From Paramoeba atlantica (lineage: Eukaryota; Protista; Discosea): a stretch of DNA of 64,000 nt. The DNA lies in the NCBI GenBank assembly GCA_977017575.1, contig CDRNVI010000044.1, positions 744,001 to 808,000 on the forward strand, in the 5' to 3' direction. Below, piece after piece: positions 1 through 64,000 of this stretch. The position numbers were made by a program, and so were the translations under genes. Under the pieces are notes generated by a model that was not told where the DNA came from, searched no databases, and was given only the letters and a program-made list of their open reading frames with translations. Positions within the stretch are counted from its first letter, which is position 1, and each line of letters starts with the position of its first letter.

Positions 1-213
1 ATTTTGTCCAGAAGGCCAAAAAAGATTTCTGGGAAAGCCAAAAATATATTTGTTATCTTTTTCCCATAGCTACCCCAACGTAAAAAGGTGTATCAAAAGG
101 CAGCAGCACCAAGTTTAACGACGATAAAAACGGCGCCGTGAAGCATTGTAATAAATTACAATTAATTTGTATTGTATTGTATTTATAGAGTTCGGAGCCC
201 AATATAAGCAGGT

Positions 214-1045
214 TTGCGAACACATTATTCTCCAGAACCCGAATGGTGCACTCCCCAAGGGGAGGGCAAACTCCTCGGGGCGCACATCGGGGAGTCCGAC
301 GTCAAGGAGGAAGCGTGGGTTCTCTCAAAGGCCCCCAAAGTAATCTCCTTCCTTGAGAAGCTGAAGGATCTCAGCAAGCAATGTGCCTTGCTAAGGCTTT
401 GTGGGAGTCCTCGATGGAATTACATCGTGAGGACCCACGAGCCTCAAGTCACCAAAGTAGCCAATGCTCAGGTAGACAAGGCCGTCCTTGCATGTGCCGA
501 GGCTCTGCTCGGGGGGATAGGCTCCTTGGGAAATACGTCATTTTCAAACAACCTCTTTACGGAAGACTTTCTAGGGACCATCCCCTTCAAGCACAAAGCC
601 GTGGACATGCAGGCCAAGGCAAAGAGCGCCCTGCAAGGCCTACCCCCTGGCGTGCCGGCTAAGGAGCAGAGCCGCATCCTATGTGTGGAGGTCATGGGGA
701 AAGCACCCACTGCTACTCAGTTGGTCTGCATGAGGCAGATTCAAAACATCCACTCCACTAATTGGATGAATGCCTGGCCCAACCCCTTGGCACCGTCCTA
801 CGTCGGGAAGGAGGCCGCTGAGCCGTCCCATACCCTTAGGACGGCTGAAGCCAACAAACGTTCCACCCCCTAGCGTTCACAACCTATGAGATTCCGGGTC
901 CTGAGACCCTGGACTTTCTCCAGAAGGTGGCGAGGGCTCACACATCGGACAAAAACGGGTGCCTCTCGCATATGTTGATTGCTATTGGGGTGGTAATTCA
1001 GAGGGGCCGTACTAAGATCGGTACCGCCGCGGGGTACGGGGGTAG
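214..1045 (+). mobile_element. Degenerate CRE/SLACS/CZAR-clade non-LTR retrotransposon fragment (RT thumb region fused by deletion to the end of the REL endonuclease)
   Basis: ORF 214-873 carries GKLLGAHIG...LKDLSKQCALLRLCGSPRWNYIVRTHEP...VD (CRE-type post-RT motifs), then WMNAWP joined to PLAPSYVGKEAA...AEANKR. After a frameshift it continues FHPLAFTTYEIPGPETLDFLQKVA...IGVVIQRG (REL C-terminal motif). The CCHC knuckle and PD..D core are missing. Confidence 0.72.
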
Positions 1046-1328
1046 GGGTTGGGCTAGAATTTCGTGTAGAACAAAAAAAATATTATACCATATAGCGCCG
1101 CGAAATACTATAATATTGCAGTACTACATATTGTAGCAGGGGCTGAGTTGGCTTAGTATTCAAGCCACGTTTTCTAAAAGGCACGCGCTTTGGATAGCTC
1201 ATGAGGTCTCCTCAAGAGGCTCGTAATAACATTTTCCAGAATAGAAGTAGTGTCTCATAAGTCTTCGAAAAGCTCTACACAGGGGAAAAGCTATGCAGGT
1301 GTATACACGTGTACATGCATGTATGTGT

Positions 1329-1931
1329 TCAGTGCATACCGGACAACTGTGATTCTGCCATTCGTAGTTGTATCTTTAAAGAATCTATTCGCTTTTGGAG
1401 TTGGTTCCTGTCCTCATCATTCGACTCTTGTTTCCACGCCTTTGTTGCCGCCGTAATTCGCTTTGCCTCAGCCGCCTCTCTCTCTCTTTTAGCAAGGTAT
1501 TTACTGCGAATAATGTCCTTAAGCGCCTCGTTTTCTTCATTTCCTCGAACCTCATCAGGAAGTAATTGTAACGCAGTCTCCATTGGATTTTCAGGTAACG
1601 GGACGCGAGAGAACACAGAGTCCACTACGTGAGATATTTCAGCTACCAGCCGATCATCTTCCTCTGGCGATTCCATGTGTGAAATATATTGATGTGGGTA
1701 TTTTGAATCCAAGCCGTCGACGTTTTCTTGAAAAACCTTCTCAGCGTTATGCTCCCTGAGATCACGTAAGAGATCAAACTCGCTTAACGGTGTGCCCAAT
1801 ATTGTGCGAGACCCTGCGAGAGGATCCGTAGAGCATGTGCGTCTTTGACAGTATTTGTAGTTGACTCGCATACAAGTTCTTGCGCCAACAGAACGTAGAG
1901 AAATCACTCGCTGCAAAGCTGTAACAAACAT
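1329..1931 (-). CDS. Hypothetical protein (~200 aa from first ATG; C-terminal coiled coil)
   Basis: Long ORF on the cluster strand. The ORF track start at 1967 is TTG; first ATG is at 1931. No family recognised. Confidence 0.6.
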   Translation of the reverse strand: MFVTALQRVISLRSVGARTCMRVNYKYCQRRTCSTDPLAGSRTILGTPLSEFDLLRDLREHNAEKVFQENVDGLDSKYPHQYISHMESPEEDDRLVAEISHVVDSVFSRVPLPENPMETALQLLPDEVRGNEENEALKDIIRSKYLAKREREAAEAKRITAATKAWKQESNDEDRNQLQKRIDSLKIQLRMAESQLSGMH

Positions 1932-2255
1932 TGGGAAAATACCGAGTAAGAAAAAAACCGCGAGCAACTTAGATAAGCAGGTTGGAGTGCTTGAGCTGCG
2001 TGCATGGCATCCAATAGACTTCTATTTATCGACTATTTTTCCAATATGTGGAATAACTTTCGCTACATGTATAACAAATGCACAGCATGATTCGTCTTTT
2101 CTCGGCGACAGAACCAAAATACGAACTCTCAAATCTCTGATGAGTGGGCACCAAAACAGGTGCTCATATTCCCAAAAAATAGAATAAAACACAGCTTACT
2201 GTTGTGGGATGTAGCAAATAACTCTTCGTTCTGACATTCCAGCGAATGCCAAAAG

Positions 2256-4136
2256 CTAAGGAACTACACCTTCACTCCCTAGAAACACGTTCATTGCAAT
2301 GAGAAATGCTGAAGGTAGAGGGCCTGGTCCGGGAGTTGCCAATTTTAGCATTGGCACATCATTTGCACCTTCGGAGTCATCTTCTGATCTGCGTTCAACA
2401 GCAAGAAAAACACAGAATCCCAATAGGTTGGCATGAGGTACCTCCACCTCTCTTTGTGCGGCTGAGACTGCAAGTAGTTGACCGGGTCGTAGTTGCTTGT
2501 TTCCCTCGATACACAATTGCCCATCCTCTGACATTCGGCAAGGAGCCATACGATTTGTCTCCTCGTCAACCATTACCACGATCGTCTCAGATAAGGGAAT
2601 CGAGATCCCACAGGGAAGTAAGCTCATTCGGCCTCCAAAAAAATACTCATGCACACGATGTCGGCCCACATCCATGATTGGGTAACTCAATTCTCGCGGT
2701 GCGGGAATGCGGAGTATCGAAATCGACATGCCGGACTCCTTTAACGCGTCATCGAGTAACGGAAAATCCCCTTCCGCGGATGTGGAAACGCGCAACACAG
2801 TCGTAATCTCATACACCTCAGCCACCCCACACACCACATCAGGGTCTGTGCTGGAGCATAAGACAATGGTCCCCCCGAACGGCTTTGTTGCGGTAGGCCC
2901 CGTAAATGTCTCCTCGCGAACTAAAAAAGCTGGCACCAGGCACTGCGCGAGGGAAACACATGCTTGAGTGTAGCGCTCCCCCGTAGCAGCGTGTCCAGCG
3001 CCAAAAACAACCGCAAGGTACCCGTCCATTCCCTCCTCAACTGGGATAGGTTCCTCCACACACACTGCCGCGACCGTCCCGGGGACCGCCAACGCGGAAC
3101 CCCCGGAGTTTTCCAAATCCACTACTAAACTAGACATTCCACAGCGTGCAGTAAGATTCGCTACCAGACTCGCGAGTGCCACCGCAATTCCCACTTCTCC
3201 AGCACCATACGACAGTAACAACCGATAGGGCGCACCTTGTGACACCCGGTGGTTTACGATTCGTTGTACCGTCTCGGAGAACACCGAAACCACACCGTGC
3301 GAGGTACGAAACACTGTAATCTCTGACGCACTCGGACCGTCCAACCTCTCACCTTCTTCTTTTCCCTTCACCTCCCCTCCTCCCTTCTCCTCCTTCCCCA
3401 GCGCCTTCCGCATCTCCTCTAAATACCGCGCCTGTTTCTCCTTCCGTCGTCGCTGAAGCCTCTTCGCACTCTCGGACACCTCTCCCAAACCCACACCCTC
3501 ATCCTTTTCCCACTCTTCCCCTGTTCCTCCTCCCCCCTTCCCTCCCCCCACCGTACCTCCCCCCTCCTCCTTACCCCCACCACCACCACCACCCCCCTCT
3601 TCTCCCCCTTCCCCACCCCCCTCTCTCCCCCTATCCCCTCCCTTCACCCCCTCCCCCCACGGTTCACCCCCCACACGGGTCTCCCTAAACACCAGTTCGT
3701 TCTCCTGTCCCCCTACCCTCCCTACGGCCCCTACCCCCCCTACGGCCCCTACCCCTACCCCTACCCCCCCTACGGCCCCTACCCCCCCTCCCCCCTGCAC
3801 CCCCACCGTGGCCCCGCCCCCCGTGTGTATCCACCGTGTGGCGTACGGCGGCAGGCGGTACCGTACCCCGGGGACCAGCGGGTTCCCCAGGACCTCCGCG
3901 GACCCGTGGTGGAGCACAAGGCACACGGGGGAGGGGGTGGCTAGCGAGAGACGGGCCTCCTGGCCCGGGGGAAGGGAGAGGGTGAGGCCGAGGGGGGAGG
4001 GGGGGGAGGGGGAAACGGGGGGAGGGGAGGGGTTGTAGATGGAGCGTGGGGCGCGGGAGGTGGAGGGGGTGGAGGGGGGACGGGGGGGGTTCGCCAGGGA
4101 AGGTGGTGGTCGTGGTGGTGGGAAAGGAAAGGACAT
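2256..4136 (-). CDS. CLP1: Clp1-family protein with degenerate P-loop and a large Gly/Glu low-complexity insertion
   Basis: N-domain LSLPPGQEARL...GSAEVLGNPL...; central LVVDL...GSALAVPGTVAAVCVEEPIPVEEG; C-domain RVHEYFFG...LLAVS...NLLGFCVF...TPGPGPLPS. The Walker A position reads GAGEVGIA instead of GPxxxGKS/T. Confidence 0.8.
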   Translation of the reverse strand: MSFPFPPPRPPPSLANPPRPPSTPSTSRAPRSIYNPSPPPVSPSPPSPLGLTLSLPPGQEARLSLATPSPVCLVLHHGSAEVLGNPLVPGVRYRLPPYATRWIHTGGGATVGVQGGGGVGAVGGVGVGVGAVGGVGAVGRVGGQENELVFRETRVGGEPWGEGVKGGDRGREGGGEGGEEGGGGGGGGKEEGGGTVGGGKGGGGTGEEWEKDEGVGLGEVSESAKRLQRRRKEKQARYLEEMRKALGKEEKGGGEVKGKEEGERLDGPSASEITVFRTSHGVVSVFSETVQRIVNHRVSQGAPYRLLLSYGAGEVGIAVALASLVANLTARCGMSSLVVDLENSGGSALAVPGTVAAVCVEEPIPVEEGMDGYLAVVFGAGHAATGERYTQACVSLAQCLVPAFLVREETFTGPTATKPFGGTIVLCSSTDPDVVCGVAEVYEITTVLRVSTSAEGDFPLLDDALKESGMSISILRIPAPRELSYPIMDVGRHRVHEYFFGGRMSLLPCGISIPLSETIVVMVDEETNRMAPCRMSEDGQLCIEGNKQLRPGQLLAVSAAQREVEVPHANLLGFCVFLAVERRSEDDSEGANDVPMLKLATPGPGPLPSAFLIAMNVFLGSEGVVP

Positions 4137-4686
4137 GGAAAAGGGGGGGGGGTGTGGGTGGGATGTTGGGGTTGTGTAAAAAAAGAAAGGTAGGGGATGA
4201 TAGAGGATGGTGGAGAGGGGTAAGGAATAAACAAGGGGGAGTAAGGGAGTGGATAGATTTGGTATGTACGTTCAGAAGAAGAATATACATGTGTGTAGTT
4301 GTGAATGGCTTGTCAAAGTAAGTTAGGTAACATGCAGCTAGGATAAGCTGAGTAACTTTCTTTTGAACCGTGGAAAAATTGTTATTGAAGATTGTATAAG
4401 TCCTACGTAAAGATCATTTCATACATGTATGTCCGTCCACACATACAAGTAAGTTCCGCGGATGCGTACAAGAATGTATGATTTTTGAGAATCACATGTA
4501 AAACATATTGTCCTATGGTGATGTTTTTCTATGATAAAATTTATCATACGCATATTTATCAAATATGCGAAATAGTATATAATGTATTCCCTTGAAAGGC
4601 TCGTAGTAATTTGTATAGTTTACATGGGCCATACGTTAAGTAGACATAATCTCTCAGGGGTATAAAGTTCGAAAAAAGAACATCGC

Positions 4687-6720
4687 TTATCCGTACTGTT
4701 TGTACCCGGTTCTTGTTGTAGAATAAGAATGACTGCCGCTAAGAAAATTGTTTCTAATTTGGCTGTGAAACCCACGCTGAAAAGTGCGATTGGCATGCGG
4801 TTTCTTAGGTGCCGGTGTAGTTTCCTCACGTTTTTTTAATCCTTCATCCTGCTTTCGCTTCTTGTGCCCCATTGAACCGAGTAACCAGCTTGGAGTAGAC
4901 GGAATAACCGGGATGGCTGTAACGCCATCCAGCAAAGAAGAGATACTATTAATACAGGCACAGGCTTGGCCCTCCTCATCGGCCTTTGACTTGCTTTCCA
5001 TATTTTTCCGTTTTGACGCATAGGCAGCACGTCGAAGTAATTCGGAATGTTTTCCAAAGTCGTTTTTATATTTGGTAAGGCACTCCATGGCATTCGTCGG
5101 AGTAACCGCATCTGCCAAAGTTTGTAGCGCTTGTTTCCATATGTCGGGATTGTGGCGCGCAATACTGCAAGCGACTCCAACAGCACACTCAAGAATTGTA
5201 AAATTTCGTGGCAGATCGTAAGAACCGTTTGTTTGAGATAGAGTATTTCCGGATTTGAAATTAAGAACTGACTGAAACACAACTTGACAAATTTCATTGC
5301 CCGAAAATGATAAATTTTCTATTTCCACGGAAATCATAACCAGGTAAAGTGCTTTCCAGAGAGCTATTGTCCTGTTGAAATTTTGCGGATGCGTAACGTC
5401 TCGTAATAAAGTACGAATCATCCCTTCTGCATGCCTTGCGTCTATCTTTTTCCACAGTTCCTGATTACAAACGCTGACTTCCAATATAATCCACGGTGCG
5501 ATATTTTCGATTACCCGACCTTCAACTTTAATTTCTTCATTAGTTGAGCTTTCTTGCGCTTCCACTCCGGATTCTTCAATTAAACCTTTCAAGCACCCAT
5601 GCAACATACCGAGTTCTGTTTCTTTATCGAAACACGGCAACCTTCGAAGAATTTTCCATAACCCACGAATTTCGGAAGATGTTCGGGCGTACGCCGACGC
5701 ATGGGTAAGTACAAGATTTACTAGTTCATGGAGCGATGCTGTCTTCGATGTCCACGCTCGAAAGAAACTAGACGCGAGCAGTTCTTCAAAACATTGTATC
5801 GCAAACTGCTTCTCTCTGTCTCTGATCTCTTTATTTGATTCTTCCGGCCGCGCAGTGGGATCCGTTTTCATCCAGTGCAAGACTTTTCGTACTACCGGCG
5901 ACCAATTCAAGTTGACCATTTCGTGAAGTGCACCCATCGCAGCCTCGTAGTACAAGCTAAATACATTAGGATCACATGGCTCCTCCATGGTGGTTGTTAG
6001 TACATTCTCACCAGAGTGAGTCATACGGCTCGCTGCCAGGCGACCATCGTTCGCAAACATTGCTGTCTGCAAAATAATATCAGAGAACTCACGTATCATA
6101 TGACTTTGTTTGGCTTCATTGGGTGCCTTTCGACATAAGCACGGTAACACACGCAATGAAGCTTCGTGGAGCGCAATGGTTCTGTGCGTACCTTCTGAGG
6201 TTAGTGGGAGTACCAGCACGTGGAATATAGTCTGTAGAAGGGGTTGTATTAAATTCGGGCAATGCTGTGGTACGTGTGTCGCCAGACATTCCAGGAGTCG
6301 CACTCGGAAATGAATAGGCACATAATTATCTAGAATAGTCTTCAAAAATGTTTGACCGACTTGATTGTCCAAAACCCGCTTTTCTAGAGATATTTCGTGA
6401 TATAGATCTACCTCAGCGATGTAATCTTTCGTATTTTCTATCGAATCACTGGCTTCGATTCGCACTAGTTTCGAATCATTGGCTTCGGGTTCTCCAGTCG
6501 TCGTAAGAGATACTGCATTGGCGGTCGTTGCAGATAAACTTGCTTGATTAACAACATGATTATCAGCTCCTCCCACCGAACGTCCTGATAAAGGGATTTT
6601 GTTGTCGGATTCCGATGTCATTGCCGTTGATTTGTCATTTATCTTGTTCGAATCATCTACTGGAGTTACCTTGTCATTGGCCTTAACAGGTCTGGCCTTC
6701 GAAGAACCTTTGGGCGGCAT
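4687..6720 (-). CDS. Helical-repeat protein, tentatively API5 (apoptosis inhibitor 5)-like
   Basis: 677 aa from ATG 6720. Segments EVDLYHEI, KTILD, SLRVLPCLC and REFSDIILQ parallel API5 N-terminal motifs as I recall them. Lys-rich C-terminus. Family call is by eye only. Confidence 0.55.
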   Translation of the reverse strand: MPPKGSSKARPVKANDKVTPVDDSNKINDKSTAMTSESDNKIPLSGRSVGGADNHVVNQASLSATTANAVSLTTTGEPEANDSKLVRIEASDSIENTKDYIAEVDLYHEISLEKRVLDNQVGQTFLKTILDNYVPIHFRVRLLECLATHVPQHCPNLIQPLLQTIFHVLVLPLTSEGTHRTIALHEASLRVLPCLCRKAPNEAKQSHMIREFSDIILQTAMFANDGRLAASRMTHSGENVLTTTMEEPCDPNVFSLYYEAAMGALHEMVNLNWSPVVRKVLHWMKTDPTARPEESNKEIRDREKQFAIQCFEELLASSFFRAWTSKTASLHELVNLVLTHASAYARTSSEIRGLWKILRRLPCFDKETELGMLHGCLKGLIEESGVEAQESSTNEEIKVEGRVIENIAPWIILEVSVCNQELWKKIDARHAEGMIRTLLRDVTHPQNFNRTIALWKALYLVMISVEIENLSFSGNEICQVVFQSVLNFKSGNTLSQTNGSYDLPRNFTILECAVGVACSIARHNPDIWKQALQTLADAVTPTNAMECLTKYKNDFGKHSELLRRAAYASKRKNMESKSKADEEGQACACINSISSLLDGVTAIPVIPSTPSWLLGSMGHKKRKQDEGLKKREETTPAPKKPHANRTFQRGFHSQIRNNFLSGSHSYSTTRTGYKQYG

Positions 6721-7003
6721 GCAGTACAAATAAGTACAGAAAAGAGGATTTTTTTTAAAAGGGGAAAAGAGAAAGAACTTAACTAACTGATAAATTGATA
6801 GAACAACACACAATCTTAAAGATTGTGTATATCAATCTTTCTTGTGCATCAACATGGCATGCTTCTTTCATTTACTAGGCGAACAAGTGGTACTAGGGAT
6901 ACAACATTTCTCGAACGCTCCAAAACTGAGTATAAATGAGGTGTAACTGTATAAATGAGATCTGAGTATAAACAAAACTGAGTAAAATAACAAAATCGAC
7001 ATC

Positions 7004-7033
7004 AAAGATACAGTTTCTGTACCTTGTTGGTAC
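7004..7033 (+). ncRNA. 5'-truncated spliced-leader exon (last 26 nt) plus GT donor
   Basis: AAAGATACAGTTTCTGTACCTTGTTG|GTAC matches the conserved kinetoplastid SL core CAGTTTCTGTAC-TTTATTG|GTA with two substitutions. There is no AACTAA-type 5' end upstream. Confidence 0.75.
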
Positions 7034-7319
7034 ATTTTCCTTTAGTTCATCTTTTCTTTCCCCGGCAACGAGCACAGTTTTACTGTTTATATGCCCGTTG
7101 CCGGCCGGCACTAAGGCCGAAACTGTCCCTCTTTCTCGGCGAAGTAGGGGACGCGCTTCCACCCCATCACCCCTCCCCGGCTCACTCTTTGAGTGGGTTT
7201 TCTTCCCTCCCCGGCTTTCTTCCCTTCGCGCCCTTTCCTTCCCGGGGAGCCATGCGCCATGGTGGCCTCCCTTGAGCACCACTGGGCGTGGCTCTGCCTC
7301 GTCTTATCGCGAGGCAGCG

Positions 7320-7462
7320 GTCGGTTGCAGTGCGCCCCTCCGGCTGCGTAAAGAGGTGGTGAGTTGCCTGGACCACCTCTACCGACTGGGGCTGAGTCGG
7401 TTGCAGTGCGACTCTCCGGCTGCGTAAAGAAAGGGCGAGTTGCCTGGACCCCCTCTACCGAC
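7320..7462 (+). repeat. Tandem duplication (period 76) of a 67-nt three-way-junction module inside the SL-headed element
   Basis: GTCGGTTGCAGTGCG...TACCGAC starts at 7320 and again at 7396. The 47.4 kb copy has a single module. Confidence 0.9.
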
Positions 7463-8209
7463 AGAGTCCGTGCTAATCCCCTTGGTGCGACATCCGTCAT
7501 TACGGATTGTGCCGATGATATCGGCTGTCGCATCAAGGGCTGTATCTCTGCGCCACCGAGCGCATGAACATCAAAACTCTTAGGAGGGCGGGACAGACTT
7601 CTGAGGAGGAGTGTACGTTACGTTATTGGAGGAGTAGGCTCACTAAATTCAAGCCTAAATTCAAAGACTAGAGAAAATATTATGCACCTCCCACTAATAG
7701 TGCAGCGAGTTTTCGCTAAACGGCACTACATTATATAAGTAATCATATTTGTATAAAAATATTTTTAATCGAAATGTTTTAAATTTTTAAAAAAGAACAG
7801 TAAATGGTAAAACGTAGATTCTGTGACATAAACATGCTGATGGACACTCGCAGCATCTTGCACTCACACATTAGATATTAAGTTTGAATACTTAGTAATT
7901 ATTCAATGCACAAAAAAAGACTACATTGAATGAATATACAAACTCTATTTCCTAGAAACAAGAAATATGTTTCGTCTTACTATGCACAAGACCAAAAACT
8001 GTACCCAAAGTTTACTAAAAGCGTGACTACGAAGGCAGTAATAATTGTCAAGCTCATGGTACTGTTCCATATCTATTTAAAAGAAATAAATGAGATTCGG
8101 GGCGCCTGACGGTTTCAAGAATTTTCGTTTCCATAGCATAAGAAAAGTGACGCGGCAGTGACATTGTGCTTTCACAGCACTGGAACGATCATTGAGCTAA
8201 ATGAAGCAC

Positions 8210-8980
8210 TTATGTTCGGATTCTTTGCGGATAGAAATGGATATTTTTAGGTGGAGGCTTTGGTAGTACGTCATCAAAATAATTGCGCGTCATATCGCAG
8301 CTCAGCAGGGCACAAGGCATATGACGTACGTCTGCTGTTCCAGTAAAATAATTCGTGCCCAGAAAAAGTAGCTGCATTTCATGAGGCAGCTGTCCGAGTT
8401 CAACATTTCCAATAAATTCATTTTCATGCAAAGTGAGTGAGCGCAAAGTGGAAGGTAGTAACTGAAGCGTATCTAAAACATCAAAATAATTACTCTCAAC
8501 GTCAAAATGCTGCAACCCGGCGGGAAGATGCCGCAGTAACAGGCTCCCACAGAGTGCGTTAAAAGAGAGGCTCACATCCTGAAGTGAGGCAGGTAAATCT
8601 GCAGTGTTGATTGGTCCCGTAAAGTTGTTCCCATCAAGCCGAAGTTCCCAAACATTATTCGGAAGAAAAAGGGGCAATATCAATCCTGTTAGACGATTCT
8701 GCGTGAGTCTTAAGCTATCCATTTCGTACGGCGCATATTCCCAGAAGGGGGTTCCGATCAGTCCTTTGTTCGACCAATCGATGCTAATTGCACGATCCAT
8801 TGTTTCGAGGCACCGAACTCCATGCCAATCACATACAGAACTCTCCACTACCCAAGAAGGGTGCCACTGAGTTACATTTTGTATGAACTTAAGAAGTCGA
8901 TGCTCTACAGGCAAATTGAATTGACTTATTCGCGCACGCCGGGTAGGGGACGCATGATCCTGCGGACGAACTGCTAACAT
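8210..8980 (-). CDS. Leucine-rich-repeat protein (plant-type LRR with N-cap)
   Basis: N-cap SSVCDWHGVRC followed by repeats such as LRLTQNRLTG, LRLDGNNFTG, VSLSFNALCG and LTLHENEFIG. Confidence 0.85.
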   Translation of the reverse strand: MLAVRPQDHASPTRRARISQFNLPVEHRLLKFIQNVTQWHPSWVVESSVCDWHGVRCLETMDRAISIDWSNKGLIGTPFWEYAPYEMDSLRLTQNRLTGLILPLFLPNNVWELRLDGNNFTGPINTADLPASLQDVSLSFNALCGSLLLRHLPAGLQHFDVESNYFDVLDTLQLLPSTLRSLTLHENEFIGNVELGQLPHEMQLLFLGTNYFTGTADVRHMPCALLSCDMTRNYFDDVLPKPPPKNIHFYPQRIRT

Positions 8981-9179
8981 TGAACGGATTTTTTAGAAAT
9001 ATTTTCTTAAACTTCTTATTACCAAAGTAAGGGATTAATTAAATTTAAATGCAATTGATACCAAGCGTAGAGTAACACTACTGACGCATATAGTACATAC
9101 TCCCCCTTTCATAATTCTTTATAAACATAAACTATAAGTGTTTCGGCGATTAATATTAATTTATAAAATTTATAATACA

Positions 9180-9266
9180 TGAGGGGCTGCGGGTGACGTT
9201 AACCGCGGTCTCGCACGGTCTCGGCGCTGTCTCGCGCGGTCTCGGCGCTGTCTCGCGAGGTCTCAT
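9180..9266 (+). repeat. 19-bp motif TGAGGGGCTGCGGGTGACG followed by GGTCTCG-type short tandem repeats (possible transposon-end relic)
   Basis: Identical 19-mer at 44855-44873, where it is followed by GGTTTC-type repeats. Here a 21-bp unit GGTCTCGGCGCTGTCTCGCGC occurs about twice. Confidence 0.55.
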
Positions 9267-9905
9267 AGTTGTAAAAGGGTGTAATGATATTTTAGAGATT
9301 GTCAAATAGTTTTCGTTTATAGTATACGTCTAAGCAATTTCAATCGCAATTGCGTCTACGCAATTTCAATTGCAATAAATAGAGCGAAGTTGAACACAGA
9401 CCAAGACTGATATTAAAAAATCAATAAAACTAAACCAATTTACTTCTTTCGCTTCCGCGGTTTCCTAGGTTCGTAGGGCACATAAATTATGTGTTCCTTG
9501 AGCAAGTCGCGACTTGTACCAGTTTTCTCGACAACTTCACATCCCTCACTGCACCAACATTTATTCGAATGGTCAATCTTTCGGAGAGACGCAAGAAGAG
9601 AAAATCAACTTTTTTACTATTTTTTGTGCTTTTTGCAAAAACAATCGTCCTAAATTTCATTATTTTCGAAATGTGAAATATCAGACTTACTGTCCTCCCC
9701 ACTTAAACGCAACCAGGTTTTGGCCTAAAATTGCGCATAAGTAGCCGGGTCAAAAAAGGGTGAAATTTTTTTTTCTTGAAAAAAGTTACTTTCTACACTA
9801 CAGTACTTTACTGTTCACTGAATAATACATACATGTAAATAACCAATACACCATGCAAAAGTGTGCATTAACCTCCACGTTCTTGAATATCATGAAAAGA
9901 AACTC

Positions 9906-12341
9906 TTAATTTCGTAATATGCGACACGCATCGCGAAAATAAGAGTGACGGACGACATCGCTACTGTGTGATGCTAAGCTTTCAAGTCGCTGCAAGCAAA
10001 TACCTCGAATCTCTTTGCTGACTGGAGCATGTACTGATTCGGCCCAATTAGATTTGTAGCTCACAAGCGCATCACGAAGAAGATGCAACAAACTTTCATA
10101 CGTTTGATCAGCACTGACCTCATTGGGCCGATGGAGTAACTCACACAGTGCGAGGCAAAGTGACATTGCATTCTCCGAAGACAATTTGCCATCGACCACA
10201 ACATCTGACCATACATCTATAGGGCATGCTGTTGTGAGAATCCATCGTACCAGTTCCAGATCACGAATCTCTAGTGCTCGCCCTAAAGCTACATCTAGCA
10301 TACCTTGAGAAATCAAATCCTGGATCGCAATTTCTGAGGAATTTTGCTTATTTTCACATGTAGCCAATATATTATCAAGTTCAGAGCTTATCCCTTCCAT
10401 TGAGACATTTGAAGTAAACGTTTCCCCGATTAGACGAGAAAACGCCTTTTGCTTGGTGTTGAGCACTCTATTCAATGATGAGTCGCTCATTACATCTTTT
10501 CTGAAAATCCCTTCCACAGATTCGCCTAAATGAGTAGAAATTCCATGCAATGCAATCTCAACCTCCGAAATGATGGTGCCAGAAATATGCTTCTTGGAGC
10601 TCGCTGTAAGAGTGTCTAAGGATGGGAGTTTTTCGTATTTGCTTCGCGTTGATAAAACAGGCATGTTGTCTACTAAGGTCGATAGGCGTCGTACAAAGGA
10701 AGCCCGCTTTGCGCTCCGTGCGCTCTCATTCTGAGTTATAAGAGAAACATCCTTGTGAAGAATACCTATGTTTTTGGTAGTTTGTTGAAGAGATCGGGTG
10801 GCTCGACGTGCTCGCGATAATATAGCATCGATACTTGATAATGTACTACGTACTTCATCCTTTGACTCTTTTTCGTGTCGAGATGAGCAATGTGCCACTG
10901 CGTCCGCCTGGGAAGCTTTATTCTCACCGGGCCAATGCCCGCTGATAAGCTCTGTTTTGCCGAACCATGGTTTATGAACAGCAGTATGTTTTTGGCCCAT
11001 AGATTCGGCCTTGACGTTTTTACGAGCATTTGTGAGAAGATTCATAATCTGTGGAACTTTTTGAAGCTTTTCACCAAGATAAATATCTGGCAAAATATCT
11101 TCTCCCTTATTCGACAAAACATTGGCGGTTGAATGAGCAATCATGTAAGAAGACTTAAGCTCGTAGGTTTGCATATTCTCACTGTCACGGACAACGAGGC
11201 GAAACAAAGCAGCATTGTCTTCTGTAGGACCAACAAAAATGCAGGCATGGGTATCCATTTGCAGGGGTTTCTCAAGCTGTAATTCTGTCACAGCAGATAT
11301 GCGAATCTCATTTGGAGGCGAGCCTTCTGTTGTTCCAATTATTACCGTACTACTTTTTTCGCTTACCACTGCAAACATACCATGTGAAGGCGCCAAATGA
11401 AATAAGAAGCTTTCACCTCCGGACCCGAACCCAATAGATTGAATACAATGGGGGAAGCTATCCTGGATATTCCATACTCGAAGCCAGCTATTTTGCCTTG
11501 AAGTAGTAATCAACACACCAGTTTTTCCTGCGAAAAATATCTGGGTTACAGGCTGACCTGCGTGAGGGACCCAAGAATGATGAGGCACGGTGGAGGGCAT
11601 CAGATACGTTGATATGACACCATCACAGCTTGCAGCTAGCCAGAGTCCATCAGCGGATATGTCGAAACATTCGTCACATTTCATAAGACCGGAAATGGTT
11701 CCTTCCACTAGCTCCTCTTTTTCCTCGTTTCCGTCGTCTTGTTCTCCTCGTCGCGGAGTAAGACGGAACAAATTCCCGTCTGCATGCAAAAGAAGAAAAT
11801 TCTTCGAGGCTGTAAGTCTTCCCTGCACGTCATACGACATAAACCCACAGATGGCCTTTATCTGCGAAAGTCCGCTACATTCACATTGCAACCGTACTCG
11901 TGCGACCAGATTACTATCGCCTCGTTGTATTTGATGCACCAATATCTTTCCATCATCTCCTACCGACGCGATGAATTCGTCTGAACCGTTGACAAAGGTC
12001 AGATCAACAACAGAAGCGGAGTGCCCACGCAGGAGGCATCGGAAATTGTGATCATCGACTACGCGAATAACGGGGTGAGATTTCAACGTGAAGGCAAGAT
12101 AGGGTGGGTTGAGAGCAACGGATCGATAGGGAGCATTGCGTCCCTTCCAGTGCTCCGTAGGAAAAACGTTAAGCGGCTTCGGGGGTAATACGAGCGCGGT
12201 AAGCTGGGAGCCATCAAAATGATTCGATGGTTCATCTATAAGAGGGGAACCGGAGGGAAGATAGACAACCGAGTCACTCAGCGGGGGAGGAATCCATAAT
12301 TTGTGTCCGCATGGAGATTCCAGAGGAGTGGTAATTTCCAT
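9906..12341 (-). CDS. EDC4/Ge-1/VARICOSE-like WD40 + coiled-coil + C-terminal helical domain protein
   Basis: N-terminal VALNPPYLAF...IRVV...RCLLRGHSASVVDLTF...IASVGDDGKILVHQI (Ge1_WD40-like). Central coiled coil. C-terminal LISQGMLDVALGRALEIRDLELVRWIL...LSSENAMSL (Ge-1 C-terminal-like). Confidence 0.68.
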   Translation of the reverse strand: MEITTPLESPCGHKLWIPPPLSDSVVYLPSGSPLIDEPSNHFDGSQLTALVLPPKPLNVFPTEHWKGRNAPYRSVALNPPYLAFTLKSHPVIRVVDDHNFRCLLRGHSASVVDLTFVNGSDEFIASVGDDGKILVHQIQRGDSNLVARVRLQCECSGLSQIKAICGFMSYDVQGRLTASKNFLLLHADGNLFRLTPRRGEQDDGNEEKEELVEGTISGLMKCDECFDISADGLWLAASCDGVISTYLMPSTVPHHSWVPHAGQPVTQIFFAGKTGVLITTSRQNSWLRVWNIQDSFPHCIQSIGFGSGGESFLFHLAPSHGMFAVVSEKSSTVIIGTTEGSPPNEIRISAVTELQLEKPLQMDTHACIFVGPTEDNAALFRLVVRDSENMQTYELKSSYMIAHSTANVLSNKGEDILPDIYLGEKLQKVPQIMNLLTNARKNVKAESMGQKHTAVHKPWFGKTELISGHWPGENKASQADAVAHCSSRHEKESKDEVRSTLSSIDAILSRARRATRSLQQTTKNIGILHKDVSLITQNESARSAKRASFVRRLSTLVDNMPVLSTRSKYEKLPSLDTLTASSKKHISGTIISEVEIALHGISTHLGESVEGIFRKDVMSDSSLNRVLNTKQKAFSRLIGETFTSNVSMEGISSELDNILATCENKQNSSEIAIQDLISQGMLDVALGRALEIRDLELVRWILTTACPIDVWSDVVVDGKLSSENAMSLCLALCELLHRPNEVSADQTYESLLHLLRDALVSYKSNWAESVHAPVSKEIRGICLQRLESLASHSSDVVRHSYFRDACRILRN

Positions 12342-12642
12342 GATTGGAACGAAGAAAAAAATTAAAGCAATGATCAGATGAGACTAGGTTAAGCATAACA
12401 ATGTTTATCAATCTTTGAGATGAATAATATTTATTTACGCTGTTTAGTACGTTGTACGATGAAATGTAATGCTACAATGCTAGACTATGAGTACATGAAG
12501 CGCCTTCTGCCTTTACGATGCGGGCCGATAAACCATTACAACAGCATATTCTATACATTCAAAGGGGGACGTTTTCAACATATTTACTCACGGCTCGATA
12601 TTAGTTAGCAGTTCCATGTAACGCACTTATTAACTGCAATAA

Positions 12643-13962
12643 TCAACCAGAAGCCCATAGCAGAACGTCGCCATTGCCAAGAGCAGTTGCCATCTGTTCG
12701 TATCGCGGATTGAATTTAACATGACAAACAGATGTGAAGTGCCCACGAGTTGGGGAAACGCTGCTATTCGAGTGTCGGTCAGAATGTAGAATCTGTAGTG
12801 TAGTGCGGGTGCGCACATTCCAAAAATGGGTTGTACCCTGACGAGTTCCCTTAGCAAGAACAGGGAACACTTGACTTTCCTTACTGTTGTTCGTTCTCTT
12901 GCGATCCTCACCATTTTCTGACCATTTAACAGGTTTCTGTAGGGACACAGTGCCATCAACCTCTGACATTGCTGTTATTATTCGATTGGCCCCTCCCAAC
13001 CAGCGGTTCGACCAATATGTGGGAGCAAAAGCGCAGTGAAGACCACGAGAACTGGGATGGGCATCTCCCCTTAGCGGTGTGTGTATCTCACCCACACAGG
13101 ACCCCGTCAATGCGTCCAGCACAAGGACCTCATCATTCAACGAAGTAACGGCAATGAATGCCCCATCCTCCGAAAAACATAAAGCGCACAGCGGAAGTAG
13201 AGAGGGTGTGGAGTCTGGGCGGGTGGTAACATCAAGTGTTCCCACCTTTCGAGTGTTACGCGCCCAGGACGAAACGTTGGCACGAGAAAATACCGAACGC
13301 TTTTGCGAAAACCCATCATGAAGGTGTAGTGAGGTTGAAAACGATGAGTATGATTTCTCCGATGTATTCTGGAATCGCAGAGTAAATTTGGCAAAGGGTC
13401 CGGCGGACATGTTGCGAACGTCGTACAACATCAGTTTTCGATTTCCATCCGCAACTGCTAACACACGTGGTTGCGAGGGGTCGAATTCGCAGAGCAAACG
13501 GCCACCTTTAATTTCCAGATCTCGAATCTCTAGAAGAGGTCCACTGTACGAAGTGCTCCACAGTCTCACCGTGCCGTCAAGAGAGGCACTCGCAAGCACG
13601 CCCCGTGGGTCATGAGGGGAGGCAGATAGACTCGTGATCTCGGCTTGATGGCCTCTGTAGTACCCGCTATACTGTGCTGTTGCGAGTGATAATGCACAAA
13701 GATCGAATGCGCCTTCTTTTCTGGAGGTGTGGGCTACCATAGGATCGGTAGTATCATCAATCTGGTTACCGCAGAAAGGAAGAAATTGGGCGAATTCGCA
13801 CCCACGTGTTGTTTCGTACCCAGCCAGGTGGACTCCAGAAACACAGTCATAAAGGTGTATGTTGTGATCTTCAGAAGAAGAGACTAAGTATCGCCCTCCA
13901 GAGCTAAAACTTATTCCATTGACGCGAAGAGTGTGTTGTGTAAACTGCGCACTGCAACTCAT
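12643..13962 (-). CDS. WDR82: WDR82/Swd2-like WD40 protein
   Basis: VNGISFSSGGRYLVSSSEDHNIHLYDC, YYRGHQAEITSLSASP, SASLDGTVRLW and LYDVRNMSAGPFAKF match the WDR82 pattern. Confidence 0.78.
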   Translation of the reverse strand: MSCSAQFTQHTLRVNGISFSSGGRYLVSSSEDHNIHLYDCVSGVHLAGYETTRGCEFAQFLPFCGNQIDDTTDPMVAHTSRKEGAFDLCALSLATAQYSGYYRGHQAEITSLSASPHDPRGVLASASLDGTVRLWSTSYSGPLLEIRDLEIKGGRLLCEFDPSQPRVLAVADGNRKLMLYDVRNMSAGPFAKFTLRFQNTSEKSYSSFSTSLHLHDGFSQKRSVFSRANVSSWARNTRKVGTLDVTTRPDSTPSLLPLCALCFSEDGAFIAVTSLNDEVLVLDALTGSCVGEIHTPLRGDAHPSSRGLHCAFAPTYWSNRWLGGANRIITAMSEVDGTVSLQKPVKWSENGEDRKRTNNSKESQVFPVLAKGTRQGTTHFWNVRTRTTLQILHSDRHSNSSVSPTRGHFTSVCHVKFNPRYEQMATALGNGDVLLWASG

Positions 13963-14473
13963 CCCGCGATATTCAAGCGAATTGTTTGTCTATACAACGC
14001 CTTCACCCCGTAAGATTACTAACGTAATATGCCACAAGGTGTGATTGCGTGTCGGTATATCTAGCATGTGAGCGACCTTCTACTTCGTGGATTGGTTATT
14101 CAATCATATGGTATGCTCAACAGCACGACTTCGGAAACACTGTGAAAATATCATCAGAATGCTAGTTCGCTTTTTCTCACGAAAATGTTTCTGAAAACTT
14201 GTAAGTAGAAACTTACTTTAAAGAAATTCTGCTTTACATAGTTTTTATTCGTACTTTTCGAGTTTAAGACACAGCGTAGAAACAAATGGGTATCAACAAT
14301 CGGAATGTACATTTTCTACGCTTGCAGAAATCTTTAATATATTCAGTGCGTTGACATAATAAATGCAGTTCCTCGTATTTAGAGCACTCAACTTTTTAAT
14401 AGACTTCTATTTAATAGTTTGATTAACTACTAAAAGTACAATTTAAAAATATTAAATAGACCCAGTAAACGAT

Positions 14474-17400
14474 TTAGTTTCTTCCCGTACCCCGTCGTGT
14501 AGTTGCTTTCTTGTAGTGCAACCAAGTCATCATAGGACTGACGTAGACTGTGCCCGTCTTCTTCAGAGCGGTATAGGCTTTATAATATTTCTCTGACGCA
14601 CGTTCTACTCTATCCCAGTCTACGGTGCTGTTCATTAATTTGTGCCGCCCACTGGGTCGTCGAACTGGGACTTCTACAGTAGGCACATATTCGGGACCCA
14701 GATCCGTCTTTTTCGCCTCGGACAGCACTCTAGATACCTGCGCACTACCGTACTCCCAGTTGTCAACATAGCCCTCATAACGATCACTGTCGATTTTAAG
14801 TATTCCCCCCGTCACACGATCGCCAGCAATCGATCGAAGACGCCGCTCTCCTTGTAGGTCCAGCAGCGGCCTTCCGCCATAGGTGTGTGAAAAAGCACGC
14901 AAGTCGCAAACTCTAGCTCGAAGCGAAACGTTGCGGTTTTGTATATCCACGTAACGTTGGTAGGAGCCTGCCAAATCATACTTACGAAAAGTGTTCATGT
15001 CATGGTAGGTGCAGTGTCCAACCTCCAAGGGGAGATTATGTTCGCTTGAAGAAAGACCCACGGGACCCACACGTTGGCGCATGCTTTGTTCAAGTAACGC
15101 CGTGAGACGGTTCGGTACAATGGTACACCGGAAATAGATATCACGTGCCAATGACAGTAAGGCAAGTCGAGCGTCGTACCAGGAACTCAAGAGAAGAGCC
15201 ATTGTACCGGCAGTTCTGCTTTGCACCACGAATTCAGCGTCCGAACAGCGTTCTCTAACGTGGTATAATTTTCCTGATATATTAATCTCTCGCAGGTTTC
15301 GTAGCAGAAGAGCCGTGGAGGAATGTGTTGCCCCTCTCCGGAGTTCCTCAAAATGATCCTGTAAATCCCCTTCTTTTACAAAGGAATCATCTTTTAGCAA
15401 AACAGAAAGATCAACAAAGCATTGCGAGTAATCATCCTTATCAGAGACTATTGATTCCATAAAGTTTCGTCGAGCCATCCTCTTTCCGGACTTCGTCGAA
15501 GATTTTGACTGCAACTCATGTGCTGCTTGACTGCTCTCTTTGTCCTCATAGGATCGAACGATTGTACCGCATTCTTTTAGCGCAAATTGAAGTCTTTGAT
15601 CAATAAGTTCACCCCACTGATGAAAAAAATCCCATTTAGGATACTCTTCTTTGACCCAACCGTCAAGTATCGGCCGCAAAATAGAGAAATGCGTTAAAAA
15701 AGCACAATGCCTTCGGCATAGGGACGATACGGCTTCTTTTTCGTGATTACAGTGTGTAGCTAAATGAGTCACAAATTGCCTTAATTCGTCAGCGAAAGTG
15801 CTCGACATGTTTGCCGAGTTTTGGTGCTTGCGGTTACTTGCATTTGGTTGCGTATAGTGAGTAATCGATTTCGTTATTCCACCTGTGGGATGCGCTCCTG
15901 AGTTAGCCGGCGGACCCCCTGTAACTGAAATAGAAGCGACAGCGTCTCGAAGAAAATAACTGTAGTCACTAGAGCGAAACATTGATAGCCACTTTTTAGC
16001 GACATCCTCGGCATCTTTTCGCATCTCGTAACGTTTCTGATATAATTCGCGATACAAAGATAGCGAGCGAAGAAGTCTTTTGCAGACTTGCTCCTCGTTT
16101 GTCTGATTGCCACGTTGTGCACTATCCTTAAGGTCCCGTATACCTGCATCCTTGTAAGATAGTCTGGAAAAAGGGGAATGTGCCGATCCTCGGGCCGAAT
16201 GAGGAGAAAACTCACGTTGAAGTTCTTCCCAATTGGTTCCATGTTGTAGAGAAAGTAAGGCATTAAGAACCTTTTTTGATGCGAGTAAATGTGGAAGCAA
16301 ACGCATGATACAGTTATTCCAATGATCTGCTTTATCAAGTGATAGAAATGCCCGAAGCCGTTGCTGGGCGATATCGGCTCCCGGACTTGATAGAGTTGTG
16401 TCTTGGCCTTCATCTGCCCAGGATGGTGCATCAGGAATCAAAGCAAGATGTTCTAAGTTTTCTTTCTGAATTTCTGTCATATTAGAAGAAACATTCCCTC
16501 CGGATTGAGGCTCTGTAATCTTGAAACTCATGATGTTTACCCCACGTAGCTCGAAAATGTCTACAACGTGATGTGCCAGCATTGGATTCAAAGCTAGCGC
16601 TTTGCAGAGCATACTACGTAGCAAAGCCCGTTCGTGAAGCAAAGTGATTTCGATGAAGCGCAGAGGAGAATTTTCGTGCATGTATGGATCTGTTACAGGA
16701 TAAACCCAATCACTTGTGGAAATATCTTGACCCATCTTATTGAGCTCGGAGGAATCATTCCATTCCGGTGGAACACGTAACCGAAAGACCTGCTTTTCGT
16801 TTCCTGACGACCCATCAACAGTCAGGGTTACATCGTGAGAATAACTTTGAGGATGTTCGAAAGTCATAAATGTCAGCAAATACCGTAGGGCACTGAGCAG
16901 ACGATGATTACAAAAAATCGCAAACGAACTCTTGTCAAATGGCGTTGTTTCAGTGCGATCAGTCTGGCTTGCTCCGTAGAATTCTAAGAATGTAAGAAGA
17001 GTTTTCATTTTTGAATTATCGCGAAAGTCGAGCAAAGGAGCTAATAGCTCGTGTGCAACTACCGACAAGTCAAGTATAGACGACTTTCGTAGTACGCTGT
17101 CCAGAAACCTGGAAAAATCACTTTTCTTGTCCAGCGTTGTAAATTGTGCGTTCGTCATGGCCTTCTCTGTTTCTTGCATTTGAAGAGCAGCAGGAGGGTG
17201 TAATTTTCCGGAAGGTAGCGGGACGATACTCTTTGAAATAATCTCACTCAGACCATTATTCGGTGATAAGGCGAAACATTGAGGTGAATAATGCAACATT
17301 TGGCTAGATCTTATGGCTTGGAGCATTAATATGAAGCAATACGCTGTTCGTTTCGCGCATCGAATTTCGGAGAAAGGTATCGCGGTATTCAGTCCGGTGG

Positions 17401-18676
17401 TCCGATACATCCCATGAACGTTTCGAGCTTCACCCTCGGTTAGCGTTTCCCACTTTGCCCGCAGTGATTCGTTGTATAGCAGCAAAGGAGCTTCTTCAGC
17501 AAGGTTGCTCAAAAACTCCTTGAAAAGTGGAGCCACACCCTCACTTTGTTGTAATTCATAGAAAGTCATACAAACCCATTCTTCTGCTAGAGACGTCAAT
17601 AATATACGGTATATCATGCTTTGCTCGTATATTGTACCCAACTTTCTTAGTCGATGTGATACGTTTTCCCCGAATCTCTCACTATGTCCGCTGGATGTGA
17701 GCTCAGAAAGCCATGCGGAGGCCGCCTCTCCAACTCTCATATTACGGAAACAAATACTTTGAGTTAGTTGAGTGAACGTTTCATAGCTCAAAACACTTTC
17801 CATCCCTTGTTTATCTTCCGAGGCCAATTCCCCAAGAATAGATTCCTCAAAAACGTTTCCCTCTTTGGTAATTTCTCTTGCTTTATCCCAGACATGGATT
17901 AGCGTACGGGAAAATTGAAGTGAATAATGATGGAAGCTGTGCTCAAGGACTGCATTGCGTTTGTGCTGCTTTTCCTCCGAGGCTCGGAGCTTGGAAGGCA
18001 AAACTGTTTGTATCTCCTGAATCACACGAACGAAGGCCTTCCCCTGATCGGGATCTATTGATTTCTTTTGTTTAGAACCCACCTCAAGCACGTTTGTAAC
18101 TTCACTCCGTAACTCGGAGGTGTTCTTGACATTGGTTTTTCCTTCGGAACATAAATGATGTACTAAGCTGTGGTACTGGAGTGGGTTTGATAGTACATGG
18201 CTAGGGTGAAAGTTATCTAACCATGCTGAAAGCGGCAATGTCAAGTTATCCAAATCAGCACGAGTCACATCTTCATTAGTACAGATCGATTCATCGGAAG
18301 AGTGATTCGTCTCTCTCGTACGTGCCAACCAGGGCCAGGAAAGGTCTGTTGCCTTATCGGGGCTTAACAATGATGTGTGCCGATAGAGCGCTTCGGTTGC
18401 ATTCGGAAATGGGGGCACAGAAGGGACATTGGGCTTAACACGTATGTAAGGGTCTAGTGTTGGATGGGTGCCTTCACCCTTGTCAGGCGTTGTAGGGGTC
18501 AACGACTTGCTCACCGGTTTTCGAAACGTGTCTTCGGGGCGGTAAGTACCTGCATGATAGGCGTGGGGCGAACTACCTGTAAAAGAGCTCGCTGAAGGGT
18601 TTGAACTCTGAGTTGCGTAAAAACGATAAGCGGAACGAACAACTCGATGTGATTCTTGGAATAAATTTGGAGGCAT
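14474..18676 (-). CDS. 1400-aa kinetoplastid-type protein, probably mitochondrial; tentatively a mitoribosomal SSU protein (mS48-like, from recall)
   Basis: Very long intact ORF with a transit-peptide-like N-terminus. The N-terminal TYRPEDTFRKPVSK...LDPYIR and C-terminal IDSDRYEGYVDNW...TWLHY blocks resemble a trypanosomatid mitoribosome protein. Identity is unverified. Confidence 0.55.
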   Translation of the reverse strand: MPPNLFQESHRVVRSAYRFYATQSSNPSASSFTGSSPHAYHAGTYRPEDTFRKPVSKSLTPTTPDKGEGTHPTLDPYIRVKPNVPSVPPFPNATEALYRHTSLLSPDKATDLSWPWLARTRETNHSSDESICTNEDVTRADLDNLTLPLSAWLDNFHPSHVLSNPLQYHSLVHHLCSEGKTNVKNTSELRSEVTNVLEVGSKQKKSIDPDQGKAFVRVIQEIQTVLPSKLRASEEKQHKRNAVLEHSFHHYSLQFSRTLIHVWDKAREITKEGNVFEESILGELASEDKQGMESVLSYETFTQLTQSICFRNMRVGEAASAWLSELTSSGHSERFGENVSHRLRKLGTIYEQSMIYRILLTSLAEEWVCMTFYELQQSEGVAPLFKEFLSNLAEEAPLLLYNESLRAKWETLTEGEARNVHGMYRTTGLNTAIPFSEIRCAKRTAYCFILMLQAIRSSQMLHYSPQCFALSPNNGLSEIISKSIVPLPSGKLHPPAALQMQETEKAMTNAQFTTLDKKSDFSRFLDSVLRKSSILDLSVVAHELLAPLLDFRDNSKMKTLLTFLEFYGASQTDRTETTPFDKSSFAIFCNHRLLSALRYLLTFMTFEHPQSYSHDVTLTVDGSSGNEKQVFRLRVPPEWNDSSELNKMGQDISTSDWVYPVTDPYMHENSPLRFIEITLLHERALLRSMLCKALALNPMLAHHVVDIFELRGVNIMSFKITEPQSGGNVSSNMTEIQKENLEHLALIPDAPSWADEGQDTTLSSPGADIAQQRLRAFLSLDKADHWNNCIMRLLPHLLASKKVLNALLSLQHGTNWEELQREFSPHSARGSAHSPFSRLSYKDAGIRDLKDSAQRGNQTNEEQVCKRLLRSLSLYRELYQKRYEMRKDAEDVAKKWLSMFRSSDYSYFLRDAVASISVTGGPPANSGAHPTGGITKSITHYTQPNASNRKHQNSANMSSTFADELRQFVTHLATHCNHEKEAVSSLCRRHCAFLTHFSILRPILDGWVKEEYPKWDFFHQWGELIDQRLQFALKECGTIVRSYEDKESSQAAHELQSKSSTKSGKRMARRNFMESIVSDKDDYSQCFVDLSVLLKDDSFVKEGDLQDHFEELRRGATHSSTALLLRNLREINISGKLYHVRERCSDAEFVVQSRTAGTMALLLSSWYDARLALLSLARDIYFRCTIVPNRLTALLEQSMRQRVGPVGLSSSEHNLPLEVGHCTYHDMNTFRKYDLAGSYQRYVDIQNRNVSLRARVCDLRAFSHTYGGRPLLDLQGERRLRSIAGDRVTGGILKIDSDRYEGYVDNWEYGSAQVSRVLSEAKKTDLGPEYVPTVEVPVRRPSGRHKLMNSTVDWDRVERASEKYYKAYTALKKTGTVYVSPMMTWLHYKKATTRRGTGRN

Positions 18677-19003
18677 GTTCCTGCACTCGAATCGTTCCTT
18701 TACTTTCCACGGCGCATGTGCCGCCTAGCTTTAGCTATATCAATTATGAAGTTATAAGTTCTAATTTTATGGAGAATATGATACGCAATTGAAACAACTT
18801 CCTGTTGTCTCTATTCATCCCTAGATGTGTCATATTTGCTAACAAGATTTCAATATAACATGGAAACCCAGTGAACACCTTGCCGTACATGTAAGTGTGG
18901 GAAAATAATAATCTAATGCGCTCATTAACACAGTAAAGCACGGCACTGTATCAGCTTTGAGCATCAGAATAAACTCATTCTTAATCAAAACATTCTCCAC
19001 CCC

Positions 19004-19624
19004 TCACATCGCAGAATCCTTCGCACATTCCATAAACACATCATGAAAGATAGTCGCAATTTCCTTTTTCGGAAATTTAATCGCAAACAACTCTGGCTGA
19101 ATCTCCTCATCTGACGCATCCGCGGGGGTACTCCACACCCACGATCGGTCATCCCCGGCATTACACCGCAGTGCCATTCCTTTCGACAGGAAATGGTTCG
19201 ACCCCAGTTTCAGCGTCCCCTCCCGACGCAGCAGAAACCGGTACTGGTGCGTCTCTTTGGTGTGACGCAGAATACGTGCCTCCCCGAGTCCGCGCTCCTT
19301 CCATCGGTTCTCCCCCTCATCAAAACGGTAGAGTTTGGCGCGCTGACGGTAGACCACCTCCTCGTCCTCCTCCCCTGTGGAGGTTTGCACCGGTGCCAGC
19401 TTGGCCGCGCCCCCGTCCGAGACCGCGAGCTCCTCCTCGGGGTACAACTCCGTGTCTTCGGAAGATTTATCCTTTGAAGAGCTTACGTTGTCTTTGCTGT
19501 TGTCGTTGGATTTCGTTGGGGAGCCAGGGGACTGGTTGGTGTCTTCCGTAGGGGAGGGGGGAGAGTGGAGCTCTGTGGGATCGGTGTTGAGGGAGGGGGG
19601 AACAGGGGGAGAGGAAACGGTCAT
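19004..19624 (-). CDS. RANBP1: Ran-binding protein 1
   Basis: VQTSTGEEDEEVVYRQRAKLYRFD...WKERGLGEARIL...RREGTLKLGSNH...SWVW...FAIKF is a canonical RanBD. Confidence 0.92.
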   Translation of the reverse strand: MTVSSPPVPPSLNTDPTELHSPPSPTEDTNQSPGSPTKSNDNSKDNVSSSKDKSSEDTELYPEEELAVSDGGAAKLAPVQTSTGEEDEEVVYRQRAKLYRFDEGENRWKERGLGEARILRHTKETHQYRFLLRREGTLKLGSNHFLSKGMALRCNAGDDRSWVWSTPADASDEEIQPELFAIKFPKKEIATIFHDVFMECAKDSAM

Positions 19625-19875
19625 GGAAGGAGAGGGGGTGAAAGGAGAGGTGGGGGGAGATTGTGTGGTGTAAGGTTTAAAAGGTGGCGTTGTAAAGGGG
19701 TTAAGGAAGGGGAATAAAAAAAGAATGTTGCGAAAGGAAAAAGAGTCATTTCATAGAATTTCGGTAATAGAATCACCGAAATGTAGAGGGACAGCGATCA
19801 TTATGTAGTCCAATAACGTAGATTGGAAGGAGTTTGAATACAGTATACAAAATATATTAAAATCAAATAAGAAAA

Positions 19876-20556
19876 TCACGTTAGAGCACTTAGTTCCGCC
19901 GGACTCAGTGAGCTATTGAACATCGGTGATAGCGTTGAATAGCGGCAAGTGAAAAATGCAACACCAGGGTGAGAAGGTATTGCAAGGTCGACAACGGCAA
20001 GAATTTCTGCTTTAACCTCAGCATCGAAATTATCCTCATAAAAGACAATTTTACATCTCTCGTATGAGTTCGGATTCGTATTTTCTGATCGAGTACCTTT
20101 TCTACGTCGTATCAACAGAGACACCTCCTCTTGGTACTTTTCTTTGTCTCTCACGACCATTATTTGTAACCCAGCTTTTTTTAACTCTTTATACACTGTA
20201 TACAGGGCATTCCAATGCCTTTCTGCAATAGAATTTATCTTTTCGTCGGCATGAAAGGCAGCGTAATGGGATAGTACGAACGATTCTTGCTTCGGCTCGT
20301 CGTGCAGAATAAGTTCACCCCGATCCCATAAATACCGTGCCTCAATGGCGTCCAAATAAACAAGCGCACTGATTTGAGAGATTGATAAACTTGCGCTAAA
20401 TCGTTCCCGAGCAGAATAGTCGAGGGCTTTACCCATGTTTTGCAGCATTCGGCCACTATGAGAGAAAACGATTACGTCCGACCATAACGGAGATTTATGT
20501 AACTCCGATGTTGGCCAATGAGGAATACCATGGCAAGGCGTAACATGACTAGGCAT
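19876..20556 (-). CDS. tRNA-splicing endonuclease structural subunit (Sen54-like N-terminal domain)
   Basis: SGRMLQNMGK...VYLDAIEARYLWDRGELIL...YTVYKELKKAGLQI matches the Sen54/EndA N-domain pattern (L.L..EEA.YL..RG.L; Y.VY..L...G). No catalytic GxK(F/Y)G motif follows. Confidence 0.55.
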   Translation of the reverse strand: MPSHVTPCHGIPHWPTSELHKSPLWSDVIVFSHSGRMLQNMGKALDYSARERFSASLSISQISALVYLDAIEARYLWDRGELILHDEPKQESFVLSHYAAFHADEKINSIAERHWNALYTVYKELKKAGLQIMVVRDKEKYQEEVSLLIRRRKGTRSENTNPNSYERCKIVFYEDNFDAEVKAEILAVVDLAIPSHPGVAFFTCRYSTLSPMFNSSLSPAELSALT

Positions 20557-20921
20557 TTATAAATTGCGCACTGAACAATGATAGGTACATCGACTGAAGT
20601 GCATTTACATGTGAAAAATAGGTTGATTTTGTGTCTTCTCGAATGTGGATAACATCTAGGTCAAAAAGCAGAAAAATTACATTAGATTACTGTACTGGAA
20701 AGTTGAAACTTTGGGCTTGAAATAATTTCACAGCGAGGTAACACCTGCCGAAGAACACACAAGAAAAAATGACTCTCCAAAGTCCGATGATAAAGATATT
20801 GTCACTACAGACCTCTTGCCGTACCTAGTAGTATGTGCAATAATGAACTGAGTGTATTCTTCACAACTGTTACACAACTGTACGTACACGATGAGTGTCA
20901 AAGAAAACGTACAAACCGGGC

Positions 20922-22442
20922 TTATTCAATGCTGATCAAAATTTTACGTACGTCAAGAATGGACCTTCTTTCTAATATGTAGAAGACGCATAAGGAAAAA
21001 ATCAATCTGACTCCTGCGAAGCAGATTGAAAGCATAAAGTTATTTTGAACGTCGCATAGAAGAACAGAGGCACCGTAAGAAAGCAAAAGCGTGCTGACCA
21101 AAGGCAGAGGAAAAAATATGGTACAGAATGATGCTACTGGAAATTCAGGTTGTGTATACCATACAAACAGCCCACAGAAAATTATTCGAAGAACCATACT
21201 AAAAATGTTGCTAATTACCACACCGAATACTCCTATTCTTTTTGTTAAAAGAATAGAAGAGGTGAAATATATTCCATTAATGATTAGAAGTGCAAGCTGC
21301 CCTCTACGTAGCCACGCATTTGGCGCAGCTGAACGAAAAAAAGCTTCCATCAAACCATTCACCGCTAATATGATAACATAACTGCAATAGATCTGAAATA
21401 GAGGAGTGCATTCTGCATGTGTGATCCAGTTTGACCCCAAAAATATGGAGACTATAGCGCTCGCATGTGGAATTCCGATACCGGCGATTAGCCATCCTAG
21501 AGAGACAACCAGACGCAAAAGTTGGTGTAAGAGCTTGTGCGCTTTGCTTCGGTCTTTGCGTAGGCCATTGTGAAGTAGTTTACTCCATACACCAAAACAG
21601 AGGTCTTCCAATGGACTAAGTACAATACGACATACAATAGAAACTAAATGAGAAACCGCATGATAGAGTGCTAAACTTGAATGTGAAGCAACTGCCATTA
21701 ACGTGAGCTTCTCACCTTCGTTTAGAGCCATACGTAAAAAACATTCTGCTCCCATATGTAGGACTGTGGGCCCAATGCCCTTAGGCAGGTTAAGAATGGA
21801 ATGAGACTTTTCGTTAGGCTTCGTTTTGCCTTTATCACGTTTTAGCCTTTTAACATGAATAGTCTCGTAACCCACAAACATACAGATCCCATACGCAAGC
21901 TGTGACAATCCATAAGCTGATTCTCCAAAGTTAAAACTTAGCAGTCCCGCACACAAGACAGATCGTAGGAGCGAAGCAATACATTCTAAACTGATTTTAG
22001 ATGCAGTTGAAAATTGGGAAAATAGCAGTAACGCTCGAGGTTCTGCCAAAGCCTCAAATGAGGCTGCTGCAAAGAAGAATTTGGATAGGTACGGTGAACA
22101 TTGCGAGGAAAAGTATGGAAGCGCATAGAATTGAGAAAGGTATGAGCTCATAAAGATGCACAATCCCAGAAGGTTCCCCAAATTTTGAACTCGTCGTGCC
22201 TCAGTATTCGTACGAATTCGAAGGCGTAAAACAGTATTTCGGACAGGTTCTCGCGTAATAAAGATTACTATACTCTGGAATACCTCATGTTGCAATGATA
22301 TGCCCCATAGTTCTGGATCAGCGCGTCGCACGCAGTAGAGAGTAGCAAACAAAGATACTGTCTTTAGGGCCCAATGCAGTGGAAGAGTCGTTAGCAAATC
22401 CAAACCTCGCTCCCCGGTGTTAGCACTCGAATTATTTGACAT
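20922..22442 (-). CDS. RFT1: Rft1 lipid-linked oligosaccharide translocation protein
   Basis: Polytopic membrane protein with FQSIVIFITREPVR, EALAEP, FLRMALNEGEKL, LVSIVCRIVLSPLED and LAVNGLMEAF motifs. Confidence 0.85.
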   Translation of the reverse strand: MSNNSSANTGERGLDLLTTLPLHWALKTVSLFATLYCVRRADPELWGISLQHEVFQSIVIFITREPVRNTVLRLRIRTNTEARRVQNLGNLLGLCIFMSSYLSQFYALPYFSSQCSPYLSKFFFAAASFEALAEPRALLLFSQFSTASKISLECIASLLRSVLCAGLLSFNFGESAYGLSQLAYGICMFVGYETIHVKRLKRDKGKTKPNEKSHSILNLPKGIGPTVLHMGAECFLRMALNEGEKLTLMAVASHSSLALYHAVSHLVSIVCRIVLSPLEDLCFGVWSKLLHNGLRKDRSKAHKLLHQLLRLVVSLGWLIAGIGIPHASAIVSIFLGSNWITHAECTPLFQIYCSYVIILAVNGLMEAFFRSAAPNAWLRRGQLALLIINGIYFTSSILLTKRIGVFGVVISNIFSMVLRIIFCGLFVWYTQPEFPVASFCTIFFPLPLVSTLLLSYGASVLLCDVQNNFMLSICFAGVRLIFSLCVFYILERRSILDVRKILISIE

Positions 22443-22691
22443 CGTCGCTGACGTTTTACGAACTTACAGGACGATACGAACTTACAGGCTGTACGTGTAC
22501 TGCGCTGTGTCACATCTATTAGTTCTTCTCTGTACGTACATAAAGGCTAAAACGAAAATACCAGTGGACGTCCTCATTTTCGGAATTAAATGGGCCATTA
22601 CGCTAGTAGACTGAATCTTTACATTTCAAAATTATGTAGTCATTAAAGGTTATTTTAAGGTACCGCTGCCATTGAAGTGGTACTTCGGCAT

Positions 22692-23852
22692 TCAGCCGAA
22701 TCCTAGTTCATGTCGAGCCGTAACAATTCTTCCGACATCGACATCACGTATTCCATAGTGTTGTATAATTTTGATGTCGTCCTGCTTTGGGGGAACCAAA
22801 TTCTCCGCTGATACTGTGTCAGCATGGATAGCTGCATTGGCCTTTCGGTACTTCTCATGGCACTCTGGAAGTTCCCAGCAATGTAAGACATTATGAAGGC
22901 GACACAAAGAAATGTTATCATACGGGGAGAATTCGTCTCTTTTACGTATTGATCGCCCTAGATTGTCATCTGTGCATACATGCTTATGCGGGAGCTGCGC
23001 ATCTGTTTCATTTAAAGTGTCACAGAAGTAACCCCCGAAATGAGCAGCTCCTAACTTTAGCTCAAGGTCTACGGCATAGTCCGGTATAAGTGGCGTTCCC
23101 CAAGGGAGATGTGTTCCCTGTGTTCTACATAGACGGAGTTCCAACCATTGTTCGTACAGATGGCGATATAGAGATGACATGGGCACATCCTTGCGACCAC
23201 ACGAACTGATAATTCGATAGACCTTCTGTCCATTATATGAATAATCTTCTAAATTTAGATTTGGTATGAATTTCGAGAGAAGGGAGGGAATAACAGGAAC
23301 GGCTTCTCTTAATGTTATAAACGCCGATTGCGCGCATCCGATATGTGCGACGTATTCAAGACATGAAAGATAAGATTCCATATCGTCCAGTGAGATCTTG
23401 GAAATATCGAGCCATTCTGCAAGTGATGAGTGACCTCGGTTGTCAGGGCAGCAAGACTTTCTTAAATTACAAAGAATAGGATATGTTATCACCACTTTCT
23501 CAGGAGAGGCATCGGGAGGTATGCTGGATACATACATATTGTACGTCCCAGGTTTGCTGGGTCTTTCTTTCTGCACATCTAGAAACTGACGTTCATCCGG
23601 AGATCCTTCCGTTTCTGGATAGTGGTCGGTTTCATTTTTAATTCCTATATCTGCTATTCTAGCACCGTTTCGCGAGGACTCTTTGTGTGACTCCAACCAA
23701 GAACAGAGATGCGATGCTGGCCACTTTTCATTGAGCTCTATTGTTTCATTTGCGCTTAATGCCTCAATACCATATTGACGTTCCGGATTCAGTAATCGAA
23801 TCTCTGAGATGTTAAGTGGTCGGTATACCGCACTGCTTCTTGTAGTCAGCAT
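22692..23852 (-). CDS. Hypothetical protein (386 aa)
   Basis: Long ATG-initiated ORF on the cluster strand; no family recognised. Confidence 0.6.
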   Translation of the reverse strand: MLTTRSSAVYRPLNISEIRLLNPERQYGIEALSANETIELNEKWPASHLCSWLESHKESSRNGARIADIGIKNETDHYPETEGSPDERQFLDVQKERPSKPGTYNMYVSSIPPDASPEKVVITYPILCNLRKSCCPDNRGHSSLAEWLDISKISLDDMESYLSCLEYVAHIGCAQSAFITLREAVPVIPSLLSKFIPNLNLEDYSYNGQKVYRIISSCGRKDVPMSSLYRHLYEQWLELRLCRTQGTHLPWGTPLIPDYAVDLELKLGAAHFGGYFCDTLNETDAQLPHKHVCTDDNLGRSIRKRDEFSPYDNISLCRLHNVLHCWELPECHEKYRKANAAIHADTVSAENLVPPKQDDIKIIQHYGIRDVDVGRIVTARHELGFG

Positions 23853-24156
23853 ATCCCGCTTCGTTAAATCGACTGTTCACTGCCTCACCCTCAGTACAAG
23901 CTGCAAACACCGTGCAGTTTTTAGGCGCAGATCAGGTTTCATAAAATAGAACTCTATTGTCAACTTGAAAAGCGTCACAAATATCGAAAAATCTATTTGA
24001 TTAACTGTGAAGAACTTGATAAATGAAGTAACTTTACACGCACTACATTTTTACGAATAAATTTTCACACGAATACACATTGCACTAGAAATTCAGTTGC
24101 GTAACTTTAACTATGTAGCTCGGCTCATGTACTCCCACTTCACGCATTGAAAACAT

Positions 24157-25509
24157 TTAAAATATACCCGCCCGTGCTGGAGGCCGTGTATTCGGTATTG
24201 GAGGCGCCGGAGGGCGTGAACTTGGTATTGGAGCGGCCGGAGGTTGAGTGGTTGGACGCGGATAGGTTCCCGTCCCAGAACACAACGAACCATTCACCCT
24301 ATCCGTACGTCCTTCTTTGCAAAAAACACTTCCTTTGCCTTCACCCCCCGGCTTCCCCTCCGGTTCCACAGGCTCCACCATCCTCAATGCTGGCAACCCC
24401 CCACCCCCACTCTCCCCCTCCCCCGCGGGTCTCCCCAAACGCCACACAAACACCCTCCCCCTCCCCCCTGCACTACACAACACCCCGGGGCGAAACCGGC
24501 TCCAGTCCACCCCCACCACCGGCTCCTTACGGCCATGGTGCCGGTACCGTGCCACTAGCCCCAACGCCCCCCCCTCCGCCCCCCCCGGCGGGGGTCGGTT
24601 CAACCCCCAGTGACACACCACCCCGTCCTCCCCGGCACTCACCAGCTCGGTACGGCTGTGGGGGGAGAACCTCACGTCCCGTACCGCGGCGTGGTGGCCA
24701 TTGGCCAGAACCACCACGGGCTGCCGCAGCTTGCGGAGATCCCAGAGATACACACAGGCATCTCCCGCCGCGGTGACGACCACGTGGGGGTCGTAGGGGT
24801 TCCCGTCTACGGCAAACAACGGCTTCCCCTTATTGCTGCCGTTGTTGTTGTCGTTGTGGTCACCGGAGCCCACCGAAGCCGTAGAGCAGCTGGGGGAGGT
24901 AGGCGAGAGACGGGTGTCCCATAGATGGAGACACCCGTCCAGGGTAACGCTACAGAGTTGTGTGGGGTCGTGGGTCGACCACGTGGCATCGGTAACTGCT
25001 GGAGGAGTCGTATGAGGAGGAGGAGTGGTAGTGGACGGGGGGGTTAGGGTACAGAGAGGTTGCCAATTCCGTGTCGTGCTCCATAGTTTTATTTCTCCAC
25101 CTGAGGAGGCTGTGAGGAAGCGGTCGTTGGTGAGAGTGTTGCATTGTACGACCGTGACGGGGTCATGGTGAGCACGAAGGGTTTGTTTGAGATTTGTGTG
25201 TGTTCTCGAGGTAGTGTGGGGTTTGTGGGAAAGAATGGTAATGTCTTGTCCGCTGGCGATGTAGGTTAGTGCGGAGTCGGTTTCTGAGAAGCTAACGTCG
25301 AGGGCACGGGAAAGTAGCTGGATGCCTTCCTCTGCCTTCACTTGTGTGATTGTATCAGAGCTGCCAAAGGACAAAGACGCAACGTACACTGCTCCTGAAG
25401 GAGTGAAAGACGAATCTTGGCCCGCACATACAACAAAGGCAGTTTCATCCCACGGGGAAAAGGCGACACTTTGTGCGCAAAAGCCATCATGTAGTGTAAG
25501 TGCAGGCAT
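24157..25509 (-). CDS. PEX7: Peroxin-7 (PTS2 receptor)-like WD40 protein with low-complexity insertions
   Basis: GFCAQSVAFSPW...AGQD...GAVYVASL, LDVSFSE, FLTASSGGEIKLWS, AAGDACVYLWDLR and VRDVRFSPHSRTELVSAGED follow the Pex7 pattern. ATG is at 25509 (the track start is TTG). Confidence 0.75.
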   Translation of the reverse strand: MPALTLHDGFCAQSVAFSPWDETAFVVCAGQDSSFTPSGAVYVASLSFGSSDTITQVKAEEGIQLLSRALDVSFSETDSALTYIASGQDITILSHKPHTTSRTHTNLKQTLRAHHDPVTVVQCNTLTNDRFLTASSGGEIKLWSTTRNWQPLCTLTPPSTTTPPPHTTPPAVTDATWSTHDPTQLCSVTLDGCLHLWDTRLSPTSPSCSTASVGSGDHNDNNNGSNKGKPLFAVDGNPYDPHVVVTAAGDACVYLWDLRKLRQPVVVLANGHHAAVRDVRFSPHSRTELVSAGEDGVVCHWGLNRPPPGGAEGGALGLVARYRHHGRKEPVVGVDWSRFRPGVLCSAGGRGRVFVWRLGRPAGEGESGGGGLPALRMVEPVEPEGKPGGEGKGSVFCKEGRTDRVNGSLCSGTGTYPRPTTQPPAAPIPSSRPPAPPIPNTRPPARAGIF

Positions 25510-25572
25510 TTTAGAAATGGAAGTTGTAAAGTATTGAATAAGCGCCGCAATGAACAACTCAAATTCTTGGAT

Positions 25573-26013
25573 TTAATCACCGTCTTGAGAAAAGGGAGTA
25601 CACAACCATCTAACACGTATAAATTGCGTACAGTGAATACAAGTATTGAGTTTGGGCAACACTGTACGTTCTGCGCAACGTAAACAAAAATTGGAGTTAC
25701 GAGAATCTTTCTCTTGGATATCTTTTTTTGCCGTTATGGTGGAACAAAGCAACGTTTGTTTTCCTGCGAGATGTGTCGCCCGCACCATGCCCACCAGTGC
25801 GGACGATAAAAATGCGCTCTCTGACCCTGTTTTTTGTGGAATCACATGTACGCAAAATTTACCATGAGGTCGCTTCGATGAGATTTCTTCGGCGGCCATA
25901 TTTCCATTTCGATCATCGTAAATGACGATGTCACATCCATAGTTCATACCACTGCGATACGTTAAAGCAGAAGCTTGCGTCGCTTTAATTTGACCCTCAG
26001 TGCTCGTAAGCAT
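25573..26013 (-). CDS. tRNA-splicing endonuclease catalytic domain (Sen2/Sen34-like), lacking the N-terminal domain
   Basis: YRSGMNYGCDIVIY...PHGKFCVHVI...GMVRATHLAGKQTLLC retains the Tyr-His-Lys triad positions. An in-frame stop lies about 20 nt upstream of the ATG. Confidence 0.7.
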   Translation of the reverse strand: MLTSTEGQIKATQASALTYRSGMNYGCDIVIYDDRNGNMAAEEISSKRPHGKFCVHVIPQKTGSESAFLSSALVGMVRATHLAGKQTLLCSTITAKKDIQEKDSRNSNFCLRCAERTVLPKLNTCIHCTQFIRVRWLCTPFSQDGD

Positions 26014-26256
26014 CAATGAATCGTGTGGTTAGTAGTTTAAAATCGATATTCCAGTATTGCATGATAAAAACAACTTACGAATGGTTAGCTTCATTGGATT
26101 TTCCTGGTTTCTGAAGAAATAGAGGGAAACGTAAGGATTTGTTGAAATAAATCCAAATGAAATTTTATTATCCGAATGAAACGTTGCCCATAGATGAGAA
26201 AATAAGTATTAGTTGGGTTTTAAAAAACCCTGTATTTCATGCTTTAATGGAGAAAA

Positions 26257-27051
26257 TTAATCTGAATCGTCGGAGGCACTGTCAAGCATAGCTTCCATCG
26301 CTTTAAGAGAGAGATGTTGTCGTTGAGAAATTTCATGTGCTTTATTATCTTGCATTTGAGAATGCGGAGGTCGCGCTCGCTCTCTTGCTGCTTGAGCTTC
26401 AGAATGGAAATCATGGCCTCGTGATTCCGATTTCGGGCGCTCAGGAATGCTTTTAGTAGAAACTAAATTGGCTGCGTTGTATGTGGCTTGTTCTTGAGGT
26501 TTCTCAACTTTTTGACTCGGATTCGCCTGGGGAAGCAACTCCCTATGGGGTGCAGTACTTGGCATGATGTCTGGCACGATTTCGCTTTCGGATACTACAG
26601 CTGTCACACCATGGATCTCTTTAGAATGTTTCCTTCGTTTCGATTGAGGCATTGTCTTCACTTCTTGCTCAAGTGCAGCCGACTCGGGCTGCGTTACTAC
26701 CGACTCGTTCTCTTGGTTTATACTTCTTCGGCTTTCATTCGCTAACCTTTCGGAATTGTCAGAAGAAGTACGTGCCAGTTTTCGTTTTTTGAACCTCGCT
26801 CCGGAACGATTGCGCTGGCGCTGTAGCTCTCCACTGTAGGATATTCGAAGCAGCGTGTGACAGACAATATCCTCCAGCGAGTGAGACAGGACGTTTGCTC
26901 TTTGTACAGCTTCTGTGTAGAACTCCGCTACGCACGCTCGCGCCAGATCATGCATCTTACGCTGACGAAACCATCGGAGGATGTGGGCCTGAATGGCGAG
27001 CTCTTGCCGATAGGCAGGAGGGTTACCATTTCCGTCTTCAGCGGACGTCAT
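26257..27051 (-). CDS. Hypothetical protein with LisH-like N-terminal motif and disordered C-terminus
   Basis: IQAHILRWFRQRKMHDLARACVAE is LisH-like; the remainder is low-complexity and ends SASDDSD. Confidence 0.5.
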   Translation of the reverse strand: MTSAEDGNGNPPAYRQELAIQAHILRWFRQRKMHDLARACVAEFYTEAVQRANVLSHSLEDIVCHTLLRISYSGELQRQRNRSGARFKKRKLARTSSDNSERLANESRRSINQENESVVTQPESAALEQEVKTMPQSKRRKHSKEIHGVTAVVSESEIVPDIMPSTAPHRELLPQANPSQKVEKPQEQATYNAANLVSTKSIPERPKSESRGHDFHSEAQAARERARPPHSQMQDNKAHEISQRQHLSLKAMEAMLDSASDDSD

Positions 27052-27228
27052 AGCCAAAAAAAGAAAACTATAAACAAAATAAACTGACTACAAAAACCTA
27101 TGAAAATACGGAATTGTGCTTCGAAAACGTTTTTCAGCTTACATTGTAGATTACATTCTTTTTTTGCAAGGAAAGCAAAATCGTATCATCAGACTCCATG
27201 AAAAAATAAATCAGACGTGCAGTGGGAT

Positions 27229-29076
27229 TTATATGTTTCTCTTATTTTTTCCCGTAGTCGCAGATAAAGGTCTCTCCCTTTTTCGTAGCCGGTTACGTTG
27301 TTCTGTTTCTAAATTATATTTTTGAATCATGATCCTACCGGACTTCGACTGGCGCAAAGCTTGTATTACCTTTGCTGTAAGAAGTTGGTGGTCCACCCAT
27401 TTTGGCCTTTTCATGGAATAGTGGTTAAGCACTGACTCCAGAAAGTGACTCCCGTAGGTGTCTTGTGCTAGGGTTGGTAGCATACTACGGAAGCGACGTA
27501 TGAATCGTTCGATCATTTCGTTTCGCGGGATACTACTAGCTTCCCTCTGTGGCAAAGAAGAAATATTTCTTAAGAAAGCTAGGTAGGTCTGTAGCAAGCG
27601 CGAACCGTCAGCCTGAAGAGCCAGATGACGGAGTACCTCACTCGGTACGTGATTGAAATCATTTGTAATCAATGTAACGAGCTCCTCATACGTTGCGTTT
27701 GAATCGCATTCTCTACATTTTTCGCTAAGGTTGTCGATAATTGCCTGCACAAACTGCACCCCAAAGCTTTGACCTTTCTTCCCATGAAAAATCGATGAGG
27801 TCAGTAGTTTGTGCAAAGGTCCAAACCAACTGCCAGAGGATCCTGATACGCCGATTTTTATTGACTCCGGTGCAACGGAGTTATGGAGACGTTGCAAGTC
27901 TCCCGTTGGGTGATCTTCGTTAGATATCAACTTTGTGTCCGATTCTTGTCGAGACCTTTCTTCTTGCAGGTCTGAAATAGTTTTCTCATCCACGTCATTT
28001 AATAAACCAATCACTCGATATATGTTGAGAAGAAAATCGCGGCGACGAAAAAGCTCAAGGATTGGGGCAAAGTTTCGATTTGCGAGCATGCTTGAGACAT
28101 GGGGAGAAATACCGGCTCTCCATAGTCGTTTAACTACTCTTTCTGTGGGAGCTCCTCTGATAATTGCCGCGAGCACGCGCATTCCTGCGTCATTCAATGC
28201 AAGCCTTGCTAACATGCCTCTCTGCATACTTTTAATAATGACATTATCATCGGACATATCTTTAGTTTGTATGCTACTATTTTCGCTACCGTTTTCTAGA
28301 GTTACTCGCCCATGATCCGAAAAAGCGGTTAGAAAAGTCAAATAGTGTCTTTGTAGAAGTAACTCCACTATATGGCTGCTGATTGGGTGGGTAGCGAGCT
28401 CAATTAATGGCGGTAACCCTCCTGTAGAAATGTGCTCTAACAATATTCGAGACATTGTTTGTGTAGGTTTTGGAGACGTCTGTAGCTCGATGAAAACACA
28501 GAGCAAAGGTCCACTGTAACGGTTTTGCCACATGGATCGTTTAGCAGAAAGTCGCGCAAGAACCACTTCGACGCATTTAAACCAAGAGTCGGTGATGCTA
28601 ATATTTTCATCACTTACATTTGTTTCATCTTTAAACATGGAGCGCATTTTTTGTAAGATTGCGCGAAGAATGTAACTGCCGCACCTCGTCCAGGCAAGAT
28701 TCAGTTTTGGCTCATTTATGATGACCTCTTTTGCGACAGCAATAATATTGTTTCGTTCAGAGCAATGCCTGACAAGGGCTTCAAGTGCAAAGGAGGCCAC
28801 CGGACGCTCAGAAAGAATTCCCCACAGACCTGCTAATGCAACAAATATAGAGCTTTCCTGAGAAGACGAGAGACCACTAGATATTATCTGTTCTAAGGTT
28901 TGTGTAACACTTTTGTGACTGAAGTAGAGTTTGTTCTCTCTTAAATTCCGAAGTAGCTCTACGAGAACGCCATCGACAAAAGAATTCTTTTCGTCCACAT
29001 CGTCGAAGCAATGATTAGACAAAATATTACTACAATTCTGTAGGTATTCGACCTGATCTTGACGAAGGGAGCACAT
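27229..29076 (-). CDS. NOP9: Nop9-like Pumilio-repeat protein
   Basis: PUF-like repeats: ERPVASFALEALV, RCGSYILRAIL, THPISSHIVELLL, QADGSRLLQTYL and LAQDTYGSHFLESVL. Confidence 0.7.
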   Translation of the reverse strand: MCSLRQDQVEYLQNCSNILSNHCFDDVDEKNSFVDGVLVELLRNLRENKLYFSHKSVTQTLEQIISSGLSSSQESSIFVALAGLWGILSERPVASFALEALVRHCSERNNIIAVAKEVIINEPKLNLAWTRCGSYILRAILQKMRSMFKDETNVSDENISITDSWFKCVEVVLARLSAKRSMWQNRYSGPLLCVFIELQTSPKPTQTMSRILLEHISTGGLPPLIELATHPISSHIVELLLQRHYLTFLTAFSDHGRVTLENGSENSSIQTKDMSDDNVIIKSMQRGMLARLALNDAGMRVLAAIIRGAPTERVVKRLWRAGISPHVSSMLANRNFAPILELFRRRDFLLNIYRVIGLLNDVDEKTISDLQEERSRQESDTKLISNEDHPTGDLQRLHNSVAPESIKIGVSGSSGSWFGPLHKLLTSSIFHGKKGQSFGVQFVQAIIDNLSEKCRECDSNATYEELVTLITNDFNHVPSEVLRHLALQADGSRLLQTYLAFLRNISSLPQREASSIPRNEMIERFIRRFRSMLPTLAQDTYGSHFLESVLNHYSMKRPKWVDHQLLTAKVIQALRQSKSGRIMIQKYNLETEQRNRLRKRERPLSATTGKNKRNI

Positions 29077-29431
29077 CTGAAGAAAGGAACAGAATAGAAG
29101 GAATGCTTATTTGACGTATATGCAGGAAAATAACGTAAAGTCTTACAAGTCTGTACCAACACGCTGCATTCACGTACTGGTTGACGTGAAGGCAGAGTAG
29201 AAGAACGTTCTCTTACTCTCTTGTACTACATCTCTACTACATCTCTTGTACATCGTTTTCTTAAGCTAGGAATATTGACAACTGTTTCCTCTCTTGTAAC
29301 ATACAAAATATATCTACGAATCTCATGAAAAAAAGAGTGTTGATGTAAGTGTACAGCTTTTAACCAGACTTTAATCGAACTTGGAGATTAAAAGGCCCGA
29401 ACTATGGTAGAAACGTTGATGCGATACGTTT

Positions 29432-30358
29432 TTAATCAGGAATTACACCTTTGAAAAAAGTGTAAAAAGGGCCTTGCCACGTGCGCGTGAATATATACAA
29501 AGGAGGGATCCAAAAGATACGATGTGAAAAATATTTCCTCCATGTTCCATGCATATCTTTAATTTTGCGGCGCGCTATTTCACTTCTCATGCGGTGCACA
29601 CGAGAGAAGGGGCGAAGTCGTTGCATGAGTTGCAGTCGATCATCAAATTGGTACAATGGAGGAAACCCCCATGGGGTAAAAAACTCGCTCCTTTCAGAGA
29701 TCCGCTGGTATAACTCGAAGTAGGGTTGCATAGGTCGTCTACATAAATTTGCCTCGCGCATCGCATCCGCTGCGGCGCAAATTCCCAAAAGTCGGGTGCG
29801 CGCTCCATTCTCCAGCTGCCTTTCTGAAAATTGTCGAAACGCAGGACTTTTAATTGCATTTTCATAAAAGTAGAATGCTGTTCGAGGATGCATTTCCTTA
29901 AGGGCCACGGCCTTCATGAGAGCGCTTAAATGCTGATAAAGTAAGCGCGACTGCATGTCACCCGGATTTAGTACAGCCATGGCAGTCATACAAAGCCAAA
30001 CAATAACTTCATCTTGTGCAGCGCAGGTGTCGTAAAACTTTTGAAATTTACGGGCACTAAGAATGTCTCCTAGTCTCCGCCCCTCAATGAAGTCTGTGAA
30101 AGCGTGAAATTGCGCATCTTCTTCAGATTCGAACTTAATTTTTGAGACTTTGCCCTCAAGACGCGGCGGGGTGTCGGTTTGCTCTTGAGCTGCCTGGCCT
30201 CCGGCAACGTACTTGTTTTGCTTCTGCTGAAGAGGATTCTTTGAGTGCCCTACTCGAAGAAGGCCAGGAGTAAAAATAGGAGCACATGGTATCGGATGCA
30301 CCTTCCGCCGCTTGGCGGCAAACATAGCTTTCCCAGTGGAGCGCGGACGCTGCGACAT
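29432..30358 (-). CDS. Conserved kinetoplastid protein, tentatively a mitoribosomal SSU protein (mS57-like, from recall)
   Basis: Blocks WLCMTAMAVLNPGD, MHPRTAFYFYE, CRRPMQPYFELYQRISERSE, TPWGFPPL and IFWIPP resemble a trypanosomatid mitoribosome protein; unverified. Confidence 0.55.
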   Translation of the reverse strand: MSQRPRSTGKAMFAAKRRKVHPIPCAPIFTPGLLRVGHSKNPLQQKQNKYVAGGQAAQEQTDTPPRLEGKVSKIKFESEEDAQFHAFTDFIEGRRLGDILSARKFQKFYDTCAAQDEVIVWLCMTAMAVLNPGDMQSRLLYQHLSALMKAVALKEMHPRTAFYFYENAIKSPAFRQFSERQLENGARTRLLGICAAADAMREANLCRRPMQPYFELYQRISERSEFFTPWGFPPLYQFDDRLQLMQRLRPFSRVHRMRSEIARRKIKDMHGTWRKYFSHRIFWIPPLYIFTRTWQGPFYTFFKGVIPD

Positions 30359-30812
30359 ACGTTATGTATAGTGATTACGAAAACTACGGAAATACGTGTG
30401 CCGGATTTTTACTTCTAATATGTTAAGCTTAAGCCTAACCTTTCTGGGTTTCTAATTTGCAGTCTTGGAGAATTTACAAAATTCTCTTACTTCTAACGAA
30501 AAAGAAAAATCAAGATCTAAATACCCAACGTAAGCCTAGTTGTTCTGTCTTCAGTATGATCATAGTACAGCTCTAAATATAGAGACCACAAATTCCCATA
30601 CGAGATGGGACACAAAAGCTGTGCGGGGAGGCTTCGAAAATTCGCCTTGCGCAAGCAGCAGTGTGTACACAGACTTCGGCGTACTGTGCGCACCTTTAGT
30701 ACGGTGAGCTTTACCTTCTTGTCCAACTTTTCACGTTATATCAAAATGGAAAAGAACGGAAATCTTGTAGCAAAAGGTGGTGTATTCGACCCAAACACTT
30801 ATGCTAATGAAT

Positions 30813-31175
30813 TCACTCAACTTCATATCCGTCGTTTCCTTGTAGATTATAATTGTTTACTCCAACAGGAACATGCGTTACGCCAGTACGATGAGAAGTG
30901 GATAACGCAGTTTTCTGTTCAGCACGTGTTTCCACGAAATTTGTCTTAGGAATGCCAAATTTTTTCATATCTTGTTTCGCCATCAAACCACGCTCCATGC
31001 GACACGTTAAGTATTTTGTGACAAATTCACGACACTTGGGGGCTAGAAATTCTTCGGCTTCAAGGCAACGATAGTATTCCGCGATCTCTGACTTACACTC
31101 TCGAAGGTGGTCTAAGGGAAAAGCGCCGAGTTCTGGAGCCTTTGGTGATGGACGGTTAGGGGCTGGTGTGCTCAT
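30813..31175 (-). CDS. COX19: Cytochrome c oxidase assembly factor Cox19 (twin CX9C)
   Basis: PELGAFPLDHLRECKSEIAEYYRCL...APKCREFVTKYLTCRMERGLM. Confidence 0.88.
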   Translation of the reverse strand: MSTPAPNRPSPKAPELGAFPLDHLRECKSEIAEYYRCLEAEEFLAPKCREFVTKYLTCRMERGLMAKQDMKKFGIPKTNFVETRAEQKTALSTSHRTGVTHVPVGVNNYNLQGNDGYEVE

Positions 31176-31631
31176 TAAATAAAATTAGCATCAAAAGAAA
31201 ATGAACCTTGATTCATGTAGAAAGAGGTCAAGAATGTCCGTTATAATGAAATTTGCAAAATCGAGGATTGATGAAAAAGTGAGTCTACATAATCTATATA
31301 TTGCCCCTTTTACTCTTGCTAGATGATCTAACAAGATTAATCTCTGCACTTTTAGTGCATGACTATCAAAAAATGATCTAACAAGCAATATCTAACTTAG
31401 ATCTTACTTCATGTTCAGGACCATTAGATAAATTACGCTGTTCCCTTAAGTAAACATTTTAACTATTTCCTCTATACACCTTTCTCAAAGTTAACGGACA
31501 TCTAAATAGAATTACAAAAACGTTCTGTGGTTGCATAGATCAGTCGTCGTTGGATGGCCTTCATTGATAAAATAAAAGATTTTAAGTCTTATTTTAAGAT
31601 TTTAAGTCTTATTGAAATATCTTATCGAGAC

Positions 31632-32210
31632 CTATTTCTTACCGGAAGGAATTAGCATTACTTGGTTAGAAAGAGAGGCATCAAATTTGTAGAAATAAGT
31701 TGATGCACGAGATCTCTCTTTTTGAGCAACACGGGCGTAATACAACTTGTCTGCTAACGGAAGAGCTCTGTACATCGCTTGATTCGGCGGGAAAGCGAAA
31801 AGTTTTATTCTGTTTGCATGCATTTGAAAAGCTTGAAACGGGGTTCGCGAAAGCGAAGCCATTTGTTCAAAAAACTTTTGTCTTGCATGTTCATTTCTGG
31901 TACATATACGAATTATTGGTTCTTGCTGGGTCAGCCTCAGCTCATCCCACTTCGGTTGCTGTTTTACAATAACATTGAAATTTGGACCCGTTGGGTTTTT
32001 GACTCTCCCGACATGGGCATTAAGTTGAGTCTCGTAAATGCGTTGTGGGTCGGTTGGGTATCGCTTCAGCACACGTTCGCACCGTTTGTTCCATAACTTT
32101 ATCGCAGCGCCATTGATCTTTGCTTTCCTTTTCCGAGAGAAAGACTCTGCCAAGATTCGAGAGTATACGTGAATAAACCCCGATGTAAAAAGTCCCGTTG
32201 CTGTTTCCAT
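31632..32210 (-). CDS. Basic protein with degenerate HMG-box-like C-terminus (possible kinetoplast-associated KAP-like protein)
   Basis: Lys/Arg-rich. TPFQAFQMH...AMYRALPLADKLYYARVAQKERSRA resembles HMG-box helices. Confidence 0.45.
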   Translation of the reverse strand: METATGLFTSGFIHVYSRILAESFSRKRKAKINGAAIKLWNKRCERVLKRYPTDPQRIYETQLNAHVGRVKNPTGPNFNVIVKQQPKWDELRLTQQEPIIRICTRNEHARQKFFEQMASLSRTPFQAFQMHANRIKLFAFPPNQAMYRALPLADKLYYARVAQKERSRASTYFYKFDASLSNQVMLIPSGKK

Positions 32211-32482
32211 GTGCCGAAAACGTTAAGACAAGTATATACAAGTATGTACGTTTATGAGTAAACTTAAAGCCATTTCTTTGGGGAAGGGGTTATTGTCCCC
32301 TTTCCAGTATTTAATGAAAATAGTGTTTTGATGAAAAATTCAACACTTTGAAAGTGAAAACTCCAAAGCTAAAAAGGAGTCATCTTATTCTCCTTAGTGT
32401 CATCACGACGCCTGTCAATAGGAAACGGATTGTATAGATCAATAAACGTGTATTGTACAGTGTATAGATCTCACGTATTTAC

Positions 32483-34510
32483 TCATGCATGCTCTTCTTT
32501 TGTGAAGCCTTTTCTATTGGCCGTAATGGTGAACAAGACTGGGTCATTTCGATGGCGACGCCTTTGACAATTGTCGCACATTAGAGCACGAGGCTGATGC
32601 CGCATGCCACACTCTCTACATTTCCACATGCCTCCATGTTCAATATCAGTCAACGAGCCTCGATACTCTTTTGAATAAAAGGACTTCAAGGTTCTACATC
32701 GATGACAACTGGTATTAAGAGGTAGATTCGTATACTTACAGAGCTCACAGATCCAGGGAAGTCCTGCATACTTCTGATCCGTTGCGTTGGAATGAACGTC
32801 CTCGGCCCATTCGACGCTGTCATGATCTCTTGTTTCCCTAAGAGGGAAAGCAGAAGTTATATGGCGATGAGTGGTGCGATCATATGTTTCACCCGACATT
32901 ATATCTACTAACGGAACGGTTGACCATGAGCGGGAGCTGCGATCTGAAACGTGCTCTTCTTCCTGTCTTAAGATATCTGCCATATAGTTCATCGCTTTGG
33001 AAAGGGCAATGCTGAAAGTGTCATGAAGATCTGGTATGTTTTGCATTATTATGGGCCGCCTGGGCAAAAGTAATGATCGTAACTGTTGGAGAAACTCCAC
33101 CCCCGCGCTATCGACGAGAGTGATACTAAAGCCGGATCGAAACGCTCGAGCTGTTCGCCCGCAGCGATGCAAGTACGTTTTGGCATCTGTAGGCACGTCA
33201 TAATGTACAACGTATAGTACACGCTGGTCAAAATCAATTCCCCGACTCAGCAAATCTGTCGTAAGAACTATCTGAAATTTGTCAGCGGAAAGAAGAGAGT
33301 GTTGCTTGCCGCGATCTCGGTTTGAAGTGCGGTGAGAAAATTCACAGCTAGCAAATCCAAATATTCTCAGAAGGCAATGAAGTCGATGAGACCGTCTTCT
33401 AGAAGAGCAAAAAACAATTAGCAAATCTCCAGCCGCGAGAGGAGCAAAGTGCGTTTCCTTACGTTCGATACGTGAATCAGACTCAAAGTGTTGCTGTTCA
33501 CATTTTAGTGCCAGCAAAAGTGAACACAATGTATTAATCTTGACATCCTCATCAGTTTCTATGAAATGCTCAATCAATTCGGGCGGGAGCACTAGATCCA
33601 ATGAATCACGCACATGCACGTCATCAAAGTTTTCTTTTTTTGACGTTATATTTTCCGTGGGCTCCATTGAACAGGGTGTACGCGGCTCCATTTTTTCGTA
33701 ATTGCAGCGCGCTGGCGCATCGCTTTGTTTGTGAATACCTGTTCTTAGAGTAGAAGTACATAAAGGACTATCTAACATAAAAGGATTTACCGGATAAATG
33801 TTAAATTCATACGCTAGTTGTACGTTAAACGTAGCACTACAAAAAACCTTGTGTAAAGGAGGTGCGAGCGGTAATCGATTTGTGGACTTAACAATATCGT
33901 GCAACGCCAGAGCATTTGAGAAAGATAGGAGAGCGTCAGCTTCGTCAAAGACCAAAAATCGAGTACGACGTAAGAGATCAGGGATAATTTCCAAATGCTC
34001 TTGAAGCCGTTGCGGAGTGGCGATAACAATATGAGCATGAAAATTGGCGTTTACTCGATTCCATAGTTTATGGTGATCTGGATGATTTTTAATTTTTTTA
34101 GATGACACTCCCTGGTAAGGATGCTCTGAATGCCCCGAGAGAAGCACTCCTTCGTCTTCCAGTGGGTGAAATCCGTTTATGAGGGCAACACGTATGGGTA
34201 ATGAAGCGCAAAGTTTTATAAACACATGGTAGGTCTGATTAGCCAAATCCTTAGTGGGTAGAAGTACTACAGCCTGAACGTAATATTGGAATCGTTTCCC
34301 GAGATACTTTGCTATTGGGAGTGCATAACACAATGTTTTTCCAGATCCAGTGGGAGAGGATAGGCAAATATCGCTACAATGTTCTTGTACTGCGCAGTTG
34401 TGTAAGTGGTCCAAGGTCAGGTCTTGAATCGCAAAAAGTGATTTAATCCTAAATTCTTTGCGCAAAGCAGTTTCAATGGCTTGGGGAAGCTTATCCTTCG
34501 AGGAAAACAT
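32483..34510 (-). CDS. DEAD-box RNA helicase (DDX51/Dbp6-like) with two C-terminal RanBP2-type zinc fingers
   Basis: SPTGSGKT, FDEAD, SAT, TDLLSRGIDF and YLHRCGRTARA motifs. C-terminal WICELCKYTNLPLNTSCHRC and WKCRECGMRHQPRALMCDNC. Confidence 0.9.
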   Translation of the reverse strand: MFSSKDKLPQAIETALRKEFRIKSLFAIQDLTLDHLHNCAVQEHCSDICLSSPTGSGKTLCYALPIAKYLGKRFQYYVQAVVLLPTKDLANQTYHVFIKLCASLPIRVALINGFHPLEDEGVLLSGHSEHPYQGVSSKKIKNHPDHHKLWNRVNANFHAHIVIATPQRLQEHLEIIPDLLRRTRFLVFDEADALLSFSNALALHDIVKSTNRLPLAPPLHKVFCSATFNVQLAYEFNIYPVNPFMLDSPLCTSTLRTGIHKQSDAPARCNYEKMEPRTPCSMEPTENITSKKENFDDVHVRDSLDLVLPPELIEHFIETDEDVKINTLCSLLLALKCEQQHFESDSRIERKETHFAPLAAGDLLIVFCSSRRRSHRLHCLLRIFGFASCEFSHRTSNRDRGKQHSLLSADKFQIVLTTDLLSRGIDFDQRVLYVVHYDVPTDAKTYLHRCGRTARAFRSGFSITLVDSAGVEFLQQLRSLLLPRRPIIMQNIPDLHDTFSIALSKAMNYMADILRQEEEHVSDRSSRSWSTVPLVDIMSGETYDRTTHRHITSAFPLRETRDHDSVEWAEDVHSNATDQKYAGLPWICELCKYTNLPLNTSCHRCRTLKSFYSKEYRGSLTDIEHGGMWKCRECGMRHQPRALMCDNCQRRRHRNDPVLFTITANRKGFTKEEHA

Positions 34511-34720
34511 CAAAATAAGATATTGAATGTGCAAAAATGTAGGAGTGTACCTAAATCATAATTACATGACATGTATTTCGAGATATTCGGGATCGCTTAC
34601 TTCGGTACATGACAGAACTAGACAGGTGTATTAAATGGATGTACTGTCCCCCCCTATTTACTATTGAGTGCTCAACCCCCCTATTTAGTGTTGAATTTGG
34701 GGTTTGGTGCGTATAGGTGC

Positions 34721-35397
34721 GGCGAAGCGGCGCTTAATTTTTTTCCACCATAACGTTTTTTTTCTTATGTTTGCTTGTTATTTGTGATTGTTTACTCTCC
34801 CTCTCATTGATTTTTATAAATATAACTTATAGCAAAAATTAAAATGAAAATTTATAATTATTTTTAAAAAATCAATGAGAACGCTTCCCAAGGATACTGA
34901 TTTTTACCGAAAGAGTCACCCTGCTTGATAGTTCTTCACTATCGCTACAACTCATAGGACGTTGATCGAATAAATAAAACCTGGAGAAGTCTTCTGAAAA
35001 ATCGAGAAATGTTAAAATGTGGAACTTTTTATTTTATAATTTTTAAAAATCTTTTCATTAATTAGACGAAAAGCGGATAAAATACAAAATAAAAACGTAT
35101 CTCCGGTGTTCTCTGTGGTAATCTGAGTATGCCTGAAAAAACATTATCTAAAAACAAGTCTCGCAGCTGTTACAAGGATGGTCCCATTTTTCGTGAACGG
35201 GGTTGTAGGCGCCGCGAAGCGGCTATTAATTTTTTTTCAAAAACTTTTTTTCCTTATCTTTGCTTGTTATTTGTGATTGTTTACTCTCCCTCTCATTGAT
35301 TTTTATAAATATAATTTATAGAAAAAACGAAAATTTATAAATTTATTTATATTTATTAAAATCAATGAGAAAGCTTCCCAAGGATACTGATTTTTAC
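34721..35397 (+). repeat. Two ~190-bp AT-rich direct repeats (about 34721-34907 and 35213-35397), each with an internal inverted repeat
   Basis: Shared GCGAAGCGG...TTTGCTTGTTATTTGTGATTGTTTACTCTCCCTCTCATTGATTTTTATAAAT...ATCAATGAGA...GCTTCCCAAGGATACTGATTTTTAC. Confidence 0.9.
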
Positions 35398-35549
35398 ATC
35401 GACTTTTTACATCCGTTCAGAAGTTTTAGTTCTGTTCCGGTAAGTAAACATAGAGTAAGTAATGAAAATGCGTCGAGAGAAGCGCTCTTTCTAACAACAA
35501 ATTTATCTAAAAAAATAACTACTGGTGGTAAATAAATTTACGAAGGCTT

Positions 35550-36110
35550 TTACAAAACAAAGGGGTGATCAGCACTTTCAGGAGAAATCATGTCCTCTTC
35601 ATTTTCTTCTGCTGCATCAAGAACCGGTATCACTGTAAACAGTTCGCTCGCCCGGCGAATCGCTTCAAGGATGTTTTCTGGCTTATTTAGACTTTACGGC
35701 GAAATTCCGACCTTACTCCGCGCTTGAACATTAGCATACCTCTGCCGATTATCATTAAGGTGGGCGTACGTTTTGATAATACTGTCAAGAAGCTGTGCTT
35801 TGCTATTTTTGCTCCGATCGACCGAGTGTCACCGATTAGCTTTCCCTCAGTGTATTGAGTCTGACAGTATTTCAGTAAGGCCAAGATTAGGTAGTATAGT
35901 AGTTTTGGCTTCCAGCGGTTAAAGAGACCCACATCGCAAGGCTGAAGTCTTCATGTGCACTTTTCTGGAATGTACACAATTCGCAACCATGAAAAAGTGT
36001 CTTCGTTGCGCGTGATAAGTACAGAGCGCGTGGTTTGTACAGAGCAGCAATCCAAGAGAAGAATCAAGGCAGTTTTTGTTCAGTTTGTAAAATATGTCCC
36101 CCCACAGGGC
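35550..36110 (-). pseudogene. pogo/CENP-B family (DDE_1) transposase pseudogene fragment
   Basis: Minus-strand translation TALILLLDCCSVQTT...WLRIVYIPEKCT*RLQPCDVGLFNRWKPKL matches LLLDxxxxH...F(L/I)P..(T/C)T..LQPxDxG(I/L)F..(F/W)K. It has in-frame stops and a frameshift into ...ARSKVGISP. Confidence 0.78.
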
Positions 36111-37291
36111 TTTTATACAAATGTCCCACAGCGTTCATAAAGATGTATCCCCAACCGAGTGAAAAAAATACTACAATCATGGTTTTGAAAACAATACGCC
36201 GCGAAGCGGAGCGCTTTCTTTTGAGGGGAGGAGATTTCTTACCCCCCCTATCTAGAGGGGTGACTCTGGGTGGGAGCGCCTGGAAGCGCCAAGGACCTTT
36301 GTCTTAATTTTTCTTTTTACTTTTTCTTAATCTTATTAGCTTCAGTTAGAGGATGTGGTAATCATGTTGTTGGAAATGTTTAGCCTACAAGACTTTATCA
36401 TGGTTTCGACCGCATAACATATTTTAGAATATTTTAGGGAGGTCATCCTCAGGTGTGGCGACCCCCCATTGTTTGATTTTTGTTTTCAATTTTGGACCAA
36501 CGGAGCCGTTTTTTATCTTTTTGACACATGGTAGGCTAACTATGGAGTGTTCATTGTCACTGGTGAGGCTTCCCACATATCGCTCTTCGCCGCTCTCCTC
36601 GGCGCCCCCTGGCCGCCCTCCTCGCCTGCCGTCTTGGCCTGCCCTCTTCGCCCCCACTCTTGGCCATCCTCCTGACCACTCAATTCGCCCCCCTGCCACG
36701 CCCTCTTCGCACCTTCCTTCACCCATGCGCCGCCCGCCTGACCACTCATGAGGAAAGTCCGGTCTTCTTGTATGATTGAGGGTTTCGACTCTCTCGTGTT
36801 AAAAGATCACGCTTCGCGTGGAGAACCGGTAGCGCGACCTATGCGTGAAGTAGGAAGCCAGAGCTCTTCGGAGCCAACTGGCTTGACTCACACGCACAGA
36901 CACACGCACGCTAGTGAAGCGACCTAGGAGAGCCTTGCGTCCCCGTACTCGGGCGGATCCCGAGAGCCGGAGTGGTACTTGCGGCGCTTGCATGGGGGAA
37001 TTGCGGGCGCTCTTGTTACCAACAAAAACAACAACAATTTACGACATTCATCTCTTGTTGACGCAGTGCAAAATGCCTTATTACCGGGACCGAACGATAG
37101 CCACGGTCCAATCTGCCACTTCCTTGGACAAAATTTTAGAAAATAAAAAAGTATACCCCCCATGTCCCCACATAGGGGGGTTTACGTTGCTAATCCTCAA
37201 ATTACCAAGTCCGAACTCCACAGAAGTTCACTGGAAGCGCCTAAAAGCGCCTAGAAGCGCCTGGATAGGAGTCACCCCTCAAGAGTCCTAC

Positions 37292-37388
37292 ACCCAAATC
37301 AAATTACTGTCCCCCCCCTATTTAGTGTTGAATTTTTCGGAATTTCACTCAACACTAAATAGGGGGGGGACAGTAATTTGATTTGGGT
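37292..37388. repeat. Perfect 40-bp inverted repeat with 17-nt spacer containing the transposon TIR
   Basis: ACCCAAATCAAATTACTGTCCCCCCCCTATTTAGTGTTGA (37292-37331) is the exact reverse complement of 37349-37388. Confidence 0.95.
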
Positions 37389-38067
37389 ATAGGACAAAGA
37401 TAAATCTAACACATAACTCATGTATATGCACAAATCCAACACGAAACTTAACTTTGCGCAAGAATAACACGTGATTTAATGAAGATTTGGTGGTAGAGTT
37501 TAGGGTGAACTTAATACGGAAGCTTTTTGAAGTCTAGAAACCACGCTCCGACCAGATCGCTGGATAAAGCTAAAGAACGGCTCGGAGTTTACTCGAGTCA
37601 ACATCTCCGCGGAAGAAATACTTTCTCCTAGTCCTATCATGAGCGGAGGATTATCCGATTATGTATCTTAGATACAGGATTATGGACATCTGTACCAGGG
37701 ACAGAGATTTGCGATCTAGGTACTACCTAGAAATATTTTTTTGCCGAAATATCATAAACTAATAATTTTTTGTTAAAACAAATCTCATTTCTATGGAGCC
37801 AAAGACAGCGCATTCTGACTAGTTATTCGTGGTTCTCTTGTCAGAGTCACGTATTATGCAAAACAAATCAGTCAAGAAGCTCGCATGACGCTCTCAAGAC
37901 GTTTGTCCCAAAAATCACGAACGGGGTTGTACATGTAGCAGTAATTAGAAGAGTATCATTAGTAACGCGTAGTAGCTAAAGGTTCCGCTTGATCCCTCGA
38001 GACCAGTCCTCAACCTTCATTTATCGAAAATTGTTTTGGTGAATTTTACCATCCGCTCTATTTTTTT

Positions 38068-38907
38068 TTATTGTGATGCATCAAAAATTGTGATGTAGCA
38101 GTGTTTCAAAAATGAGCGTGCTGTGCAGGGAAAATCACTTTCAGGTGCATTGAAGAAGACACAGTTGGCAACTAGCCGCAAAATGCAAAGAAGTAATTTG
38201 GATATGGTATCTATATTTCCATGTTCGATTTCTCTACGTATGCTAGAAAGGTCGATCGGACGCAAAACAGTGTTGCTATATGGACCAGCGAACGCACCTC
38301 CGTACGTCATTAAAACGCTGGATTCAACTGGATAAAGAAAAACACCGCTGCCCGGAAATGTACAGCATACATCTAAACAGTGCAAAAGTTTTGACTGAAA
38401 GACTGGACGAAAGACTCGCTCTTGTTTAGGGTGCGAATTCGCATCCATTCCCCGCGCTTGTCTTTTTTTCCGGAACCATTCTCGGGTCAACGAGATGTTA
38501 AAAGTAGGATCACTTGACGAGTCTTTAATAATGCTTTGTAATGCTGGTGCATTAGGAATAAATGTGTAGGCATCTAATGCTTTATCCAAGGAGCCAAAGT
38601 GAGATGTCGCTCTAGAAAGGTAGCTCGTGAGAACTTTGACGCTCATAAAAATTCCTGTGATAGAGTACAACATGGCAGCAATCTCTAGGGTATGGTCACT
38701 GCACTCTGCCGTATCAAATGATTCAGCTCCTGTAGCTTTTACAATTGAAAAAAGCGTTAAATTGAACACGTCATCAATCAAGAGCTCTGGTAGTGAAGTT
38801 TCCCAGAATACATTTTTCACGTCGTGCATTTCAGAATAATCTCTATGGCTTCGACCAATATTGGAACTAATAAAGGAAAATAATTTAGAACCCACTCGAG
38901 AAATCAT
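38068..38907 (-). CDS. Bromodomain-containing protein (C-terminal bromodomain)
   Basis: YPVE...PYSNTVLRPIDLSSIRREIEHG...LVANCVFFNAPES...ARSF retains the conserved Asn. Confidence 0.7.
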   Translation of the reverse strand: MISRVGSKLFSFISSNIGRSHRDYSEMHDVKNVFWETSLPELLIDDVFNLTLFSIVKATGAESFDTAECSDHTLEIAAMLYSITGIFMSVKVLTSYLSRATSHFGSLDKALDAYTFIPNAPALQSIIKDSSSDPTFNISLTREWFRKKRQARGMDANSHPKQERVFRPVFQSKLLHCLDVCCTFPGSGVFLYPVESSVLMTYGGAFAGPYSNTVLRPIDLSSIRREIEHGNIDTISKLLLCILRLVANCVFFNAPESDFPCTARSFLKHCYITIFDASQ

Positions 38908-39093
38908 AACTATGGCTCTACACTATAGCTGCTTATTGCGGTGGTTGTATAACTACCGCTCTACCCTCGATTATTGAAAAAAAGTGAACAAAAGCAGTGA
39001 AAATATAAAGAGGAACACAGTAATATACTATAGAAAAAAATATAAAAGGGGTCTCCGGTGGTCCAAAACTGAAAAGAAAATTAAAAAAAATGT

Positions 39094-39235
39094 GGGGTCC
39101 AGAGGGGCGGGTCCAGGGCGGGGGGGCAGAGGGTGGTCCAGGGGGGGGCAGGGGGGAGTGGCAGGGGGGGCCCAGGGGTGAGGTCGAAGGGGGTGTCCAG
39201 GGGGGGCAGGGGGGACAGGGGCGGGTCGAGGGGGC
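39094..39235 (+). repeat. G-tract array with strong G-quadruplex potential
   Basis: Many runs of 3-8 G separated by short linkers such as TCCA, CA and GGCA; intergenic. Confidence 0.8.
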
Positions 39236-39515
39236 ACAGCATGAGTGATTTCTAAGTTGAAAACAGCCACCGAGTTTAACGAAGACATTAAAAAAGAAAA
39301 TTATATACTATTATCTCAACGAAACTGCAAAAAATCACAGCAAAATGTTTTCTGTAGTAAACGTCAAAACTGGTTACAAAAATAACTGCTGAAGCAAACT
39401 CTGTAAAGTGGGGAGGACAGCTGCGCATGCAGAGTATTCTCTCCGTTTCGATAGACATCCTTTAGAACTCATGAAAAATGGCAAGGATCGGAAGGTGCGC
39501 AGAAAACTCGACGTT

Positions 39516-39947
39516 CTATCGTTCCACAGGTTCTGAACTGATTGAACTCTCGGCAAATTCATTAAACTCTTCATTCGTTTGATTCTCAGGTCCACCATAT
39601 TTAGGAGGATAGCGCTCTCCTCGAAGCGAAGTCCCACCCGGACCTGTAATCTGAATTGCAATGAGGCCTATTCTTGTTCGAAGTGTCCGAAATTCGACTT
39701 CCTCACTCACATTAAGGTATCTGTCTGTTGCAAGTGCTGGAACCCGACCAGCGTACCGGACACCGCCCGGAGTGTGGTCCAACAAAAACAGTTCATCTTC
39801 CTTCGCAAGAAATTCAAGACCTGTTTCTATTTCCTTTACACAGCCTTGGCGCCTCACGCTATCCCAAGAGACACAAATACCGTATTTTATGGCGAGTTTA
39901 CGCGGGATCAAAACGCTTTGAGAGGCTAGGCACAAAGCTTTTCGCAT
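39516..39947 (-). CDS. Hypothetical protein (~143 aa)
   Basis: ORF on the cluster strand with ATG at 39947; no family recognised. Confidence 0.4.
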   Translation of the reverse strand: MRKALCLASQSVLIPRKLAIKYGICVSWDSVRRQGCVKEIETGLEFLAKEDELFLLDHTPGGVRYAGRVPALATDRYLNVSEEVEFRTLRTRIGLIAIQITGPGGTSLRGERYPPKYGGPENQTNEEFNEFAESSISSEPVER

Positions 39948-40739
39948 GAAATTCAAGAAAAACTACACCTGTGGCTAGAAATAAGTTAAGTCTGATGTGG
40001 ATTTCAAGAAAACTCTTTCATAGACGATATAATACACAAACAATATACAACGTGAACGACATAATATACAAATGGATATACAAATGGATATACAAATTCG
40101 CAAGTACTGTAAACCCCATGGTTATTTGTCACACGTTACCCCCCCCTAGTTATCTGTCACTTTTGGTGGAATCTCCCTTTTCTAGGTGTCAAATTGTGGC
40201 ACACCAGGTTGACAAAAGGTTGTTTGTTCATACAGGGCAGTACCTGTAGAGATAATTAGGTCGAGCAGGGGTAAGCGCAATCAACGCTCCCTGCTGGACC
40301 TTTACGCCTTCCGAGGCAACACAGGGAAAAGCGCGGGATATCCTCCCCAGGAAAGCGAAAAGAGACGGCCTCATCGGGATAAGAAGTCCCGAGATGTTTC
40401 GTAAGCGCAGTGCGCCAGGAAAGATATACGGATTTGTGGGACGCGGATGATATTCCCATCGTACATGCTACAAATGACTTCCATGGTTCATGATACAACA
40501 TGGTCAGGGCCATGGATGCATGCTGGCAAATGGAGTCATGGTTCATGATGCATCATAGGTATCGGGGTCCCACAGAATCCGCCACGGCTGGTGAGCAAGA
40601 GAGGTGCATAGAACATCCTCTAGAACACGCATACAACGTGTTTGCTCGCCGTGTGGGAGACTTCCGGTATATGGAAGCCTCCTACGCGCAGAAGTACCGG
40701 TGTCGCCGGATAGTGAAGGCACGCCGCGTGGTCCCGTAG

Positions 40740-40951
40740 TAGGGTCCTGCAGCGCATGGGGACTCGGAACCGTGTTCCGAGCGGGGAGCTGGGAGATGAG
40801 GGAAGGGAGGCGCACCCCTACTTTGCGACAAGCGGGACAGTTCCTCTCCTAGCGCCATCCGGAAACGGGCATTGACATTGTAAAAATATGCCCGTTTCCG
40901 GGAGAGAAAAGATGAGCTAGGAAAAAAAGTACCAACAAGGTACAGAAACTG
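40740..40951 (-). mobile_element. SL-headed element, diverged subfamily B (5' portion recognisable)
   Basis: Minus strand reads CAGTTTCTGTACCTTGTTG|GTAC (40951-40929), then a pyrimidine tract, the hairpin CCGGAAACGGGCAT...ATGCCCGTTTCCGG and AACTGTCCC...AAGTAGGGG blocks, all colinear with subfamily A. Confidence 0.72.
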
Positions 40952-42327
40952 AGGGTGTTGCTAATCCCTGGACAGTATGCTGCCCAGGGACACTGCAACT
41001 CCCCATTATCTCGGCGTAGTAAACACGCCTTGGCTTGCCTGGCACTGTGATCGCCGAGAGGAAAAAAAATATTTCTCCCGAGTCATTTCACAGCCCAGAA
41101 TACTTCCCACTTAAGGGGCCCGTTTCCGTATCCGAGTGATCTCCCCGGCAACACGTCTTTCGACGTGCGTCAAGCAGGCTGGGATACGGAAGGGTGTGCA
41201 AGTATGTGCTGTACCCGCACGTTTAATAAGCTCTTTTTTTTAAGAATTTCTTTTTTTTTAGCACTGATCACAAAGATCACGAAGGCCACAAACGGTGGGT
41301 CACAAAGATCCCAAACACGAGATAACAAATAATGGGTCATTAAGATTTCAAGTAAACCGATCACAAAGATAACAAACAAACAAACCAATCAGGTAATATA
41401 CACATCCGATTACAAAGATCCCGTGCAATGAGTCATAAGGACTTCATAGATACCAAACAAACGATCACAAATATCCTAAGTAAGGGGTCGAAAAGATCAT
41501 AAAAAAAACAGATCACAAAGATCCCCATACAACCAATCCTCAACAACCGATCAAAAAGCTCCTGAACAATGGGTCACAAAGACCCCAAATAACGTATATC
41601 AAAGGTCCCAAACAACGGGTCACAAAGATCCCCAAATAACCGATTAAAAGGCTCTTTTTATAATGAGTCGCAAAGACAAATACCACAAAAAACAACAAAT
41701 AAAAACAAGATTCTAAACAAACGATCGTTAACATTCTAAACAATAGGTCACAAAGATTTCGAATAACGGATCACAAAGGTCACAAACAATCTGTCATAAG
41801 GCTGCGAACATCATAAAGATCTAAAATCCTGCATCTTAAAGAAAACTTCTAATATTAGTGATTTTTTTCCTTTTCTATCAACGCGACCCGCGTAATGCAT
41901 CCAATAATGCGGCGTTGGCAATGTATTTACAACCTACAACTTACTCGCTTACTCGTCTCCCATAGCGGGATGTAATTTACCAACCCTTTATTTTTTTTTC
42001 TTTTTTGCAGAAGCGACCAGGGCGAGATCTTGCTTCACCTCACGGGACTTTACATCTTCTCGGGGAGGCCCCTCATACAAATTCTTTCAAGCAGATCCAA
42101 ATCATTCGTGCGTACTTCGCACCGGATCTTCCGACTTCTGTTCAGCCTTCTCCTTCTCGTGCCACGAGAATCGCGAGAGCTGGGCATTTGCCGAGAGCGG
42201 CATGATCACGTTTTTTTTTCTCGGCGATCACAGTGCCAGGCAAGCCAAGGCGTGTTTACTACGCCGAGATAATGGGGAGTTGCAGTGTCCCTGGGCAGCA
42301 TACTGTCCAGAGATTAGCAACACCTCA
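40950..42327. mobile_element. Foldback-like element with ~117-bp near-identical terminal inverted repeats
   Basis: 40950-41069 (TGAGGGTGTTGCTAATCCCTGG...CGCCGAGAGGA8) is the reverse complement of 42211-42327, apart from one mismatch and small indels. Confidence 0.75.
41265..41815 (+). repeat. Cryptic array of (G/A)TCACAAAGATC-like motifs
   Basis: About a dozen degenerate copies of GATCACAAAGATC/GGTCACAAAGATCC with variable A/C-rich spacers. Confidence 0.75.
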
Positions 42328-42890
42328 TTATCACAGACTTCATAAGCACCTTGGAACCGGGACCAAGCCCAGTACGCCTGGAAAGCCATGGCACCGAATA
42401 GCTCTTCTTTTTTCTCCTTTCTTCTTCTTATCTCTCAAAAGCGGGACCATATGCTTGCTCACATCGTTCGAAGATCAGTTTCGGACGTCATATCCCGAGT
42501 CACCTACCGTTCGTAAAGCACACTAACATTCACAAAGACCACCGCTACTAAAAGCTCTAAACTGCGGTACGTTTGACGGCGCGCTGGATCAAACAGCGAG
42601 GCGATCACATTTTGAAAAGTAGACTTCCTTATTTCTATACCCCCTTTTCTTCACTTTTTCAAAAGTAACAATTCGAAACAAAAGCTTCCTTTTTCTCTCT
42701 GACAATCGTAGGAAATGTTCACACATTTCCAGAGCACCTTCATCCTACAAACATCAGTCAAGCTATGGATGGTGCCACCAATCCTCCTCTTCTTCCTTCA
42801 CCTCAAAAAGGACTTGAAACAATACATTAAAAAACAACATCAAATCGGATCTGAATCTCCGATACTCCGGTCGAAATCTCCTCATCGCGC

Positions 42891-43415
42891 AAACAAAGTC
42901 CAAAGGACCTCACTACACCAATTGTAGCGGAAACAGAGCCATAAAAGGCATCGGATCATAAACTCCTGAACACAAAACAAGTCCAAAGGACCTCACTACA
43001 CCAATTGTAGTGGAAATGGAGCCATAAAAGGCATCGGATCATAAAATCCGGAACACAAAACAAGTCCAAAGGACCTCACTACACCAATTGTAGTGGAAAT
43101 GGAGCCATAAAAGGCATCGGATCATAAAATCCGGAACACAAAACAAGTCCAAAGGACCTCACTACACCAATTGTAGTGAAAATAGAGCCATAAAAGGCAT
43201 CGGATCATAAAATCCGGAACATAAAACAAGTCCAAAGGACCTCACTACACCAATTGTAGTGGAAATGGAGCCATAAACGGCCTCGGATCATAAAATCCGG
43301 AACACTAAACAAGTCCAAAGGACCTCTCACTACAAGTGTAGTGGAAACAGAGCCATAAGGGGCCTCGGATCATAAAATCCGGAACGCGAAGCAAGTCTCA
43401 AAGACCTCACCACAC
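42891..43415 (+). repeat. 83-bp tandem satellite, six full copies plus a partial one
   Basis: The GTCCAAAGGACC anchor recurs at 42898, 42981, 43064, 43147, 43230 and 43313, with a degenerate copy at 43395. Each unit has CACTACA-CCAAT-TGTAGTG and CGGAT-CATAAA-ATCCG hairpins. Confidence 0.95.
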
Positions 43416-43862
43416 GACGGAACGGTTCACCGAGGAACAGCCTTTATACCAGGACCAAACCCAGTGACAGGCATGCCCATTGGCACCGCAGATCAACTCC
43501 CTCCTCCCCTTCTTGTCATCATTCTAGGTTTTGAAACGTAAAACAAAACTCTAAGGGGTGTGTAATGTGTTAAGCATCTTTTATTAGATACGTCACACAG
43601 ATGCGTAGCCGTAAAGGCATTGCATTAGAAATCCGCGAAAAAAAAGCAGTGCAAAACTGACCCGCCTGCGCGAGTCGTATAAGGTGCGTCACACAGACAA
43701 TTTCATTTTTTCTATCCACTTCGTTTTCTTTACTTCCAGTACACTGGAAAACAACACAAACAGCAGTGGTACAGTGTGATGATCAGCAATCTTTGCCTAC
43801 AATAATCATTAAATTTACGACTACAAGAAATCTACCCTTAATGATGATTCTAAGTGATGTGC

Positions 43863-44156
43863 CAACCGTCAGTCCCGATGGATCTCGAGGCAAAGTATAA
43901 CCACCAACCGTCAGTTCCGAAGAACCTCGAGGTGAAGTGCCAACCGTCAGTCCCGAAGGACCTCGAGGCAAAGTGTAACCACCAACCGTCAGTCCCGAAG
44001 GACCTCGAGGCAAAGTATAACCACCAACCGTCAGTTCCGAAGAACCTCGAGGTGAAGTGCCAACCGTCAGTTCCGAAGAACCTCGAGGTGGAGTGCCAAC
44101 CGTCAGTCCCGAAGGACCTCGAGGCAAATAATAATAATAATAATGATAATAATAAT
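43863..44156 (+). repeat. Seven 42/36-bp tandem repeats followed by an (AAT)n microsatellite, within + strand ORF 43854-44375
   Basis: CAACCGTCAG anchors at 43863, 43905, 43941, 43983, 44025, 44061 and 44097. They translate as QPSVPK(D/N)LE(A/V)K(YNH/C). Confidence 0.92.
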
Positions 44157-44752
44157 CGTCGTAGTCACAAAGGTCCTCGGGGTAGTGCATTTTGGCGCGG
44201 AACGGTATGTTTTTACCGATCAGGGCCAAAACGAACCGGAATAAAATCACGAATGTGGTGCCAGGCTCGGTCCCACATGGAATGTCAACATGTAAATAAA
44301 ATATGTATATCCTATCTTTGGATCGGAACCAATGATTATATAGTGTGTATGTTCAACAAACGAAGAGATGAATAGATATTAAAAAATCGTACTTTATCGT
44401 ACAATGACATTCTTCACCCTCACACTTCGTCTTGTTAAGAAGACGACGCCGGGCTTGGGATCGGTGACAAGCGTGTTTATGAAGTCTGTGATAATGTATC
44501 TTTATCGTGACACACTTGTAGAGCTCGGTAGCGTATCGATACTGTATGGACAACATACATACAGTATGTATATGCTCGACGAAAATACTCAACGAAAATC
44601 CGGATTTTCGTTGAGATATCAACGAACGTACCCCCAAGCTAAATCTTTTAATAAATTTCAACCTTGAATGGTTGTTCTATTGCATTTAGACGTCTGGTAA
44701 ACGGCTTTAGCGGCGAATGGTATTTCAACTTTTTTACACTCGATTTTACACT

Positions 44753-45260
44753 TACTATCCCCCCTATTTACTAAATTTTAGTGTTTAGATTTTTTATTAG
44801 ATTCCTTCTAGATTCCCTCTAGAAAACATTGCTCTCTAGATGTCGTCACTTACTTGAGGGGCTGCGGGTGACGAGGTTTCACGAACCTTGACCAGGGATT
44901 TATCATGTTCTCAACATTTCGTGAGGTTTCACTGAGGTTTCGCGAAGTTTCATCAACGTTCCGAAAGGTGTCATCGAGGTTTCTTGAGGCTGCACCCAGA
45001 CTTCACCAAAATTCGGGAGAGGTTTCTCGAGGTTTAACTCCCCCCCACTTGAAGATCTCTTGTCATGATGGACACAACATTCACAAGGGGCGTTTAACCC
45101 GAAACAGTGATTTTGCAGCCAGCACACCGTTTTTTCCGTCGTTAACAGCGAAATTGAGGCCGCTGGCAGCAAATAGGCCAAAGTAGTACACCTCGTACAG
45201 AGCATTTGGGAAGTGAAAAAGGTCCGAAATATAGGGAGTATGTGTCCAAAGAAGTTCGAA
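44753..45260 (+). pseudogene. Second, heavily decayed pogo-like DDE remnant preceded by a TIR-like end
   Basis: TA|CTATCCCCCCCTATTTAC at 44753. Downstream shifted frames give DGHNIH, VILQPAHRFF and VVHLVQSIWEV, resembling the DGHxSH / LQPxD..F / xxAW motifs. Confidence 0.4.
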
Positions 45261-45371
45261 TTCGTATTGAAAATATTTCTCCTGCACATTTCTTTCAAAA
45301 AAAATCGATTCGAAAAATATTCAAAAATTTCACTTTCAACCTGCATTTATACTGCCTATTACCCCAGTATT

Positions 45372-46880
45372 TTAATGATCGTATATTACGACCTGAGACT
45401 CTGCAATGCCATTGTACCATTCTGCATTTTCGGATAATGTAGTACACGGTTTCTCGTGTGCGAACTTATGGGAGGAAACAGTCCTTTTCCGTGTCTCTCT
45501 GTGTGGAACTACAATTGGTTCTTCTATTACTGTTGACAAAGGCTCTACAATTGTATCACTTCTGTCATTGTCCTCCTGTGTATTTGAGTGATTCTCTTCA
45601 AATGTTAGTCTCTGCGCTACGCCTAGAAGTTGTTCTAAATGCTGAACAGCACCAAAAAAACTAGTTGAACATTTTACTCCGCGGAGTAGAGAAGCGCAAG
45701 ATTGATATGATCCGACTTGTATCGGCAATGGAGAATCGCTTAATATGCGCGAAGGTTCCGACAATGGCAAACGACTATTGCGAGTCAGTTGCGTGGAGCT
45801 AGCCTCCATGCCACCGGTAGTGATTTGGGTGTGATTGTCTAGAAACTCTAATAATATACACAAACTCTCTTTCAACGCACCCGCGTTGCCAAGTAATGCT
45901 TTACGATTCCGAATAATTTCTTCTATCAACTCTAGTCGGGGTCTGTAAAATAAATCGGGTGACAAAACGCTTGTATGGTAACAGTGAAAAACAGCCCCGA
46001 TAGAGCTATTCCCAAATGTAAAAATATTTCCAGGCTTAAGAAGAAAAATTGAGCCAGGCATGATCTTATAGCTCGTCGAACGACGCTGTTTCGGATTGCT
46101 AAACACCTGGGTATCTCCCAAGCTATTTATTTTTGACAACTTAGTGTGCATTTCAGAAGCTTCGTTATTTGATATGCGGGGCGTTGTGTCCGGGCAAGAA
46201 GTGCTGGAATTCGGAATGGAAGTAGCGGAACGATGTACCTGATTCGAAAGAGGAGATTTACGGAGCCTAGAATTTACGGATTGTCGTGCATTTGCCTCAG
46301 TTTCGGACCCACGCTGAACGTAGTCCATCAAAGTATTTTCCTCATAATTACTTGGACAGGCATGCGCATGAACCCGCAGGAAGCCTCTGAGGCATCTCAA
46401 GCGCAAAGTGACCTCTGAATCTTCAGAGCTACTTGTTGGTATGGTTGTCGTTTGCACAGTACACGCAGCTCTAGGAACATTCCGATGATTTCTAAAAAAT
46501 TTCTTGATCTGGATTGTTGGCCCTCCGCGACCTATGGTTAGACTTTCCCCCGATAGTGGTACAAATGTATACGCTTCAGGCTCGTCCCCAATATTCAAAT
46601 AAGGGAATTCCTGATTTTCTGATAAATATTTCTGCCACTTTTTCCATACTTCATTCCTATCATGAGTGATCGCACCTTGAATATCTTCGCACGCACTTTG
46701 AGGTTCTGCATGAATGGGTGCTGGGTTCTTTTTGCTGACCTCAGAAAGGTCCACTGTAGCGTTGTTTTGTTGAAAATTGTGATCCGTACCATCGTCGGCT
46801 CTTATGCTGTCGACGAATCTTCCTTTAGAAAAACTGTCATCAATCGGAACACTAGTGTAGAACGAAAGCACACCTATCAT
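45372..46880 (-). CDS. Hypothetical protein with FHA-like motif
   Basis: ~502 aa from ATG 46880. LTIGRG...NVPRAACTV and ...LLKPGNIFTFG are FHA-like but split by a Ser-rich insert. Confidence 0.55.
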   Translation of the reverse strand: MIGVLSFYTSVPIDDSFSKGRFVDSIRADDGTDHNFQQNNATVDLSEVSKKNPAPIHAEPQSACEDIQGAITHDRNEVWKKWQKYLSENQEFPYLNIGDEPEAYTFVPLSGESLTIGRGGPTIQIKKFFRNHRNVPRAACTVQTTTIPTSSSEDSEVTLRLRCLRGFLRVHAHACPSNYEENTLMDYVQRGSETEANARQSVNSRLRKSPLSNQVHRSATSIPNSSTSCPDTTPRISNNEASEMHTKLSKINSLGDTQVFSNPKQRRSTSYKIMPGSIFLLKPGNIFTFGNSSIGAVFHCYHTSVLSPDLFYRPRLELIEEIIRNRKALLGNAGALKESLCILLEFLDNHTQITTGGMEASSTQLTRNSRLPLSEPSRILSDSPLPIQVGSYQSCASLLRGVKCSTSFFGAVQHLEQLLGVAQRLTFEENHSNTQEDNDRSDTIVEPLSTVIEEPIVVPHRETRKRTVSSHKFAHEKPCTTLSENAEWYNGIAESQVVIYDH

Positions 46881-46899
46881 AAACCAAGCTACAAGATAA

Positions 46900-47047
46900 T
46901 AAAGGGGGGGGGGTACGTCTATTGTTGGCAATCATCTACTGTTGGCAAACTAATAAAATCACCTATTGTTGGAAATCGGTTATTGTTGACATTTAATTAA
47001 TTTAGATTTTTTTGACCCATTGCCAACAATAGACGAGCCCCCCCTTT
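46900..47047. repeat. Small inverted-repeat (MITE-like) element with TATTGTTGG sub-repeats
   Basis: CGTCTATTGTTGGCAAT (46916-46932) and ATTGCCAACAATAGACG (47019-47035) form a perfect 17-bp inverted repeat, extended by TAAAG(n)/C(n)TTTA. Confidence 0.75.
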
Positions 47048-47362
47048 ATAAAAAAGAAAAGAAAGTATTTGCTCTCAGAAGATGTGTAGCGCTGCTAGAG
47101 TATCAGAGACTTCTTTTAATCGTCAGGGAGATAGAATTTCACTAATTAGTGACGCTTTGAAAAATACTGTCACCCCCCCCTTTAAACTTCCGCCGGTTTC
47201 GGTACTTTTGGAAGTATAAACGGGGGGTCTCACTTTCGGAAGTATAAAGGGGGGGGGTCTGATTTTTTGAAAAATCCGCGAAACGAATATTTTTGAAAAA
47301 GGGGCAAAAAAAATGCGCCGCTTAGCGGCGCTCGTTTCCTATTATTCTAGCTAAAAATCAAT

Positions 47363-47859
47363 GTTTTGATGTTCATACGCTCGTTGGCGCAGAGATACAG
47401 CCCTTGATGCGACAGCCGATATCATCGGCACAATCCGTAATGACGGATGTCGCACCAAGGGGATTAGCACGGACTATGTCGGTAGAGGGGGTCCAGGTAA
47501 CTCGCCCTCTCTTTACGCAGCCGGAGGGGCGCACTGCAACCGACCGCTGCCTCGCGATAAGACGAGGCAGAGCCACGCCCAGTGGTCCTCAAGGGAGGCC
47601 ACCATGGCGCATGGCTCCCCGGGAAGGAAAGGGCGCGAAGGGAAGAAAGCCGGGGAGGGAAGAAAACTCACTCAAAGAGTGAGCCGGGGAGGGGTGATGG
47701 GGTGGAAGCACGTCCGCTACTTCGCCGAGAAAGAGGGACAGTTTCGGCCTTAGTGCCGGCCGGCAACGGGCATATAACAGTAAGACTATGCCCGTTGCCG
47801 GGGAAAGAAAAGATGAACTAAAGGAAAATGTACCAACAAGGTACAGAAACTGTATCTTT
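47363..47859 (-). mobile_element. SL-headed structured element, subfamily A, copy 2 (497 bp)
   Basis: Reverse complement of 7004-7577 with scattered substitutions and one fewer 76-bp module. The SL part is 47834-47859. Confidence 0.75.
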
Positions 47860-48260
47860 ATCCAATCTCCAAACATGCAGGGCATAATGTTGGCTTCCGT
47901 GTTCCTCTTGCACACAATCAACATACGCTGTTTATTACGCTGTAGTGAATACGTGTCGGGACGATCTACCATTAGAAGCTTCATGGGACAGTCTTTGAAA
48001 CGAGGTACATTCGCCTTTGCTGCAGCAGGCGCATGTCCGCGCTAGCTGTCATCCCGCCCAGTTCGCTAAGGAGGAGTTCGTTAATTTTTTCGCATCTCGA
48101 CATGTTTGTTCTTGTGCAAACCCCATCGCGCTTGCAACTACGATAGATTTACTTTTTTCTGGAAAAATCCGACACCATTTTTCCGGATGGAGCGGATGGT
48201 TCGAGATCAGACGCCGTACTTCTCGCTTATTTGTGGAGCACTTCTACTCGAATGAGACAC
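47860..48260 (-). pseudogene. Decayed N-terminal (CENP-B/Tc5 HTH) part of a pogo transposase
   Basis: Minus-strand frames give APQISEKYGV*SRTIRSIRKN (HTH) and a partly deleted ASNG..DR, resembling F.AS.GWL.RF. Confidence 0.5.
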
Positions 48261-48653
48261 ATTCAACTTCTCCTACATTGTTGGGTTCTTTCCTCCCTGG
48301 GGTAAACCGACGGACACAGGTAATGTCGCAGGCTCCGCGCTTGAAACCACTATTTCGTTGGGAGGCCGAACGCGATGAAGAGGGGGATAAAGCTTAACCC
48401 ACTGCGAGTATTGACATGGGAAAAAATACGGCAAATAATTTAAATGTATATCTAGCAATATGTCTACACACACCTCTAACGTTTAATATAAAAAAAAGTA
48501 GAAAATTGTTATTAAAAAAAACTGCGCCGCGAAGCGGCGCAGTTTTTTTGGGACCGGAAGTATAAAGGGAGGGGGCTGATTTTTCATCTGGATGAAAACG
48601 GAAGTATAAAGGGGGGGTTGACCCCCCTGAAGTATAAAGGGGGGGGGTGACAA

Positions 48654-49580
48654 TAAACCCCCCGCAACGAATAAGTCACCCCCCTCTTTTTTTTGTACAA
48701 CGAGGCTTAGGGGGGTTGCGGCACCACTTTTTCGTTCAAAATTTTGAGATCTGCACGTTCCCGCTGTTTTTAGACCTCTTCACAGATAACAAATTAAAAC
48801 TCATTTTTTTAACGACGTTTTTACATAGTCATGCCAATATTACCCAAAAAATCTCATGTTCCTCGACCAGGGGGGGAAGGGGGTCAACATGAAAATGGTG
48901 TCACAGATCTTCGCTAGGGGAACGAGCTCTCTCGATTGCAACAAAAATGATCAAAAACAGATAACAAACATTCAATTTGTCACGTGGTGGAATATTTGTC
49001 TTTGATTGGTTCTTTCTTGAAACGGTGATAAATCACCTTTTTTAAGCTGTCCCCTTTAGTTTTTGCTTGAAGGGGCCTAAGGGGGTTAAGATATCATTTT
49101 CTCGTTCAAAATTCTGAGATCTACACGTTCCCACCATTTTTAGATCATTTTAGAAACTGAAGAAGAAAATTGTTTTTAGGTTTGATTTTTTTGCATCGTC
49201 ATACCACACTAATTTAGGAAAACAAACACTCCGCGGCCAGGGGGCACAAGTGGGTCAATATTAAAAAATAGCGGCAAAGATCTTTGCTAGGAGAACGAGA
49301 TCTCTCGTTTGCAACAAAAATCAGCAAAAACGGACAAAAATAATTAGAATTCTCATGGGAGGAGAAGATATAATTTGTTAAAGTGTGAGAAATTGGCCTC
49401 TTGAAAAATGTGAAGAAAGTGATAATCCATCTATCGGATGCACGCATTTGAGAGCCTTGGTTTCATGCTATAACGCGCATAGTCTTTATGTTGGGAACAG
49501 CAAAATGCAACAAAAATGAGCTCAAACGGACACTTGGCTGAAAAGTTAGAGGGGGGTGACTTTTCGCTGTGGGGGGTTTA
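48654..49580. mobile_element. MITE-like element with ~32-bp TA-flanked TIRs and an internal ~375-bp-period diverged duplication
   Basis: TA|AACCCCCCGCAACGAATAAGTCACCCCCCTCT (48656) pairs with AGAGGGGGGTGACTTTTCGCTGTGGGGGGTT|TA (to 49578). Internal repeats at about 48700-48965 and 49075-49340. Confidence 0.75.
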
Positions 49581-50124
49581 TATACTGAATAAATGAGTCG
49601 TAAGTGAAAGTGATATTTATTGAAATTATTATGGTCAGATATTGCAAGATGTGGGTCGGTCCAACCGGGCAAGTGTTGGACACAGCAAGCCCTCATAATA
49701 TTACATGTGAAACAATTGTAGCACAACATTATGAGATCTGACGGTGTCAAAATACGTTGGCGCAATATTGGAGAAAATATTTCTCCAACTTTAATAGTAT
49801 TTCAATTATTACGAGCAAGTACACGAATGATCAAGAGATTAGTTTCTGTTAGTTCTAACCCTCACAGAAACATATCCCTTAGAAGACAATCCCGCGAGGC
49901 ATTGTAACATTATATATTTGTATGTGCATTTTCCTTTCATATTCATCTAAGCGTTCAAATTATAGAGACACGTTTTTATGATGGCACAGATCGTTGGTTT
50001 TCAACCTCGTATCTTGAGACGCATCTTTTCATAGTTTGGTACACGCAATGGGCCTTTCGGCAATTGGAATATCAATGACTTGCCTCAAATTTCTTTCAAA
50101 CGTTGTGATACAGGGATTCCGTGT

Positions 50125-51588
50125 CTATTCACGTACTAAAATATAGGGAGTATTTGTATTAGTTCGTTTTTCTTGGCTATTCGCAAATAATTTTTTCCGT
50201 GCGTGCGAAAAAAGTGAACGTATCTTTCTATAGCAAGCAATAACACATAGCACTAGTTCACTCTGCTGACAATGATTCACGATTTTCCAAAACGAATCCT
50301 TCTTTAGTAGTATGTAGCCTACCATAATTACTCTCATTTGAAGGTGCTCTCCTCTCTCTCGCCCTACAAAATTCTTTGAACCAAAGAAGTCGTATATTTC
50401 ATAAACATATTGCAATCTCCTGGAACGACACATAAAGTTTGACCTCATGAAAACATCACTTTGGGTAACACTAGAAGATCGCGCGTCTAGGGCGTCAACA
50501 GAAATGATCGACGAAGCAGAACCTTCTAGGAACTGAAAAAAATCTTTCCGACGAGTGTCCGAACAGAGCCAGACAATAACAATCTGTAACGCTATGTGAA
50601 GATGATAAGTGAGTTCAGAGGTAATTATCTTGCATTTATCATCGTAGTTAATCGCGTCCTTATATTTCACCTGATGATGTTGCCTTGCTGAACAGAAAGA
50701 GTTGGTTGGCGTTGCCTCACCTGTTAGACGTTTCTCCTCTGCTAGAACGTGTTGTATAAAACCTAAGGAAACTTCCTGTAGTTGATCATGACGGAAGTCG
50801 AAAAATACGTCTTTTAGCCGACCAAACTCGGAAGGTGACAAATGCCGTCTGTGTTTTTCATTCAATGCCTTTTGTGTGTCAAAATAATGTGTCGGATCAA
50901 AGTGAATGCATTCTCGGAGACAACGAGCTGTGCGAAGGGTGAGCGTACTTCGGAGAAGTGGATGGACAGCACTAAACGGAGTCCAACAGGAACATGTAAT
51001 TAAGCTATCAATTTTCAGAATAGTCTCTCGTATGACATCGACTAGTTCAAATTCCTTAATCCCCACAAGGTTAAGCAAAATCTGAAATAGGTGGGCTAGA
51101 TGCTCAACAGCTTCAACAGGAGGATACATTCCGGGAGCATTAGTAGTAGAAACGGAGTCCATATAAACTTTTGCGTTTGCACCAGGGATACATGTTTCAT
51201 GCGCTGCTGAATTATCCAGTGTTCCGTTGCGCAATCTTTTTTCATTAATGTAGATGTATATGCCAAGCATCATAGTCGCACCAAACACAAGCATTGTAGC
51301 CTCCTCTACGCGTTGATTTGCTGGAAAAGGCTTTTCGAAGAATGTGCTGAGTGTGAGCGGTACAGAGAGTCTACCGTCCACGCACTGAATAATAAACAGA
51401 GGTTCCTCGACAAAAATATATGCCAGAACTTCCGAAATTATGCTTTCTAGGTGGTTTTGCTCAAGACATAAACAAAACAAAGACCATACTGATATTGCTT
51501 GAGAAAGATTCGGTGATACATTCGACCACATGCGCTTTAAATCTCCAAGTCGCGCAAAGCGTCGATCGACAATGTGGCTATCGATCAT
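50125..51588 (-). CDS. Hypothetical helical protein (~487 aa)
   Basis: Long ORF on the cluster strand; first ATG at 51588; no family recognised. Confidence 0.65.
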   Translation of the reverse strand: MIDSHIVDRRFARLGDLKRMWSNVSPNLSQAISVWSLFCLCLEQNHLESIISEVLAYIFVEEPLFIIQCVDGRLSVPLTLSTFFEKPFPANQRVEEATMLVFGATMMLGIYIYINEKRLRNGTLDNSAAHETCIPGANAKVYMDSVSTTNAPGMYPPVEAVEHLAHLFQILLNLVGIKEFELVDVIRETILKIDSLITCSCWTPFSAVHPLLRSTLTLRTARCLRECIHFDPTHYFDTQKALNEKHRRHLSPSEFGRLKDVFFDFRHDQLQEVSLGFIQHVLAEEKRLTGEATPTNSFCSARQHHQVKYKDAINYDDKCKIITSELTYHLHIALQIVIVWLCSDTRRKDFFQFLEGSASSIISVDALDARSSSVTQSDVFMRSNFMCRSRRLQYVYEIYDFFGSKNFVGRERGEHLQMRVIMVGYILLKKDSFWKIVNHCQQSELVLCVIACYRKIRSLFSHARKKLFANSQEKRTNTNTPYILVRE

Positions 51589-52147
51589 GTCATTTGCATG
51601 GAAACGGCTGGAAAGAATGAACGTTACGGTAATGGTATGCAACGGAAGTAGAAAGAGTTTCAGCACTAGGAAATCGCATATACAGTAGTAGTTCCAAGCT
51701 AGTTGGGTAGTACTAGTCAGAGCTAACCAATGCTACACGACCAATTTGATAATAATTTTGTAATAATTTTATATAAAAAAACGAGGACATTTTTGCATAA
51801 ATACAAATACTATGTAAGTGCATACGTTTTTTTACATGTGTAACATGTACACATACTAAGTACCATAGGACCGTACTACAGGTTCTACAGGTACGCTATA
51901 CGAATCATAGAGGAGCATCAATGCGTAATGCATTCAGGTATATCTCCAATACACAATGTGTATGTCCCCCCAGCATACATATCCTCTTACCTTTATAGGC
52001 ACGTCTCAAATGTATTAACAATTATATTAACAATTTATATTAACAATTATATATTTTATTATATTAACAATTTCCCACATGAGCAAAATTTGAGCTGTAT
52101 GGGACTTGTGAGCTTATTGAATGCATGTCATTCGTTGAAGAATACCT

Positions 52148-53269
52148 TTAGGTGTCCGTTTCGAGTTCAGAAAGCTGCACCCTTGCGCCGGCGTCCGCCT
52201 GCGCATATTCTTCAGCTATTGCTTCCCTGACATGGGATTCTATTTTATCAAATCCTTCTGAGGTGACCAGGGTGTCCGCAACAAGGTGCTTCTTGAGTCG
52301 TTCAATACAGTCTTGGCTTCGTCGTATGTCCCGCACCTCAGATTTCGAACGGTAGGTAGTACCCGGGTCGGACATGGAGTGTCCTGAATACCGGTAACAT
52401 TTCAGCTCTAACAACACGGGACCATTCCCCTTAAGTGCCCAGTCCCTAGCCCATCTTGTTGCAGCTCGCACACTGAAAACATCCATGCCGTCGACTTGAA
52501 CGCCTGGAAACGATCGGCACTGTGTGTAAATTTGAGCGTTCGCACTATGACCCTCAAGCGGAGTACCCATGGAGAATTGGTTATTTTCACATATGAAAAG
52601 ACAAGGTAGTTTCCACAATGCCGCCATATTGTACGCCTCCCAGACCTGACCCTGTGTAACGGCTCCGTCGCCAAAAACGGTCACGCTTACCGCCTCCGGA
52701 CTCCTATCCTTCCATTTGTCGTATACCAAGCTTAGTGCAAGTCCGATGCCGTGCGGAACTTGAGCCCCAACTATGCCATTCGCTCCGTAATAGTTCGCTG
52801 AGACCTTACAAAGGTGCATTGAACCACCTTTTCCTTTGCAGCATCCAAAATGTTTCCCAAGCAATTCGGAGAACACCTCGAAAGCTGTGCCGCCTCGCAA
52901 CACGTGCCATGCATGGGAGCGGTATGAGGACACAAGAAGGTCGTTGTCCTTCAGCGCGGATTCCACTCCAACCGCCACACCCTCTTGTCCATTGTATAAG
53001 TGGCAAAATCCCCGTATTTTCCTTTGCTTGTAGGCAACGTCGCATGACACCTCCATTTCACGTATGTACATTGTGTTGTACAGATCATGCAGCATCGTTT
53101 CAGGAGTAGCCTCACACATGGTGGGTAATGCGAATTCCAAAGCTCTCTGAGTTTCGTTGTAAAGTTTTAAAGGTGCAAATTCAATTTCCCTGGCAGTGTT
53201 CTCACCAGTCCTCTGTATTAGAGAAGCAATCAGATGCGCAGCCTTCGAGGATGGAAATCTCGAAGCCAT
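52148..53269 (-). CDS. PDHA1: Pyruvate dehydrogenase E1 alpha subunit
   Basis: RGFCHLYNGQE, GKGGSMH, GDGA...NMAALWKLP...ENN (ThDP motif) and YRYSGHSMSDPG. Confidence 0.96.
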   Translation of the reverse strand: MASRFPSSKAAHLIASLIQRTGENTAREIEFAPLKLYNETQRALEFALPTMCEATPETMLHDLYNTMYIREMEVSCDVAYKQRKIRGFCHLYNGQEGVAVGVESALKDNDLLVSSYRSHAWHVLRGGTAFEVFSELLGKHFGCCKGKGGSMHLCKVSANYYGANGIVGAQVPHGIGLALSLVYDKWKDRSPEAVSVTVFGDGAVTQGQVWEAYNMAALWKLPCLFICENNQFSMGTPLEGHSANAQIYTQCRSFPGVQVDGMDVFSVRAATRWARDWALKGNGPVLLELKCYRYSGHSMSDPGTTYRSKSEVRDIRRSQDCIERLKKHLVADTLVTSEGFDKIESHVREAIAEEYAQADAGARVQLSELETDT

Positions 53270-53696
53270 GTCTGTAAAAACTGATTATCCGTGCAAGTTA
53301 CAACTCGGCGTGAAAAATCTAATCACTGGGTGGAGCGAGCGCGCTCATCTATGCAAATCAACAAAAAATAAATTTTTTAATGGGTTCTTTCTACAAAAAT
53401 AGAAATCTCTGATATACTTCCAAATAAGAATTTTACACTATTTAAATAGTTGCGGTCTTCTGGAGCTGCGTACTGTTAAAGGGGGGATAAATTGATTTCG
53501 CCGTTCCTCATAAAGACATAAGCAAAACTTTTAAAGTTCTCGGAAGCGAGTACCAGTTCGACACTTCAACTTATTTACCTTCATTTATGAAGTAAACTGC
53601 GTACCTTTTTCAGGCTGCAAATAAAAAAAAATTTATGCTTCGAAGAATTCGCTAATGAAAATCTCAAAAAAAAAATGCTGTTTCACCGAATAGATC

Positions 53697-55922
53697 TCAC
53701 AGTCTGAACGGCGTTTCGCGATCCAGTTCTTTGTTTCGACGATCAATAATCTCCTGAGCGGTGTGTACATTCATAGGTCTGTATTCTAGGAATTCCATAC
53801 TGAATGTCCCAACACCTTTTGTCAAGGAGCGCAATCTGGTAATAAATCCGAACATGGAATCCAAACTTGCTTCACCATTTAATATAGCTTCCGCAGGGCT
53901 TACGGTGGTGTCCGCCACAGTTCCGCCTCGCCTTTGAAACTCGCTCATGACTTCGGTAAACGTGTCGCCAGGTGTTGAGATTTCAACTGACATCCATGGC
54001 TCAAGAAGAGTAGGATTACATTTGGGAAAGTATTCGTCAAATAAATTTTGTGCACAAGCTCTGAAGGCAATATCAGTCGAATCAACATCGTGCGTGCTGC
54101 CACCTTCTAAAACTAGACGAAACCCCCACAGAGGTGCTCGCATCATTGGACCTTTGCCAAGGATACGCATTTCGAACTGCTTAAGAAAGCTTTTTTGTAA
54201 ATTTTCTCGAATTTCTGAATTCGGACAACGAAGTACAATGCGATTCTTTACTCCTACGTCGGATTTTAAGTCGATTTCCATTGGCTCTATAACACCTTTC
54301 ACATGTGCAAACTGGCCCTGTCCTCCTGTTTGTCGTTTATGAGTATAGTCGAAAACCATCTTTTCTTGTATAGTTTCGCGGTAGTTCACAGTTGGTCGAC
54401 CAACTATCGTGTCAATGCCGTACTCCCTGCGCAACCGTTCGAAATAAATTTCAAGATGTAATTCACCCATTCCTTCTGTGATAAGCTCACCGGTCTCCGC
54501 ATTGTTCGACACACATAATGTTGGATCTTCCCTCATAAATGCTTTCAAACGAGTTTCCATTTCATGCTTGTCGACAGACCTTTTCGGTTTAATCGTAAAA
54601 GACATTACCGGCGGAGGAACAAACATATTTTCTAATACGATATTACCAGCCCACATGGGACTTGACGGCGGAACATTTTTCACCATAGTATCACCGCTAC
54701 TTAAACCAAGTTCGCCCAGTACCGCACAAATCTCTCCGCAGCGCACTTCATCAACATTTTCGGTATGGTTGGAGTGCATACGAACAAGTTTGTGGACAGA
54801 GAAATTCTGTCCTGTTCGAACATTTCGCAGGGAATCTCCTTTACGGATCTTCCCTTGATAAACGCGAACGTGATTAGAAAGCCCTGTACTTTTGGTTTCT
54901 TCCAATTTGAACGCAAGCGCAACAAGAGGTTTTTCGTCATCATTCGCAAGCTCAACGCGTTCTCCCCTTACGCGTTGAGAAGAACCTTCATCGTCTGCAA
55001 CATCTTTGATGGTGTAGGCGCTATTTACCCTTTCCCTCGGATTCGGTAGGAACATTTCCACGGCGTCCAAGAGCTGCTGTACCCCTTTGTTTTTGTACGC
55101 CGATCCAACGAACACAGGAACAAACGTCCGATTCACGCACGTACGACGAACAGCTGCTCTTAGCTGTTCCGAACTCGGTATCTTGTCGTTTAGAAAAATA
55201 TCTTCCAGTTCAGGGTCGACTTCAGCTAATAATGTAAATAGTTCCTGTCTTTGAGAATGTACCTCTTTTGACAAGAAGTCAGGAACGTTCTCCGCACGAA
55301 GGTTTTCACCATATTTCCCTTCAAAGTAGTAAGCCTTCTCGTCCAAAATATCTACGACGCCCTCAAATTCGTGGGCAACACCTATGGGTAACTGCATCGG
55401 CGCACATCTAATGTGTAGCCTATCCCGCAACGCCTTGATTGCCTTCTCTGGGTTGGCGCCATCTCGGTCCATTTTGTTGATGAAAACCAAACGCGGTACT
55501 CCGTAGCGACGCATCTGACGGTCTACAGTAATTGTCTGACTCTGTACCCCTCCGACGGCACAAACGACCAGAACCGCGCCATCCAACACCCGTAACGCAC
55601 GTTCCACTTCGATGGTAAAGTCCACATGTCCAGGAGTATCGATGAGATTGATCGGGGTATCCTTCCAGTGACAGTGTGTCGCCGCAGAGCGTATTGTAAT
55701 CCCGCGTTCACGTTCCAGTTCCATAGAATCCATTGTAGCCCCAATTTCATCGCTTCCCTTGACCTCATGAATCGCTTTGATTTTCCCTGTATAGAACAGG
55801 ATCCGTTCAGTAAGGGTTGTCTTACCACTGTCAATGTGGGCACTGATTCCAATGTTTCGAATCTTTTGTAAACGAGCCAAATGCTGTGTAGTTAGTTTGC
55901 GAAAAAAGGAACGACTAAACAT
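53697..55922 (-). CDS. GFM1: Mitochondrial elongation factor G1
   Basis: IRNIGISAHIDSGKTTLTERILFY, RERGITI, DTPGHVDF, NKMD and GMGELHLEIY; transit-peptide-like start MFSRSFF at ATG 55922. Confidence 0.96.
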   Translation of the reverse strand: MFSRSFFRKLTTQHLARLQKIRNIGISAHIDSGKTTLTERILFYTGKIKAIHEVKGSDEIGATMDSMELERERGITIRSAATHCHWKDTPINLIDTPGHVDFTIEVERALRVLDGAVLVVCAVGGVQSQTITVDRQMRRYGVPRLVFINKMDRDGANPEKAIKALRDRLHIRCAPMQLPIGVAHEFEGVVDILDEKAYYFEGKYGENLRAENVPDFLSKEVHSQRQELFTLLAEVDPELEDIFLNDKIPSSEQLRAAVRRTCVNRTFVPVFVGSAYKNKGVQQLLDAVEMFLPNPRERVNSAYTIKDVADDEGSSQRVRGERVELANDDEKPLVALAFKLEETKSTGLSNHVRVYQGKIRKGDSLRNVRTGQNFSVHKLVRMHSNHTENVDEVRCGEICAVLGELGLSSGDTMVKNVPPSSPMWAGNIVLENMFVPPPVMSFTIKPKRSVDKHEMETRLKAFMREDPTLCVSNNAETGELITEGMGELHLEIYFERLRREYGIDTIVGRPTVNYRETIQEKMVFDYTHKRQTGGQGQFAHVKGVIEPMEIDLKSDVGVKNRIVLRCPNSEIRENLQKSFLKQFEMRILGKGPMMRAPLWGFRLVLEGGSTHDVDSTDIAFRACAQNLFDEYFPKCNPTLLEPWMSVEISTPGDTFTEVMSEFQRRGGTVADTTVSPAEAILNGEASLDSMFGFITRLRSLTKGVGTFSMEFLEYRPMNVHTAQEIIDRRNKELDRETPFRL

Positions 55923-56127
55923 ATTTGGAAAAAATGGTAAAAATGATGGTAAAAAGCGTTTTTGCGGGAAGGTGCGTGGAAGTTTGAGCACACAAGGTGG
56001 AAAGGTTCTATCATAGTATCGTAATACATATAAAATCTATGGAACGAACCACAGTCGTACCGATTCCTCCGTATTAGCATTATCCCTAATCCCCTATGTA
56101 TTTCACACTGGCAGGCCAGGCAAGTTT

Positions 56128-57987
56128 TCATTTCCTGAAGAGTGGTTGAATCCCTTTATGTGTCTCTGTCGCGAGCCGTTGAGCACGGTGTATCAGTATG
56201 GGAGATTCCTGTATTGCTTTTCCTCCCAAAAGAGTCCGAATGACAGATTCTGCGCAAAGCGCTACTTGAGAAACATTGTATCCGCCTTCAAGTGTACATA
56301 CGACTCTACCATGAGGCACACTATTCAAGATAAGTTCAGTCATGCGTGCGAAACCACTTGGAGTAACGTTCATGCTCCCCAAGGTATCTCCACGAACGGC
56401 ATCAAATCCGGAGGCAATAAATACAAAGTCAGGCTGAAAATTGTCTATTACTGGCAGGAGAATTCGTTCCACTATGTAGCAATACTCTAGGTCTCCAAAA
56501 CCGTGAGCCGGCCACGGGATATTTATATTCCGACCTAACGCACCAACTCCACCTAGTCGGTCGGCTTTTCCAGTTCCGGGATAGAAGCAAGGTTGTGTAC
56601 TGTCGTACGTTTCGGCGTTGGACAATGAGCCGCAAGATGATCCCTCTGGATCATAGGAGAAATCGGAATCGTCAGCTTCCGATTCCTCAGCAAGTGATCG
56701 GACGGAGGCCCCATCGCGGGACGGGGATTGCACTTCTTTGCTATATCCGAACGTTCTGACGTCGTCGAGTTGATGGTTAACCCGGGTTTCTTGCGTAAAA
56801 AGCTCATCATAGAAAAAATTGTCGTTTAATCTGCCTTGATCTTCCAAGTTTTTAGCCAGAGAAACGTAGTCAATATTACGAGATCTTCTGGTTCGTTTGA
56901 CAGACTCATTGAAGTCTCCTCTATATTCGTCTTCCACATCAGCGAATGACCTTGGTTTGCCATGTTCAAAAGTCGTAGGAGGCTCTTTGACCTCTTTATG
57001 TTGCGTTTCTCTCTTGATTATACCCCCTTCCTTATTGGGATCGTCCGCGTGGCTAGTTGACGCGTCAGGGTGATATGCTTGCACATCGTCACCCAGAGGT
57101 TTTTCATTCGAAAGAATCGTTTTATTGTTCGCAAGTAAAATATGCGGGCGACCCTTTGCAAATTGATGCATTGAAAAGCAAAGCACCTGCGGGTCGTCAT
57201 AAAAGATATTTTCCGTACCGTCCCCATGGTGGACATCCCAGTCAAATATTAGAATCTTGCGTATATGGGAAGTCTCGCGTAGCAATGTTTGGGCTGCCAC
57301 TGCTACGTTATTGAAGAAACAAAAACCACTGGCTTTCTTATAGTCAGCGTGGTGACCGGGAGGACGTGTCAGACAGAACGCATTGTGCACTTCACCTCTC
57401 GCGACCATGAGTGCCGCCTCCACAGCTCCACCTGCAGCCTTTAGACATGCGTCGTGGGAATATTGATTATAAAACAAATCACTAGATTGGTCAAATACGG
57501 TTTCACTTGCAGTGCCAGAGCTCATTCCTTCTTCGCAATCTGTGGCATAAGTTTCATTACGGTCAGTTGCCTCAAACCGTCTGGTATCAGTGACGTCATT
57601 CGAACAACATTTGTTAGAAAGGTCTTCGTTCTCTATCATGTCCAATAACTCATCAGCATCACACTCCTGATTGTTGTCGCTTAACGGGATGTATTGTCGA
57701 CTGCGGAGAAACTCCACCGTTGTTTCGACATATTCAGGATCGTGCGCGTACGATAACCTCGCTTGAGAGCATAGTGGTGCTGAATCAACAAGCGCGACCT
57801 TTTCCAATAGGCCAGCATTCTTTAAGTGCTGAAGAGTCACCGTAACGCGTTCTGGACATTCCGGATGTGTACTAGATTGTTCAGAGCGATGCAGTGCACA
57901 GGCAGCGTCGTAAATCAATGCGGATTTCCTCATTTTATTGTTTTGACCTCTATTGATGGGCGACCATAAATCATTTCCGAATACCAT
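56128..57987 (-). CDS. Class II histone deacetylase (Hda1/DAC3-like) with a long acidic insertion
   Basis: HPECPER, RPPGHHA, GFCFFNNVAVA, DWDVHHGDG, GFDA and LEGGY. A long low-complexity insert lies between SMHQF and FYPGTG. Confidence 0.93.
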   Translation of the reverse strand: MVFGNDLWSPINRGQNNKMRKSALIYDAACALHRSEQSSTHPECPERVTVTLQHLKNAGLLEKVALVDSAPLCSQARLSYAHDPEYVETTVEFLRSRQYIPLSDNNQECDADELLDMIENEDLSNKCCSNDVTDTRRFEATDRNETYATDCEEGMSSGTASETVFDQSSDLFYNQYSHDACLKAAGGAVEAALMVARGEVHNAFCLTRPPGHHADYKKASGFCFFNNVAVAAQTLLRETSHIRKILIFDWDVHHGDGTENIFYDDPQVLCFSMHQFAKGRPHILLANNKTILSNEKPLGDDVQAYHPDASTSHADDPNKEGGIIKRETQHKEVKEPPTTFEHGKPRSFADVEDEYRGDFNESVKRTRRSRNIDYVSLAKNLEDQGRLNDNFFYDELFTQETRVNHQLDDVRTFGYSKEVQSPSRDGASVRSLAEESEADDSDFSYDPEGSSCGSLSNAETYDSTQPCFYPGTGKADRLGGVGALGRNINIPWPAHGFGDLEYCYIVERILLPVIDNFQPDFVFIASGFDAVRGDTLGSMNVTPSGFARMTELILNSVPHGRVVCTLEGGYNVSQVALCAESVIRTLLGGKAIQESPILIHRAQRLATETHKGIQPLFRK

Positions 57988-58150
57988 AGTAGAATAATGT
58001 GCGATTGTATTACGTTATTGGGAGTTATGAAACGTATAGAGTTTTTGATTTCCAAAGCAGTTGGCACTGTAAGAGATGAGTATGTTTACACACAAGTCAA
58101 TTATTTACGGAAACTTCATTCGAATCCGATATTCTTGAAAGAAGAGTAAA

Positions 58151-60307
58151 TTAGTCGCCCATTTTAGCATACTCCAAAATCAAATGTCGTCCGTATAAAT
58201 GCGTTTGGCTAAGCATTCGAAGAGCTTCACGTGCTCCATCCTCCGTAGTAAACTCAACAAATGCAAATCCCCTGTGATTACTTTTTCTGGTGGTGTCGTA
58301 TCGGTACAATCGTTTTGGTATGCGAACAGTTCGAATTTCTGTAAAGGCAGAAAACAATGACTTAATTTCGCTAGGTGTTGCCTCGAAAGGCACGTTCTTC
58401 AGCGTTAGCTTCAGGGGGTCATATCCCGGAGGACACCTCAATATATCCTCCACATCATTGAACGTCGTCGAATGGTTTTCTGTGCGGTGCAACGTCTCTT
58501 CTTGCGCACCTGCATGGGTGTGCGCCTTTTCAAGCGTCAATATCCTACCATCAAGGGTAGCACAAGCATTTTCAAAAGCTCGTAAGCACAAATTCCTTAC
58601 ATTTGCGTCCACGAACTCTACGAATCCATACCCTTTCTGAGCTAGTACTTTTATGCTACGAATGCATTCAGGATTCCGTTTCACCTTTGTAAAATGTTTT
58701 GAAAACGTCTCTCGCAACTGAGTGTTGGTACACGAATGTGGAAGATTCTTTACGTGGACAGTAGACCCACTCATGAATTCCGTATCATCAACATCAATTT
58801 CGTCCCCTTGGACTTCTTTTTCTATGGTTTGAGTAGTCAGTAAACCCAAAGGTGCCCACTGAAGAAACAAGGGCTTCTCATGAAAAACATGAAATGAAAG
58901 TCGTCGAAATGCCGCGCCAGCATCTGTTGCGTGTAAGTAAGAAATTATGACAGGACCGACTCTGCTCGGAGAGCATATTTTTTCTAAGGATCCATGTTGT
59001 TCGAATAGTGTCTTCAATTCATCCATAATGGTGGCCGTTAACTGAGGCAGGTTTTTTACAAGCAGCGTGTCGCTGCTCCTTGGAGTATTGATGTTTAGTC
59101 TCTCAGGTCGAAGGCATTCAACATTTATTCCATCTTTACTTAAAACTACTTGTGTTTCCGATGTTAGAAGGGCCTCCGCAGCTGCCGCTCGTACAGCTAC
59201 ATTTTCAATTGAAGTATTCACAAGGTCGTGCTTGGTAATTTTGAGTCGGGAAGCGACTTCTGCTGTAGCAGTATTTGTGTTGATATACAACGGATTAGAT
59301 AGAGCAGACGCTGTCTCAGTTTTTGCTTTCTTCCGAAACTGTTCATCTTTCGACGAATCAAATTTACGTGTTGGTATCTCCTCTGCCACTTCAGCTACCA
59401 ACAAACGTCCCTGAAACATGCGACCGCTCAATTTCCTTAACGCATCTATGACATCCCTGCTACGAGAAAATGTAACGAACGCCACGCCTTTGGATTGCCG
59501 AGAATCTAGCGTAAGTGGAATATGCACTTCTTCCACTGGACCCACAGCTTTCGAACACATTTTTCGAATCGACGTATCCTGAGCGGTATACGGTATATTT
59601 TTCAAGATAATGCGAGTTGTGTCGGGAGATATTTCATTTAAATATATGGTTTCAGATTCTTCAGAAACCTTCGAGCTGTCAACAACTGGCGTATCATCGA
59701 ATTTTTCGTTTGCAGCTGTAATAGACGCAAGAAAATGTGCATCGCTTTTAGATATTGCAGAGTTTTGAGATGGAAGGTTTGCCGTTTCACCCTTCGAATC
59801 GTCCGACCTTGAAATTCCCGTATTGCTTTCCCGTAGTGTTGAAGTTCTGTTTTTCAAAGCTATATGCGTTTCGTTCAACAATGCCTCCTGACTTGCGCGC
59901 GTACAAAGTTCTGGCGGGCGAGCAAGTTCGACTTGTATCCTGCAGTTTTTGAAAAACGAACTGTTGTGACGTTTTATGGCCTTAGTGGCTGCGGGAGGTA
60001 GCTTATACCCAATGAATGCCATGCGAGGGATCCCAAGTACGGTACGTAAGATGACAAGATCAGTTATTTCACCTTCTGCGCTGAAACGATCTCGGAGTTC
60101 CCCTTCTTTAACATCACGCGGGAGACATGTCACTCTAATCCTCGTTCCAGAGCCCTTATGAACCACCGGGGAGAAATCGTGCATAGTTTGAGATTTCTTA
60201 ACATTTCCCTTTTCAGGGTGCTCCGGCTTTGGACTACGCTTCTTTCTCCCTGGAACGTTAATTCGCTTTGCAGGTTGGTCTTTTCGTCCTCGTTTCAAAT
60301 TCAACAT
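58151..60307 (-). CDS. MRD1: Multiple-RRM pre-rRNA processing protein Mrd1/RBM19
   Basis: Five RRMs, including RMAFIGY, KGVAFVTF and RGFAFVEF...THLYGRHLILEYA, plus the AVRAAAAEALL linker. Confidence 0.92.
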   Translation of the reverse strand: MLNLKRGRKDQPAKRINVPGRKKRSPKPEHPEKGNVKKSQTMHDFSPVVHKGSGTRIRVTCLPRDVKEGELRDRFSAEGEITDLVILRTVLGIPRMAFIGYKLPPAATKAIKRHNSSFFKNCRIQVELARPPELCTRASQEALLNETHIALKNRTSTLRESNTGISRSDDSKGETANLPSQNSAISKSDAHFLASITAANEKFDDTPVVDSSKVSEESETIYLNEISPDTTRIILKNIPYTAQDTSIRKMCSKAVGPVEEVHIPLTLDSRQSKGVAFVTFSRSRDVIDALRKLSGRMFQGRLLVAEVAEEIPTRKFDSSKDEQFRKKAKTETASALSNPLYINTNTATAEVASRLKITKHDLVNTSIENVAVRAAAAEALLTSETQVVLSKDGINVECLRPERLNINTPRSSDTLLVKNLPQLTATIMDELKTLFEQHGSLEKICSPSRVGPVIISYLHATDAGAAFRRLSFHVFHEKPLFLQWAPLGLLTTQTIEKEVQGDEIDVDDTEFMSGSTVHVKNLPHSCTNTQLRETFSKHFTKVKRNPECIRSIKVLAQKGYGFVEFVDANVRNLCLRAFENACATLDGRILTLEKAHTHAGAQEETLHRTENHSTTFNDVEDILRCPPGYDPLKLTLKNVPFEATPSEIKSLFSAFTEIRTVRIPKRLYRYDTTRKSNHRGFAFVEFTTEDGAREALRMLSQTHLYGRHLILEYAKMGD

Positions 60308-60761
60308 GTAGTAGTAAGTGAGATAGTGGACACTAAAGAACCAACGTGTACTATATAAAGAACCAAAGTGTAAAGCATAAGCTTTACTGACCGAAATGTC
60401 TAATGAGGATGTCTAGTTTAGGATGCACCATTATCTGAAGTGCAAAAAGAAGAAATACCAGGCGGAAGCAATCGTGCCCATCCTGCGCGATTATTCCGTT
60501 TTCTGTAGAATACGAAGTATCTTCCGATGAACATGAATATCACGAAATACCAGACAAAGCCACAGATGTAACACTCACGTAGATATTCTAATGCGGAGAT
60601 TACATTCTATATAGTCTGTCTCCTAGGACATGCGTCAAAGTGCATGATAGTGGCATATGTACTATACGTGTATTTCTATCGCGATAATATTAAAATAATC
60701 TTCGTTTGCGGCCGGCTACAAGAATTCAAAGCAAAAAAATCCGGCACACTACATAAATCCA

Positions 60762-62327
60762 TTAATTTTGTGATTGTTTTTTCCGAGTCCCTAACCATCC
60801 TACGACGCTTTGCGCAATGCTAGACGCAGCAGTTTGTTGCTTTTGTTCTTGCATGGCATGTTCACCGTACGTATCCTTACGGTGTCGTTGATGCTGAAAT
60901 TGTTTCTTGAACAAAAGCCGTCGAGCGTCTTCTGTTTCCATGGATGTCTCTAAATTTTGCTTTATGGAAGGTCTTGGGGCATCTTCCAAGAGATGCTTCA
61001 ACGCGAACTCGGGGTCGTTCGCTTCGGAGCACAGCACGTGTGCTGCCAGTGAGAAGCTGTCTCGAATAAATTTGAGTCGCGTTGCATCAACAACTCGCGC
61101 AATGTTCTCTGAACCGTACGGATCTTTCATTGCAAATGAGTAATACGGAGGCTTTCCGTTTTCCCCTTCGAGTTCCGTGGTCCAATGAAGAGAAGATTTA
61201 GACATATCCTTCGTCGTGCAGCACACCACACTGTTATCGTAATCAAAACTGTGAGCAAAGTAGCAAATAAAGTGCACAAACAGGTATCCTACATCAGTTG
61301 GATCAGGGCTGTCTGCGCGCAACGACACGTATTCCGGATCCTTCGGTAGCAGCTGTGGTTCCGTCATTAACTCTTCTGGATTCAGTGGTGCTATTCTGTC
61401 ACACTGCACCAAAAAGTGGGCTAGCATGCTAGTGTACGCATAGGACGCCAAATACCCATCCAATGAGTTTATCGTCCTGCAACCTTTTCCCCATTTCTTC
61501 AGCGCTAACAATAGATGTCTGGCTCCCGGATAGGCCATCAACGCGCGACGCATCAAAAATGTATTTTGCAATCCCATAGAGCCGAAACACAGGTCAAAGG
61601 GGTAGCGATACAGCTCGGGGGCGTTTCTCGCATCCAGCGGCGCACGCACTGGAATCTCCACATCCCCGTGTCTGCGAATACTCGTCATCGCGTGCACAGC
61701 GTCCTCGGTGTTGTGAAACTGTACTGCCACACACTGGTGGTCCGCTCGCCACGTTTGTCGCAGCCGGACACCGTAACGAGATTCTAACCGAGACCAGAAT
61801 GAGTCACGTTCCTCGGAGCTTAGCGGGCGGGCGAAGGGAAACGACACTGTCGCACTCTCCGGTGTCACGGGAGTCCCGGGGAGCCACACGGAAGTGCGAT
61901 CACAGCGCACCACGGGAACTTTTGCTCTGGGAATCGCCATCGAGCGCAGTCCCAGCCGTCGCATCTCCTTGGACACACGCTGTGCAATCGCCGCCGCCTC
62001 CTCATGTCGAGGCTCGACGTCGCCGAGCCCGACAAAGTCTAAATCCCCGCTGACTTCGAAGAATCCCAGGGAGACGAGACCCCCAAAGAACAGGACATCA
62101 AGCTCGTACCCCATGCTGCGGAGTATTTGCTCCAGCTGTCGTCGTGCAATGAGACACTCCGCGTAGGTGCCCTCCCCTGCGTCGCATACTTTGGACTCAT
62201 TCAGAATAGCCGTCCCGAGCGCTTTGTAGTACGGACTCCCGCGATCGTGAAGGGTGGGAATTTTCTGTTTTAAGGTAGATTCCCATGGCAGAGCGGAGTG
62301 GCGTAAAAGTCGAAAGCAGCGCCTCAT
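60762..62327 (-). CDS. KPAP1: Kinetoplast (mitochondrial) poly(A) polymerase
   Basis: FGGLVSLGFFEVSGDLDF nucleotidyltransferase motif, KVPVV, PFDLCF, LKKWG, LASYAYT and FAMKDPYG; 521 aa, colinear with trypanosomatid KPAP1 as I recall it. Confidence 0.85.
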   Translation of the reverse strand: MRRCFRLLRHSALPWESTLKQKIPTLHDRGSPYYKALGTAILNESKVCDAGEGTYAECLIARRQLEQILRSMGYELDVLFFGGLVSLGFFEVSGDLDFVGLGDVEPRHEEAAAIAQRVSKEMRRLGLRSMAIPRAKVPVVRCDRTSVWLPGTPVTPESATVSFPFARPLSSEERDSFWSRLESRYGVRLRQTWRADHQCVAVQFHNTEDAVHAMTSIRRHGDVEIPVRAPLDARNAPELYRYPFDLCFGSMGLQNTFLMRRALMAYPGARHLLLALKKWGKGCRTINSLDGYLASYAYTSMLAHFLVQCDRIAPLNPEELMTEPQLLPKDPEYVSLRADSPDPTDVGYLFVHFICYFAHSFDYDNSVVCCTTKDMSKSSLHWTTELEGENGKPPYYSFAMKDPYGSENIARVVDATRLKFIRDSFSLAAHVLCSEANDPEFALKHLLEDAPRPSIKQNLETSMETEDARRLLFKKQFQHQRHRKDTYGEHAMQEQKQQTAASSIAQSVVGWLGTRKKQSQN

Positions 62328-62681
62328 GTCATGTGAAGTTAAGGGTAAAAAGAAGAAGTAGGTTTATATAAGTTGGAAAGTTAAATCGAACACGCGCTAT
62401 GTCTTCCTATTCAATTCTTTGCGATATTATGAAGTCTGTATCCTTCGTAAAGCTTTTACATAGAATGTAAAACCATACTCACGTCTTGTTATTCCTGTCT
62501 TAGCAGTGGAATCCAAGGGGACGAATTACGAGCGTCAAGCAAGCATCGCTTAAATTCAATCGCTGAAAACATCTAAAAACGTGAATCCTCTGGATTGTGA
62601 ACCGGAATACTACAATTTCTCCTCATGATACGAGTACTACTTAAGAGTACTGCGCAAAAGCATAAATTTGTGCCGAATAGT

Positions 62682-64000
62682 TCAGGCAGGAAGATTTTCT
62701 AATGCTCTCCGTTGCAGATCTTCCAGCTCTTCCGATTGAGAAACCAGTGTGTCTAAGCTGGTCAACTGGTTCCCTAGTATTTCCTTCAGCATAGAGCCCG
62801 AAGGCTCACACGAAGCTGATAGTTTTTCGATCGTCGTGGACGGGCGCGCCGCGCTTAGAGATTGGAGTGCATCATAAACTCGGTTATCCAAATATTCAAC
62901 CTTACTTGCAATGAGATCAATGTCGTCATAGAGCTGTAAGCGGCGCCGAGTGTTTTCTAAACCTACCTTTTGCTGGAAAGATTGATTATGACTCATGGCT
63001 TCCACCTCTGATTTGACCGTAAGCCCAGATCCATCAGTACCCTCCTGTACTCCAGCTTCAGCGAGCATTGCGCCGTACGGTTGTTTGATTTCTTCAGTCA
63101 ATCGGCTTGTTTCGCCCTCTAATTTCTCCTCCAATTTCTCCAATAGCCCGATCTCATCCACCAAATTCACTTGTCTGTCGTGTAGACTTTTTATGACTTC
63201 CTGTACATTAAGTAAAGTATCTCCCTTCGAAACAATGTATTGATCCCATTGCTGCACAATCTTACACCAATTCTGGAACTGTTCCGTATCAGCTGAGAAG
63301 TTGGTATCCCAGTCGGTCAAAATTTGTCCCAGAGTGCGTCCTTGTAACCGATCATCTAACAAACTTGTATCCGATCTGGTACTCTTCACTGCGGTGCTGG
63401 GCGCTGACGGCGTAGTACTGAGTGTTGTCCCGGCGCCCCCAAAGCCGAAACCGCCTGACAGAGCTTTCGGCGGATCCGTAGAGCTTCCCGTAGACCCTAT
63501 TCCTGGTTTGTGTGCCGTGCCTTCCGATCCGACAGTTTTCGTCACATTCATGGAGGTACTTGGAAACGTACCAGTCCCCGAGGAAGTGGTTGAGCTGCCT
63601 AACAAACTAGTCGCACCAGTGGACTTAGCAGAATCACTCGTTAGGGGCGGTGGTTGTGGTATACTCGGAGCACTGACCGATGCACCAGGAAAAGTAGGCA
63701 TCGCCGGGACAGAAGCTGTAGCACTTGGTGCCATGGCGAACGTACTGGTCACGGCAGGAGTCGTCGTTGACGCAGCGGGCTGTGCCCCGAATGGATTCGC
63801 ATTTGTCACACTTGAAGTAGGCTTGTTGGTGTCCTGTGGGGTAAAACCGAAGGCATTCTTCGCCGCACCCGCAGATTGGATCTCTGATTTGCCGGCAATC
63901 GTCCCGATCTGGGACGGTTGCGATGCCCCCCACGCGGGCTTGTCAGCTGAAGCACTATTTGTACCAGCGGGCGAGGAACCAAGTGTCCAGGAGACCCCAC
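62682..64000 (-). CDS. NUP62: Nucleoporin Nup62/Nsp1 (5' end outside the window)
   Basis: Nsp1_C coiled coil LQGRTLGQILTDW...FQNWCKIVQQWDQYIV preceded by an S/T/A-rich FG region. The frame stays open to the window edge. Confidence 0.85.
   Translation of the reverse strand, partial: GVSWTLGSSPAGTNSASADKPAWGASQPSQIGTIAGKSEIQSAGAAKNAFGFTPQDTNKPTSSVTNANPFGAQPAASTTTPAVTSTFAMAPSATASVPAMPTFPGASVSAPSIPQPPPLTSDSAKSTGATSLLGSSTTSSGTGTFPSTSMNVTKTVGSEGTAHKPGIGSTGSSTDPPKALSGGFGFGGAGTTLSTTPSAPSTAVKSTRSDTSLLDDRLQGRTLGQILTDWDTNFSADTEQFQNWCKIVQQWDQYIVSKGDTLLNVQEVIKSLHDRQVNLVDEIGLLEKLEEKLEGETSRLTEEIKQPYGAMLAEAGVQEGTDGSGLTVKSEVEAMSHNQSFQQKVGLENTRRRLQLYDDIDLIASKVEYLDNRVYDALQSLSAARPSTTIEKLSASCEPSGSMLKEILGNQLTSLDTLVSQSEELEDLQRRALENLPA

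What the first reader, a model, noticed from the sequence alone, without database searches (positions are those of the whole stretch)
7004..7577. Dispersed, highly folded ~0.5 kb element headed by the spliced-leader exon: candidate SL-derived SINE or non-autonomous partner of a CRE retrotransposon
Seen: copies at 7004-7577 (+) and 47363-47859 (-) with unrelated flanks, plus a diverged relative at 40740-40951 (-). Each begins with the SL 3' exon and donor (…CAGTTTCTGTACCTTGTTG|GTAC). The sequence then turns into a pyrimidine tract and a chain of hairpins unlike a typical SL intron, with no meaningful ORF. One copy interrupts a pogo relic, so the unit is mobile. Known: SLACS/CZAR/CRE1 insert near SL nt 11-12 with target duplications of a few tens of bp, and SLACS transcripts start at the SL promoter and so carry SL sequence at their 5' end. 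Inference: a non-autonomous SL-headed retroposon family that has escaped the SL array. An alternative reading is an antisense element whose A-rich 3' tail abuts an SL target. I know of no described SL-headed SINE in kinetoplastids.
Basis: partly seen in the sequence, partly recalled or inferred. Interest (0 to 1): 0.9.

Follow-up and report, generated by a model that had tools for sequence, protein, structure and literature searches.

The report
Spliced-leader-headed hitch-hiking retroposon family
This is a young, mobile, non-coding ~0.57 kb retroposon of a kinetoplastid-type protist; it starts with part of the cell's own mRNA leader and ends with the same small RNA hairpin signal as a group of reverse-transcriptase elements, so it most likely spreads by borrowing their machinery.

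Summary
Copies A (7004-7577 +) and B (47363-47859 -) belong to a dispersed family. Its 27-nt 3' motif has 83 hits, and 30 sampled copies average 98.4% identity to their consensus. The wider superfamily has about 190 long-form and 27 short-form members. The 26-mer is exactly nt 13-38 of the organism's true spliced leader (SL), read from the tandem SL/5S arrays.

The "donor" is just GTA: the real intron runs GTATGAGAAG, and no promoter-bearing SL gene continues with GTAC. Short-form copies carry the SL joined exactly 3' of an internal AG, in at least four subfamilies, which points to trans-splicing of the template RNA.

The 3' end is ATCTCT, a covarying 4-bp hairpin, ATGA and an A-rich tail. The 3' UTRs of LINEs with a restriction-like endonuclease (R2/CRE-type architecture) end the same way, so those LINEs are the likely mobilisers.

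Empty sites show insertion with a 1-4 nt deletion and no regular target duplication. Copies are not in SL genes.

Two things remain open: the source of the long-form SL|GTAC junction, and why heads start at SL nt 11-13.

The scan has met this family before on other DNA (s1-392757, s1-386268). No RNA reads could be obtained.

The parts
7004..7577 (+). Copy A, full-length long-form element (574 nt); antisense to the surrounding minus-strand gene cluster
   Evidence: It is 96.5% identical to the family consensus. It is duplicated with its flanks on contig C70. All ORFs >=250 aa in the window are on the minus strand.
7004..7029 (+). Head: exact copy of spliced-leader exon nt 13-38
   Evidence: The true SL exon was read from the tandem SL/5S arrays. 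There are 778 genomic copies of this 26-mer with at most 1 mismatch.
7030..7045 (+). Leader segment GTAC + pyrimidine run + TAG; its AG (7044-7045) is the alternative SL-addition point seen in short-form copies
   Evidence: Alignment. 27 genomic copies have the SL joined directly 3' of this AG, in at least 4 subfamilies.
7062..7104 (+). Conserved 13-bp hairpin near the 5' end
   Evidence: 95% of cells paired across 10 family and sister sequences. One pair covaries, A-U 6 / C-G 4.
7320..7462 (+). Two tandem ~76-nt units (7320-7386 and 7396-7462, 90% alike); copy B has one
   Evidence: self-BLAST.
7478..7539 (+). Long 3' hairpin preceding the terminal module
   Evidence: Folds. The partner LINE 3' UTRs have a long hairpin at the same place.
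7540..7577 (+). 3' terminal module: ATCTCT (7544-7549), 4-bp hairpin (7550-7553 with 7560-7563), ATGA (7564-7567), A-rich end
   Evidence: Shared with three LINE 3' UTRs and the sister families. 28/28 cells are paired, all 4 pairs covary, and 0/500 shuffles reach this. Covariance model R1 hits only element ends.
47363..47859 (-). Copy B (497 nt, one tandem unit), inserted in a TIR element
   Evidence: Empty sites exist in the C70 duplicate and in about 20 paralogues. The insertion replaced 1 nt and made no TSD. The GAT just upstream of the head is target sequence.
40218..40951 (-). Copy C: complete ~735-nt member of a sister family (head from SL nt 20, same hairpin 1, own version of the 3' module)
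   Evidence: (R1 hit at 40219-40257, minus strand).
31336..31373 (+). 38-nt 5'-truncated copy holding only a 3' module of this group, flanked by a 12-bp target duplication (31324-31335 and 31374-31385)
   Evidence: R1 hit of 34.2 bits. Sequence and coordinates.

Best explanation
The unit is a non-autonomous (SINE-like) retroposon. Its template is a structured non-coding RNA that carries the cell's spliced leader (SL) at its 5' end. Its last ~35 nt (ATCTCT, a small hairpin, ATGA, an A-rich end) mimic the 3' UTR ends of a group of LINEs with a reverse transcriptase (RT) and a restriction-like endonuclease (RLE).

Shown:
- It is mobile and young.
- It shares the 3' module with those LINEs.
- It shares with the LINE copies examined an SL head that mostly starts at SL nt 11-13.
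- It inserts outside SL genes, with 1-4 nt deletions or short, irregular duplications.
- In 27 superfamily members the SL is joined exactly after an internal AG.

Inferred:
- The LINE protein recognises the 3' module in trans and copies the RNA by target-primed reverse transcription.
- The SL head is put on by trans-splicing.
- The loss of SL nt 1-10/12 happens at each integration. My preferred route is that the nicked top strand, often ending ...(G)AT, primes on the matching GAT at SL nt 10-12 of the cDNA.
- The GTAC after the SL is the first bases of the acceptor exon, not a splice donor.
For: Family and mobility:
- Searches give the copy numbers. Copies average 98.4% identity to consensus, up to 99.8%.
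- Empty sites exist for copy B and for L017.
- A 38-nt truncated copy has a 12-bp TSD.

Real SL and a different intron.

3' module:
- ATCTCT and ATGA are invariant, and the stem covaries across the 574 family, sister families and three LINE 3' UTRs whose ORFs are 42-57% identical.
- Model R1 gave 34 hits in 205 kb. All lie at ends of such elements, including a fourth LINE copy about 100 nt past its ORF end.

LINE type: RT; alignment to R2 proteins through residue 1597; CCHC at 1426-1443 and RPD...E at 1498-1515.

Trans-splicing:
- Short-form junctions lie right after the YAG in at least 4 subfamilies.
- Relict-SL double heads occur, including one superfamily member.

Head start at nt 11-13:
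- In 32 family copies the head starts at nt 3-15, with a mode at 11-13. The examined LINE heads start at nt 11, one at nt 6.
- Some copies reach nt 6, and a sister-family copy reaches nt 3, so the RNA carried more SL than most copies keep.
- Copy B's nearest relative (4 differences) has a head from nt 6.
- The GAT upstream of copy B's head is target-derived.
Against:
- No headless source with AG|GTAC was found in any subfamily form. Yet the SL|GTAC junction and a perfect SL are kept in subfamilies 20-25% apart. Trans-splicing cannot re-create that junction from an SL-headed DNA copy.
- In L017 the AT before AAAG is not in the empty site, so the microhomology idea does not fit every copy.
- The LINE C-terminus alone gave no match to solved structures, so the RLE call rests on motifs.
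- 3' sharing is by architecture and short motifs, not long sequence identity.
- The LINE clade was not placed by phylogeny.
Confidence: 0.7

Rival explanations
1. The SL head is an inherited, functional DNA module rather than a fresh trans-spliced tag. Active copies would be SL-headed DNA copies whose transcripts begin at or are processed to about SL nt 11-13. An internal promoter or a 5' processing signal would do this, comparable in role to Pr77/L1TcRz of L1Tc. Selection, or RT copy-choice onto the SL of other mRNAs, would keep the head identical to the SL.
For: - No AG-bearing headless source exists in the assembly.
- The SL|GTAC junction is conserved in 189 copies across diverged subfamilies.
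- Autonomous LINE copies of the same group also start at SL nt 11.
- Stuttered ATAAAGAT repeats upstream of heads all begin at nt 11.
- Pr77 is a known internal promoter at the 5' end of trypanosomatid retroposons (PMC1874656, PMC8190864).
Against: - Heads reaching nt 3-10 exist.
- Short forms need a fresh SL, yet 3 of 3 checkable ones still have truncated heads.
- Copy B's upstream GAT is target sequence.
- No promoter test was possible.
- Copy A lies antisense to its gene cluster.
Confidence: 0.17
2. One reading: the family descends from a variant SL RNA gene. SL exon, true GT donor and a long diverged intron would be transcribed from an SL promoter and retroposed, having escaped the array.
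For: - GTA follows the exon as in the true gene.
- The junction is conserved.
- Each SL/5S array unit contains a relative of the element.
Against: - Only 3 nt match the intron.
- All 34 promoter-bearing SL genes continue GTAT, and no copy has the promoter plus GTAC.
- The array relative is headless and antisense to the SL gene.
- There is no Rfam hit.
- The SL is joined at nt 38 to many unrelated sequences elsewhere.
- Short forms sit right after an AG.
Confidence: 0.05
3. The head is a target-site relic of a CRE/SLACS-type, SL-gene-specific ancestor. SL nt 12-41 would be the piece of SL gene downstream of the insertion point (or a target duplication), carried along by read-through.
For: - The head start (nt 11-13) coincides with the insertion point reported for CRE/SLACS/CZAR, between SL nt 11 and 12 (own knowledge; PMC12278014 says only that they share one relative position in SL genes).
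- GTA equals intron nt 1-3.
- The partner LINEs are RLE-type.
Against: - In the filled-versus-empty comparisons the head arrives as part of the insertion.
- Heads from nt 3 and nt 6 exist.
- Heads of most families end exactly at nt 38.
- No interrupted SL gene is seen: 34 of 34 promoter-proximal SL genes read through to GTAT.
- No homology to the SL unit beyond the exon on that strand.
Confidence: 0.06
4. An antisense element whose A-rich tail abuts an SL target, or simply the ordinary SL repeat or a segmental duplication.
For: - Both strands fold equally well.
- Copy A is segmentally duplicated.
Against: - Orientation is fixed by the LINE ORF sense, the 3' module, G-U pairs on the + strand and the truncated copy with a TSD.
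- There are at least 30 different flanks.
- The SL unit is a different 2557-bp repeat that also carries a 5S gene.
Confidence: 0.01

Closest known systems
RIME / NARTc / SIDER, the non-autonomous partners of ingi / L1Tc in trypanosomatids
   Same: Short (0.26-0.55 kb), non-coding, dispersed retroposons of kinetoplastids that share terminal sequence with an autonomous LINE and depend on it. Lengths are from my own knowledge; see PMC1874656, PMC2323293 and PMC3820030.
   Different: Those belong to the APE-type ingi clade. They start with the 77-79-nt Pr77 signature, end in poly(A) and make regular TSDs. This family starts with SL nt 11-13 to 38, has no poly(A), ends in a hairpin module, shows no regular TSD, and its partner is RLE-type.
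CRE1 / CRE2 / SLACS / CZAR (CRE clade)
   Same: Kinetoplastid LINEs with RT plus an RLE motif and a link to the spliced leader (PMC12278014). Their reported insertion point, between SL nt 11 and 12 (own knowledge), matches where the heads here begin.
   Different: CRE elements sit inside SL RNA genes, usually have a poly(A)-type 3' end and make TSDs of tens of bp. Here 0 of 31 copies are in SL genes, the SL genes are intact, the tail is a hairpin module, and TSDs are absent or short. Clade membership of the partner LINEs was not tested by phylogeny.
R2 SIDEs and stringent-type SINE/LINE pairs such as UnaSINE1/UnaL2 (own knowledge)
   Same: Non-autonomous elements mobilised because their 3' end carries the structured RNA signal that the LINE reverse transcriptase recognises. 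Integration by R2-type enzymes gives small deletions or duplications.
   Different: Those have Pol III-derived or ribozyme-bearing 5' ends. None is known to me with a spliced-leader head. Binding of the module by the LINE protein is inferred here, not shown.
DinoSL-tagged retrogenes and relict spliced leaders of dinoflagellates
   Same: DNA copies of trans-spliced RNAs are marked by a DNA-encoded SL at the 5' end. Re-expression adds a new SL at an AG inside the old one (PMC6050394, PMC5585692). Double heads of that kind occur here too.
   Different: Those are mostly protein-coding retrogenes with no dedicated LINE-type 3' signal. This is an amplified non-coding family with a partner-specific 3' module, in a kinetoplastid-type genome.

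Membership tests
Classical SINE | Head derived from a Pol III gene (tRNA, 7SL, 5S) with an internal promoter | tested here: not met
   No tRNA found. No Rfam family at gathering score, nor at E<=10 on the element. The head is SL exon nt 13-38.
Classical SINE | 3' end shared with a partner LINE | tested here: met
   ATCTCT-hairpin-ATGA module shared with three or four RLE-LINE 3' UTRs, with covariation.
Classical SINE | Short, non-coding, dispersed, many copies | tested here: met
   574 nt with no ATG ORF of note. 83 to 189 copies by pattern. Flanks are unrelated.
CRE clade and its dependants | Site-specific insertion in SL RNA genes at one fixed position | tested here: not met
   0 of 31 copies lie in SL genes. 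Empty sites are a TIR element and unique DNA. All 34 promoter-proximal SL genes read through intact.
CRE clade and its dependants | Partner encodes RT plus a C-terminal CCHC and restriction-like endonuclease | tested here: met
   RVT_1. Alignment to R2 proteins up to residue 1597. CCHC at 1426-1443 and RPD...E at 1498-1515 by inspection. The C-terminus alone found nothing in the PDB.
CRE clade and its dependants | RT groups with CRE1/SLACS/CZAR in a phylogeny | not tested
   No named CRE reference sequences were available. The homologue search returned unnamed proteins.
CRE clade and its dependants | Poly(A)-type tail and TSD of tens of bp | tested here: not met
   The tail is CATCAAAA(C). TSD search: mean 3.7 nt against 2.9 in shuffles. 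Deletions of 1 nt and 4 nt at empty sites.
SL RNA gene | Upstream promoter, full 38-nt exon, conserved intron start GTATGAGAAG, tandem array with 5S | tested here: not met
   Array unit read. The element shares only exon nt 13-38 plus GTA. No promoter+GTAC copy exists.
Retro-copy of a trans-spliced RNA (as DinoSL retrogenes) | SL exon fused exactly at its last base to downstream sequence; junctions fall 3' of AG; variable 5' truncation of the SL | tested here: met
   Junction at nt 38. 27 short forms lie right after the YAG. Heads start from nt 3 to 20. The AG for the long form itself was not found.
Retro-copy of a trans-spliced RNA (as DinoSL retrogenes) | Poly(A) tail from a mature mRNA | tested here: not met
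   Only 3-7 A at the end.
Internally deleted LINE derivative (RIME / SIDE type) | Both termini are the termini of the autonomous element | tested here: inconclusive
   3' end: same architecture and short motifs, different stems. 5' end: same SL head, and TTCATCTTTT is shared with the p60-family 5' UTR. The full long-form leader was not found on the LINE.

The most novel reading that the evidence does not exclude
A retrotransposon system wired into trans-splicing. RLE-type LINEs and their hitch-hiker would get their capped 5' end from the cell's spliced leader instead of a promoter. The leader's GATAAAGAT stretch (nt 10-18) would then serve as the built-in landing or priming segment for joining the 5' end. 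That would be a relaxed descendant of the CRE/SLACS habit of cutting SL genes at nt 11/12, now working at GAT-like nicks anywhere in the genome. Old copies would be recycled through re-splicing at internal AGs.
Probability: 0.3. Interest if true: 0.8.

Novelty: new variant of a known kind. Interest (0 to 1): 0.62.

Why it matters
Kinetoplastid retroposon biology is built on ingi/L1Tc with their Pr77 head and on CRE elements locked into SL genes. In the papers I could search I found no non-coding family that carries the spliced leader itself as its head and a LINE-type hairpin as its tail.

It would link three things:
- how promoter-less elements obtain a capped RNA in an organism with polycistronic transcription;
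- how RLE-type enzymes pick templates by a small covarying 3' signal;
- how SL-specific CRE elements may relate to dispersed relatives.

The family also gives dated markers of retroposition: long, short and double-headed forms. With them one could measure recycling of trans-spliced RNAs into the genome, a process so far documented mainly in dinoflagellates.

Tried and rejected
Nothing can be said about transcripts.
After that only pattern counts and coordinates were used, and all genome searches are now spent.
- Rfam and the tRNA scan found nothing. The body has no known RNA ancestor.
- Regular TSDs: not present.
- Headless source gene with AG|GTAC: none.
- Promoter-bearing SL+GTAC gene: none.
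- The SL-array relative as an active source, tested as SL joined after its first AG: none.
- A 5.2-kb tandem composite and a locus on C11 share only the last 116 nt of the element and hold no LINE. They were rejected as the autonomous partner.
- An SL-like fragment in L057 is an SL pseudogene, not an element head.
- The L063 LINE+574 arrangement was first read as a LINE 3' UTR. It was rejected because nine other copies, 96-99% identical over the same 0.57 kb, lie away from every listed element copy, and the junction sequence is unique to this locus.
- The GATTGGAT shared upstream of copy B and the L063 copy was tested as 5'-flank transduction. Only these two copies have it and they are not close relatives, so it is left as chance or target preference.
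- The terminal redundancy ACATCAAA (note s1-403776) is found only at copy A and its duplicate.
- Naming the LINE clade or the organism failed: the homologue searches returned unnamed proteins or only the query itself.
- The LINE C-terminus alone found nothing in the PDB.

Full report
**What is there**

Copy A (7004-7577, +) and copy B (47363-47859, -) align over their whole length. B lacks one of two 76-nt tandem units. Both begin AAAGATACAGTTTCTGTACCTTGTTG followed by GTAC, and both end CATGAACATCAAAA(C). Their flanks are unrelated.

The window is G000:C44:744001-808000 of a 45.7-Mb assembly. A BLAST of copy A against that genome gave at least 40 full-length copies at 93-99% identity, with sharp ends at 7004 and 7576/7. 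A 27-mer from the 3' part occurs 83 times. Thirty distinct copies average 98.4% identity to their consensus (best 99.8%) and fall into at least two subfamilies, so the family is young.

The element folds far better than shuffled sequence on either strand: z = -7.0 and -6.7. It has no ATG ORF of note.

**The leader is real, the donor is not**

The genome holds tandem arrays with a 2557-bp unit. Each unit has a full SL gene: a 38-nt exon, AACTTTAACGAT followed by the 26-mer AAAGATACAGTTTCTGTACCTTGTTG, and then an intron that starts GTATGAGAAG. Each unit also has a 5S rRNA gene. The element's 26-mer is exactly exon nt 13-38.

After the exon only GTA agrees with the true intron. All 34 SL genes that keep the promoter-proximal sequence continue GTAT; none continues GTAC. 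The same SL is found joined at nt 38 to many unrelated sequences: the 26-mer has 778 copies, and the copies that keep nt 7-38 are followed by GAT, GTT, GCT, GGA or GGT. A GT after the SL is therefore expected in some families by chance.

**Evidence that the head comes from trans-splicing**

Sister subfamilies are 75-87% identical in the 5' 200-300 nt. They keep SL|GTAC, then a pyrimidine run, then YAG. That long-form junction occurs 189 times.

In 27 further copies, from at least four subfamilies, the SL is joined directly to the base after that YAG: SL|TTCATC, SL|CTCATC, SL|TTAATC and SL|CCCTTC (one example is aligned). A junction that always falls just 3' of an AG is what alternative trans-splice acceptors give.

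Genome-wide there are also 14-17 heads in which a complete SL end is followed by a second SL from nt 23, that is, after the CAG of a relict SL. Two more continue from nt 17. One of these double heads belongs to this superfamily (C37:314227-314262). This is the relict-SL pattern described for dinoflagellate retrogenes (PMC6050394).

**The partner**

Where an RT hit lay near a copy, I found LINE copies with ORFs of up to 1612 aa that start with SL nt 11-38 and a short 5' UTR.

The 1612-aa protein has RVT_1. It aligns with R2 proteins from residue 863 to 1597. It carries a CCHC knuckle at 1426-1443 and RPD...E at 1498-1515. That is the architecture of LINEs with a restriction-like endonuclease (RLE). 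No APE domain was reported by Pfam. Clade membership (CRE or other) was not tested.

The 3' UTRs of three such LINE families, whose ORFs are 42-57% identical, end in the same way as the 574 element and its sisters. Each has a long hairpin, then ATCTCT, a 4-6-bp hairpin, ATGA and an A-rich end. In a 7-sequence alignment, ATCTCT and ATGA are invariant. All 4 stem pairs show compensatory changes, 28 of 28 cells pair, and no shuffle of 500 reaches this. G-U pairs fall on the + strand.

A covariance model of this module found 34 sites in 205 kb, searched on both strands. All are at ends of family members, sister elements or LINE copies. They include three sites that were not used to build the model:
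- a fourth LINE copy, about 100 nt past its ORF end;
- the 3' end of copy C;
- a 38-nt fragment at window 31336-31373 flanked by a 12-bp target duplication.

This is the usual sign that a short element is mobilised by a LINE that recognises its 3' end, and it fixes the orientation.

The element body is 96-97% identical next to LINEs that differ by about 50% in protein. It is therefore an independent unit, not those LINEs' own 3' UTR. It lies directly behind LINE 3' ends in four independent places, which suggests tail-nesting or template jumping.

**How it integrates**

Copy B is absent from the segmental duplicate of this region on C70 and from about 20 paralogous copies of the TIR element it interrupts. 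In all of them the two flanks are contiguous with a single base between them. One such empty site that I hold reads ...TTAGAT G ATTGAT..., whereas the filled site reads ...TTGGAT|AAAG...AAAAC|ATTGAT.... So one base was lost and nothing was duplicated. The GAT that seems to extend the SL head is target sequence.

A second empty site (L017, a 98% paralogue) shows a 4-nt deletion, with AAAAT added before AAAG. Across 31 copies, TSDs are not a regular feature, although a few exist at 6-13 bp. This fits R2-type integration better than APE-type integration.

**The head start**

In 32 family copies the head begins at SL nt 3-15, with a strong mode at 11-13. The examined LINE heads begin at nt 11, one at nt 6. 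A few copies reach nt 6, and one sister-family copy with its duplicate reaches nt 3. Copy B's closest relative, with 4 differences, has a head from nt 6.

Short forms must have received a fresh, full SL. Three of three that could be checked still lack nt 7-12. The shortening is therefore made anew at each event.

My preferred explanation is that the nicked top strand, often ending T, AT or GAT, primes second-strand synthesis on the matching GAT at SL nt 10-12. This fits copy B, the extra AAAGAT unit in L012 and the TSD-bearing copies. It does not fit L017. The coincidence with the CRE/SLACS/CZAR insertion point (SL nt 11/12, own knowledge) is striking but unexplained.

**What remains open**

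I found no headless source in which GTAC is preceded by AG. I also found no SL-type gene with GTAC. Trans-splicing cannot re-create SL|GTAC from an SL-headed DNA copy, yet that junction and a perfect SL persist across diverged subfamilies. Either the sources are missing from the assembly, or the head is inherited and maintained. I give the latter 0.17 as a rival.

**Limits of the evidence**

No RNA data could be obtained. After that only pattern counts and coordinates were used, and all genome searches are now spent.

**Earlier notes of this scan**

Two follow-ups on other DNA of the same genome describe the same family: s1-392757 (a 557-base form that shares both ends with an RT element) and s1-386268 (the true leader gene has a different intron). 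My results were obtained independently here and agree with both.

**Literature**

Searches found no description of an SL-headed non-autonomous family in kinetoplastids.

Noticed in passing
L052 718-1080 (G000:C107, every SL/5S array unit; also the C97, C11, C74 and C24 units): Each 2557-bp SL/5S repeat unit carries a headless, internally shortened relative of the element. It matches element positions 52-205, 266-306 and 475-571 at 81-88% identity. It is antisense to the SL gene, in the same sense as the 5S gene, and directly preceded by (CT)31. It could be an old insertion homogenised through the array, or an ancestral source.
   Followed up: partly
window 31324-31385: A 38-nt fragment consisting only of a 3' module (ATCTCT-hairpin-ATGA-A7) lies between two copies of the 12-bp TGATCTAACAAG. 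It is an extremely 5'-truncated retroposition event of this LINE group.
   Followed up: yes
genome-wide, e.g. G000:C16:34348-34373 and C37:314227-314262: 14-17 heads have a complete SL end followed by a second SL from nt 23, and 2 continue from nt 17. These are relict spliced leaders, showing that SL-headed DNA copies are re-expressed, re-spliced and retroposed again. The pattern is known from dinoflagellates.
   Followed up: partly
window 1-64000 versus G000:C70 about 213500-255300: The window region has an inverted segmental duplicate on contig C70 at 97-99% identity. Copy A is shared and copy B is not, so B inserted after the duplication.
   Followed up: partly
L056 1158-1320 and 6376-6540; L057 5764-5920: The last 116 nt of the element (96% identity) are attached to unrelated upstream sequence inside a 5.2-kb tandem composite. 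An SL fragment that starts at SL nt 23 (TTTCTGTACCTTGTT) follows after a 19-nt spacer.
   Followed up: no
L004 1440-2300: One copy sits inside a long (TG)n tract that directly follows a LINE 3' end. Together with the (CT)31 in the SL array, this hints at an association with dinucleotide repeats.
   Followed up: no
L060 6864-6905; L063 3360-3400; L010 and L012 just upstream of the copies: Upstream of several heads there are stuttered partial heads (ATAAAGAT repeated two or three times, or ATAAAGATACAGTTTCT once more). All begin at SL nt 11.
   Followed up: partly
L054 3440-3900 (G000:C11; also C24): Some array units hold a 297-bp mini-duplication of the SL gene with its upstream region. The second exon carries a GTACC-to-GTCCC change.
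   Followed up: no
whole genome G000: There are at least 1851 first-look RT candidates in 45.7 Mb. There are 778 copies of SL nt 13-38, against 34 SL genes that keep their promoter-proximal sequence. This is an unusually retroposon-rich kinetoplastid-type genome.
   Followed up: partly
G000:C74:106886-121492: Two neighbouring SL array units are about 7.3 kb apart instead of 2.6-2.7 kb, which suggests 4.7-kb insertions between intact SL genes.
   Followed up: no

Follow-up and report, generated by a model that had tools for sequence, protein, structure and literature searches.

What is the segment at positions 34642-37375 of the window (the whole 64,000-nucleotide stretch analysed, from a Paramoeba atlantica assembly), and how does a cut-and-paste transposon come to lie in a kinetoplastid genome? 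A sequence-only reading had taken it for a pogo/Tc1-mariner DNA transposon relic left by a single past invasion, possibly from an amoebozoan host. We conclude, with a probability of roughly 0.85, that it belongs to a non-autonomous pogo-type family of 1.0-1.2 kb in a kinetoplastid-type nuclear genome, as an old copy that has been rearranged and can no longer move; the class II identity of the relic stands, with DDE_1-type motifs interrupted by stops on the minus strand and with TA dinucleotides and terminal inverted repeats (TIRs) at the two ends, while the single invasion does not. The features of the locus are as follows.

34642-34643, no strand: left TA target-site duplication (other family copies are likewise TA-flanked, with different flanks in each)
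34644-34670, plus strand: left TIR, 27 bp (CTGT, C-run, TATTTA...)
34676-34698, plus strand: internal direct repeat of the TIR core that may be a second binding site for the transposase (3 copies, 78-100% identity)
34714-34907, no strand: first copy of an internally duplicated sub-terminal segment, matching 1306-1498 of the canonical copy L024
34908-35205, no strand: foreign filler separating the two duplicated segments, made up of pieces from two further dispersed repeats
35206-35397, no strand: second copy of the sub-terminal segment, matching the same single interval of L024 and collinear with the rest of the canonical element
35550-36137, minus strand: broken transposase remnant, the C-terminal ~190 residues (second D, third D and tail), homologous to L082, P0002 and sister-copy ORFs
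36242-36254, plus strand: truncated inner arm of the right-end palindrome (L024 2341-2354), cut by the nested insertion
36255-37280, no strand: nested non-coding TIR element of ~1.03 kb, whose TIR begins GAGGGGTGACTC
37281-37310, no strand: repair junction, comprising AAGA filler, the unique right flank copied in inverted orientation (37285-37304), TA, and the tip of the TIR (CTGT)
37311-37331, plus strand: inner arm of the right-end palindrome, a canonical part of the family
37347-37373, minus strand: right TIR
37374-37375, no strand: right TA target-site duplication

The TIR motif (CTGT, 7-8 C, TATTTA) starts at 34644 and 37307 on the plus strand and ends at 37373 on the minus strand; the two 27-bp TIRs differ by 2 mismatches, and the pattern finds 34 matches in the genome against 0 for the reversed control. 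The family comprises at least seven independent TA-flanked loci of 1.0-1.2 kb, plus allelic twins, and TA lies on both sides of the window copy and of 6 other copies. Canonical copies, TA-flanked and set in unrelated flanks (C11, C24, C12, C2, C54 twice, C99 and C30/C3), align to window positions 34642-34907, 35206-36255, and 37312-37376, and a 98-bp copy on C185 consists of ends only. Identity is 88-95% between loci and 98.2-99.9% between allelic twins. All loci lack the N-terminal half of the transposase and all have stops, so that the family is non-autonomous (MITE-like) in the sense of multiple TIR- and duplication-bounded copies, none with a complete transposase gene. Variable sites fall almost evenly over the three codon positions (29/25/26, p 0.85), and the family is, to judge from its copies, decaying neutrally. 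Among the best-scoring candidates in the readable part of the assembly we found no master with more than ~60% protein identity, and the family is therefore most likely extinct. The left 200 bp of the window copy are closer to L029, a copy of a different subfamily (95%), than to L024 (87%), and since a TA duplication is uninformative we cannot prove that both outer TIRs arrived in a single insertion.

Read on the minus strand, the remnant retains an LLLD motif with the second D codon at 36050-36052 and an LQPCDVGLF motif with the third at 35933-35935, a spacing of 38 codons (DD38D); it is broken by in-frame stops (TGA 35951-53, TAA 35694-96, with a terminal TAA at 35550-52) and by frameshifts near 36070 and 35800-35830. 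The first catalytic aspartate has been deleted from the family and is present in the relatives L082 (NIDETG) and P0002 (NADETA). The same deletion of the N-terminal half leaves neither the window copy nor the family with a CENP-B_N, HTH_Tnp_Tc5 or HTH_psq DNA-binding domain, so that the domain type that helps to define pogo is unreadable in the window copy; Pfam found no DNA-binding domain in the L082 pieces or in P0002.

The affinity of the remnant emerges from direct comparison: i) it is 85% identical to sister-copy ORFs (E 4e-36); ii) a tblastn search with L082, a fuller in-genome relative with NIDETG, LLLD and QPCD motifs, finds window positions 36076-35927 (E 3.4e-16), and one with the Apiculatamorpha protein P0002 finds 36079-35798 (E 3.8e-18); iii) the window matches P0011, itself a DDE_1 protein at 44.7 bits, at E 1e-6; iv) family ORFs match in-genome ORFs that pass DDE_1 at 32-38 bits with E 1e-11 to 1e-14; and v) L082 matches L004 (DDE_1 at 1.6e-16, CENP-B_N at 30.5 bits) at E 3e-5 across the whole catalytic core. 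External relatives score 27-56 bits with DDE_1. Because of its direct homology to L082 and P0002, the remnant is above chance.

Profiles say less. Against the 22-bit gathering cut-off of Pfam DDE_1 (PF03184), ten stop-free pieces of the window copy and five longer open frames of sister copies gave no significant family, and the window copy is not among the DDE_1 candidates of the genome search; read through their stops, the allelic twin (C70/C237) reaches 23.6 bits (E 8e-4) and sister copies 22.9-24.9 bits. An HMM built from the 14 strongest resident pogo ORFs, run on six-frame translations (X at stops) with 200 shuffled controls, ranked the window first at an E of 1.2, which places the family far from the best-scoring resident pogo families; nor did tblastn with the 20 strongest resident pogo ORFs find anything below E 0.05 inside the remnant. 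That last search gave one match at E 1e-6, in the flank at ~37.54-37.59 kb. The DDE_1 string had been called unambiguous, with tBLASTn and HMM searches as the check: that word goes too far for Pfam alone, which is weak and matches none of the pieces, whereas homology to L082 and P0002 is strong.

The copy has also been rearranged. Its two sub-terminal segments are ~87% alike, and one of the filler repeats between them (~104 bp) has at least 25 copies in the genome. The canonical interval L024 2341-2354 matches at 36242-36254 and again at 37312-37325, on either side of the nested element, which has at least 10 genome copies at 84-92% identity and open frames with no Pfam match. We regard it as a candidate PIF/Harbinger-like MITE, with which class it shares TIR boundaries, lack of coding capacity, a length of ~1 kb, multiple copies, and TTA/TAA flanks, these being legible in 3-4 copies only (TTA/TTA in L050, TAA on the right in L045, TAA/CAA in L048, and TTA on the left in L046); at 36255-37280 the right-hand duplication would have been lost through the repair event. 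The inverted repeat at the repair junction has 47-nt arms that are 98% complementary and a predicted fold of -52 kcal/mol (z -16). Rfam and tRNA scans within the window found nothing. We also considered whether 37307-37373 might be a mini-element of 67 bp in its own right, inserted into a target that was already palindromic, and rejected this because the 20-nt flank string occurs nowhere in the genome except at this locus and its twins, and because the canonical element includes the inner arm.

These features suggest the following history. The family would have originated by internal deletion of an autonomous element, in which the first catalytic aspartate was lost together with the DNA-binding domain and only the C-terminal half of the transposase gene stayed behind. 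A related transposase recognising the 27-bp TIRs would then have acted in trans, moving copies by cut and paste into TA sites, as expected for the class. After insertion the window copy probably decayed neutrally, a 1-kb Harbinger-like MITE entered the inner arm of its right-end palindrome, and a break at the MITE junction may have been mended by fold-back (snap-back) synthesis, giving inverted copies of the TIR tip and of 20 nt of unique flank. A 193-bp internal duplication, set around fragments of foreign repeats, is likewise present.

Could the element be the lone trace of a recent horizontal transfer, with an amoebozoan host as one possible donor? Pogo elements do transfer horizontally in other lineages. 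Trypanosomatids, moreover, are devoid of class II elements (PMC12278014). We nonetheless consider recent entry unlikely. DDE_1 matches number at least 126 in the genome, and some are intact ORFs of 460-530 aa; some resident copies are 96-99.96% identical, and intact elements share a TIR theme (TA, CCGTTA, C-run, TTACTTA). Many diverged resident families with a common TIR theme and copy identities from 88% to 99.96% point to long residence and diversification in place; by these comparisons the window copy is one member of an old layer of the resident pogo population, and no lone relic. Among named sequences the nearest relative comes from the free-living prokinetoplastid Apiculatamorpha spiralis, a transcript with 47% identity and 200 bits, as against 34-36% and ~80 bits for the next named matches, plant DDE-1 proteins (liverwort); no amoebozoan appears among the named matches, most matches being unnamed metagenome proteins. 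Acquisition from the amoeba is thus not supported.

The closest named relatives, P0002 and P0155, are unannotated transcripts of A. spiralis PhF-6 (EukProt EP00759). They share CCSVH and LQPCDVGLFNR motifs with the family; identity is 43% over 100 residues to the window remnant (E 4e-18) and 47% to L082, and the A. spiralis relative is complete at 504 aa and has each of the three catalytic D residues. They are transcriptome contigs, and might reflect carry-over from bodonid prey, also a kinetoplastid; the paper describing A. spiralis does not mention transposons.

Within IS630-Tc1-mariner, the family resembles the pogo superfamily (pogo, Tigger, Fot, pogoR, Lemi) in its TA duplication, its short TIRs (type 1, 40 bp or less), the frequency of non-autonomous deletion derivatives (PMC7386202), and a DDE_1-type DD38D core with D as third catalytic residue. 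It differs in that only the C-terminal half is left, with no assignable DNA-binding domain; in its high divergence from Pfam DDE_1 (21-27 bits for the closest members); in the unusual run of 7-9 C in its TIRs; and in its kinetoplastid-type protist host, for which we found no pogo report in the literature searched. Membership of another branch (Tc1, mariner or IS630/DDE_3) seems to us improbable, even if TA duplications are common to Tc1/mariner and pogo and the L082 ORF and P0001 match DDE_3 at 21-23 bits. For L082 itself DDE_3 (23.1 bits) slightly exceeds DDE_1 (21.6-22.4 bits), with scores close to or under the respective cut-offs, but across the tested proteins DDE_3 gives 12-27.8 bits, always under its cut-off of 28.6, while more distant relatives score 31-56 bits with DDE_1 and always higher than with DDE_3. 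The third residue is D rather than E, in LQPxDVG..F...K, at a 38-residue spacing that falls within DD29-59D, the range for pogo (Gao et al. 2020, PMC7386202), and the first-D motif is N(I/A)DET.

Cut-and-paste transposons had been described as essentially absent from trypanosomatid genomes. For kinetoplastids the literature searched reports Merlin alone, called the group's first DNA transposon in 2021 (PMC8101967), and a later paper cites no other (PMC12278014); 57 trypanosomatids surveyed in 2025 yielded no DNA transposon. The present genome, with its many DDE_1 matches, departs from that picture. Merlin (Bodo, Perkinsela; PMC8101967) resembles our family as a class II element of non-trypanosomatid kinetoplastids, but belongs to a different superfamily (DDE_Tnp_IS1595, 8-9 bp duplications; PMC8101967), and its Perkinsela copies lack TIRs and duplications (PMC8101967), whereas the TIRs, the TA duplication and the large number of copies are plain in the window family.

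Nor is the locus likely to be an artefact of assembly. That a misassembly had joined an amoeba or contaminant segment, comprising the island or the element as a whole, to kinetoplastid sequence is, despite a fall in GC to 0.37 at 34-36 kb, very improbable: i) the gene-to-element junctions (33899-37796) recur in C44, C70 and C237, with C70/C237 at 99.7% identity and the window copy showing 12 differences from this allelic twin over about 3.9 kb; ii) ORFs inside the island share one strand with those flanking the element on either side; iii) the island carries spliced-leader-derived sequence; iv) at least 10 other contigs carry the family beside long intronless ORFs; and v) the nearest named transposase relative is itself a kinetoplastid. 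Assignment of the contig to a kinetoplastid was well founded, given its array of same-strand intronless ORFs, a TUTase that among solved structures is closest to T. brucei RET2/RET1, and the presence in the window of the spliced-leader core ACAGTTTCTGTAC. The contig is, on this evidence, kinetoplastid-type nuclear sequence with no sign of the host-contig chimerism that had been raised as a concern. A role for the remnant as a transposase-derived gene, domesticated or still coding, can be set aside. Sister copies do have open frames of 123-136 aa, and domestication is frequent among pogo transposases (PMC7386202), but stops or frameshifts interrupt every copy, at positions that differ, substitutions are even over codon positions, the first D and the DNA-binding domain are deleted, and frames continue straight through the TIR.

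We wish to stress that the copy itself is ordinary and cannot move by itself; what is notable is a pogo-rich, trypanosome-like genome. The locus is dead DNA that can serve as a marker for transposable element history and for haplotype and assembly checks, and as a clean case of nested insertion followed by fold-back repair, while the relic family provides a dated older layer to compare with the young intact copies elsewhere in the genome. Whether pogo-type elements are old, vertically kept and still partly active in early-branching (pro)kinetoplastids, and were lost toward trypanosomatids, we judge to be about an even bet. If so, the relic family would represent an extinct layer in this history, and at the snap-back junction a kinetoplastid would have left a natural trace of templated, microhomology-type end joining. 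Kinetoplastid mobilomes have been described as retroelements only; a TIR- and TA-bounded multi-copy pogo family, together with a homologue expressed in a free-living prokinetoplastid, extends class II elements in this group beyond Merlin.

The left end of the element at 34642-37375 reads TA, CTGT, seven C, TATTTAC... on the plus strand (34642-34670), and at the right end the reverse complement of the same CTGT/C-run/TATTTA motif stops at 37373 and is followed by TA at 37374-75, confirming the TA-flanked terminal inverted repeats (TIRs) that the sequence-only reading had described. A third copy of the motif, in plus orientation, begins at 37307. In the 45.7-Mb assembly the TIR pattern was matched 34 times and its reversed control 0 times; most of the matches form pairs that face each other at a distance of 1.0-1.2 kb. 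The intact resident pogo elements (2.1-2.3 kb) end in TA, CCGTTA, a run of 7-10 C, and TTACTTA; the relic TIRs are constructed on the same C-run theme, and this common build ties the relic ends to the resident pogo population. The left 200 bp of the relic are 95% identical to one in-genome copy (L029) vs 87% to the canonical family copy (L024), and because the left end and the core thus have different closest copies, the two outer TIRs may derive from two elements joined by rearrangement, a question on which the TA duplications cannot discriminate. A short GC palindrome (GCGCCGC-GAAG-CGGCGC type) with a T-run after it is sub-terminal both in the relic and in the window's other C-run TIR element.

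Features of the relic and associated repeats (window positions)
Second-D segment, minus strand: ...ALILLLDCCSVQ..., D codon 36050-52; three frames combined
Segment before the first stop, minus strand: ...WLRIVYIPEKCT, then TGA 35951-53
Third-D segment, minus strand: RLQPCDVGLFNRWK, D codon 35933-35
Post-frameshift segment, minus strand: ...AQLLDSIIKTYAHLN...SKVGISP, then TAA 35694-96
Tail segment, minus strand: SLNKPENILEAIRRA..., closing at TAA 35550-52
36255-37280: nested MITE, ~1.03 kb, non-coding; TIRs begin GAGGGGTGACTC, with internal GAAGCGCC repeats
34716-34745, 35208-35240, 36197-36221, 47307-47340, 48516-48549: GC palindrome with T-run, recurrent-repeat family D13

Pfam returned zero matches for the stop-free pieces of the relic and no significant match for the longer frames of its sister copies; a profile derived from the 14 top-scoring resident pogo ORFs ranked the window above 200 shuffles, at an E of 1.2 only; and a whole-genome DDE_1 scan reading through stops did not list the window copy as a candidate. 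In that scan the cut-off of 22 was passed by the allelic twin on C70/C237 (23.6 bits, E 8e-4) and by sister copies (22.9-24.9 bits). The fuller in-genome relative L082 (contig C7), with NIDETG, LLLD, and QPCD within a single 217-residue frame, aligns to window 36076-35927 (E 3.4e-16) and to the tail (E 2.6e-9); for P0002, a public-data protein, the aligned stretch is window 36079-35798 (E 3.8e-18, 43% identity across 100 residues). Pairwise homology to these two proteins is the decisive evidence for the transposase remnant. The DDE_1 string had been called unambiguous: the motifs and the pairwise homology are there, but the word is too strong for Pfam.

By sequence comparison, the relic lineage appears to be a diverged branch of DDE_1/pogo. 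Specifically, i) among in-genome ORFs that clear DDE_1 with 32-38 bits, matches to the family ORFs reach E values of 1e-11 to 1e-14 at overlapping coordinates; ii) L082 aligns along the whole catalytic core (E 3e-5) with the intact pogo L004 (DDE_1 at 1.6e-16, plus CENP-B_N), the DETG, LLxD..H, and P..CTS.xQ..DV motifs falling in register; iii) the external relatives P0004 and P0011-P0016 score 27-56 bits for DDE_1, above DDE_3 in every case; and iv) the third catalytic residue is D, within LQPCDVG..F...K, at a 38-residue spacing that falls inside the DD29-59D reported for pogo (PMC7386202). A pogo-type DNA-binding domain is deleted in the relic and was undetected by Pfam in L082 and P0002. 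The original assignment to a pogo/DDE_1 class II relic is upheld.

Window 35400-36300, searched as DNA against the genome, identified a family. Over the entire 3.9 kb of comparison, with flanking sequence counted in, copies on C70 and C237 are 99.7% identical to the window; they represent the window locus on the other haplotype or on redundant contigs. At least 7 further loci show 84-95% identity. These other loci align to window 34642-34907, 35206-36255, and then 37312-37376, and the canonical element is therefore only ~1.0-1.2 kb long. Every copy is bounded by TIRs and TA, with flanks unrelated between loci. Across a 790-bp core, identity is 88-95% between loci and 98.2-99.9% for flank-sharing pairs, and the three codon positions of the remnant have similar numbers of variable sites (29/25/26, p 0.85), which indicates neutral decay of the copies. 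In every copy the transposase sequence starts only ~25-30 residues ahead of the second D, everything upstream being missing, and the open frames continue directly into the TIR; the family is therefore an internally deleted, non-autonomous derivative. The nearest fuller in-genome relatives share only 50-60% protein identity and are broken themselves, and no living master element was found among the in-genome relatives read. At C185 (G000:C185:9767-9864) lies a 98-bp ends-only version, with left-type and right-type TIRs facing, that constitutes a minimal MITE. Many loci are duplicated with shared flanks at 98.2-99.9% identity between contigs (C44/C70/C237, C11/C24, C3/C30, C2/C12); both haplotypes, or else redundant contigs, appear to be represented in the assembly, and raw copy counts are therefore inflated.

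The window copy has a more complicated anatomy. Canonical copies end on the right in a 64-bp palindrome built from an inner arm, a 17-nt spacer, and the terminal TIR; the window copy retains 13 nt of this inner arm (36242-36254) before the arm is cut by the 1,026-bp nested element, whose open frames encode nothing recognisable. At least 10 other genome copies of this element (84-92% identity) exist, and copies elsewhere are flanked by TTA/TAA, a Harbinger-like habit. To its right the expected duplication is absent, and its place is taken by AAGA, by 20 nt of the unique right flank repeated in inverted orientation (37285-37304), and by TA and CTGT leading into a full inner arm. The resulting palindrome (37281-37395; 47-nt arms, 98% complementary, fold z -16) reaches beyond the transposon end into unique flank, a string confined in a genome search to this locus and its twins. 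The simplest account would be fold-back (snap-back) templated repair: a break at the MITE junction, folding of the 3′ strand back on the pre-existing palindrome, ~26-37 nt of self-templated synthesis, and lastly end joining. C44, C70, and C237, the three contigs covering the locus, share the junction, which thus predates the haplotype split and is no assembly quirk. The relic also contains a duplicated 193-bp sub-terminal segment (34714-34907 and 35206-35397, ~87% alike), separated by 298 bp of fragments from two other dispersed repeats. Positions 35104-35207, inside the relic, belong to a dispersed repeat of ~104 bp that is present in the genome in at least 25 copies (82-93% identity).

We take the contig to be kinetoplastid-type, as first proposed. 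All 22 window ORFs of at least 250 residues are uninterrupted, lie on the minus strand, and are ordinary eukaryotic genes; the PAP_assoc/Cid1-family nucleotidyltransferase at 60765-62327 (minus), the earlier 'KPAP1'-type gene and our host-type marker, has T. brucei RET2 (MP57; E 6.5e-28) and RET1 (E 1.7e-25) as best solved relatives along almost its full length, Cid1 being far weaker (2.3e-10); and the 34.6-49.6 kb island contains spliced-leader-derived heads whose core, ACAGTTTCTGTAC, is included in a prokinetoplastid string quoted in PMC7859406. Of host-contig chimerism, raised earlier as something to exclude, there is no sign at the contig level, because element-to-gene junctions recur in three contigs of the assembly.

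Nor does an amoebozoan source find support. With the L082 ORF as query, a full HMMER scan covering 1.84 billion representatives returned 426 hits, the best named being transcripts of the free-living prokinetoplastid Apiculatamorpha spiralis PhF-6 (P0002/P0155, EukProt EP00759; 47% identity, 200 bits), which encode a full-length, pogo-like protein of 504 residues with all three catalytic D; liverwort DDE-1 proteins follow among the named hits (34-36% identity, ~80 bits), and the remaining top hits are metagenome proteins without names. Bodonid prey, itself a kinetoplastid, was supplied to the Apiculatamorpha culture, and the transcript could therefore be prey-derived. An 82-kb public contig (ENA ERZ24900291:ctg3939l, 72022-82066) bears a ~5-kb tandem unit with a transposase-like ORF, and is probably from the same or a sister organism because it shares a 29-nt spliced-leader-like string with window 47834-47862. 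Nor is the relic the lone trace of a past invasion: it belongs to a multi-copy family in a genome with at least 126 DDE_1 matches and many diverged resident families, whose intact copies are 96-99.96% identical between loci. An adjacent intact pair (L004/L005, G000:C14:199593-205239; 499-residue ORF, CENP-B_N plus DDE_1) is 99.96% identical over 2,255 bp, with copies of this type on C10 and C11 at 96-98.5%; this layer is much younger than the relic family. The hit pattern and the many diverged resident families fit a (pro)kinetoplastid-resident lineage, and older transfers may have occurred.

Merlin in Bodo and Perkinsela was described as the first kinetoplastid DNA transposon (Lopes et al. 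2021, PMC8101967), a 2025 mobilome survey counted 0 class II elements across 57 trypanosomatids (PMC12278014), and Gao et al. 2020 (PMC7386202) recorded pogo in "Excavata" from a single species, without a name. A literature search combining pogo or mariner with kinetoplastid terms found no report, and transposons go unmentioned in the Apiculatamorpha description paper; pogo, a known kind of transposon, thus appears to be undescribed in kinetoplastid-type hosts. Our contribution is threefold: an old non-autonomous family is defined, a nested insertion with probable snap-back repair is dissected, and a prokinetoplastid homologue is added. Intact copies elsewhere in the genome are better material than the relic; the locus itself is ordinary dead DNA, and it is the genome-level fact behind it that is noteworthy for kinetoplastid biology.
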